Assembly: GCF_000430785.1 (NCBI RefSeq)
Contig: NZ_KE387247.1
Coordinates: forward strand, 86,301 to 110,300
DNA from: Ectobacillus panaciterrae DSM 19096
GTDB taxonomy: Bacteria; Bacillota; Bacilli; Bacillales; Bacillaceae_G
Direction of reading: 5' to 3'
DNA: 24,000 nucleotides
This document shows positions 1 to 24,000 of this stretch, piece by piece. The position numbers and the translations under genes were made by a program. Below the pieces are notes generated by a model, which was not told the origin of the DNA, did no database searches, and worked only from the letters and a program-made list of their open reading frames with translations. How positions within the stretch are numbered: the stretch's first letter is position 1; each line of letters starts with the position of its first letter.

Positions 1-144
1 AGGATCAAAACGCTTTGTTCCTTGCAGATTTTTTTGTTGACCAATTTCTTGAACAACCTTTGCGCGTTCATTTAATAAGTGCAGTAACTGTAAGTTAATT
101 TCATCCACCTGTTTACGTAATTGTTCTAATTCATAATTTCCCAT
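1..144 (-). CDS. aroA: Chorismate mutase domain: first 48 codons of a probable AroA(G)-type bifunctional DAHP synthase/chorismate mutase. The gene continues past the left edge.
   Basis: ATG at complement 144-142, with an AAAGGAGGA Shine-Dalgarno at complement 160-152. The translation [48 protein letters not shown] closely resembles, from memory, the N-terminus of B. subtilis AroA. T-box leaders lie directly upstream. Confidence 0.75.
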
Positions 145-262
145 TGAAAAATCCTCCTTTGAATGTCTGAAATATATAATAAGGGATTGAAAAATCCTTA
201 TTTTCTGAATTTGATTGTTGCAGCAAAGTGTGACTGGAAACGATTCCTGGTGCGAAATATAC

Positions 263-485
263 AAAAAAGTCCCTACTGATCCAATCAGTAGGGACGATGA
301 TTATCGCGGTACCACCCTAGTTGTAGACAAGTCTACCACTCATGTTTGTTAACGATCATTTGACCGTCTTTCCCTTCATAAAGGATGTTCCTTTACTACG
401 AAAAAGATGCTCCAGGATTGAAATTCGTGTTTATCTTTGTACTGGTTCACACCAACCACCAGCTCTCTGTTACAGGGAAACAACC
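263..485 (-). promoter_or_regulatory. T-box riboswitch leader, copy 1 (gene-proximal), Phe-type specifier
   Basis: Read on the minus strand: AGAGAG GA-motif, GGTTGGTGTGAA distal-loop motif, AGTA, specifier loop GAATTTCAA (UUC at complement 422-420) and CGTTA F-box. The T-box core AGGGTGGTACCGCG is at complement 318-305. The terminator is GTCCCTACTGA-TTGGA-TCAGTAGGGAC plus a T-run (complement 295-263). Confidence 0.85.
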
Positions 486-545
486 ACTACTCTGTTCCTA
501 TCATCACACATGTTATTTTATTGTCATAAGAAACCGCACATATAC

Positions 546-770
546 AAAAAGTCCCTACTGATCCAATCAGTAGGGACGATGATTATCGCGGTACCACCCT
601 AGTTGTAGACAAGTCTACCACTCATGTTTGTTAACGATCATTTGACCGTCTTTCCCTTCATAAAGGATGCTCCTTTACTACGAAAAAGATGCTCCAGGAT
701 TGAAATTCATGTTTATCTTTGTACTGATTCACACCAACCATCAGCTCTCTAAAACAGGGAGATAAGCATT
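546..770 (-). promoter_or_regulatory. T-box riboswitch leader, copy 2 (promoter-proximal), Phe-type specifier
   Basis: Nearly identical to copy 1 at an offset of 282 bp. T-box core at complement 600-587, terminator hairpin 551-577 with a T-run (A-run 546-550 on plus), specifier GAATTTCAA with UUC at complement 704-702. Confidence 0.85.
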
Positions 771-835
771 ACTAAATTCCTTTCATTGCTTTCAATTTAT
801 GAATATAATTTTCATATTTACTAAGTATGTCTTGT

Positions 836-865
836 ATTATAATATTTCATTTTCGAAATTGTCAA
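836..865 (-). promoter_or_regulatory. Sigma-A type promoter driving the tandem T-box leaders and aroA
   Basis: On the minus strand: TTGACA (complement 865-860), 18-nt spacer, TATAAT (complement 841-836). It sits about 60 nt upstream of T-box copy 2. Confidence 0.6.
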
Positions 866-921
866 TAACTTTTATGCTTTTAAGAGTATTAATTATTCTT
901 ATAGTGCGTTCATCAATGAAA

Positions 922-1108
922 CTATATATAAATGATTTATAATTTCGGCGTTTTCATTTGCTATTTCGAACAAAACGGCATTGGCACTTACTTCCTCTCT
1001 CTGGTTTGCCCCTGCATGGGCCACTATAAGGGTTTGACCGCTTCTGCACGCCGCCGGATGCTCTCGCCCCACTATAAAAAGCCGATTTTTTTATTCAGTT
1101 TTATATAG
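922..1108 (+). repeat. MITE-like interspersed element, copy A (187 bp)
   Basis: Starts CTATATA and ends TATATAG. It has imperfect terminal inverted repeats and a shared GC-rich core (CTCTCTGGTTTGCCCCTGCATGGGCCACTATAAGGGTTTGACCGCTTCTGCACGCCGCCGGATG). It aligns along its whole length with copies at 4136-4322, 12944-13139 and 13132-13310. Confidence 0.7.
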
Positions 1109-1214
1109 TATTGAATACAATAAGTATATTTTACTGAAACGAGGGCAAGTTCCCCGTTTACTCCACATGTGTTCTTGAATATATATATGTGGAGTAAGTA
1201 TTGCGAGGTGGAAT

Positions 1215-1862
1215 ATGAACTGCGGTGAACCGCTTTTAGAATATGCGGCTTTAGGTGATTCTCTTTCAGTCGGTGCAGGGACGATGTTGTTCGATCCGGG
1301 TTTTGTCGAATATTACTTGCAAATGAGCAGAAACGCTTTACAAAAGCGTATCAAACTATATAAGTTCGCCAAAAGCGGAGCGACCACGAAGGACGTACTG
1401 AACATGATACAGCACCCTTGTGTGGCCGAGGCAATCCGGCATGCAGATATCATAACAATTACGGCAGGCGGAAATGACCTGATTCGGGCGGCGCTGACGT
1501 TTCTGAAGGAACAGAATGAGGATGCGCTGTTTGACGCTCAATTCGCATGCACGGATAATCTATCAAGAATTCTCAATGCGATCGATGCTCTCGTCTTGGA
1601 GGAGGAAGGACCGTATATTGTAAGACTGGTAAACTTGTATAATCCTTTTCCGGGGCTTTCTCAAGCGAAAGAATGGATAGAACGCTTCAATACGCATATT
1701 GAAAGTTTTTCGGATATGCGGAATTTGAAGGTGGCAAATATATACGATGTATTTAAAGGAAACGAGAACAGACTCCTAGCTGCTGATGGAATTCATCCGA
1801 ACGGGAAAGGGTATTATCTCATGGCGGAAGAAATGCGGAAATTAGGCTATGAGTCTTTATGA
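1215..1862 (+). CDS. SGNH/GDSL-family hydrolase (lipase/esterase-like)
   Basis: 215-aa ORF with a GAGGTGG Shine-Dalgarno at 1205-1211. It has SGNH blocks GDSLS (block I), GGNDL (block III) and DGIHPN (block V). Confidence 0.85.
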   Translation: MNCGEPLLEYAALGDSLSVGAGTMLFDPGFVEYYLQMSRNALQKRIKLYKFAKSGATTKDVLNMIQHPCVAEAIRHADIITITAGGNDLIRAALTFLKEQNEDALFDAQFACTDNLSRILNAIDALVLEEEGPYIVRLVNLYNPFPGLSQAKEWIERFNTHIESFSDMRNLKVANIYDVFKGNENRLLAADGIHPNGKGYYLMAEEMRKLGYESL

Positions 1863-1914
1863 AACGTTTTTTATTATGAAAATTATAGTAGTATGAGAGT
1901 GGTCAACGCCTGTC

Positions 1915-2110
1915 ATCGTGCTGACGAAGCGCAATTTGTGCGAGGATTTGGCTGCGTTGCTCAAAGAGAAAAGCATTGCGTTTGATGTGGATATGTTTGC
2001 GGTGGACAGTGTAAGCGGCAACGGCATTGCTGACTTGCAGAGTTTTATACAGCCTGGAAAAACTGTTGTGCTCATCGGATCTTCAGGTGCGGGCAAGATT
2101 ACGATCATTG
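1915..2110 (+). pseudogene. Internal fragment of an RsgA/YjeQ-like circularly permuted GTPase gene
   Basis: The translation VLTKRNLCEDLAALL...DSVSGNGIADLQSFIQPGKTVVLIGSSGAGK matches the G4 (T/N-K-x-D, here TKRN) to G1/P-loop (GxSGxGK) order typical of RsgA. The N-terminal OB domain and C-terminal Zn-finger region are absent, there is no Shine-Dalgarno, and similarity is lost after about 2110. Confidence 0.5.
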
Positions 2111-2312
2111 CCGGTATTCTTTTAACACCTTTGTTTTATAAAAAAGAAGGTGGACGAATCGTACGGGAGAGGCTGCCTGCAAAAGGACTAATGATGTCAG
2201 GTATCATCCTTGCCATTATGCAGTGGGAGCATGCTGCTCGTGATAATCGGCATGATTTTGGCACAGCTATGTTTCCCCGCCTAAGCAGCATACAAAACAA
2301 AATAGCGCATGA

Positions 2313-2349
2313 AAGAAGCCCTTCGTTATGAAAAAGGGCTTCTTTTTTA
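2313..2349. terminator. Bidirectional rho-independent terminator
   Basis: AAGAAGCCCTT (2313-2323) pairs with AAGGGCTTCTT (2334-2344) and is followed by a T-run. An A-rich flank on the other side lets it serve the convergent minus-strand gene ending at 2370. Confidence 0.75.
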
Positions 2350-2369
2350 TGAATCTTATCAAGAAACGG

Positions 2370-3899
2370 CTACTCCAGCTTTTTTAAAGGTTTTTGGGCA
2401 GGGCCCTCTATTACATCTCCGTCAATGGAAAACCTGGATCCATGACAAGGGCAGTCCCAAGTTCTGTCTCCACGGTTCCATTCGACCTCGCAGCCTAAGT
2501 GGGTGCATGTGGTGTCGACGATATGCAGGACACCTTCATCATCTTTATAAGCACCGGCCCTTTTTCCGTCTACACGGACAACAGATCCTTCCCCGGTTAC
2601 CAGCTCTTCTGGTGTTCTAAGTGGGAATTCTAACTTGCCTTCAAGCAAGTGCTTGGCAACATCGCCGTTTGTCGTAAGAAAATGCTTGATGCTTGGATCG
2701 GCGGCAAAGCGGGATGGTGTGTACAGCTCTTTATACGGGTTATGCTTTTTCGTGATTAAATCTGTAATCAGCAAGGCAGCAGCAGTACTGCTTGTCATGC
2801 CCCATTTTCTGTATCCGGTTGCGACAAAGATGTTTGGGTGCCGATCGCTTAAATGCCCGATGTATGGAATTTTATCCAAAGTAATTAAATCTTGCGTCGA
2901 CCATCTGGATACATGCTTCTCAATCCCCAATACGTCTTCCCCGAAAGCTTCCAAAGCTTCATAATGTTTCATCGTGTCTATGCCTTGACCGGTTTTATGA
3001 CTTTCTCCGCCGACCAGTACAAGCTTTTCACCATTGATAGGGGTGGAACGCAGCGATCGTACCGGGTCATTCACACTTAAGTACATACCGCCCGGAAATT
3101 CCTTTTTTGTCTTTACCCCCAGCACATAAGAGCGCTCGGCATACATTCTTGTAAAATAAAAGGCTGGGTCATAGAACGGAAAGTGAGAACAGGAGACAAC
3201 ATAATCGCATGCAACCTTATGTCCGTCCCTTGTGATAACCCTCGGATGGCTTCCTTTCTCGACATCTACTGCTACAGTATGCTCATAAATAGCGCCGCCT
3301 GCTTCCACAAATGCTTTTGTAAGGTCTGTTAAATATTTAAGAGGGTGGAACTGAGCTTGTTTTTTCATAACGAGCGCAGCTGTCACTTTTATATCCAAAG
3401 GTATGCGCTCCAAAAACTCCCCGTTTATATCAAGCTTTGTGTATGCTTGAAACTCGCTCATAATTTTTTGTGCGTATTGTTCGCTGGTTGCATATAAATA
3501 GGCATCTTCCTCTGAAAAATCGCAGCTTATGTTCCTGTCCGCAATGATTTGTTTAACGAATTGCAGCGCGTTGCTGTTAGCTTCATAATATAATCGTGCC
3601 TTTTCTTTCCCGAAATGGCTAATTAGCTCATCGTAAATCAAATTATGCTGGGCTGTTATTTTAGCTGTCGTATGTCCGGTGGTGCCATTTAAAATTTTAT
3701 CGGCTTCCAATAGGGCAACCGTCAAACCTTCCTTTGCAAGCAAATAGGCGGTGGTAATGCCGGAAATTCCTCCTCCTATAACAGCTGCATCCACTTGTAT
3801 ATCTTGGGAAAGCTTAGGGAAAGAAGACAATTCTGCCGAATCTCTCCAATAGGGTTCTGGTGAATCCGACATTTCTTGCGATGTATCATCTCTGTTCAT
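2370..3899 (-). CDS. FAD-dependent oxidoreductase with a C-terminal Rieske [2Fe-2S] domain (YhfW-like)
   Basis: 509-aa ORF with a GAGGAGG Shine-Dalgarno upstream. N-terminal dinucleotide fold DAAVIGGGISGITTAYLLAKEG. C-terminal Rieske motifs CTHLGC and CPCHGS. Confidence 0.9.
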   Translation of the reverse strand: MNRDDTSQEMSDSPEPYWRDSAELSSFPKLSQDIQVDAAVIGGGISGITTAYLLAKEGLTVALLEADKILNGTTGHTTAKITAQHNLIYDELISHFGKEKARLYYEANSNALQFVKQIIADRNISCDFSEEDAYLYATSEQYAQKIMSEFQAYTKLDINGEFLERIPLDIKVTAALVMKKQAQFHPLKYLTDLTKAFVEAGGAIYEHTVAVDVEKGSHPRVITRDGHKVACDYVVSCSHFPFYDPAFYFTRMYAERSYVLGVKTKKEFPGGMYLSVNDPVRSLRSTPINGEKLVLVGGESHKTGQGIDTMKHYEALEAFGEDVLGIEKHVSRWSTQDLITLDKIPYIGHLSDRHPNIFVATGYRKWGMTSSTAAALLITDLITKKHNPYKELYTPSRFAADPSIKHFLTTNGDVAKHLLEGKLEFPLRTPEELVTGEGSVVRVDGKRAGAYKDDEGVLHIVDTTCTHLGCEVEWNRGDRTWDCPCHGSRFSIDGDVIEGPAQKPLKKLE

Positions 3900-4135
3900 A
3901 AAACAGCCTCCTCATCAAGAATGGTATTATATATTATTTTCTATTTTATGGAAAACATGTACCGTTTAAGGATGTTCAGAAAATTCTCGCAGCAGAATGA
4001 CATCGGGCTCTGACAGTTCTGGATTGTTGCGGTTGCTTGTTGTTAAAAAAACTTAAAATAATTATTTTTTTTAAGTTTTTTAAGTTTACTTTGTAGTTTT
4101 ATGAATATCAATCTTATATAATGATTTCATGATAA

Positions 4136-4322
4136 CTATATATGAGTGAATGATAATTTCGACATTTCCATGTGCTATGTGCAACTAAAAGGGAGTATTG
4201 CATGCTTCTTCTCTCTGGTTTACCCTTGCATGAACTACTACAAAGGTTTGAGCGCTTCTGCACGTCGCCGGATGATCTTTCCCTACTATCAAAAGACGGT
4301 TTTTTTATTCACTTGTATATAT
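4136..4322 (+). repeat. MITE-like interspersed element, copy B (187 bp)
   Basis: The left end is CTATATATGAGTGAATGATAATTTCGACAT. The right end is ...GACGGTTTTTTTATTCACTTGTATATAT, whose reverse complement mirrors the left end. The first 32 nt are identical to copy C. A 23-bp solo end-like fragment (CTTATATAATGATTTCATGATAA, 4113-4135) lies immediately upstream. Confidence 0.75.
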
Positions 4323-4356
4323 TTTAGTCAGAAGATTTATTAAGGAGCTTTAGATT

Positions 4357-5145
4357 ATGTATCAAGAACAAAGGCTGACATCGATAAAAACGTATTTGTC
4401 TTCTCATAAAAGCATTACGTTAGAAGAAATATGTGAAATGTTTAGTGTTTCAAAGGATACAGCAAGAAGAGATCTTGTAAAACTCGAAGAACGCGGGGGA
4501 ATCATAAGGATAAAGGGAGGAGCGACACTTCCATCCGCCAATCGGAATTTAATTGATTACAAAGAACGAAAAGCAACCGCAGGCAAAGAACGAATTGCAA
4601 AGAGCGCGTCTTTGTTTATTCACGATGATCATGATTTATTGATCGATACCTCTTCAACTGTCGCTCTTATGGCTAAGTTCATAGGAAACAAACATGTTAA
4701 TGTGATTACAAACTCCATTGATATGGTTGATTTATTAGGAGAGTATACGGATATTCAAACCTTTTTGCTGCCTGGAAAATTCAATAGGAAAAACAGAAAT
4801 GTAACGGGTCCCAGAACAATTGAGACACTGAACGACTACAAAGTTGATCAATTATTTCTTGGAGCATGCGGAATCAGCGGCGAAGGTGTTACCTCTCCCG
4901 ATGAGGAAGAAGCCTTTTTAAAGAAAAAAATGATGAGCTGTGCCCGGCAAGTCATACTGCTGGCTGATCGTTCAAAGTTTGAAAAGGAATTTTTGCACCG
5001 GGTTTGTGATATTACGGACATTGATGTGATTATTACAGATAAATACCCGGATGAAGCTGTAAAGGAAAAAATAAAAGAAAATAATATTCGTTTAATTGTT
5101 ACAGAAGATGAAGAAAGCGAGAGGGAACACAATGAGAAAAATTAA
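4357..5145 (+). CDS. DeoR-family transcriptional regulator
   Basis: 262-aa ORF with a TAAGGAG Shine-Dalgarno at 4341-4347. It has an N-terminal DeoR-type HTH (ITLEEICEMFSVSKDTARRDLVKLEERG) and a C-terminal DeoR sugar-phosphate-binding-like domain. Confidence 0.85.
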   Translation: MYQEQRLTSIKTYLSSHKSITLEEICEMFSVSKDTARRDLVKLEERGGIIRIKGGATLPSANRNLIDYKERKATAGKERIAKSASLFIHDDHDLLIDTSSTVALMAKFIGNKHVNVITNSIDMVDLLGEYTDIQTFLLPGKFNRKNRNVTGPRTIETLNDYKVDQLFLGACGISGEGVTSPDEEEAFLKKKMMSCARQVILLADRSKFEKEFLHRVCDITDIDVIITDKYPDEAVKEKIKENNIRLIVTEDEESEREHNEKN

Positions 5146-6175
5146 GGTTGGTTTAGTTGGATACGGACTTTCAGGTGCTACATTTCACGCGCCCTTGTTG
5201 AGCGTTTTAGAGGAGTTTGAAATTGCAAAAGTCGTTAGTTCAAAAAAGGAAAACGTGCAGCAGGATTTGGGAGACGTGGAGGTGGTAAGCAGCTTAGAAG
5301 AGGTTCTTGAAGATGCAGCGATTGATTTAGTGGTTATTACGACACCGAGCGGTTTGCATTATGAAATGGCGAAACAAAGTTTAATGTCTGGAAAACATGT
5401 TGTCTTGGAAAAGCCGATGGTGGTAGAAACATGGGAGGCAGAGGAGCTCATTCGGATTGCTGAAGAAAAGAAGCTGCTTTTAAGTGTTTATCATAACAGA
5501 AGGTGGGATAATGACTATTTGACGGTCAAAAAACTTGTGAATGATGGCGCGCTTGGAGAAATCAATACATATCAGGTCCATTATGATCGCTTCAGACCAG
5601 TTGTAAGAGATAGATGGAGAGAAAAGCAAGGTCCTGGATCTGGCATGCTCTATGATTTAGGTTCGCATCTAATTGATCAAGCCTTACATTTGTTTGGCTG
5701 GCCACAATTCGTATTGGCGGATGTTTTTGCGCAAAGAGAGCGTGCAGAAACGGATGATTATTTCCATGTTATTTTAGGCTACGAGAAGCTGCGAGTCATT
5801 TTACATTCCGGCTCAATCGTTCCGAGTAACGGACCGCGTTTTCAGGTTCACGGAAGCAAAGGAAGCTTTATTAAGTACGGGCTTGATGGACAGGAAGCTG
5901 CGCTCAAAGCAGGCAAAAAGCCTGTCAATGACTCATGGGGCGCAGACGATCCGCAATTTTACGGTAAGCTGGTTACCATTGATGGAGAAAAAGAGAAACA
6001 CGAAACCATCCCAACATTACATGGATCGTATGTAATCTACTATAAAAAAATTGCCGAAAGTATACTTGAGGGCAAAGATGCTCCTGTCATTGCACATGAG
6101 GGATTATCAGTTATTAAAATCATTGAGGCAGCTCTTAAAAGCAATACAGAAAAGAAAGCGATATATGTAGAGTAA
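5132..6175 (+). CDS. Gfo/Idh/MocA-family NAD(P)-dependent oxidoreductase
   Basis: MRKIKVGLVGYGLSGATFH Rossmann N-terminus and an EKP motif (VVLEKPM). ATG 5132 follows a GAGAGGGA Shine-Dalgarno and overlaps the DeoR stop by 14 nt, suggesting an operon. The longer ORF-track start at 5096 has no Shine-Dalgarno. Confidence 0.85.
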   Translation: MRKIKVGLVGYGLSGATFHAPLLSVLEEFEIAKVVSSKKENVQQDLGDVEVVSSLEEVLEDAAIDLVVITTPSGLHYEMAKQSLMSGKHVVLEKPMVVETWEAEELIRIAEEKKLLLSVYHNRRWDNDYLTVKKLVNDGALGEINTYQVHYDRFRPVVRDRWREKQGPGSGMLYDLGSHLIDQALHLFGWPQFVLADVFAQRERAETDDYFHVILGYEKLRVILHSGSIVPSNGPRFQVHGSKGSFIKYGLDGQEAALKAGKKPVNDSWGADDPQFYGKLVTIDGEKEKHETIPTLHGSYVIYYKKIAESILEGKDAPVIAHEGLSVIKIIEAALKSNTEKKAIYVE

Positions 6176-6225
6176 ATCTTTCATTTTTCAACAACAATCA
6201 TTAAACCAGCCTTAGAAATAAATAA

Positions 6226-6256
6226 ACCCTGTCCACCAAGAGACAGGGTATTTTAC
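6226..6256. terminator. Rho-independent terminator between convergent genes
   Basis: ACCCTGTC (6226-6233) pairs with GACAGGGT (6242-6249). T-rich tracts follow on both strands. Confidence 0.65.
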
Positions 6257-6355
6257 TATGTTTATGCGATTGTTGTAAGTATCGTTTTCATTCTAGATAT
6301 TTCTTACTATCAGAGCCTTTTTCTTGGCAAGCTATCCCTTATACAGAAACACTCT

Positions 6356-7117
6356 TTACCCTTCAATCACAAAAGTAAATTCCCTCTCTTTACGCTTGCT
6401 TCCTTCATACGCCCGTTCCACAAACCGAACATCCTCATGAGTCATAAACACAAGCGTTGAAGATCTCGTTCCATATTCCGGAGTTTGAATGAACAGCGGC
6501 GAAAGCTTTCGTTCCCATTCAAGGGAAACACCCGTACTTGGCAATTCTTCATCTGGGGCAGGATCTGCATGTTGCAAACTTGAAAATAAACATTCCTTCA
6601 TGTTTTCAGGTGAACCCTGTAGGCATCTTTTTAATCCTTCTTTTCCTTTGCGTACTTTTGGCCACGGCGTGTCCAACAAATGGTTACTCAGTCCATACAG
6701 CCCCGGTTCTAACAGTCGTATGTCGTTTTCCATGTTCGAATAATAGTAAAGGGAATGGAGATCCCCAACGATTAAGTTAAACCCAGGATATTGATCACGA
6801 TGCTGTTGAATGCTTTTCAAATAGCTTTGCGGCAGTTCTTCTCCTATTAGGAAACGGCTTACTAATTCTCCACGGGAACGCTTATTGTCTCTTACTTCAT
6901 TCGGGTCCCGATAATTTGTGAGAGCCGCGAAGCGCCCTTGTTTTGTTATTCCCATCCATGTTCCCATTTTTTCTAAATCCCTGCCTGCAAGCACATAGGG
7001 GGCATCTTCCCAGAAATGTGCCTGTGAGGTCGGTCTTTCATAAAACTCATCTCGATTGGCTGCAACAACCAAGTCATATTTTGAATCCATTTTATATGCG
7101 AAGTTTACTAAACACAT
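6356..7117 (-). CDS. NRDE-family protein (DUF833/TANGO2-like)
   Basis: The N-terminus MCLVNF... and the AANRDEFYERPT motif are characteristic of the NRDE family. ATG at complement 7117 is preceded by AGGTG. The ORF-track start (GTG at 7126) would add 3 codons. Confidence 0.8.
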   Translation of the reverse strand: MCLVNFAYKMDSKYDLVVAANRDEFYERPTSQAHFWEDAPYVLAGRDLEKMGTWMGITKQGRFAALTNYRDPNEVRDNKRSRGELVSRFLIGEELPQSYLKSIQQHRDQYPGFNLIVGDLHSLYYYSNMENDIRLLEPGLYGLSNHLLDTPWPKVRKGKEGLKRCLQGSPENMKECLFSSLQHADPAPDEELPSTGVSLEWERKLSPLFIQTPEYGTRSSTLVFMTHEDVRFVERAYEGSKRKEREFTFVIEG

Positions 7118-7272
7118 CCATTTCACCTACTTCCACATTTCTTATTATTAATATGGTACCTTACAGATTAAGAATTGTATAATTTTTGCCTAAGGAGAAT
7201 AGATAAAAAAACAGCAGGTGTGCGGCGTCTACAAGCAAGTTGGTGGTTATCTAATTAACGTTTAATACGTAA

Positions 7273-7298
7273 GAAAGGAGCAGCAAAACTGCTCCTTT
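7273..7298 (-). terminator. Terminator hairpin downstream of the HxlR-family gene
   Basis: GAAAGGAGCAG (7273-7283) pairs with CTGCTCCTTT (7289-7298) across a 5-nt loop. It lies 20 nt after the stop of the minus-strand gene. Confidence 0.6.
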
Positions 7299-7318
7299 TC
7301 CTCTGGATGAATTCACTG

Positions 7319-7651
7319 TTATGGATTAGTGGTATTTCCTTCGATTTCTATCCAATCTTGAGACCATTTTCCCAGTTCCACGATGACGGGTTCTAAAGCA
7401 CGTCCTTTATCTGTTAGCGAATATTCAATTCGAACAGGGGTCTCTGGGAATACTTCTCGTTTTACAATTCCCTCCCTCTCCAAACCCTTTAGTCTCTCTG
7501 ACAAAACTCTTCCGCTGATGGGAAGTGCAGCTTCCATGGCACAAAAACGCTGGGTGCCGGAAAGAAGTTGATAAATAACTAAGATGGTCCAACGCTTACT
7601 AATGACATCTACACTTTTTTCGAATCTTGGACACAACAAGGATGGATCCAT
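7319..7651 (-). CDS. HxlR-family (MarR-like winged helix) transcriptional regulator
   Basis: 110-aa ORF with a GAGGTG Shine-Dalgarno. It shows the typical HxlR pattern CP..K..D.I..RW...I...L..G..RF..........S...L..RL..LE..GIV.R......P.R.EY.LT..G. Confidence 0.9.
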   Translation of the reverse strand: MDPSLLCPRFEKSVDVISKRWTILVIYQLLSGTQRFCAMEAALPISGRVLSERLKGLEREGIVKREVFPETPVRIEYSLTDKGRALEPVIVELGKWSQDWIEIEGNTTNP

Positions 7652-7729
7652 GAATTATCACCTCACTCTACAATTATTATATACTATATTTACTTTAAAT
7701 AATAAAATTATAAAATGCAATTATATTAC

Positions 7730-7780
7730 TTGACATAATTTAATTACAAACATATACTTACTTACATAAAGTAACTAAGT
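7730..7780 (+). promoter_or_regulatory. Sigma-A promoter with an overlapping inverted-repeat operator, divergent from the HxlR gene
   Basis: TTGACA (7730-7735), 17-nt spacer, TATACT (7753-7758). The inverted repeat ACTTACTTAC (7756-7765) / GTAACTAAGT (7771-7780) matches 9 of 10 positions across a 5-nt spacer and covers the -10/+1 region. Confidence 0.5.
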
Positions 7781-7991
7781 GATCGTTGGAGATAGATGAT
7801 ATGGTTCCGTCTTTATTCTTAGCATATGGTGCTTCACTGTTGGCTATCGAAGATACTGGATATAAACAATTTCTTGAAATTATCAGATAACAGATACAAT
7901 CGAAGGGCATTATCATTTTTATCTTTTATTAGATAGTTACGATATGTAAAAGTCTAGTTAAAAACAAATATTAAATAAAGAGGTGCTTTTA

Positions 7992-8363
7992 ATGAAGTGG
8001 ACTACAAGAGTTGTTCAGGGATTATTAGTTATTGGTTTCCTGATGTTTGGATTCATGAAATTAACAGGGAATGCGATGCAAGTACAGGCATTTACAAAGG
8101 TATACGGATATTCAGTAGCATTTATGTATGTGGTCGGTGCTCTTGAAGTGTTAGGCGCTCTTGGACTGTTGATTGGTTACTGGAAGCCGAAACTTGCAGC
8201 GTTTGCTTCTGGAGGATTGGTATTACTCATGGCAGGTGCGGCATTTACTCATTTGAAAGCAGGTCAAGGAATGGGAATCGCTATAATGCCGCTCATTTTT
8301 CTTGTACTATCTCTTCTTGTATTTATCGGTAGACTATCGGCTTTAAAAAATACAAAGCAATAG
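7992..8363 (+). CDS. DoxX-family membrane protein
   Basis: ATG 7992 sits 8 nt after an AAAGAGG Shine-Dalgarno. The 123-aa protein has four predicted TM segments and a DoxX-like pattern (GLLVIGFLMFGFMKL..., GALEVLGALGLLIG, AFTHL). DoxX is a typical divergent partner of HxlR regulators. Confidence 0.8.
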   Translation: MKWTTRVVQGLLVIGFLMFGFMKLTGNAMQVQAFTKVYGYSVAFMYVVGALEVLGALGLLIGYWKPKLAAFASGGLVLLMAGAAFTHLKAGQGMGIAIMPLIFLVLSLLVFIGRLSALKNTKQ

Positions 8364-8918
8364 TTAAGGGAGGTAACAGATCATCTTGTAAGCGAAGCTC
8401 TTTATTTAGCTGACCCTGATGGAAATGGGATTGAAATTTATGTAGACCGACCATCTTCGACCTGGAATTGGAAAAACGGTGAAGTGGTAATGGCAACCGA
8501 ACCATTAGATGCAGAAAACCTTCTTGCGGAGGGACAAGGGAAGCCCTGGAACGCTCTTCCCGCTGGTACATTAATGGGACATATTCATTTACATGTTTCT
8601 GAATTACAAAAAACAGAAGAATTTTATAATAAGGGTCTTGGGTTTGATGTTGTGAATCGCTATGATAATCAGGCACTCTTTATTTCATCTGGTAGATACC
8701 ATCATCATATAGGTCTAAATACATGGAATGGAGTAGGTGCGCCTACGCCTTTAGAAAACAGTGTCGGATTAAAATGGTTTTCCCTTGTACTTCCAAACCA
8801 GGAAGCTAGAAAAAAAGTGGTAGAACAATTACAGAAAATCGGTGCTTGGGTAAAAGAGGAACATGGTGTTTTCCTTACGAAAGACCCTTCGGGGAATCAC
8901 ATTCAATTACGGGTTTAA
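8364..8918 (+). pseudogene. 5'-truncated two-domain VOC/extradiol-dioxygenase-family gene (CatE/Mhq-like)
   Basis: The reading frame is open from the codon after the DoxX stop. It encodes ...DHLVSEALYLADPDGNGIEIYVDRP (the end of a first VOC domain) followed by a complete second domain (GHIHLHV...YHHHIGLNTW...). Roughly 110 N-terminal codons expected for this family are missing, and no in-frame start exists before GTG 8484/ATG 8490. Confidence 0.6.
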
Positions 8919-9080
8919 TGTCGTAATTTAAAAAACATATATTCAAGGCTTATTTGGATCAAGATATGCTCAGGAACTGTTTAAGGCAATTCTTTTATCT
9001 ATGTCTAAACTAATACCGACGAAATCACTACATGAAATAGATCATTTAGTCACAAATTAATTAAAAAAAGGATGGTACTC

Positions 9081-9836
9081 ATGACACAAACTAAGCTCGA
9101 ATCTAAAGCTTTTTCTGTCCTAAAGGATAAAATCCAATTAATTAAAACAAATGAAGGTGCAATTTACTTAGTAGGGCCCATTCGACTCCCAGTTAACTTG
9201 TATGGAGAAACAGTTGTTTTCCAATGGTATTGTTGGTTAAATTGTGCGGAAGTAACAGAAGATTATGAACGAATTATTGAGAAGTTATCTTCTGTAAATT
9301 TAGCTGAATTTCAACAATCAAGTGTTTTGGTTTACGGGGATTTTGAGCAAGCGGATGATGCTCTAATTAGAATGCATTCCATCTGTCATACTGGAGATAT
9401 ATTTGGAAGCAAGCGGTGTGATTGTGGTTTTCAACTAAAACAATCTATGCAGATGATTGTAGAACATGGTACAGGAGCACTATTTTATTTAGCCAATCAT
9501 GAAGGCAGGGGAATTGGCTTATTCAGTAAAGCGATGGCGTACGTTCTTCAAGAAAATGGGTATGACACAGTAGAAGCGAACGAAAGTCTTGGTTTTGTAG
9601 ACGACTCCAGAAACTACGGCGATGCTATTCAAGTTTTAAAAGCTTTACGTGTAAAACCTGTAACATTGATAACAAATAACCCTAAGAAACTGGAAGCATT
9701 AAAAAACTCTGGTATGCATGTTTCAGGAAGAACATCTTTATGGGGAGATGTTTCGGAATTTAATGAAAGATACTTACAAACAAAAATAAAGCGCTCTGGT
9801 CATTTAAAAGATGAGGAAACTTACCCGAATGACTAA
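9081..9836 (+). CDS. ribA: Stand-alone GTP cyclohydrolase II-like protein
   Basis: Core RMHSICHTGDIFGSKRCDCGFQL...NHEGRGIGL...YDTVEAN..LG...D.R.Y...LITNNPKK with the three Zn-ligand Cys. ATG 9081 lies 8 nt after AAAGGA; the ORF-track ATG 9072 lacks a Shine-Dalgarno. The N-terminal region carries an insertion relative to E. coli RibA as I recall it. Confidence 0.8.
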   Translation: MTQTKLESKAFSVLKDKIQLIKTNEGAIYLVGPIRLPVNLYGETVVFQWYCWLNCAEVTEDYERIIEKLSSVNLAEFQQSSVLVYGDFEQADDALIRMHSICHTGDIFGSKRCDCGFQLKQSMQMIVEHGTGALFYLANHEGRGIGLFSKAMAYVLQENGYDTVEANESLGFVDDSRNYGDAIQVLKALRVKPVTLITNNPKKLEALKNSGMHVSGRTSLWGDVSEFNERYLQTKIKRSGHLKDEETYPND

Positions 9837-10057
9837 CCATGAATTCGATATGGAGTTGGCTTTAAAAAATGCAAAATGATAAACTGATTTTATATATAGC
9901 GCCAAAAGTGATTGGTGGAAAGGCGGCTCCGAGCTTTTTAGAGGGTATGGGTGTTGTAAATATGAGAGATGCAATTGAATTTACAGATGTAGCATTCGTT
10001 CAGGTCAGTAAAGATTATAAATTTGTTGGTTACCCCATATATAGTGCAGCTACCTGA
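9829..10057 (+). pseudogene. ribD: ribD remnant with a large internal deletion (N-terminal 16 codons joined out of frame to the C-terminal ~60 codons)
   Basis: ATG 9829 overlaps the ribA-like stop (ATGACTAA) and encodes MTNHEFDMELALKNAK, then a stop. This resembles the RibD N-terminus (..YM.LAL.LAK..). From about 9878, another frame encodes DKLILYIAPKVIGGKAAPSF...KDYKFVGYPIY, the typical C-terminal end of the RibD reductase domain. The deaminase and most of the reductase domain are absent. Confidence 0.6.
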
Positions 10058-10081
10058 CAACATAGGGAGGTAGGGAATGGA

Positions 10082-10654
10082 ATGAAATTCGGATTTGATA
10101 TCGATGATACATTAATTAATCTTAGAGAGCACGCGTTTCACTTGTACAATCAAAAGCTGAATCAAAATGTTGGGATTGATGTATTCCATGCTTTAAAAAC
10201 CGTTGAGATTCATGAGATTTTTGGATTGTCTGCAGAAGAGGGGAAGCAGATGTGGAATAGCTTACTGGAGGAAATCTATTATACATCTTGTCCTCCTTTT
10301 CCCCATGCAGTGGAAACCCTGCAAGAGCTAGAAAAAAAGGGCCATGAAGTATATTACGTGACAGCCCGCCCCAAGGAGCATGGCGAACGAACCAAGCAAT
10401 GGCTTATTAAGAATGGGTTTCCAGTTCATGAGAATCATTTTTTCTACGGAATGAATGATGAAGACAAAGTCCATATTATCCAAGAATTACAACTCGATTA
10501 TTTCTTTGATGATAAACCAACTGTTCTCGAAACATTGATTGATAAGCCGCTTAAAGTGTACGCAAAAAGAACTTCTTATAACCAACATCTTACGATTCCC
10601 AGTATTACAAACTGGTCAGAATTATGGGACATCATTAAGAATGATAGGAAATAA
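10082..10654 (+). CDS. HAD-superfamily phosphatase/nucleotidase (YqfW/NT5C-like)
   Basis: 190-aa ORF with a GGGAGG Shine-Dalgarno upstream. HAD motif I is DIDDT, motif II is VTAR, and motif IV is an acidic FFDDK. Confidence 0.75.
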   Translation: MKFGFDIDDTLINLREHAFHLYNQKLNQNVGIDVFHALKTVEIHEIFGLSAEEGKQMWNSLLEEIYYTSCPPFPHAVETLQELEKKGHEVYYVTARPKEHGERTKQWLIKNGFPVHENHFFYGMNDEDKVHIIQELQLDYFFDDKPTVLETLIDKPLKVYAKRTSYNQHLTIPSITNWSELWDIIKNDRK

Positions 10655-10664
10655 AATACAAAAC

Positions 10665-10839
10665 ATACTGTAGGTACCATCTGACAGTAAGAAGAATAAT
10701 ATCGGATTGATAATGTTTCCACTTGAATAAATTTTGCTTTTCCATACTGAACACCATCCCTTTTCTAGGTTGATAGTATCAGTATGTTCAAGATTTAGAG
10801 ATTAGTTTTAAGTCAGCTGAAATTTTTGCCCCAGAATCC
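10665..10839 (-). mobile_element. IS6-family insertion sequence remnant (left IR plus the first ~27 transposase codons)
   Basis: The minus strand reads GGATTCTGGGGCAAAAATTT (complement 10839-10820), resembling the IS6-family IR GGTTCTGTTGCAAAGTTT. About 95 nt further on, the ATG at complement 10745 encodes MEKQNLFKWKHYQSDIILLTVRWYLQY, a typical IS6 (IS26/IS257/IS240) transposase N-terminus. Similarity ends abruptly next to the HAD gene stop. Confidence 0.6.
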
Positions 10840-10864
10840 TTTTCTAAGTAAAAGATAAAAATTA

Positions 10865-10912
10865 AAAAACGCTCAAGAAACTTTGTATATTTAGGTTCCT
10901 TGAGTGTTTTTT
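10865..10912. terminator. Long hairpin flanked by an A-run and a T-run (terminator-like) inside the IS debris
   Basis: AAAAAACGCTCAAGAAAC (10865-10882) and GTTCCTTGAGTGTTTTTT (10895-10912) pair at about 12 of 14 core positions. Confidence 0.45.
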
Positions 10913-11037
10913 AATTCCTCTAACGGATTTTATGTTAACTTCACTTTACATGAGTATAATATTCATCTTAAAAGTTTAAAATATATAAGTTCATTTCGTT
11001 AGCAGGAAATTTATGTCCTATGTTTTTTTGCAATCAT

Positions 11038-11052
11038 CTTTGCACCAGAACC
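11038..11052 (-). mobile_element. Second IS6-family terminal inverted repeat
   Basis: The minus strand reads GGTTCTGGTGCAAAG, which matches 14 of 15 positions of the IS6-family IR GGTTCTGTTGCAAAG. It directly abuts and truncates the IS3-family fragment. Confidence 0.6.
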
Positions 11053-11053
11053 T

Positions 11054-11163
11054 TTATTTTTGTACCCCTTTATGCTTCATTTCAACTACTTTCCACTTTA
11101 TTTCTGCAGGATAATGCATCCTTGTACCCATACGACATTGTCCCATTATCGGGGGGCGCTCCA
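11054..11163 (-). mobile_element. IS3-family (IS150-group-like) left end: IRL plus the first 25 codons of orfA, cut by the IS6 IR
   Basis: The minus strand reads TGGAGCGCCCCCCGATAATGGGACA (complement 11163-11139), an IS3-type TG... IR. The ATG at complement 11131 then encodes MGTRMHYPAEIKWKVVEMKHKGVQK, resembling the HTH OrfA N-terminus MGTR.SYP.E.K.KAIEM...G. The frame ends where the IS6 IR begins. Confidence 0.55.
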
Positions 11164-11165
11164 AT

Positions 11166-11432
11166 ATGTTCGACTTTTTTAAACTGACCCTTTTCTTGTA
11201 TTGTGCTGTCATTGGCTTAGGGGATCTATTAAAAATGAAGTGTCCAAACAAGCTAAGCATTCCTATGGGCTTAATCATGTTTGGCTTGTCATTAGTTATA
11301 GCTTCTAGTTTCACAGAGCACCTCGATGTGGGGCTGCGTATTGTCCCCTATTACTTACATATCCCTTTTCAGATTGTCATCCCATTACTGCTTTTAGGGA
11401 TAAGCATGGTGAAGAAGTACATGTTCAGCTAA
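11166..11432 (+). CDS. Small hydrophobic membrane protein, possibly the 3' part of a gene disrupted by the IS3 insertion
   Basis: The 88-aa ORF has 3 predicted TM stretches. Its ATG lies 3 nt outside the IS3-type IR, and the only Shine-Dalgarno-like G-run lies inside that IR. I recognise no family. Confidence 0.4.
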   Translation: MFDFFKLTLFLYCAVIGLGDLLKMKCPNKLSIPMGLIMFGLSLVIASSFTEHLDVGLRIVPYYLHIPFQIVIPLLLLGISMVKKYMFS

Positions 11433-11468
11433 TGACATATTTATGAAGATTAACTAAAAATGATTATC

Positions 11469-11497
11469 TTTACACACAGGAAACGCATTCATAATAT
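11469..11497 (+). promoter_or_regulatory. Sigma-A type promoter upstream of the alkaline phosphatase gene
   Basis: TTTACA (11469-11474), 17-nt spacer, TAATAT (11492-11497). TTAACT/TTTACA-like hexamers upstream are reminiscent of PhoP boxes, but I could not establish the phasing. Confidence 0.45.
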
Positions 11498-11560
11498 AGC
11501 GTTAAAATTACCAAAATATAATAAGTCAGTCTATCGTCTAATTTTTAGGGGGAAAAACAA

Positions 11561-12871
11561 GTGTTCAAAAAAGATCTCAAAAAGAGGCTATTCCCTTTTG
11601 CAGTCGTTTCTTCTATTGCTGTTGGTGGTTTAATTGGTGCTCTATCAACACCAACTGTTGAAGCACAAAATAATCACAGGAAAGTAAAAAACGTTATATT
11701 TATGATTCCTGATGGTTTTTCTGCTTCTTACGCAACAAACTATCGCTGGTATAAAGGTCGAGAATCTCTTCTGGATTCAATATTAGTCGGTATGCATCGA
11801 ACTTATTCAGCAAATAAAGAAGTAACGGATTCAGCAGCAGCTGGAACAGCGATGGCGACTGGTGTGAAAACAAACAACGGAATGATTAGCACTTCACCAG
11901 AAGGCAAAGAGTTGAAAACCATTCTTGAAGCAGCTGAAGAAGAAGGGAAAGCATCCGGATTAGTCGCGACTTTAACTATTACACATGCGACTCCTGCCGC
12001 TTTCGCTTCACATGTTGCCGCGCGTGCAAATGAAACAGATATTGCACCGCAATTGCTAAAAAATGGAGTAGATGTCATTCTTGGAGGCGGAAAGAAATAT
12101 TTTCCTGATTCGCTTTTAAATAAAGCAAAAGGGAAAGGATACCAATATGTTAGTGACCGGGAACAGTTAGCTGCCGCAAAAAAAACAGACAAGCTAATCG
12201 GTTTATTTGCTGAAAAAGGCTTAGCGCCTGAGTTGGATCGAGATACAACAAACCAACCTAGCCTAGCGGAGATGAGTGAAAAAGCCCTTGAAGTTCTTAA
12301 TAAGGATAAAGACGGTTTCTTCTTAATGATTGAAGGTAGCCAAATTGATCGGGCAGGACATGCTCATGATGCAGCATGGGCAATGAAAGATACTGAAGCA
12401 TTCGAAGCAGCGCTGGCAAAAGTTTTGGAATTCGCGAAAAAGGATAAAAATACGTTAGTTGTTGTCGCTGGTGACCATGATACGGGCGGCATGTCTGTTG
12501 GCGGTTACGGTAAATATGATGCAAATGTTGAATTGCTTCGTAATGTAGCTGCAACGGGTAACTTTATGGCAGGCAAGTTGAACGCTGGCCGCAGCAATGT
12601 AAAAGAAGTAGTTAAACAGTATGCGAACATCGACCTTACAGATGAAGAAGCTAAAAGAATCAAAGCTGTAAAAAAGCCGGATATAGCAATTAACGAAGTA
12701 ATTTCTGAACGTGCATTAGTTGGATGGACAACTTCCCAGCATACTGGTACAGATGTTCCGCTATATGCATTCGGACCTTGCTCTAACCTGTTTAGCGGTT
12801 TACACAATAACACAGATTTGCCTCAATTAATGGCACAAGCTATGAAAATCCACTTTAGCCCATCTAAATAA
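11561..12871 (+). CDS. Alkaline phosphatase (PhoA/PhoB family), secreted
   Basis: GTG start after a TAGGGGGA Shine-Dalgarno. It has a signal peptide and the catalytic motifs PDG, DSAAAGTA (active-site Ser), THATPA, EGSQIDRAGHAHD, GDHDTGG and HTGTDVP. Confidence 0.92.
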   Translation: MFKKDLKKRLFPFAVVSSIAVGGLIGALSTPTVEAQNNHRKVKNVIFMIPDGFSASYATNYRWYKGRESLLDSILVGMHRTYSANKEVTDSAAAGTAMATGVKTNNGMISTSPEGKELKTILEAAEEEGKASGLVATLTITHATPAAFASHVAARANETDIAPQLLKNGVDVILGGGKKYFPDSLLNKAKGKGYQYVSDREQLAAAKKTDKLIGLFAEKGLAPELDRDTTNQPSLAEMSEKALEVLNKDKDGFFLMIEGSQIDRAGHAHDAAWAMKDTEAFEAALAKVLEFAKKDKNTLVVVAGDHDTGGMSVGGYGKYDANVELLRNVAATGNFMAGKLNAGRSNVKEVVKQYANIDLTDEEAKRIKAVKKPDIAINEVISERALVGWTTSQHTGTDVPLYAFGPCSNLFSGLHNNTDLPQLMAQAMKIHFSPSK

Positions 12872-12897
12872 TTGAGCCAGATGGAATTTTTTGAATG

Positions 12898-12934
12898 AAA
12901 AACACTGCTGAATAACAACCAGCAGTGTTTTTCC
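12898..12934 (+). terminator. Rho-independent terminator of the alkaline phosphatase gene
   Basis: AAAAACACTGCTG (12898-12910) pairs perfectly with CAGCAGTGTTTTT (12920-12932) and is followed by a T-run. Confidence 0.85.
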
Positions 12935-12943
12935 TGTATCAAA

Positions 12944-13139
12944 CTATATAAATGGAACTAAAAAAATCGACATAAAAACTTTTCTTTTAGGGGGGAGAGA
13001 GCATCCGACTAAGCGTAGAAGCGGTCAAACCCTTTTCGTGGCCCATGCAGGGAGAGAGAGAGGGAGCGAGCGCAGTTTCCCTGTTGTTCTACGTGGCAAA
13101 CGATAGATATGTCGGAATAACAAAGTGGACTTATATATA
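12944..13139 (-). repeat. MITE-like interspersed element, copy D (diverged, ~196 bp)
   Basis: The reverse complement aligns with copies A-C, sharing ...CCCTGCATGGGCCACGAAAAGGGTTTGACCGCTTCT...GGATGCTCTC. Both arms end in ..TCGACAT / ..CCGACAT after CTATATA termini. Confidence 0.65.
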
Positions 13140-13310
13140 AGTGAATAAAAAACCGTTTATAGTGGGAAGAGATGATCCGGCGACGTGCAGAAGCGGTCAA
13201 ACCTTTGTAGTGGTTCATACAAGGGTAAACCAGAGAGAAGAAGCATACCATACTTCCTTTTGGTTGCACATAGCACATAAATGTCGAAATTATCATTCAC
13301 TCATATATAG
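13132..13310 (-). repeat. MITE-like interspersed element, copy C (~179 bp), abutting copy D
   Basis: The reverse complement is near-identical to copy B by eye. It shares the TATATATA at 13132-13139 with the end of copy D. Confidence 0.75.
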
Positions 13311-13416
13311 TTTGTTATTCAGAGAGTTGACTTCTTTAGAAACTGGAAAAAAGTTAAGTTGATCGCATTCATTTTCATTCTAGATACTGGCAGTATCGAA
13401 TTCAACTATTAGTCTA

Positions 13417-14274
13417 TTACTGTGAACGTCTGCGTCTGGAACTTCCGCGTGAGCGACGGTTAGATATTTGGTTGTCTTTGGATATAAGTAATATTAATAA
13501 GAATATAATCAAGGCTATAAGTATTCTATTAGTATTTGAGTTATTAGCCCTGACATCGCCTTGTAAACCAACAGAGTCAGCATCATTGAGCAATGCTGCA
13601 TGAGCACCTTGTAAACCAACAGAGTCAGCATCATTGAGCAATGCTGCATGAGCATCTTGTAAACCAACAGAGTCAGCATCATTGAGCAATGCTGCATGAG
13701 CATCTTGTAAACCAACAGAGTCAGCATCATTGAACAATGCTACATAAGCATCTTGTAAACCAACAGAGTCAGCATCGTTGAACAATTCTACATAATCATC
13801 TTGTAAACCAACAGAATCAGCATCGTTGGGCAATTCTACATAATCATCTTGTAAATCAACAGAGTCAGCATCGTTGAGCAATTCTACATAATCATCTTGT
13901 AAACCAACAGAGTCAGCATCGTTGAGCAATGCTGCATAATCATCTTGTAAACCAACAGAGTTAGCATTATTGAGCAATGCTGCATAATCATCTTGCAAAC
14001 TAACAGAGTTAGCATTATTGAGTAATTCTGTAAAATCACCTTGCAAACCAACAGAGTTAGCATCATTGAGTAATTCTGCAAAAGTAGCTTGCAAACCAAC
14101 AGAGTTAGCATCATTGAGTAATGTTGCAAAATCACCTTGAATACCACATAACTCTGGAAAGTGTTGTCTAAAGTATTGGCTAATACAATGAATATCATCA
14201 CTTTGATACGTATAGCCAAATTTGTTAGTAGTGTATGGCATATACTTTTGATGATGTTTTTTCCTAGAAGCCAT
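13417..14274 (-). CDS. Tandem-repeat protein with a C-terminal transmembrane anchor and an Arg-rich tail (unknown function)
   Basis: ATG at complement 14274 lies 8 nt after an AGGAG Shine-Dalgarno; the ORF-track TTG start at 14289 contains that Shine-Dalgarno. The 285-aa protein has a 46-aa N-terminal region, then 12 x 16-aa repeats (consensus D-x-x-A-L-L-N-D-A-D-S-V-G-L-Q-D), then ILIALIIFLLILLIS and RRSRGSSRRRRSQ. Confidence 0.7.
   Translation of the reverse strand: MASRKKHHQKYMPYTTNKFGYTYQSDDIHCISQYFRQHFPELCGIQGDFATLLNDANSVGLQATFAELLNDANSVGLQGDFTELLNNANSVSLQDDYAALLNNANSVGLQDDYAALLNDADSVGLQDDYVELLNDADSVDLQDDYVELPNDADSVGLQDDYVELFNDADSVGLQDAYVALFNDADSVGLQDAHAALLNDADSVGLQDAHAALLNDADSVGLQGAHAALLNDADSVGLQGDVRANNSNTNRILIALIIFLLILLISKDNQISNRRSRGSSRRRRSQ
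13561..14136 (-). repeat. 12 contiguous 48-bp in-frame tandem repeats within the CDS
   Basis: The unit is TCAGCATCATTGAGCAATGCTGCATGAGCA(C/T)CTTGTAAACCAACAGAG on the plus strand. Units at the gene's 3' end (13561-13750) are almost identical, and units toward the 5' end diverge progressively. Confidence 0.9.
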
Positions 14275-14360
14275 TTCTTCACTCCTCAATTAAACGCTTA
14301 ATAATACCTATACACATTCAATATATATAAAATTGAACAGATTGCTTGGACAGTCATCAC

Positions 14361-14423
14361 TATAGGATGAAAATTCATCCTATAAATTCATCCTATAAGG
14401 TTCCTATATAGCATTTCTATAGG
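14361..14423. promoter_or_regulatory. Cluster of five TCCTATA/TATAGGA motifs upstream of the repeat-protein gene
   Basis: TATAGGATGAA (14361-14371) is inverted relative to TTCATCCTATA (14374-14384). TTCATCCTATA recurs at 14387-14397. TTCCTATA is at 14401-14408 and CTATAGG at 14417-14423. Confidence 0.4.
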
Positions 14424-14692
14424 TGCTCTTTGGTTTTGCAGTATGAATGACAAGCTCAATTCTTCTATATGATGCAAAGAGGCAAATATCATGGACAAGT
14501 AGCAAATTACATTCTATTTAGAACAAAGAATGAGTGAAGGATTACTGGAATCTGGGTTATGTGAATTTTAATGAGTATCTAGCAGAATACGTTATACTTT
14601 TATTAAAATATAATTAGTCGATGCGTAAAAAGTGCCCGGCTTACGGACTCTTTTTGTACATGTTATATGTCAGATGCGGATTTAATACTTTT

Positions 14693-14735
14693 TTAAGAAA
14701 TGGTTTAGAGAATGTTTAGCTTTATGCGGTACGAT
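14693..14735 (+). promoter_or_regulatory. Phased-hexamer box plus -10 element (candidate response-regulator-dependent promoter), site 1
   Basis: TTAAGA (14693), TTTAGA (14704) and TTTAGC (14715) are spaced exactly 11 bp apart. TACGAT (14730-14735) starts 15 nt after the start of the third hexamer. The architecture and flanking TTTTTAAGAAATG are the same as site 2 at 17265-17307. Confidence 0.5.
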
Positions 14736-14863
14736 TGAAGCAGGATGGAACTCGGATAGAGGAGAATGTCTATGGAAGCTTTTTGGCTGACCAATGTGCG
14801 CTTGGAGACAGAGGGGTATATATGAAGACGGGTTGATTAAAAAATAGAGCCTGCAGATTGTTC

Positions 14864-14891
14864 TTGACCTGAACACGCCATTATATATGAT
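14864..14891 (+). promoter_or_regulatory. Sigma-A type promoter upstream of the histidine kinase gene
   Basis: TTGACC (14864-14869), 16-nt spacer, TATGAT (14886-14891). Confidence 0.45.
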
Positions 14892-15006
14892 GCAAACCTT
14901 TTGTAAGAACGCATTGCACTATCAATCATTCTGTAGGGTTGCAAAATTTAGAGACAACAGTTGCGGGGTTTTTATGAGATGTGAAAAAAATACATCTGTG
15001 CACACT

Positions 15007-15035
15007 AAAGAGAGTGATGAGCGCTCTCTTTTAAT
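15007..15035 (+). terminator. Terminator/attenuator-like hairpin in the kinase leader
   Basis: AAAGAGAGTG (15007-15016) pairs with CGCTCTCTTT (15022-15031) across the 5-nt loop ATGAG, including one G-U pair, followed by TTAAT. It sits 30 nt before the kinase start codon. Confidence 0.35.
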
Positions 15036-15064
15036 ACGAAAAAGAACATTAAGGATGAAAAAAT

Positions 15065-16507
15065 GTGTCGATTAAAACAAGGTTTTTGTTGTCTTATATC
15101 GCAGTTATATGTATTTCAATCATGTTGTTGTTTGCTGCCGGCTTTCTGATTCTTTTTACAATGACGGGAGATGTAAAATCCGTCCAGTATTTTTATAAGA
15201 ATTCGTATACGAATAAGCCCTTGACGGAAGCTGAAGAGAACGCGTTTCTTGATTTGAAGCTGCTGGCTAAACATACGCCGGAACAATTGCTGGACGAGAA
15301 GCAGCTGCAGGAAAAGAAAGGGACAGAAATTGTAATACGAAAAGGCAAGTCCATCGTATATGCATCTCCTTCCTTGAATAAAGAAGCATTGGCAAAATCT
15401 CTTCCTGCTTTTGAAGAGGCGAATATTAATACACGCGATACGATTCAAATGGATAACTCTTTTTTCACGTATGTGAAATTCGATTTTTATTTTTCTGATA
15501 AAGAGGAAGGAAGTATGTTTGTTTTACGCAAAGTAAGTTCTTATACGGAACTGGTCCGAAACCTATTCCCGATTCTGTTCGGCTTACTGCTGCTTTTACT
15601 TGTGATTACACTTGGTGTCGTGAACTATATCGTTTCACGCAGCGTTATCAAACCTCTCAATGTTCTGAAGCATGGAACGGAACGAATTAAGGAAGGGGAC
15701 TTGGACTTTCAGCTGCGGCCGCATTCAGGAGATGAAGTGGGACAGCTTACCCAATCGTTCGAGGATATGAGAAAGAGGTTGAAAGAATCCGTGGAAGTGC
15801 AGATTCAATACGAAGAAAACCGAAAGGAGCTTCTTTCCAACATTTCTCATGATTTGAAAACGCCCATCACTTCCATTTTAGGGTATGTAGAGGGAATACG
15901 GGACGGCGTGGCAAATACGCCGGAGAAGATAGACAAGTATTTAACGACAGTGTATACAAAAGCAAAAGACTTGGACTCGCTCATAGAGGAATTGTTTCTG
16001 TTTTCCAAGCTGGATTTGCAAAAAGTCCCTTTTGCGTTTGAAATGGTAAACCTTGTGCAATATATGCGGGACTATGTGGAAGAGCTGCAGCTCGATTTAC
16101 AGGACCAAGGAATAGAAGTGACATTGAAGCCCTCTTATCTTCATGTGATGTATGTAGAGATGGATCGTGAGAAGATAAAACGAGTGTTGTCGAATCTGAT
16201 AAATAATAGTGTAAAATATATGGATAAAGAGCATAAAAGCATAGACATCGTTTTAACCGATCGGCAACATTACGTCACTGTACAGGTGACGGATAATGGT
16301 CCGGGCATCGACGAAGCGGCGCTGCCGTATTTTTATCGTGCGGAGCGTTCACGAAGCAAGCATACGGGCGGAAGCGGTCTCGGCCTCGCGATTGCCAAAC
16401 AAATCGTTCAAGGGCACGGGGGAACAATCAGTGTCAGCAGTGAAACAGGAGCAGGGACGACCATCTTCTTTTCCTTACCGAAAGCAGAGACGGGGGATGT
16501 AAAGTGA
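15065..16507 (+). CDS. Sensor histidine kinase (two TM segments, extracytoplasmic domain, HAMP, HisKA, HATPase_c)
   Basis: GTG start. TM1 FLLSYIAVICISIMLLFAAGFLILF, TM2 LFPILFGLLLLLLVITLGVVNYIV. HAMP region (PLNVLKHGTERIKEGDL...). H-box SHDLKTPIT, N-box LINNSVKY, G-boxes DNGPGI and GGSGLGLAI. The segment between G1 and FYR (DEAALPY) is 4 residues shorter than the usual ..LP.IFERFYR. Confidence 0.9.
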   Translation: MSIKTRFLLSYIAVICISIMLLFAAGFLILFTMTGDVKSVQYFYKNSYTNKPLTEAEENAFLDLKLLAKHTPEQLLDEKQLQEKKGTEIVIRKGKSIVYASPSLNKEALAKSLPAFEEANINTRDTIQMDNSFFTYVKFDFYFSDKEEGSMFVLRKVSSYTELVRNLFPILFGLLLLLLVITLGVVNYIVSRSVIKPLNVLKHGTERIKEGDLDFQLRPHSGDEVGQLTQSFEDMRKRLKESVEVQIQYEENRKELLSNISHDLKTPITSILGYVEGIRDGVANTPEKIDKYLTTVYTKAKDLDSLIEELFLFSKLDLQKVPFAFEMVNLVQYMRDYVEELQLDLQDQGIEVTLKPSYLHVMYVEMDREKIKRVLSNLINNSVKYMDKEHKSIDIVLTDRQHYVTVQVTDNGPGIDEAALPYFYRAERSRSKHTGGSGLGLAIAKQIVQGHGGTISVSSETGAGTTIFFSLPKAETGDVK

Positions 16508-17190
16508 AAAGGATATTGATTGTAGAAGACGAAGTTAGTATTGCCGAATTGCAGCGGGATTATTTGGAAATCAATGGATTATATGTGGATATGGAATCAT
16601 CCGGAAAAGCAGGGCTTGATCGTGTTTTGCATGAAGGATACGATCTTATCATATTGGACATCATGCTTCCGGAGATAAACGGATTTGAAATCTGCAAGAA
16701 AATACGCGCGGTCACCAATGTGCCCATTTTGCTCGTATCCGCCAAAAAAGAAGAGATCGATAAAATTCGCGGTCTTGGTCTGGGGGCAGACGATTATATT
16801 ACAAAGCCGTTTAGCCCGAGCGAGCTTGTCGCACGAGTGAAAGCGCATCTGGCGCGTTACGAGCGGCTCGCGGGCAGTCGTTCCTCCCAAAATACGATAT
16901 ACGTGCATGGAATTTCTATTGATAAGGCGGCGCGCCGGGTGTATATCAATGATAAAGAAGTAATCTTCACCACAAAGGAATTTGATTTATTGACATTCCT
17001 TGTTATGCATCCGAATCAAGTATTGAGCAAGGAGCAATTATTCGAAAACATCTGGGGGTTCGATTCAGCCGGAGATGTATCTACTGTAACGGTTCATGTT
17101 CGTAAGTTGAGAGAAAAAATAGAAAGAGATCCGGCAAATCCACAATATTTAGAAACGGTTTGGGGAGCCGGCTACCGTTTCAATATATGA
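16504..17190 (+). CDS. OmpR/PhoB-family response regulator
   Basis: The GTG overlaps the kinase stop (GTGA), suggesting translational coupling. The receiver domain has EDE, a phospho-acceptor context LIILDIMLP, and KPF. The C-terminal winged helix ends ..LETVWGAGYRF. Confidence 0.92.
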   Translation: MKRILIVEDEVSIAELQRDYLEINGLYVDMESSGKAGLDRVLHEGYDLIILDIMLPEINGFEICKKIRAVTNVPILLVSAKKEEIDKIRGLGLGADDYITKPFSPSELVARVKAHLARYERLAGSRSSQNTIYVHGISIDKAARRVYINDKEVIFTTKEFDLLTFLVMHPNQVLSKEQLFENIWGFDSAGDVSTVTVHVRKLREKIERDPANPQYLETVWGAGYRFNI

Positions 17191-17198
17191 CCAAGTAT

Positions 17199-17231
17199 AA
17201 AATCCTGCCGTTAAAGAGGCAGGATTTTTTT
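17199..17231 (+). terminator. Rho-independent terminator after the response regulator gene
   Basis: AAAATCCTGCC (17199-17209) pairs with GGCAGGATTTT (17218-17228) and is followed by a T-run. Confidence 0.85.
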
Positions 17232-17264
17232 ATAAGAAAAGTTTTCAGCTTTGTTTATAGTTTT

Positions 17265-17307
17265 TTAAGAAATGCTTTAGAGGGAGTTTAGACATGTCCG
17301 ATAAGAT
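17265..17307 (+). promoter_or_regulatory. Phased-hexamer box plus -10 element, site 2 (upstream of the secreted-protein gene)
   Basis: TTAAGA (17265), TTTAGA (17276) and TTTAGA (17287) are spaced 11 bp apart. TAAGAT (17302-17307) starts 15 nt after the start of the third hexamer. It lies 41 nt upstream of ATG 17348. Confidence 0.5.
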
Positions 17308-17347
17308 GAAGTCATGAAAGAAAGCAACCATAAAGGAGAGAAATATA

Positions 17348-18415
17348 ATGAAGCAAAAGAAAAAATTATTGTCTTATGTAGTGTTGACTACGGCTCTTAC
17401 TACTGGATGGGCTTTATACTCTGATGCAGGACAAGCGTATGCAGCTTCGGAAAGCAAAGTGGAATTGCAAACAGCAAAATCCGATACGATTCGTGTCGTG
17501 AAGTTCAATAAATTGAATCCTATCGCATTGGAAATTACGTTCTCTAAACCGATTCCGCAAGAAGATTTGATCTTAAATCAAGCACAGAAAAACTTCGTGT
17601 TCAGTAACGGACTAAAGCTTACGAATGTACCGCAATTAAAAACGGGAGCTGAATCCACTTATATCGTTCCGGTTTCAGTACAAAAGCCGGGAGAGAAATA
17701 TACGCTAACGTATAAAGGAAAGAAAATGCGCACATTTACAGGAAGCAGAGACAAGTTGAAATTGAGTTCAGTGAAACAAGTGACGAATGATACATTCGAA
17801 TTGGAATCATTCCGTTCCAACGGTATCCTTGACTACCAATATGTCGTAGCCGCCGATGCCGAAAAAATGGGGAATCTTGCAGTGACCCTTGATAAACACA
17901 ATAGATATAACGGTGTTCGTTATGATATCATCCCGTCTCTAAGAGATCAAAAAGTAACAATCACTCCGGAAGGCGGAGAACCGATGACAGCCAGCTACGT
18001 ACCATTTACGCAGGCCACTGACGGCAGACAGGCTCCGAAATTCCGTTTGCCTCAAGGCCAAACATTAAAACTGGGCACAAAATACACAGTAATGGCTGAC
18101 TGGGCGATTGTGGAGAAACAGACGTTCATAGCGGCAGATGTAGCACCTCTAGTTATTTCATCAGCCAAGCAGGCAGGTCCTGCAAGTGTTGAAGTCACTT
18201 TGTCGCAAGATCCGAAAGATGAACTGTTCGCTCTTCGTCAAATCAAGTTGACAGCGGAAGACGGCTCAGAACTTCTTGCACAATACAAATTCACATCCCG
18301 CAAAGGCGCTTCCGGTACATTCGATATACTGAATAACAGCGCTTTAAAACCAGGAACAGCATACAAAGTAGAACCGATCGGCGGCTGGGCCGAGGCGGCA
18401 AACGTTACATTGTAG
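17348..18415 (+). CDS. Secreted protein of unknown function with Ig-like beta-rich modules
   Basis: AAAGGAGAG Shine-Dalgarno. Signal peptide MKQKKKLLSYVVLTTALTTGWALYSDAGQAYA/AS. The N- and C-terminal segments resemble each other (..ALEITFSKPIPQEDL.. versus ..SVEVTLSQDPKDEL..). I recall no family match. Confidence 0.8.
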   Translation: MKQKKKLLSYVVLTTALTTGWALYSDAGQAYAASESKVELQTAKSDTIRVVKFNKLNPIALEITFSKPIPQEDLILNQAQKNFVFSNGLKLTNVPQLKTGAESTYIVPVSVQKPGEKYTLTYKGKKMRTFTGSRDKLKLSSVKQVTNDTFELESFRSNGILDYQYVVAADAEKMGNLAVTLDKHNRYNGVRYDIIPSLRDQKVTITPEGGEPMTASYVPFTQATDGRQAPKFRLPQGQTLKLGTKYTVMADWAIVEKQTFIAADVAPLVISSAKQAGPASVEVTLSQDPKDELFALRQIKLTAEDGSELLAQYKFTSRKGASGTFDILNNSALKPGTAYKVEPIGGWAEAANVTL

Positions 18416-18454
18416 ACGAATTAAACATACGCTTGACGCTACTATTACTATAAA

Positions 18455-18486
18455 AGGAAAGCCTTGTTTCAAGGGCTTTCCTCTTT
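18455..18486 (+). terminator. Terminator hairpin after the secreted-protein gene
   Basis: AGGAAAGCCTTG pairs with CAAGGGCTTTCCT (12 bp with one bulge) and is followed by CTTT. Confidence 0.65.
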
Positions 18487-18754
18487 ACGCTATTGAGAGA
18501 AAACGAGTTTTAAGGAGATTGAATTTATTCTTGAATCTCATTATGAATTTTAATAGAGAATGAAATGCGGGGATATTTACGCAAGACGATGAATGAAGAG
18601 GCAGTCATGTAGAATGCTGTGAAGAGGCATAGAACTGAAGATAGTCCAAGTTGTTTATGAAACATGATATTTTCTTTACATATTCTATTTATAAATGAGG
18701 AAATTATAAAAGAATGTTCATGACATGCATGCAATGTACAGCTATAGCTGTATA

Positions 18755-18786
18755 TAAAAAAAGCCTCCGCATCGGAGACTTTTTTA
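18755..18786. terminator. Bidirectional terminator
   Basis: AAAAAAAGCCTCCGCATCGGAGACTTTTTTT: an 8-bp stem (one G-U pair) with a 3-nt loop, flanked by an A-run and a T-run. It begins at the stop codon of the minus-strand 96-aa gene. Confidence 0.7.
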
Positions 18787-19074
18787 ATATTGATCCATAA
18801 CCAACTTTTGATCCAAAAGAAAATGGAGAAACTCTTCAATTTTAGGAATATCCTCCGGTACGATACCAAGTTTCGGAGCCCAATAGCTTGAATGTTCAAT
18901 GTCCTCGCTGCAAAGCAGCGCCATGCGCTCGCTTTGTATGGAAATGACCATTGCTTTTCCGAGAAAATGCGAGGAGTAAATGACCGATAAATCATAGCGG
19001 TGATTGCCGGCGGCGATACAAAAATAGTGGATATTTTGCTTTTCTCTTTCTTCTGACAAGATTTCGAAATTCAT
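18784..19074 (-). CDS. Hypothetical 96-aa cytoplasmic protein
   Basis: A strong AAAGGAGTGG Shine-Dalgarno lies 4 nt before the ATG, and a terminator follows immediately. I recognise no family. Confidence 0.65.
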   Translation of the reverse strand: MNFEILSEEREKQNIHYFCIAAGNHRYDLSVIYSSHFLGKAMVISIQSERMALLCSEDIEHSSYWAPKLGIVPEDIPKIEEFLHFLLDQKLVMDQY

Positions 19075-19361
19075 ATTTTACCACTCCTTTTCTACACTTT
19101 TTTGTGACAGAGGATGATCCTGGCAGATGCCCGTTCCCTCTCATGATCATCCCTTTGTTAAAACAATGGGTTAACGGCGTCTATTCGCAAGTGTATGCGC
19201 GAGCGGCTTCATAGGTGTATAAATACATTCGGCACAAGATACATCAGATTCCTGCTTTGTAACAAAATTAGAATATATAGGGGATAGGGAGAATTCTGCT
19301 CAAGCGTACATAAAAGGTGCATAAAAGGGAGAAAATACTCTGAAACGAAAGGAGTGTGTTT

Positions 19362-19691
19362 ATGCATAAATTAATCAATACGACATTTATTATCTTATTT
19401 ACCACACTGACAGTAGGATTGATTCCGGTCCATGCAGAAACGGCCAATACAAACCAGGAACAACCGGCTGTTCAATTGACAGAGAAACAGAAAAAGGAGT
19501 TATCGGCTCTGCATAAGGAAATTTTGGCGAAGAAAAAAGAAGTCATTTCAAAATATGTGGAATATGGAGTTATGCCGAAAGAAAAAGGCGACAAAATTAT
19601 TTCGCATATGGAAGAGCACTATGCGAAGCTTGAGGAAAACGGTTTCGTCATGAAAAGAGAAAGACATAAGCATAGACATTGGGAGCGTTAG
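19362..19691 (+). CDS. YckD-like secreted protein (DUF2680 family)
   Basis: ATG 19362 lies 7 nt after an AAAGGAG Shine-Dalgarno. It has a signal peptide, then LTEKQKKELSALHKEILAKKKEVISKYVEYGVMPKEKGDKIISHMEEHY...NGF and a His/Lys-rich tail. This is closely parallel to B. subtilis YckD as I recall it. Confidence 0.8.
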   Translation: MHKLINTTFIILFTTLTVGLIPVHAETANTNQEQPAVQLTEKQKKELSALHKEILAKKKEVISKYVEYGVMPKEKGDKIISHMEEHYAKLEENGFVMKRERHKHRHWER

Positions 19692-19696
19692 ACAGT

Positions 19697-19738
19697 GAGA
19701 AAAGCTCAGATAAAGGAATCTGAGCTTTTCTTTTTTTC
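19697..19738 (+). terminator. Rho-independent terminator
   Basis: GAGAAAAGCTCAGA (19697-19710) pairs with TCTGAGCTTTTC (19719-19730) and is followed by a T7 run. Confidence 0.85.
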
Positions 19739-19950
19739 TGGGTATTCAAATTATCATTCCGTAGCGATTTGGTTTTCAAATATTGAATGGGACTGAAACA
19801 AAATGATTGTAATTTTATGATTTTATATATACAGATTTAACTTTGGTGAAATTTTCATATTGGTAAGGATAGCAGCCTAAACTTTTGGCTATTGTCCTGA
19901 ATAAGGTGATTAAGAATAGAGTATTAAAAAATGAAGGGAGAGAAGTATAC

Positions 19951-20220
19951 ATGATCGATGAGCGTATTATCGGAGGGTTTGGCGGTCCGTTTTTCGGAGG
20001 ATTTGGCCGTCCGTTTTTCGGAGGGTTCGGTCGTCCATTTTTTGGGTTTGGTCGTCCATTTTTTGGAGGATTCGGTTTTCCATTTTTTGCAGGGTTAACA
20101 GCGGGAGCTTTACTTACGCCTGGTTTTGGATACGGTTATCCTTACCCGGCACCGTATCCATGTCCATATCCATCTCCTTATGGCTGTCCATATCCTTATT
20201 CGTATGGTTATGGTTATTAA
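19951..20220 (+). CDS. Small low-complexity Gly/Phe/Pro/Tyr-rich protein (spore-coat-like composition)
   Basis: ATG 19951 lies 8 nt after a GAAGGGAGAG Shine-Dalgarno. The 89-aa protein is MIDERII + five GGFG(R/G/F)PFF repeats (24-bp DNA repeats, 19972-20088) + GFGYGYPYPAPYPCPYPSPYGCPYPYSYGYGY. A clean terminator follows. Confidence 0.65.
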   Translation: MIDERIIGGFGGPFFGGFGRPFFGGFGRPFFGFGRPFFGGFGFPFFAGLTAGALLTPGFGYGYPYPAPYPCPYPSPYGCPYPYSYGYGY

Positions 20221-20281
20221 GGCGGTTTTGGGGAGAGGGAAGATTGAGGATTGTAAGACTTAAAAACTATTGTATGAAGGG

Positions 20282-20312
20282 ACACCATCTGTTAGAACAG
20301 ATGGTGTTTTTT
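20282..20312 (+). terminator. Rho-independent terminator
   Basis: ACACCATCTGTT (20282-20293) pairs with AACAGATGGTGT (20297-20308) and is followed by a T-run. Confidence 0.85.
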
Positions 20313-20575
20313 ATATGTAAATTTCATCAATTCAAAAGGTAAAGATAAAATTCCACTAAATATTCAATGTATTCATTTGCAAGTTAACGTGCATATATTT
20401 CTTAGATTACTAATATAAAAGTCTATAGACGAGCATTAATAAAATGAAGCAACTACGACTATATTCCTCTACGACATGAATTTACTTATGTATATGTTGA
20501 CTAAAAATGTCCTATGCGCCAGGTACTTTATGAAAGAAAATAGGCTCTGCTTTTTTGTGACCATGTTAAAGTCTA

Positions 20576-21313
20576 CTAAGCTCGAAAGGGAATTGTCTTA
20601 TGTACATCTTGTCTAAAGGAGGTGAGTAGAAAGGCTTTCTCTCTATAATCATGCAGTGTGTAGAGTATATCGACAGGATGGTGAAGAGAAATACTGCATG
20701 CATGATTGTCTTGAAAATAGGAATAGCCCTTGCGTCCAAGGAATGTAAATTCTAGATGATTCTCTTGTTTGCCGAATGTTCGGAAGTTGGAGATACATAG
20801 TCCCTCACTGTAGAATATGGGTTTTACATTCCCAATTCCAAAGGGTTCTAAGGCCTGGAAATCATCAAACAGATAACTACTTACCTCCAAGAGGGAAAGA
20901 CACCTATTATATGTTTTATCCGTACTAATTTGAGGTTGCCGGGGCAACATGAATTCAAGTGCGCAGTAAAATTCGTGTATACGTTGTTCACTTGGATGAG
21001 GGTATAAGCAAAATTTAGCCATTGTTGAATGAATATCATAGCGTTTAAGAGATCCACCGTATTGATGAATTACTTTTGCTACACTGGTCTTATCTCCATT
21101 TATGCTTCTTGCTACAGCTTCTCCTTCGTAGGAAATCACTACAGTCGGTCTTCGATAACATTCGGCTATACGACAAGCTATCGGGCCGAGAATTCCAATA
21201 TGAAAATCTCCGTATATGCAATGCCACTTCTCCAGGAGAATAAAGTCTTTTATATATCCTCTTGTAACTCGTCCACATCGTTTTACCTCCTTTTCGGCGA
21301 AAATATAACCCAT
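20576..21313 (-). pseudogene. RecJ-like remnant: degenerate DHHA1 and C-terminal region, with no DHH catalytic domain
   Basis: The 245-aa ORF aligns by eye with RecJ (..E.WH.GV.GIVASR..E.Y.RPT.V.S.....A.GSARSI..). Examples are FILLEKWH..GILGPIACRIAECYRRPTVVIS..GEAVARSING and PFGIGNVKPIF. The GGH.MAAG motif is degenerate (DIHSTMAKF). There is no Shine-Dalgarno, and the ~300-aa N-terminal DHH domain is missing. Confidence 0.5.
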
Positions 21314-21523
21314 AGCATTATACCATTCCAGGACTATTATTTTTAGCTTTCTAGGCAGCGTCTAAAAGCTAAGAAGAAGGATTTTTTTGGGGGTTCAGGT
21401 ATCATTGACTTTAAATCATTTCTATTTAACTAATGGAAGCGATTGATCAATTTAAGGGAACGCACTCTGGTTTGGCGTGTATAAATTTGTATTTTAGGGG
21501 ATAATTTCTCTGAGGTGACTTTA

Positions 21524-22813
21524 ATGAATCTTAAGGACTTGAAAGAAAATCATGATTTTATTCACCGTGAAGTTAAAAAGGGGAATCTAAAAATTACTCT
21601 TTTTTATCTGAAGTCACTATGCGACGAAAAAAAAATTACTTGTAATGTAATCTCAACTTTTTATGATACAGACGGAATCATTGAGTATGAAGAATATATA
21701 CGCTCATTTGAAGAATGGTCAATGATTAAAGAGGAAAAAGATGCTGTGGGAAAAATTTTCAGCGGATGCATTATAATCTTACAAAACAATAAAATGTACT
21801 CTGTTAAACTGGACAAGATTGAATCACGTCCTGTATATGAATCGACAGAAGAAAGTATTTTGCAAGGACCTAAAGACAGCTTAAATGAAAAAATGAGTAT
21901 ATCATTAAACATTATTCGCAATCGATATCGAAAAGAAACATTAAGGGCTAAAAACCACACATTAGGACAAAATTCCAAGACGAATATTATTTTGCTGTAC
22001 GATGAAAAGCTCTGTGATAAAAATGCTCTACAACACTTGAATAATAAACTAAAAGACTTAAAAGTGGATTTATTACAATCTGCGGGTCAGTTGCAAAAAT
22101 TATTGGTGGAGAGTAAGTGGTGTCCTTTTCCTTTATTTATGACAACAGAGCGACCCGACAGAGTAGTAAGAAATCTGTCTCAAGGGAAAATTGTATTTCT
22201 TATTGAAGGATCTTCATGGGTTTTACTAGGACCAGCTAGTTTCTTTGATTTTTTTAAATCTATGGATGATCATGTAGAGTTAGTCACCATAGGAAAATTT
22301 CTTATTTTTATTCGATACATAGCACTTATGATTTCACTTTTTCTTCCCGCTTTATACGTCGCCGTAATTTCTTATTCTCCAGAAATTTTAAAAGTACAAT
22401 TTGCTCTTCTAATTGCAGGAAGCAGAATAGCTGTTCCTTTTCCTTCCTACATTGAAATTATCTTTATGATGCTGATGGTAGAATTTTTATGTGAAGCTAG
22501 TATTCGTTTACCAAGAACAATTAGCCCATCCGCAACAACTGTAGGTGGCTTAATCCTCGGTCAGACAGCATCCCAAGCAGGACTAATAGGTAATGTTATG
22601 ATTATTGTAATTTCTATTGTTGCAATTTCTATTTTTGTCATTCCGGTTAATGCCATGCATCAAGCTATCCGATTCATACGATATCCATTAATTGTACTTG
22701 GAAGTTTATTTGGAACTATAGGGGTACTAATCGGAGCTTTTGCTCTTATCGCATATCTATGTAGTTTACGTAGCCTAGGTAAACCGTACATGCAGCTATT
22801 TGCTAAAAACTGA
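21524..22813 (+). CDS. Spore germination protein, GerA-family A subunit
   Basis: ATG 21524 lies 6 nt after a GAGGTG Shine-Dalgarno. The N-terminal soluble part (..DFIHREV....LKITLFYLKSLCDEKKI...) and the C-terminal multi-TM part are typical of GerAA/GerKA-type proteins. It is the first gene of an A-B-C operon. Confidence 0.88.
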   Translation: MNLKDLKENHDFIHREVKKGNLKITLFYLKSLCDEKKITCNVISTFYDTDGIIEYEEYIRSFEEWSMIKEEKDAVGKIFSGCIIILQNNKMYSVKLDKIESRPVYESTEESILQGPKDSLNEKMSISLNIIRNRYRKETLRAKNHTLGQNSKTNIILLYDEKLCDKNALQHLNNKLKDLKVDLLQSAGQLQKLLVESKWCPFPLFMTTERPDRVVRNLSQGKIVFLIEGSSWVLLGPASFFDFFKSMDDHVELVTIGKFLIFIRYIALMISLFLPALYVAVISYSPEILKVQFALLIAGSRIAVPFPSYIEIIFMMLMVEFLCEASIRLPRTISPSATTVGGLILGQTASQAGLIGNVMIIVISIVAISIFVIPVNAMHQAIRFIRYPLIVLGSLFGTIGVLIGAFALIAYLCSLRSLGKPYMQLFAKN

Positions 22814-22829
22814 TTGTAGGTGGATTTTA

Positions 22830-23894
22830 ATGCTAGGACAGCGTTATTACGTTTATTTGTTTTATATCAATGCACTGGTGAATGTAACTGCTTTTATCCC
22901 ACAAATCCTTTACAAAAATCGATTTAACGGGAGCTTATTTAGTTTAGCTCTATCAACCCTAATAGGAACGTTTCTGATTTTTTTATTTCAAACTCAAATA
23001 AAAAAATTTCCAAGACAAAATATTGCTCAAATCATGGATAGGATTTTCCCAAAATGGTTTCAGAAGACTTTTCTGTTTTTTAATTTCACTCTACATATTT
23101 TTGCAGGAATTTTATTTCTTATCTCAAATACGCAAATTGTAAACCATTTTTTAACCCCGAACTCAATTATCATATTTTATATTTTTCTCTTGTTAATCGT
23201 ATTTTTAATAATGAATCAAACAAATTCCATATTGTATATGTTGGAAATTATTGTTTTATTTGCTACACCTTTCTATCTTTTTATAATGCTGAGGTTTTTT
23301 ACAGATGATTTAGTAATGGTTGATTTTATCAAACAATCTTGGACTTACCTAATGCATTTTCCAAAAATGAATTCGGTTGCTTCTGGATTATTTGTTTTTA
23401 CAGGATTCACAAATTTTTTTATTTATGGTGAACATATTCTTTCTATTGGTAAGAAACCATTATTTATTGCTTTGGGGATTATTTGTTTCGTACTTTTTTC
23501 TTCATATTTCGTACCAATTGGATACTTTGGACTTAATGGTGTAGGAAAGGAAAGCTATGTATGGGTAACTGCAGTTGACAGCATGCGCTTTGATTACTTC
23601 TTTTTAGAAAGAATGGTACCAATTTTTATTTTAGTTCAAATTGGCATAACGTTGATGTATATAATATTATCCTATCACTCGTCACTACAATATCTTCAGT
23701 TAATGACAAAAAATGTTGGAGGACGTTCAAAATGGGTCGGCATATTTGTCGTGGTGATATCAGCTATAATTACTCAGCATTTTACAGACGAATTCATGTT
23801 GTTAAAACTTTTCAATTGTTTTTTTATTTCTCGAATTATTTTAGATCTATTTTTAATGTTAATTTTACTTTTTGCTTCAAAAAAGCAAATGTAA
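22830..23894 (+). CDS. Spore germination protein, GerA-family B subunit (APC-type permease-like)
   Basis: ATG 22830 lies 6 nt after an AGGTGG Shine-Dalgarno. The 354-aa highly hydrophobic protein has about 10 TM segments and sits between the A and C subunits. Confidence 0.85.
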   Translation: MLGQRYYVYLFYINALVNVTAFIPQILYKNRFNGSLFSLALSTLIGTFLIFLFQTQIKKFPRQNIAQIMDRIFPKWFQKTFLFFNFTLHIFAGILFLISNTQIVNHFLTPNSIIIFYIFLLLIVFLIMNQTNSILYMLEIIVLFATPFYLFIMLRFFTDDLVMVDFIKQSWTYLMHFPKMNSVASGLFVFTGFTNFFIYGEHILSIGKKPLFIALGIICFVLFSSYFVPIGYFGLNGVGKESYVWVTAVDSMRFDYFFLERMVPIFILVQIGITLMYIILSYHSSLQYLQLMTKNVGGRSKWVGIFVVVISAIITQHFTDEFMLLKLFNCFFISRIILDLFLMLILLFASKKQM

Positions 23895-24000
23895 AATTAG
23901 TATTTGTTTTTTTGATATTACTGTTAAATCCTTTTTTAGTTAATGGGTGTTCATTTAAGGATATTGATAAACGTTCATTTGTTACATCAATTGGTATTGA
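23816..24000 (+). CDS. Spore germination protein, Ger(x)C-family lipoprotein, 5' part (continues past the right edge); start codon unresolved
   Basis: The frame encodes ..FKKANVKLVFVFLILLLNPFLVNGCSFKDIDKRSFVTSIGI, with lipobox LVNGC (Cys codon at 23948) and the Ger(x)C N-terminal signature. There is no ATG/GTG near the expected start at about 23876. The in-frame candidates are TTG 23816, which overlaps gerB by 79 nt, and TTG 23912, which gives too short a signal peptide. Confidence 0.6.
   Translation, partial: MFFYFSNYFRSIFNVNFTFCFKKANVKLVFVFLILLLNPFLVNGCSFKDIDKRSFVTSIGI

What the first reader, a model, noticed from the sequence alone, without database searches (positions are those of the whole stretch)
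4136..4322. Unrecognised MITE-like element family: four intergenic copies in 24 kb
The copies are at 922-1108 (+), 4136-4322 (+), 12944-13139 (-) and 13132-13310 (-), and they align end to end. Each starts CTATATA and ends TATATAG. Each carries imperfect terminal inverted repeats of about 30 nt. In copy B the left arm is CTATATATGAGTGAATGATAATTTCGACAT, and the reverse complement of the right arm is ATATATACAAGTGAATAAAAAAACCGTC. In copy D the right arm reads CTATATAAATGGAACTAAAAAAATCGACAT. A GC-rich core is conserved: CTCTCTGG..CCC(T)TGCATG..AAGGGTTTGACCGCTTCTGCACG.CGCCGGATG. B and C are near-identical (their first 32 nt are the same), while A and D are clearly diverged, so these look like old subfamilies. 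No reading frame is conserved, because frames open in B and C are stopped in A and D. One compensatory difference in the core, CCCT...AGGG in A/D versus CCTT...AAGG in B/C, hints at a conserved hairpin. Copies A and B face the same way as the next gene and end 107 and 35 bp before its start, so they could contribute promoter or 5' UTR sequence. A solo end-like fragment sits at 4113-4135. I cannot match the ends to any IS family or RNA family I know.
Basis: seen in the sequence. Interest (0 to 1): 0.7.

Follow-up and report, generated by a model that had tools for sequence, protein, structure and literature searches.

The report
Undescribed MITE-like repeat family, Bacillaceae
A ~190-bp non-coding repeat with inverted ends sits at four intergenic spots in this Ectobacillus panaciterrae window and has relatives in another Ectobacillus, soil metagenomes and Bacillus cereus-group plasmids; it is an ordinary kind of element (a miniature transposon-like repeat), but this family appears to be unannotated and undescribed.

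Summary
Four copies of a 179-196-nt element lie at the stated coordinates. A 19-nt core motif occurs 4 times against 0.01 expected by chance. The window comes from Ectobacillus panaciterrae.

The same family occurs about 6 times in 20.7 kb of another Ectobacillus species and once in Bacillus rhizoplanae. It is on 34 B. cereus-group plasmids and has 24 copies in 97 kb of soil-metagenome contigs. Every copy is intergenic and none is annotated.

The termini are a 9-nt perfect inverted repeat, TATATAAAT...ATTTATATA, which extends imperfectly to about 30 nt. The two arms co-vary, and this survives both controls. There is no conserved ORF, no conserved RNA fold (0 pairs on 20 sequences) and no Rfam hit.

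Evidence for movement is indirect:
- copies sit at non-orthologous sites in different species;
- one orthologous gap holds copies in opposite orientations;
- head-to-tail arrays share a single TATATA;
- subfamilies cut across species;
- one locus holds a recombinant hybrid copy.

No clean empty site, unambiguous target duplication or partner transposase was found.

The family is not bcr1. A distinct bcr1-like element (about 146 nt, TTTAT duplication) coexists with it and shares no sequence. Relation to bcr2-18 could not be tested.

Verdict: a new member of a known kind, of modest interest. One real oddity remains: the internal core is better conserved than the ends.

The parts
922..1108 (+). 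Copy A (187 nt), full length. It lies in the gap between the tandem T-box leaders (minus strand) and a GDSL-lipase gene (plus strand, starts at 1215).
   Evidence: nhmmer E=2e-57. Left arm about 922-950, right arm about 1081-1108. A Logan k=31 contig ends at 1078, and the 31-mer 1077-1107 is unique in the window, so an identical right end exists elsewhere in the genome.
4136..4322 (+). Copy B (187 nt), full length. It lies in the divergent gap between an FAD/Rieske oxidoreductase gene (minus strand) and a DeoR regulator gene (plus strand, starts at 4357).
   Evidence: E=1e-58. Left arm 4136-4165, right arm 4295-4322. Logan contigs break at 4163 and 4293. The 31-mer 4292-4322 is unique in the window.
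13132..13310 (-). Copy C (179 nt), of the B subfamily (92% identical to B). It sits head-to-tail with D and shares one TATATATA with it (13132-13139).
   Evidence: (E=3e-53).
12944..13139 (-). Copy D (196 nt), a diverged subfamily. It has the long right arm (extra GTTTTTATGTCG) and a 5-nt deletion in the CT-rich block. It is closest to copies in other species.
   Evidence: E=4e-47; 75% to E3 of Ectobacillus sp., 68% to M1 of B. mycoides, 65-66% to B and C. A Logan contig breaks at 12985.
1031..1049 (+). Conserved core motif in A (GGTTTGACCGCTTCTGCAC). It is part of the roughly 40-nt block that is the best conserved part of the family.
4245..4263 (+). Conserved core motif in B.
13185..13203 (-). 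Conserved core motif in C.
13013..13031 (-). Conserved core motif in D.

Best explanation
These are four copies of a non-autonomous, non-coding interspersed DNA repeat of the MITE type, about 155-210 bp long. The family is carried by some Ectobacillus species and by relatives in the Bacillus cereus clade.

Shown:
- Each copy is bounded by terminal inverted repeats of about 30 nt. These have a perfect 9-nt tip (TATATAAAT...ATTTATATA) and an inner (C/T)(G/A)ACAT box.
- The element encodes nothing.
- It lies only in intergenic DNA.
- It occurs at different loci in different genomes.

Inferred: copies are moved in trans by an enzyme encoded elsewhere that recognises both arms. That would explain why the arms co-evolve. 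Insertion goes into TA-rich (TATATA-like) intergenic sequence. This would explain why an existing copy's end is itself a preferred target, so that arrays form in which neighbours share a single TATATA. The duplicated target is probably TA or TATA, hidden inside the palindromic tip.

Once present, copies act as substrates for homologous recombination and as landing pads for other small repeats.

The strongly conserved internal core is most likely a cis-acting site needed for mobilisation. This step is inference only.
For: 1. Multi-copy and dispersed:
- 4 copies in this 24-kb window.
- About 6 in 20.7 kb of Ectobacillus sp. MAG L036.
- 1 in B. rhizoplanae.
- 34 B. cereus-group plasmids.
- 24 hits in 97 kb of metagenome contigs.
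- Short-read contigs 100% identical to the window break inside A-right, B-right and D-right. The 31-mers there are unique in the window, which implies further copies in the genome.

2. Sharp boundaries. Flanks are unrelated, while the element aligns from TATATA to TATATA.

3. The terminal repeats are real and co-vary:
- 87.5% of cells are paired against 78% in shuffles (0/500 reach this).
- The covariation score is 0.34 against 0.18 (0/500).
- Slid registers give 21-62% paired.
- 4 pairs change on both sides.

4. Not coding. The frame shared by A, B and C is broken in D and by an in-frame TGA in the L036 copies. A protein search found one weak hit.

5. Not a structured RNA:
- No Rfam match at gathering or permissive thresholds.
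- Consensus fold is -4.5 and -2.9 kcal/mol on 8 sequences.
- Zero pairs are predicted on 20 sequences.

6. All 25 loci examined are intergenic.

7. Dynamics:
- The orthologous gap in L059 and L066 (flanks about 80% identical) holds copies in opposite orientation and with different truncations.
- The head-to-tail junctions C/D and E1/E2 share one TATATA.
- C is 92% identical to B, which lies 9 kb away, but only 66% identical to its immediate neighbour D.
- Subfamilies cross species boundaries.
- L055 carries a hybrid of the two tandem copies seen in L046.
- Another repeat is nested inside copy G14.
Against: - No clean filled-versus-empty pair was found for this family. The T7SS and B. thuringiensis loci are filled in all relatives. 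The nrdD locus is too diverged to read a junction. Synteny around the window is lost even in the closest available relatives.
- No copy-specific target duplication is visible. TA or TATA duplication is only compatible with the data, not shown, because the tips are palindromic.
- No transposase lies in the window. No pair of arms brackets a larger element in about 400 kb of held DNA.
- The interior core is better conserved than the arms. That is unusual for a MITE and hints at some other constraint.
- Adjacent copies are always head-to-tail. A symmetric terminal-repeat mechanism would not by itself produce that.
Confidence: 0.75

Rival explanations
1. The element is mobile but is not moved by a DDE transposase acting on terminal repeats. 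It spreads by site-specific recombination at a short AT-rich crossover sequence (TATATA), as has been proposed for the bcr repeats of the B. cereus group at TTTAT. The shared TATATA at array junctions would then be the crossover site, not a duplicated target.
For: - Adjacent copies are always head-to-tail and are separated by exactly one TATATA(T). Serial site-specific integration would produce this.
- No variable target duplication is seen.
- A truncated copy lies about 800 nt from an annotated site-specific integrase gene in L050.
Against: - The co-varying 12-pair terminal inverted repeat is what a transposase binding both ends predicts. A simple crossover site does not need it.
- No recombinase is consistently nearby.
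- Opposite orientations at one orthologous gap are easy for a symmetric transposon and harder for a directional att-type reaction. The palindromic site would, however, allow both.
Confidence: 0.15
2. The element is primarily a functional module that has been copied around the genome. Its conserved core would be a weak outward promoter (TTGACC-17-GATGCT) or a protein-binding site, or the element would be a cis-regulatory or small RNA. Its inverted ends would be secondary.
For: - The core is the best conserved segment (81-90% per column; GACCGCTTCT is nearly invariant in 20 copies from at least 4 taxa).
- TTGACC lies exactly 17 nt before GAT.CT.
- A and B lie 107 and 35 nt upstream of co-oriented genes.
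- The bcr1-3 repeats are often co-transcribed as UTRs in B. cereus (PMC3446304).
Against: - There is no orientation bias relative to genes (5 sense, 4 antisense).
- Copies sit in convergent gaps, and one sits antisense inside a T7SS operon.
- The -10 hexamer matches only 3-4 of 6, and many B. cereus-group copies have CTGACC at -35.
- The promoter scan found no excess over shuffles.
- There is no conserved RNA fold and no Rfam hit.
- Some copies delete the core altogether (G3, E6).
Confidence: 0.08
3. The element is a small protein-coding gene family of 58-65 aa (...CY..G...F.SLV.PCM..YKGL.ASARRR...).
For: A, B and C keep the same frame open with 24 invariant residues.
Against: - D is frameshifted.
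- The L036 copies read GGTTTTGACC, which gives an in-frame TGA.
- The reverse-strand ORFs are not in a conserved frame either. This comes from reading the alignment.
- A profile search of 5.8 billion proteins gave one marginal 37-aa hit.
- Nucleotide identity between these three closely related copies is enough to explain the shared frame.
Confidence: 0.02

Closest known systems
bcr Group A repeats (bcr1-bcr3) of the Bacillus cereus group (Okstad 2004; Klevan 2007; Kristoffersen 2011; as summarised in PMC3184786, PMC3446304, PMC6199540, PMC6542083)
   Same: - Both are short (100-400 bp), non-coding, intergenic, multi-copy, MITE-like repeats in the same bacterial clade.
- Both have many partial copies.
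- Both have AT-rich ends containing TTTAT-like sequence.
- No transposase is known for either.
- This family has homologues in B. mycoides, B. thuringiensis, B. cereus, B. pseudomycoides and B. rhizoplanae.
   Different: It is not bcr1. A separate element in the same contigs matches all three bcr1 hallmarks I could find in the literature:
- about 146 nt long;
- a duplicated GATAAAG, which is CTTTATC on the other strand;
- two long stem-loops.

That element shares no sequence with this family.

This family is 179-212 nt long. Its left flank is not TTTAT, and it has no conserved stem-loops. It also occurs outside the B. cereus group, in Ectobacillus, whereas bcr1 is described as specific to that group. 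Identity with bcr2-bcr18 could not be checked, because the consensus sequences are not in the held literature.
Correia elements (CREE/NEMIS) of Neisseria
   Same: - Both are 100-160-bp-class non-autonomous repeats.
- Both have terminal inverted repeats of about 26-30 nt that begin TATA...
- Both insert at TA-type targets.
- Both are intergenic and reach very high copy density.
- No cognate transposase has been identified for either.

The Correia features are from my own knowledge, not tested here.
   Different: The host phylum is different. No sequence similarity is expected, and none was tested. Correia elements fold into a long hairpin RNA and carry defined promoter and IHF sites. This family has no conserved fold and no demonstrated promoter.
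RUP (repeat unit of pneumococcus), mobilised by IS630-Spn1
   Same: Both are Firmicutes MITEs with terminal inverted repeats. RUP has a TA target duplication, a model that the TA-rich palindromic tips here are compatible with. The RUP features are from my own knowledge.
   Different: RUP is 107 bp long and has a known partner IS with matching ends. No partner IS was found here, and TA duplication is not shown.

Membership tests
MITE (miniature inverted-repeat transposable element) | Small size (under about 300-400 bp) and no coding capacity | tested here: met
   Copies are 155-212 nt. The frame shared by A, B and C is broken in D and in other species. The protein search was essentially empty.
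MITE (miniature inverted-repeat transposable element) | Terminal inverted repeats | tested here: met
   The tip is a 9-nt perfect repeat, TATATAAAT/ATTTATATA, extending to about 30 nt. A 12-pair terminal helix is 87.5% paired, with covariation above all 500 shuffles and above all slid registers.
MITE (miniature inverted-repeat transposable element) | Multiple dispersed copies at non-orthologous sites | tested here: met
   more than 40 copies in at least 4 taxa, with different neighbouring genes.
MITE (miniature inverted-repeat transposable element) | Target-site duplication flanking each copy | tested here: inconclusive
   No copy-specific direct repeat lies outside the tips. TA, TATA or TATATA duplication is possible but is masked by the palindromic ends. 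Array junctions share one TATATA.
MITE (miniature inverted-repeat transposable element) | Insertion polymorphism (filled versus empty alleles) | tested here: inconclusive
   Four loci were compared and none gave a clean empty site. Indirect signs are opposite orientation at an orthologous gap and a recombinant hybrid copy.
MITE (miniature inverted-repeat transposable element) | Autonomous IS with matching terminal repeats | not testable with these tools
   No ISfinder access. No transposase lies in the window. No arm pair brackets a larger insert in about 400 kb of held DNA. The nearby IS6 and IS4 genes on plasmids are not bounded by these arms.
bcr1 (B. cereus repeat 1) | Length of about 155 bp | tested here: not met
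   Window copies are 179-196 nt. The bcr1 size is from PMC3184786.
bcr1 (B. cereus repeat 1) | Flanking 5-bp TTTAT direct repeat | tested here: not met
   Left flanks read (C/T)TATATA and are not preceded by TTTAT. TTTAT is present only within the right tip. The feature is from PMC6542083 and PMC6199540.
bcr1 (B. cereus repeat 1) | [quoted passage not shown] | tested here: not met
   RNAalifold predicts 0 pairs on 20 copies. The internal helices are marginal. The feature is from PMC3184786.
bcr1 (B. cereus repeat 1) | Sequence similarity to bcr1 | tested here: not met
   This was a proxy test only. The bcr1-like element of L065 (about 146 nt, TTTAT-containing duplication, two stem-loops) has no significant BLAST match to any copy of this family. 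A true bcr1 consensus was not available.
bcr2-bcr18 | Sequence similarity to the published consensus | not testable with these tools
   Kristoffersen 2011 and Okstad 2004 are not held. No held paper prints the sequences.
Any Rfam RNA family | Covariance-model match | tested here: not met
   Nothing was found at gathering thresholds in the window. At E<=10 on the window copies and E<=1 on the B. mycoides variants, only chance-level hits appeared.

The most novel reading that the evidence does not exclude
The roughly 40-nt internal core (…GGnTTTGACCGCTTCT…GCCGGATGCTCTCTCCC…) would be a functional module in its own right, under selection. It could be a protein-binding site or a weak outward promoter. 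It is conserved across genera more strongly than the transposition ends. If so, the family would be a mobile regulatory cassette seeded at perhaps hundreds of intergenic sites per genome. It might also be moved by a mechanism not yet described for bacterial MITEs, since arrays are directional and share a single TATATA.
Probability: 0.12. Interest if true: 0.6.

Novelty: new member of a known kind. Interest (0 to 1): 0.33.

Why it matters
Practical points:
- The family fragments short-read assemblies of these genomes. Contigs break at every copy.
- It is unannotated in every record examined.
- Its incidental ORFs could be miscalled as genes.

Biological points:
- It shows that small MITE-like repeats of the B. 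cereus clade are not confined to that group. They reach high density in some Ectobacillus species: about one locus per 7-9 kb in the carriers sampled. If that density held genome-wide it would mean hundreds of loci, but this is an extrapolation from small samples.
- E. funiculus and E. ponti showed none in about 20 kb each, so carriage is patchy.
- The copies visibly drive local rearrangement, with hybrid copies, nested insertions and repeat mosaics. That makes them candidate markers for strain typing and agents of genome plasticity.
- The unusually conserved core is a concrete handle for finding the mobilising enzyme or a host function.

Tried and rejected
1. My first genome-collection scan used a 19-nt degenerate core. 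That was too short for 596 Gb and returned mostly chance hits.
2. The first metagenome pattern (34 nt, window variants only) found nothing. A broadened pattern later found 12 loci. The viral contig scan found none.
3. Window copy B gave no match against plasmids or phages. The link to plasmids appeared only through the B. rhizoplanae copy.
4. I used the element's incidental ORF to find other copies through the protein database. That failed.
5. I searched for empty sites through orthologues of the central NRDE/TANGO2 gene in seven relatives. Synteny is not conserved, so no orthologous gaps could be compared.
6. I searched for empty sites on plasmids:
   - the T7SS locus is filled in all 8 plasmids;
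   - the B. thuringiensis locus is filled in all relatives;
   - the nrdD locus is too diverged for a junction.
7. Literature search for bcr sequences: the key papers are not held. Full-text searches for literal core fragments returned only unrelated primers.
8. The structured-RNA hypothesis is rejected.
9. The coding hypothesis is rejected.
10. Promoter or terminator function: scans are at chance level.
11. An IS200/IS605-type (HUH, single-strand) mechanism was considered and set aside. The ends are true inverted repeats rather than subterminal hairpins, and copies lie on both strands within 24 kb.
12. The search for an autonomous partner by isolated arms found none.

Full report
OBSERVATION

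They align end to end with 79% mean column identity. B and C share an identical 34-nt left end and are 92% identical overall. A is 78-79% identical to them, and D is 65-71% identical to the others. A 19-nt core motif occurs four times in the window, against 0.01 expected by chance.

Some details need correcting:
- Only A has both CTATATA and TATATAG at its ends.
- The 'solo end' at 4113-4135 does not score against a profile of the family's arms even at E<=100.

SOURCE AND CONTEXT

A window protein is 100% identical to an NRDE-family protein of Ectobacillus panaciterrae. The window holds ordinary chromosomal genes and no transposase. These genes include a GDSL lipase, an FAD/Rieske oxidoreductase, a DeoR regulator, an alkaline phosphatase, a two-component system and GerA.

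Short-read (k=31) contigs from two public runs are 100% identical to the window. They stop at 1078, 4163, 4293 and 12985, which is about 30 nt inside copies A, B and D. The break at 4163 is explained by the B/C identity. The 31-mers at the other three positions occur only once in the window. Identical arm sequences must therefore exist elsewhere in the genome. This is an inference from assembly behaviour, not a direct count.

THE FAMILY ELSEWHERE

I built an nhmmer profile from the four copies. It finds:
- about six copies in 20.7 kb of a different Ectobacillus species (MAG GCA_048976805.1, locus L036), three of them in a head-to-tail cluster;
- one copy in Bacillus rhizoplanae;
- none in about 20 kb each of E. 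funiculus, E. ponti and an unclassified Bacillota MAG.

The B. rhizoplanae copy led to full-length homologues on B. mycoides plasmids. One of those, used as a query, matched 34 plasmids of B. mycoides, B. thuringiensis, B. cereus, B. pseudomycoides and B. arachidis. The matches fall into several length variants of about 200 nt, about 150 nt and truncated forms. A broadened core pattern recovered 12 soil-metagenome contigs carrying 24 copies in 97 kb.

None of these copies is annotated. All 25 loci examined are intergenic.

ANATOMY

With more than 20 copies the ends are clear. There is a perfect 9-nt terminal inverted repeat, TATATAAAT...ATTTATATA, continuing imperfectly to about 30 nt with an inner (C/T)(G/A)ACAT box. 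On an eight-sequence, three-species alignment the 12-pair terminal helix gave these results:
- 87.5% of cells are paired, against 78% in column shuffles (0/500 reach this).
- The covariation score is 0.34 against 0.18 (0/500).
- Four pairs change on both sides.
- Slid registers give 21-62% paired.

So the two arms co-evolve.

Between the arms lie a CT-rich block and a core of about 40 nt (…GGnTTTGACCGCTTCT…GCCGGATGCTCTCTCCC…). The core is the best conserved part of the element, at 81-90% per column, and GACCGCTTCT is nearly invariant.

Two right-arm types exist. D carries the long type shared with the other Ectobacillus species, B. rhizoplanae and B. mycoides. D is closer to those copies (68-75%) than to B and C in its own genome (65-66%). 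The subfamilies therefore predate or cross species boundaries.

WHAT IT IS NOT

Not a gene:
- The frame shared by A, B and C is frameshifted in D.
- It carries an in-frame TGA in the second Ectobacillus species, which reads GGTTTTGACC.
- A profile search of 5.8 billion proteins returned one marginal hit.

Not a known or structured RNA:
- Rfam gives nothing at gathering or permissive thresholds, for the window copies or for the B. mycoides variants.
- Consensus folding energies are -4.5 and -2.9 kcal/mol on the two strands.
- With 20 sequences RNAalifold predicts no pairs at all.
- The internal helices RNAalifold proposed are mostly invariant or G-U pairs and only marginally beat shuffles.

Not a consistent promoter or terminator:
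- Consensus scans are at chance level.
- A conserved TTGACC lies 17 nt before GAT.CT, but the -10 hexamer matches only 3-4 of 6. Many B. cereus-group copies have CTGACC instead.
- Orientation relative to genes is unbiased. In co-directional gaps 5 copies are sense and 4 antisense.
- A and B lie in divergent gaps, where either orientation would face a gene.

EVIDENCE FOR MOVEMENT (INDIRECT)

1. Copies occupy unrelated loci in different species.
2. In one orthologous gap, with flanks about 80% identical (L059 and L066), the element is present in opposite orientations and with different truncations.
3. Head-to-tail junctions (C/D in the window, E1/E2 in L036) share a single TATATA. This is expected if the TA-rich tip of a resident copy is itself the preferred target.
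4. C is 92% identical to B, 9 kb away, but only 66% identical to its immediate neighbour D. So C and D are not a local duplication.
5. Copies recombine. B. mycoides SIN3.1 has two tandem copies upstream of an M60 peptidase gene. Bacillus sp. DX3.1 has one hybrid copy at the same place, with both outer flanks intact.
6. Copies are landing pads. In L059 the left arm of one copy is displaced about 330 nt by nested repeat DNA.

WHAT IS MISSING

I found no clean empty site for this family:
- The T7SS and B. thuringiensis plasmid loci are filled in every relative.
- The nrdD locus is too diverged to read a junction.
- Synteny around the window is lost even in the nearest available relatives.

The tips are palindromic and no copy-specific direct repeat lies outside them. 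The target duplication (TA, TATA or TATATA) therefore remains unresolved. No pair of arms brackets a larger element in about 400 kb of held DNA, so no autonomous partner is known.

RELATION TO KNOWN ELEMENTS

The obvious comparison is the bcr1-bcr18 repeats of the B. cereus group. Among these, bcr1-3 are described as MITE-like, often co-transcribed, and associated with TTTAT. The consensus sequences are not in the held literature, so direct membership could not be tested.

By chance, two 99.7%-identical metagenome contigs differ by a 146-nt insertion. The insertion is flanked by a duplicated GATAAAG, which is CTTTATC on the other strand and so contains TTTAT. It has two long stem-loops. That matches the three published bcr1 hallmarks I could find. 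This second element occurs next to our family in B. rhizoplanae, on B. mycoides plasmids and in the metagenome contigs. It is absent from the window and shares no significant sequence with our family. I conclude that our family is not bcr1. Whether its B. cereus-group relatives correspond to another numbered bcr remains open.

In how it works, the closest analogues are TA-targeting MITEs such as Neisseria Correia elements and pneumococcal RUP. That comparison rests on my own knowledge and was not tested here.

MECHANISM, WITH CONFIDENCE

I put the probability at about 0.75 that this is a non-autonomous mobile repeat of the MITE type. The specific mechanism is inference, and I give it about 0.35: a trans-acting transposase binds both co-evolving arms and inserts into TA-rich sequence with a short TA or TATA duplication.

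The main rival is site-specific recombination at TATATA (0.15). It is favoured by the strictly head-to-tail arrays. A functional-module reading of the conserved core is not excluded, but orientation, position and folding data argue against it (0.08). Coding is effectively refuted (0.02).

VERDICT

This is a real, previously unannotated MITE-like repeat family, so it is a new member of a known kind. It is useful for annotation, assembly and strain comparison and is not surprising to a specialist. The one odd feature is that the interior is more conserved than the ends. Interest 0.33.

Noticed in passing
L065 8075-8220 versus L056 about 8934-8940; also L017 4766-4897, L047 (three places), L057, L059, L060, L062, L067: A second, unrelated small repeat shows a clean insertion polymorphism between two 99.7%-identical metagenome contigs. 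It is a 146-nt insertion flanked by a duplicated GATAAAG (CTTTATC on the other strand, so it contains TTTAT), and it has two long stem-loops. This fits the published description of bcr1. It is absent from the window and from L036.
   Followed up: partly
L046 4000-4545 versus L055 about 3990-4180: B. mycoides SIN3.1 has two tandem copies of the family upstream of an M60 peptidase gene. Bacillus sp. DX3.1 has a single hybrid copy (left half of the first, right half of the second) with both outer flanks intact. This is the product of homologous recombination between copies.
   Followed up: yes
L059 1066-1605: One copy is split. Its left arm (1570-1605) is separated from the body (1066-1243) by about 326 nt of nested repeat DNA, including a bcr1-like fragment (1348-1454) and a twice-repeated AAAAGCGGAG.C motif. 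The orthologous gap in L066 holds the family in the opposite orientation.
   Followed up: partly
L048 1500-1674 (NZ_CP128135.1 and seven other B. mycoides plasmids): A short variant of about 150-175 nt sits antisense between essB and esaB inside a type VII secretion operon. Its core is rebuilt into a perfect 11-bp hairpin (GTAACTGACCG...CGGTCAGTTAC). Variant M1b in L046 has a 16-bp version of this hairpin.
   Followed up: partly
window 287-513 and 569-795 (minus strand): Two tandem T-box leaders (Rfam 154 and 159 bits) are 94% identical to each other. They lie upstream of a gene that runs off the left end of the window.
   Followed up: no
window 13560-14146, inside ORF 13417-14289 (minus strand): A 48-nt tandem array (12 copies, 92% matches) encodes 16-aa repeats (...LLNDADSVGLQDDY..) in a 290-aa protein. 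The protein has a C-terminal hydrophobic segment and a basic tail, and no Pfam match. It lies immediately next to copies C and D.
   Followed up: partly
window 19970-20093, inside ORF 19885-20220: Repeats of 21-24 nt encode a Gly/Phe/Pro-rich motif (GFGRPFFGG...) in a 111-aa ORF.
   Followed up: no
window 14682-14750 and 17254-17322: A 69-nt direct repeat (71% identical; TTTTTTAAGAAATG.TTTAGAG...GTTTAG) lies upstream of the histidine-kinase/response-regulator pair and upstream of ORF 17348-18415. It may be a shared regulator-binding region.
   Followed up: no
window 10737-10775: Short-read contigs from two independent runs both break here, although no copy of this family and no obvious repeat is present. 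The cause is unknown. It may be another short genomic repeat.
   Followed up: partly
PLSDB record NZ_CP093325.1: A 5.5-Mb 'plasmid' of Bacillus sp. N5-665 is evidently a chromosome. Three queries from this family found no copy in it.
   Followed up: no

Follow-up and report, generated by a model that had tools for sequence, protein, structure and literature searches.

A tandem-repeat protein of Ectobacillus panaciterrae with a C-terminal membrane segment and an N-terminal module common to signal-less enzymes

A stretch of 24,000 nt of the Ectobacillus panaciterrae DSM 19096 genome, referred to here as the window, contains a gene that consists for the most part of a short tandem repeat, and it raises the question of what kind of protein such a gene encodes and where in the cell the protein may act. 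The open reading frame lies on the minus strand, from 13417 to 14274; its translation starts with ATG, is free of stop codons and gives a protein of 285 aa (Table 1). An in-frame TTG at 14289 could also be considered as initiation codon; however, the presence of GAGGAG 7 nt upstream of the ATG at 14274 indicates that the latter is the start, and every paralog described below begins at a Met homologous to it. No match was found by an Rfam scan of 12800-15100, and no convincing terminator could be seen downstream of the stop codon. A homolog search with the whole protein did not retrieve any sequence, and tblastn against plasmid and phage records gave no match. The gene is intact and accessory, and its host is a soil spore-former.

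Table 1. Coordinates in the window of the repeat-protein gene, its parts and its upstream elements
Feature	Position	Strand	Basis or remark
Complete CDS	13417..14274	-	285 aa + TAA stop 13417-13419; start backed by RBS and paralog alignment
Arg/Ser-rich tail KDNQISNRRSRGSSRRRRSQ (aa 266-285)	13420..13479	-	20 aa, net +7; sequence
Hydrophobic membrane segment ILIALIIFLLILLIS (aa 251-265)	13480..13524	-	KD15 3.57; AF2 helix, pLDDT about 90
Asn/Thr-rich linker GDVRANNSNTNR (aa 239-250)	13525..13560	-	sequence
Tandem array, 12 x 48 bp = 12 x 16 aa (aa 47-238)	13561..14136	-	net charge -39
N-terminal module (aa 1-46)	14137..14274	-	alignment to 3 paralogs and few other species; AF2 pLDDT 54-69
Shine-Dalgarno GAGGAG	14282..14287	-	7 nt before ATG; strong RBS
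Promoter-like box TGTCCA-N17-TATATATATT	14320..14352	-	conserved upstream of all module-bearing genes, in three taxa
TCCTATA motif cluster	14361..14423	.	upstream of TGTCCA box

The repeat array was delimited by Tandem Repeats Finder at 13560-14146, with a period of 48, 12.2 copies, 92% matches and 0 indels. Twelve contiguous, in-frame units of 48 bp had been described in the original prediction, and their presence was confirmed; they occupy 576 of the 858 nt (67%) of the CDS. The consensus of the 16-aa unit is DDYAALLNDADSVGLQ, and the thirteenth 16-aa window, which follows the array, is unrelated (16/48 identities). The gradient of identity that had been reported along the array is also borne out, the near-identical copies being located at the 3' end of the gene: neighbouring units share 47-48 of 48 nucleotides among units 10-12, 45 among units 4-9 and 41-43 among units 1-3. 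At the protein level, positions 6-16 of the unit are nearly invariant, while positions 1-5 vary, mainly by non-synonymous changes; overall, 16 non-synonymous and 4 synonymous variant codons were counted among the units, and 15 of the 19 variable columns fall at codon positions 1-2. From the gradient it is plausible that slippage is ongoing. Moreover, the longest exact self-match at an offset of 48 nt is 78 nt, so that identical 3' units could have been under-counted in a short-read assembly and twelve is best read as a minimum number. The period multiple of 3, the near-identical 3' units and the identity gradient are features that the gene has in common with in-frame variable-number tandem-repeat (contingency) genes; the array is known here from one genome.

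The repeat part does not match any known family, as had been anticipated: no significant match was found in Pfam, NCBIfam or PDB. For the whole protein, the best Pfam match had E=0.054 and was attributed to chance or composition, as for the flavodoxin and DCD models found among such matches; the best NCBIfam match (E=0.12) was below both significance and the curated cutoffs, and the flavodoxins retrieved among PDB sequences (E>=0.009) were again compositional or due to chance. The sole match with a low E-value came from PHROGs, with the function-unknown family phrog_7029 (E=6e-6), for which no curated cutoff is available; it was read as compositional, and phrog_7029 was rejected as the family of the protein. 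EF-hand, RTX and ice-nucleation 16-mers were also compared with the unit by eye, and none of them fits. The repeats had been proposed to form an acidic rod, but this is not sustained by structure prediction: AlphaFold2, run on the whole protein together with the module alignment, gave a mean pLDDT of 48.8, with values below 50 for the repeats, and was confident only for the transmembrane (TM) helix.

A decaying or non-functional frame, or non-coding satellite DNA that is open by chance, would account for some of these features, namely the prevalence of non-synonymous over synonymous variant codons among the units; furthermore, the exact protein sequence is not present in a collection of 15 billion proteins, and the surroundings of the gene contain MITEs and gene remnants. 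We hold this explanation to be extremely improbable: the frame is open over 858 nt and is preceded by a strong ribosome-binding site and by a conserved promoter-like box, its N-terminal sequence has homologs and is under selection, positions 6-16 of the units hardly change in the protein, and the architecture is maintained in other species.

The evidence of selection comes from the N-terminal part. No family had been recognised in the original prediction, which overlooked a conserved module of 46 aa at the N-terminus, common to three paralogs and to proteins of a few other species. Comparison of the repeat protein with all six reading frames of the own genome (5.41 Mb, 189 contigs) revealed three further module genes, which match it only over residues 1-46/86, with 54-76% identity. 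In the alignment, the module of the repeat protein is 70% identical to those of the paralogs (profile E-values from 1e-32 to 2e-34), and 29 columns are invariant among the four copies; its sequence can be written as M..KK..KYMPYTTNKFGYTYxSDDIHCxSQxFxxHFPELCG. Pairwise dN/dS over the 46 module codons ranges from 0.12 to 0.70, indicating that the module is translated and constrained by purifying selection; these values, together with the strong ribosome-binding site, speak for a real coding gene.

The three paralogs carry the module on different cargoes: the first is a BNR-like propeller (476 aa), the second a metzincin with HEIGHSLGLPHD (260 aa) and the third a protein with a CAP/YkwD domain and an M23 peptidase (376 aa), whose CAP domain matches TIGR02909 'spore_YkwD' below the cutoff of the model. 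The paralog at L004 contains 8 Cys. No N-terminal hydrophobic segment (h-region) is present in any member of the module family. The small contigs bearing the paralogs have ends that join repeats elsewhere in the assembly and not one another. The module has a net charge of +3, with a basic N-terminus, and AlphaFold2 models it as a beta-hairpin with short helices, at a pLDDT that does not make the structure confident. It had no match in Pfam, NCBIfam, PDB (profile search included), PHROGs, or plasmid or phage records. Some known types of short sequence were considered and discarded: a Zn-binding site made by H29/C30/H38/C43, because these residues are not kept in the E. antri or B. cereus-group members; a cysteine-switch prodomain (PELCG compared with PRCGxPD), because the module is found also on cargo that is not a protease; and lipobox, Tat, double-glycine leader and KxYKxGKxW signals, none of which fits by eye.

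Outside the own genome the module is rare. A search of its profile against 1.84 billion representative proteins gave six matches, four of which are real: two of the own-genome paralogs, annotated from Met12, a hypothetical protein of 163 aa from E. antri (WP_124564585.1) and a protein of 234 aa labelled as B. thuringiensis. The other two are spurious repeat proteins. When 105 genomes of the family were compared, with one genome per species, the module was found in seven, namely the own genome, with four copies, two others of the same genus and four of the 71 genomes of a second genus; named Bacillus records that bear it are B. rhizoplanae and B. pseudomycoides.

The two Ectobacillus relatives (G001 and G007) encode proteins of 163-167 aa that have the architecture of the repeat protein without the 48-bp repeats. 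Their parts follow one another in the order module, acidic aromatic low-complexity stretch (EDDVFSDFMDDTFDDFFDDFSD), Asn/Thr-rich linker and C-terminal hydrophobic segment; the acidic region is rich in D and F, and the hydrophobic segment ends in ARR. In a fourth Ectobacillus genome (G002), a decayed remnant of the module, QSDNSHCNSQFCKPQFLESCNSQDN, is found at L011:544-3087, embedded in a single long open frame, with an aldose-epimerase-like part on one side and a GH32 domain that follows it; this arrangement suggests that a former module-GH32 gene was fused to its upstream neighbour. In the Bacillus species, the module is without Cys30 and shortened at its N-terminus, and it is fused to a domain of 140 aa that is present also as a stand-alone adjoining gene.

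This Bacillus cargo domain of about 140 aa (L013:4825-5256 and L013:3977-4627 in B. rhizoplanae; also L014 and L020) is modelled as a beta-sandwich with an AF2 pLDDT of 94. No Pfam model exists for the family, whose members are 60-70% identical across metagenome bins of Chloroflexi, Actinobacteria and Bacillota. A fold of the spore-appendage or coat type was considered for it and was not retained, since the Foldseek matches were all of a generic arrestin/Ig-like type, with TM <= 0.38.

Comparison with the relatives also gives a clue to the origin of the repeats. A linker that follows the module, xQ(D/G)(N/D)xA(K/R)LQN..(S/T)SLQN, is conserved among the paralogs and the Bacillus members, and in the repeat protein its position is occupied by the first unit (IQ-GDFATLLNDANSVGLQ), which aligns with it. 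Position 11 of the unit is Asn in units 1-4 (ANS rather than ADS) and position 9 is also Asn in units 3-4 (LLNNANS), a pattern that resembles the Asn-rich linker; from unit 5 on, both positions are Asp (NDADS). We infer from this one alignment that the array is probably an amplified ancestral linker, which would have grown at its 3' end, where the youngest units would be found. In that case the gene would illustrate clearly how a linker that was already present gives rise to a repeat array.

The similarity among the module genes extends to the DNA that precedes them. The upstream regions of all four copies can be aligned and contain a box, TGTCCA-N17-T(G/A)TATATATT, a leader of about 45 nt and then AGGAGTGAAGAAATG. 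Box, leader and ribosome-binding site are likewise present before the module genes in E. antri, Bacillus rhizoplanae and B. pseudomycoides, the box being TGTCCA-N17/18-T(G/A)TATATATT when all these genes are considered. Module, promoter-like box, leader and ribosome-binding site travel together and define a small family that had not been described. Apart from the four module genes, a genome-wide pattern search found the box at a single additional gene, on contig C148 (C148:1-690, minus strand, ATG at about 641). This gene encodes an M23 peptidase with cell-wall-binding-type repeats, which starts with MACPAPPFTIIQ and does not contain the module; it has the box, the leader and the 50-nt element of the module genes, and its frame runs off the end of the contig. 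The box was compared by eye with the SigA, SigE, SigK, SigG, SigH and Spo0A consensus sequences and did not clearly match any of them. By the same visual comparison, it is spaced by 19-20 nt from a TATATT -10 sequence, TGTCCAA is one base off the Spo0A box, and GTATA-N17-CATnnTA fits a forespore-type promoter in some paralogs and is not kept across species.

The TCCTATA motif cluster includes a perfect palindrome, ATAGGATGAA-AA-TTCATCCTAT, at 14363-14384, which is unique in the 5.4-Mb genome. It sits directly upstream of the TGTCCA box, at the site that is taken up in the paralogs by the 50-nt element, and is a possible candidate for an operator specific to the repeat gene.

The 50-nt element (ACTtCCGATAATgAnATGTTATGTAAACcTCACATGtATAngaTATACA, with core ATGTTATGTAAACYTCACATGWATA) is dispersed in the genome and includes the inverted repeat ATGTATA-N3-TATACAT; conservation is limited to about 50 nt. 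In the own genome, 68 copies have at most 2 mismatches to the 25-nt core and 62 have at most 1; nine copies are present in the other large Ectobacillus genome and none in 59 other genomes of the family. The copies are intergenic, often lie 90-160 nt before the starts of diverse small accessory genes, the three paralogs included, and are often near the ends of small contigs; examples are L002:968-992, L003:776-800 and L004:1366-1390, and there is none in the window. The element may act as a promoter or operator, or it may be a mobile repeat of very small size.

At the opposite end of the protein, one hydrophobic segment followed by a basic tail had been predicted, and both are confirmed. The hydrophobicity scan shows a single peak, with no second one (KD15 3.57 at residues 251-265), and the tail has a net charge of +7. 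There is no hydrophobic segment in the first 60 aa (maximum KD15 0.81), nor an N-terminal Sec signal peptide. This layout, with one C-terminal TM and no signal peptide, was likewise part of the original prediction, and it recurs in the relatives from two other Ectobacillus species. The designation of the protein as tail-anchored, instead, holds only in part: the single C-terminal TM and the lack of a signal sequence agree with it, but the charges of the TM flanks (+1 on the N side and +7 on the C side) favour an N-out/C-in orientation. Conversely, in the two Ectobacillus relatives the charges are +3/+4 before the TM and +2 after it, which favours N-in. As these values point in opposite ways, a common topology is not evident.

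In Gram-positive bacteria, many surface proteins are held by a C-terminal hydrophobic anchor followed by a basic tail, as in LPXTG sorting signals and in the 'hydrophobic tail' proteins, such as Listeria ActA. The repeat protein is similar to them in having central repeats, then a hydrophobic segment and a positive tail, but differs in lacking a signal peptide and an LPXTG/NPXTG-type motif; indeed, no sortase motif (LPXTG/NPXTG/LPNTA) is found directly before the TM, where the sequence is ...GLQGDVRANNSNTNR. This likeness, together with the positive-inside rule applied to flanks of +1 and +7, raises the alternative of a protein displayed at the surface, N-out/C-in, with a cytoplasmic Arg-rich tail; the module would then be a non-classical export signal, acting also for the enzyme paralogs, whose M23, CAP, metzincin and BNR domains, like that of the GH32 remnant, are typically extracytoplasmic. 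A C-terminal-TM protein predicted to be N-out provides a precedent (PMC3087755). Surface display is a serious alternative, but a rather doubtful one: no member of the family has an h-region, the module is basic at its N-terminus, in the relatives from E. antri and G007 the N flank is the more basic one and only 'RR' follows the TM, and no secretion genes adjoin any family member. In addition, the paralogs are rich in Cys, a residue that exported proteins of Firmicutes tend to avoid.

The other orientation corresponds to a classical tail-anchored protein on the cytoplasmic face of the vegetative membrane, with the module as a cytoplasmic interaction domain and a role unrelated to spore or surface. 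Bacterial proteins of this kind (TAMPs) have been described in Streptomyces (PMC3087755) and E. coli (PMC6794478); the repeat protein resembles them in the absence of an N-terminal signal and in the single hydrophobic segment at the extreme C-terminus, and, orientation aside, it complies with the formal definition, since it lacks a signal peptide and its only TM is located no more than 35 aa from the C-terminus (PMC3087755). The flank charges of the relatives are also in agreement with N-in. However, no sequence relation to the TAMPs exists, and two thirds of the repeat protein are tandem repeat; TAMPs are defined by N-in, and the 20-aa tail of +7 after the TM argues against that orientation, and in a classical tail anchor it would be hard to move across the membrane. 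Moreover, M23, CAP, metzincin and BNR cargoes make little sense in the vegetative cytoplasm. We consider this explanation unlikely. The same topology ambiguity is noted for a Streptomyces example in the work on bacterial C-terminal-TM proteins (PMC3087755).

The explanation that we favour, and to which we assign about even chances, is that of a C-terminally membrane-anchored accessory protein in which the module would serve as a tag for addressing or docking, the TM as a membrane anchor and the repeats as an acidic spacer of adjustable length. Its main weakness is the topology. The pattern of fusions indicates that the module does one job that is independent of the cargo, for which targeting or docking are the natural candidates; it is on this pattern that the role of address tag is proposed. 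The module would bring the repeat protein, the metzincin, the CAP+M23 peptidase and the BNR propeller to one site, the hydrophobic C-terminus would fix the repeat protein in a membrane and the repeat block would act as a strongly acidic spacer, whose length could change in steps of 16 aa by unequal recombination or slippage.

The site would preferably be the spore envelope, which is assembled from the mother-cell cytoplasm, rather than the vegetative cell surface. Domains such as M23, CAP/YkwD, metzincin, BNR and GH32 normally act outside the cytoplasm, and the absence of a signal from enzymes of this type is a usual trait of the coat and exosporium proteins that the mother cell produces. The spore envelope as destination is thus favoured by the extracytoplasmic type of the cargo, by the lack of signal peptides in the family and by the spore-forming hosts. 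A location on the spore side is also suggested by the sub-cutoff match to TIGR02909 and by the eight Cys of the L004 paralog, all hosts being spore-forming Bacillaceae; in Firmicutes, exported proteins tend to be poor in Cys, and the Cys-rich paralogs fit the spore envelope better than secretion. Delivery from the mother cell, which we favour, would not need any export step and would be analogous to that mediated by the N-terminal targeting domains of the exosporium.

An N-terminal exosporium-targeting domain is found in the BclA/BclB-type proteins of the Bacillus cereus group, and this is the functional analogy that we prefer, as in both cases unrelated, signal-less proteins of one bacterial family bear a short N-terminal module. 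No similarity in sequence to that domain emerged, however: the scan of the protein against NCBIfam, which is expected to hold an exosporium-leader model, gave only chance flavodoxin matches.

A different role for the repeats is suggested by the opposite charges of module (+3) and array (-39): the protein may be a scaffold, loosely like the scaffoldin/dockerin system, in which the twelve acidic units dock the basic aromatic modules of the three enzyme paralogs. Expanded repeats are indeed found only in the genome that has three module-tagged enzymes, and where a species has only one module gene, its acidic region is short. This correlation, however, comes from a single genome, units of 16 aa are too small for folded domains, AF2 does not give them any confident structure, and the supposed scaffold itself bears the module; we regard such a scaffold as very unlikely. 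The combined view, that the module cassette is a portable Bacillaceae address by which signal-less hydrolases reach the spore envelope or leave the cell, and the repeat protein their membrane receptor or scaffold, with twelve docking units, seems to us quite unlikely.

In itself, the product of the repeat gene is a known kind of object, an in-frame tandem-repeat, membrane-anchored, lineage-specific protein, and alone it would be one more of its class; it is the common N-terminal module that lifts it above that. The association of a module and a promoter-like cassette with signal-less hydrolases appears to be undescribed, and in these genes the module takes the place of the signal peptide on enzymes for which export is normally necessary (M23, CAP, metzincin, BNR). 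If the module is a targeting signal, it would represent a new tag of small size with which proteins could be directed to the spore or cell surface, and the repeat protein would be a natural handle for finding the partner of the module.

The genomic setting agrees with the accessory status attributed to the gene, since the corresponding sites in two sister species (G007 and G004) do not contain it. These were located by a histidine kinase, encoded on the other strand 800 nt upstream of the repeat gene, which has orthologs in both. In G007, the kinase ortholog is preceded by an intact amidohydrolase of 414 aa (L034:4745-5989), of which the window retains a remnant corresponding to the first 17 codons (MEAFWLTNVRLETEGYI, 14772-14825, plus strand); in G004, the neighbourhood of the kinase ortholog is different again. 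The module genes of E. antri and G007 are each flanked by an ssbB-like gene on one side and a yccA-like gene on the other; in the own genome, 20 kb separate these two genes, and yccA has a GNAT gene and a MITE-like copy next to it. Two MITE-like copies, at 12944-13310, flank the repeat gene, and no secretion genes are found next to any family member.

Proteins with another type of start were observed in the same genome. On contig C16, 3 kb from the CAP+M23 paralog, L023:12794-15304 encodes a protein of 836 aa with YadA-head repeats and a Peptidase_G2 intramolecular-chaperone domain; it has no signal peptide and begins with a Cys-rich stretch followed by ...GGIQVPG. A protein encoded on contig C41, near 12430, begins with ...CCCSCCHSNPCCC...GGIQVPPPP. 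As judged from these two starts, GGIQVP may be another common N-terminal motif, of the spore-surface type.

Follow-up and report, generated by a model that had tools for sequence, protein, structure and literature searches.

A sensor kinase gene and a response regulator gene of Ectobacillus panaciterrae DSM 19096 are flanked by two similar promoter-like boxes, which raises the question of what binds there and which genes are controlled. The locus was analysed within a stretch of 24,000 nt, hereafter the window. Judged from sequence comparison, both boxes are predicted to be arrays bound by the response regulator whose gene lies between them, with a probability of roughly three in four.

Layout of the two boxes

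The elements of the upstream box (site 1) and the downstream box (site 2) are:

14693-14698, 14704-14709 and 14715-14720, + strand: site 1 hexamers TTAAGA, TTTAGA and TTTAGC, read from the sequence
14730-14735, + strand: site 1 -10-like hexamer TACGAT, offset by 15 nt from the start of the last unit
14682-14725, + strand: site 1 array of four 11-bp units starting TTAATA, TTAAGA, TTTAGA and TTTAGC, from the sequence and matrix scores
17265-17270, 17276-17281 and 17287-17292, + strand: site 2 hexamers TTAAGA, TTTAGA and TTTAGA, read from the sequence
17302-17307, + strand: site 2 -10-like hexamer TAAGAT, from the sequence and an offset common to the aligned loci
17232-17297, + strand: site 2 array of six 11-bp units starting ATAAGA, TTTCAG, TTTATA, TTAAGA, TTTAGA and TTTAGA, in a register common to 57 other loci

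The preliminary description had proposed three hexamers at 11-bp intervals, with a -10 that begins 15 nt from the start of the third hexamer, and this geometry is exact at both sites. It had also reported no recognisable -35. The 17 bp upstream of each -10 contain AGAGAA or AGAGGG, so neither site has one. The arrays exceed three hexamers: in-register units lie upstream at 14682 (TTAATA) in site 1 and at 17254 (TTTATA), 17243 (TTTCAG) and 17232 (ATAAGA) in site 2. Both sites have the features of pho-box-like class II promoters, namely half-sites of 6-7 bp repeated directly every 10-11 bp, and an array in place of the -35 at a fixed short distance from the -10.

A chance origin of the two-site geometry is excluded. 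An 18-nt core is present at two places in the window where 0.05 occurrences would be expected. A search with the 43-nt degenerate pattern in full, tolerating at most 2 mismatches, gave 2 matches and none in 100 shuffles. With at most 1 mismatch, the three-hexamer pattern was found only at sites 1 and 2 in the whole 5.41-Mb genome, across which a reversed-pattern control gave 0 matches.

The genes between and after the boxes

The coding features and the terminators that follow them are:

15065-16507, + strand: sensor histidine kinase, 480 aa, with HAMP, HisKA and HATPase_c domains (Pfam)
16504-17190, + strand: OmpR/PhoB-family response regulator, 228 aa (PF00072, 2.6e-28; PF00486, 4e-28)
17199-17231, + strand: intrinsic terminator after the regulator gene, 11-bp stem and T-run (fold -17.4 kcal/mol, z -6.25)
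17348-18415, + strand: target gene, 355-aa secreted S-layer-protein-like protein with three Ig-like beta-sandwich domains, modelled with AF2 and compared with Foldseek
18455-18482, + strand: terminator hairpin after the target gene (inverted repeat, fold -17.6 kcal/mol)

As first described, the kinase gene comes first and the regulator gene second; they overlap by 4 nt (GTGA), and the regulator gene is translationally coupled to the kinase gene. In the kinase, two transmembrane segments enclose an extracytoplasmic domain of about 130 aa and precede the HAMP, HisKA and HATPase_c domains. Full-length kinase orthologs are found at about 60 loci (42-64% identity), and the regulator orthologs are 59-84% identical.

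The assignment of the regulator to the OmpR/PhoB type holds, as it carries both PF00072 and PF00486, the latter (the Trans_reg_C winged helix) spanning residues 151-226. Its best solved relatives are RegX3, MtrA and RpaA. The receiver pocket residues E8, D9, D52 (the phospho-acceptor Asp) and K101 are at least 95% conserved in 57 orthologs. The recognition helix is conserved among the orthologs in a way typical of the whole family, and this was given no weight as evidence of specificity. Among NCBIfam models the pair reached no equivalog cut-off for CiaRH, VanRS, WalRK or PhoPR: scores were 235 against a cut-off of 350 for the VanR type, 223 against 340 for YycF, 229 against 725 for WalK, and 199.8 against 296.2 bits for the PhoB model with the regulator. 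No CiaR model was among the best 25 NCBIfam matches listed.

The terminator after the regulator gene is strong (0 of 200 shuffles folded as well) and stands between that gene and site 2, so the target requires its own promoter. Site 2 ends 40 nt before the target ATG at 17348.

Conservation of the box in two families

Loci with target homologs were found by an alignment-based query of contigs. The 80 related loci span Paenibacillus, Brevibacillus, Cohnella, the Bacillus cereus group and Domibacillus, and about 60 of them keep the gene order kinase, regulator, 355-aa protein; the same synteny is present in a genome (G010) of another genus of the family to which Ectobacillus belongs. Conservation of the box at orthologous loci had been named earlier as a check on its reading. 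All 58 of 58 regulator-to-target spacers, from two families, carry the box, and a single register accommodates them: as many as six 11-bp units that open with TT(T/A)A. The -10 follows at a constant offset, its first base 15 nt past that of the final unit, both in the window and throughout the aligned loci. Across 39 non-redundant sites conservation peaks at the unit-initial TT.A and drops past the -10, and the autocorrelation of the conservation profile has a local peak at lag 11.

This pattern bears on whether the two copies are merely a recent local duplication, a non-regulatory small mobile repeat or an alternative-sigma promoter. Sites 1 and 2 are indeed similar over 69 nt without gaps (71% identity), as a duplication would leave them, but there are just two copies genome-wide, and cross-family conservation is confined to the unit starts and the -10, the remainder being free. 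Up to six evenly spaced units do not fit the two-block layout of a sigma promoter, nor do unit-to-(-10) spacings of 9 or 20 nt fit a -35. Since the cross-family conservation contradicts them, these explanations were rejected as very improbable.

That the binder is the adjacent regulator is suggested by linkage and co-conservation. The box could instead be genuine but bound by another OmpR-family regulator encoded elsewhere, the adjacent pair being a neighbour or co-regulated passenger. In E. funiculus a deletion of about 1.1 kb destroyed the kinase-regulator pair but spared both boxes and the target gene, which may reflect a recent loss of the pair or the use of the box by a second regulator. 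Boxes also precede orphan copies of the target gene that are remote from any two-component system, and one Paenibacillus-like genome has a paralogous system with a look-alike box. Against this stand the linkage of regulator gene, box and target in 58 loci of two families, the boxes that several lineages carry upstream of the operon of the pair itself, which is the usual signature of a cognate regulator, and the full-length pair orthologs carried elsewhere by the genomes with orphan boxes. A different regulator is thus unlikely, and the adjacent one remains the preferred candidate. The loci lacking a box do not make a clean negative control, because P. elgii and a second genome (G043) have a pair ortholog elsewhere; only genome G042 lacks both ortholog and box.

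Matrix scans and the size of the regulon

Site 1 was left out of the training of a 56-nt matrix, with which site 2 scores 45.8 and site 1 scores 36.1; among 2.08 million positions, the 99.99th percentile of the scores lies at -16.9. All matches above 12 precede a target homolog or a kinase operon. The untrained sites recovered include site 1 of the window, site 1 of E. funiculus and the pre-kinase sites of Cohnella. Further untrained sites were found before an ankyrin-kinase-regulator operon and before orphan target paralogs in genomes that carry the two-component system elsewhere.

A second matrix was built from 49 Paenibacillaceae sites only, with no Bacillaceae site. In a genome-wide scan with this matrix, site 2 (32.8) and site 1 (29.2) rank first and second of 10.8 million positions, and the next-best scores are 12.6 and 8.6. 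The predicted regulon of two promoters fits the genome scanning, with one weaker third candidate site before a PAP2 phosphatase gene (contig C12 of the same genome, about 73883-74500, - strand). PAP2 genes show no linkage to the module at the other loci.

Site 1 and the kinase leader

Between site 1 and the kinase gene lies a leader with features of its own:

14736-15064, + strand: kinase leader of 329 nt, between the site 1 -10 and the kinase start
14772-14825, + strand: 17-codon small ORF, remnant of an amidohydrolase paralog (tblastx and blastn against contig C46 of the same genome)
14864-14891, + strand: sigma-A-like promoter TTGACC-16-TATGAT, from a promoter scan
15007-15031, + strand: leader hairpin (fold -17.8 kcal/mol, z -3.35)

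Contig C46 encodes an intact 415-aa amidohydrolase whose N-terminus is similar to the small ORF. In a congener the leader at the same place is only about 112 nt long.

Autoregulation through site 1 had been suggested from its position, and the box does stand before the operon of the pair. The suggestion is qualified by the lineage-specific occurrence of this box, since the kinase genes of Paenibacillus and Brevibacillus mostly have no box before them but an ordinary extended -10 promoter. It is also qualified by the leader with its own sigma-A-like promoter, which places site 1 a full 330 nt ahead of the kinase start. Because the pseudogene remnant, the sigma-A-like promoter and the hairpin intervene before the kinase, the contribution of site 1 to kinase expression here is uncertain.

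The downstream promoter also allows for a regulator that binds the arrays mainly as a repressor or roadblock, with expression coming from other promoters. The units extend into the stretch where polymerase binds, the -35 region falls inside the array, and CiaR acts as a repressor at one or more of its promoters (PMC8317062). Yet basal activity should be low where neither site has a -35, the fixed 15-nt offset from the last unit to a conserved -10 is activator geometry, and no alternative promoter was seen between the regulator terminator and the target start codon. Repression as the main mode is accordingly quite improbable, and activation is the expected direction of effect, with transcription predicted to start at both sites.

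Comparison with known systems

The closest characterised boxes are those of CiaR and BqsR. CiaR, the OmpR-family regulator of Streptococcus CiaRH, recognises TTTAAG-N5-TTTAAG, with an 11-bp period just upstream of the -10; it mostly activates and it autoregulates its own operon (PMC3091779, PMC8317062). Site 1 of the window reads TTTAAG-N5-GTTTAG. The systems differ in gene order (regulator-kinase in cia, kinase-regulator here), in the number of half-sites (two for CiaR, three to six units here, with TTTAGA, TTAAT or TTTCT variants) and in targets, which are htrA and small RNAs for CiaR and an S-layer-like protein and an ankyrin lipoprotein for this module. The BqsR box of Pseudomonas aeruginosa BqsRS, TTAAG-N6-TTAAG, also has an 11-bp period and overlaps the -35; it was demonstrated by gel shift, and the bqs operon is autoregulated (PMC4358008). 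BqsRS differs in being Gram-negative, in sensing Fe(II) via an RExxE motif, in having two half-sites only and in its unrelated targets. The similar 11-bp repeats overlapping the -35 and the autoregulation in both systems support the reading of the boxes as regulator-binding sites.

In the Pho boxes of E. coli PhoB and B. subtilis PhoP (four TT(A/T/C)ACA repeats for the latter), direct repeats phased by 11 bp replace the -35 and multiple dimers are bound in tandem. The half-site sequence differs from that of the present boxes, and the operon here contains no phosphate genes. In Staphylococcus aureus SaeRS, the SaeR site is GTTAA-N6-GTTAA, a sequence that is also found inside several Paenibacillus arrays of this module. 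From the autoregulated sae promoter a lipoprotein and a membrane protein (SaeP/SaeQ) are expressed as well, and these two feed back on the kinase. The SaeS kinase is almost without an extracytoplasmic domain, and the sae gene order differs from that of the module.

A literature search, covering two-component systems with SLH/S-layer proteins or ankyrin lipoproteins and Paenibacillus and Brevibacillus, found no described system matching the module. The two-component system with this target appears to be unstudied so far.

Proposed mechanism

In the proposed mechanism the kinase would sense an extracytoplasmic signal and phosphorylate the regulator at Asp52. Regulator dimers would then bind head-to-tail on the TT(T/A)A(G/T)A units, which recur in 11-bp steps along a single helical face. 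The last unit would fill the place of the missing -35 at 9-10 bp from a sigma-A-type -10. The bound regulator would recruit RNA polymerase by pho-box-like class II activation. Site 2 would be the conserved core output, turning on the monocistronic gene of the S-layer-like Ig-domain protein, and through site 1 the kinase-regulator operon would be positively autoregulated, in addition to its basal expression from the sigma-A-like leader promoter.

The design is textbook, an ordinary bacterial switch; its value lies in annotation and in an experimental handle, not in a new principle. The box offers a precise cis-element that lends itself to testing, and with it a minimal regulon, for a two-component system conserved with its target in at least two families of spore-forming soil bacteria. 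Carriers of the module include the B. cereus group, Brevibacillus and Paenibacillus, whereas Bacillus subtilis 168 appears to lack it. It could be used directly as a reporter in screens for the kinase signal.

The target protein and a possible four-part module

The target protein has no Pfam or NCBIfam match. Its AF2 model (pLDDT 80, pTM 0.73) has SbsC (1.3e-8), SbsB (9.5e-7), and Sap and EA1 (both about 1e-4) as top Foldseek matches; the TM-scores, at about 0.2, are low owing to a different arrangement of the domains. The protein has a signal peptide and tandem Ig-like domains, as in S-layer-type surface proteins. Many of its 261 homologs have SLH domains or are named 'SbsA Ig-like'. Pfam detected no SLH anchoring domains in the window protein; PF00395 is present in homologs from Paenibacillus, Brevibacillus and Cohnella.

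Elsewhere the module has a fourth member, an ankyrin-repeat lipoprotein, which was lost in this genome. The sole ankyrin protein of this genome, an M48-peptidase fusion without a box, was rejected as its counterpart. Through the box, both the S-layer-like surface protein and the extracytoplasmic ankyrin lipoprotein would come under signal-dependent control.

More tentatively, the box may mark an uncharacterised, Bacillales-wide envelope module of four parts (kinase, regulator, Ig protein and ankyrin lipoprotein) in which the induced proteins feed back on the 130-aa outer domain of the kinase, much as SaeP/SaeQ act on SaeS, or switch the surface coat in response to a signal. This extension is doubtful, and a feedback role of the Ig-like protein or the ankyrin lipoprotein on the kinase is speculation by analogy. 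If the four-part module is real, Ectobacillus would be a natural partial knockout that lost the ankyrin partner and, in E. funiculus, the sensor pair as well.

Two phased-repeat boxes and the genes between them

The preliminary description had two similar promoter boxes flanking a histidine kinase/response regulator pair, the second of them before a gene for a secreted protein. The features concerned are:

14693 TTAAGA, 14704 TTTAGA, 14715 TTTAGC, 14730 TACGAT: site 1, before the kinase gene, read from sequence
15065-16507: sensor kinase, 480 aa (HAMP/HisKA/HATPase domain matches)
16504-17190: OmpR/PhoB-type regulator, 228 aa (domain matches)
17199-17231: strong terminator 3' of the regulator gene (-17.4 kcal/mol, z -6.25)
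17265 TTAAGA, 17276 TTTAGA, 17287 TTTAGA, 17302 TAAGAT: site 2, before the target gene, read from sequence
17348-18415: target gene, 355-aa protein with a signal peptide

The observation was confirmed: at both sites the hexamers recur every 11 bp exactly, the -10-like hexamer begins 15 nt past the start of the third, and sequence inspection found no -35. In the register common to related loci the arrays are longer than originally seen, with four units from 14682 in site 1 and six from 17232 in site 2. The similarity of the sites is beyond chance. An 18-nt core has 2 exact matches in the window (0.05 expected), and a 43-nt degenerate pattern has 2 matches even at 2 mismatches (0 in 100 shuffles) and is confined to the two sites in the whole 5.41-Mb assembly. 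A repeat search found a gapless likeness of 69 nt (71% identity).

The kinase and regulator genes share a GTGA overlap. Both proteins score far under every curated equivalog cut-off (VanR, YycF, PhoB, WalK and others), and the pair therefore belongs to none of the named systems. Because of the strong terminator behind the regulator, the 355-aa gene must be served by a separate promoter, for which site 2 is the candidate. The 355-aa protein, as originally described, is secreted and has no match in Pfam or NCBIfam. Most of its 261 homologs are SLH-domain or "SbsA Ig-like" proteins, the nearest being from Ectobacillus funiculus (74% identity), which assigns the window to Ectobacillus. The AlphaFold model (pLDDT 80, pTM 0.73) contains three beta-sandwich domains, and Foldseek pairs it best with the S-layer proteins SbsC, SbsB, Sap, and EA1.

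Conservation of the box across families

An alignment-based scan of species-representative genomes gave 80 loci. In about 60 of them the order and orientation of kinase, regulator, and target are kept, with 59-84% identity for the regulator and 42-64% for the full-length kinase. These range over Paenibacillus, Brevibacillus, Cohnella, the B. cereus group, and Domibacillus; two further relatives found by genome search agree with them. The predicted conservation of the box at orthologous loci was borne out. After EM alignment all regulator-to-target spacers (58/58) fall in one register of up to six 11-bp units, each beginning TT(T/A)A, with a hexamer TAnnAT or TAnnCT that begins 15 nt after the start of the last unit. 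The information profile of 39 non-redundant sites has maxima at the unit starts and the -10, collapses downstream, and shows a local maximum of its autocorrelation at lag 11.

A 56-nt matrix built from the spacer sites was run over 2.08 million positions in all loci (99.99th percentile: -16.9). All scores above 12 precede a target homolog or a kinase operon. Site 1 of the window, which was not in the training set, scores 36.1. Other untrained matches include site 1 of E. funiculus, kinase-upstream sites in Cohnella, orphan target paralogs, and sites preceding an ankyrin-kinase-regulator operon. Six orphan-box loci lie away from contig ends, and for four of them the system is present in the home genome; three are in the same genome as a linked locus, and for two others, L073 and L075, a full-length pair ortholog was found elsewhere. 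The strongest control is a matrix made from 49 Paenibacillaceae sites only, a family other than that of the window. Over 10.8 million positions of the window's own genome it ranks site 2 first (32.8) and site 1 second (29.2), followed by 12.6 and 8.6.

Proposed mechanism and known systems

The reading as two promoters of the OmpR/PhoB-activated type is supported by these comparisons. The phased direct repeats would lie on one helical face in the geometry of class II activation, with the last repeat taking the place of the -35 at a fixed short distance from a sigma-A -10. Linkage and co-conservation support the regulator encoded between the sites as the probable binder of both. The most similar characterized half-sites are those of CiaR (TTTAAG-N5-TTTAAG; PMC3091779, PMC8317062) and BqsR (TTAAG-N6-TTAAG; PMC4358008), both of which have an 11-bp period, overlap or abut the -35, and belong to autoregulated operons. 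Equivalog scores and a different gene order leave membership of either system unsupported; the pair may work like CiaR/BqsR rather than be CiaR/BqsR. A literature search found no published account of the module. The geometry is already familiar from OmpR/PhoB class II activation.

Variation of the module

A fourth member, an ankyrin-repeat lipoprotein of about 240 aa, is found in about 50 loci. Its gene lies 3' of the target in Paenibacillus and Brevibacillus (most such loci at ~7000-7800), between box and target in Domibacillus and in G010, a genome of another genus in the window's family, and elsewhere before the kinase (copies upstream of the kinase in L026, L040, and L083). At L005 (reverse strand) it occupies 6693-7418 in reversed coordinates. 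In the B. cereus group the gene is oriented divergently to the kinase and a separate box serves it on the minus strand. The window's genome lacks it, and the sole ankyrin protein there is an unrelated M48-peptidase fusion.

In E. funiculus the pair is a pseudogene (L004:6573-7530, same as L006:4743-5700). A deletion of about 1.1 kb joined kinase residue 135 to regulator residue ~45 out of frame, so that the kinase retains residues 1-135 and then stops. The loss has spared the two boxes as well as the target gene.

Two side observations concern relatives. In Bacillus sp. FJAT-28004 (L098:2931-3038, minus strand) a phased box resembling these stands before the kinase gene of a paralogous pair (38% identity in the kinase, 62% in the regulator): GTAAGA, GTTACA, GTTTAG, then TATGAT. 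In some Brevibacillus genomes (L048, L049, L070 at ~6001-7900) two tandem target paralogs and an ankyrin gene stand behind one box, far from two-component genes.

Site 1 and the kinase leader

Only some lineages have a box ahead of the kinase operon (Ectobacillus, G010, Domibacillus, some Cohnella, a few Paenibacillus); most Paenibacillus and Brevibacillus kinases have an ordinary extended -10 promoter instead. Site 1 stands 330 nt from the kinase start, whereas the distance in E. funiculus is about 112 nt. The additional leader DNA contains:

14772-14825: 17-codon sORF, an amidohydrolase N-terminal remnant
14864-14891: sigma-A-like promoter (10-of-12)
15007-15031: hairpin

An intact paralog with a similar start, a 415-aa amidohydrolase, is encoded on contig C46 of the same genome (~18960-20205, minus strand), and a second leader stretch (~14898-14966) also matches it. 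Given the restricted distribution of the box and the leader's own promoter, the autoregulation originally suggested for site 1 is plausible, though target control is the more secure of the two.

The divergent neighbor (13417-14289, minus strand) is a 290-aa protein, most of it 16-aa (48-bp) repeats in tandem, that ends in a hydrophobic tail; it matched no family, and no box points toward it.

Size of the predicted regulon

The genome-wide scan placed both window sites at ranks 1 and 2, and a two-promoter regulon fits it, save for a possible third site. In this third-ranked match, on contig C12 (minus strand; L086:1384-2119 in locus coordinates), four phased units are followed by TACACT at the expected offset, and the site precedes a PAP2-family (BcrC-like) phosphatase gene by about 65 nt. 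E. funiculus (L087) has the site too, but the whole spacer is alike there and its conservation therefore proves little. At the other loci compared, PAP2 genes are unlinked to the module. The C12 site is a tentative candidate for a third regulon member, with the odds about two to one against it.
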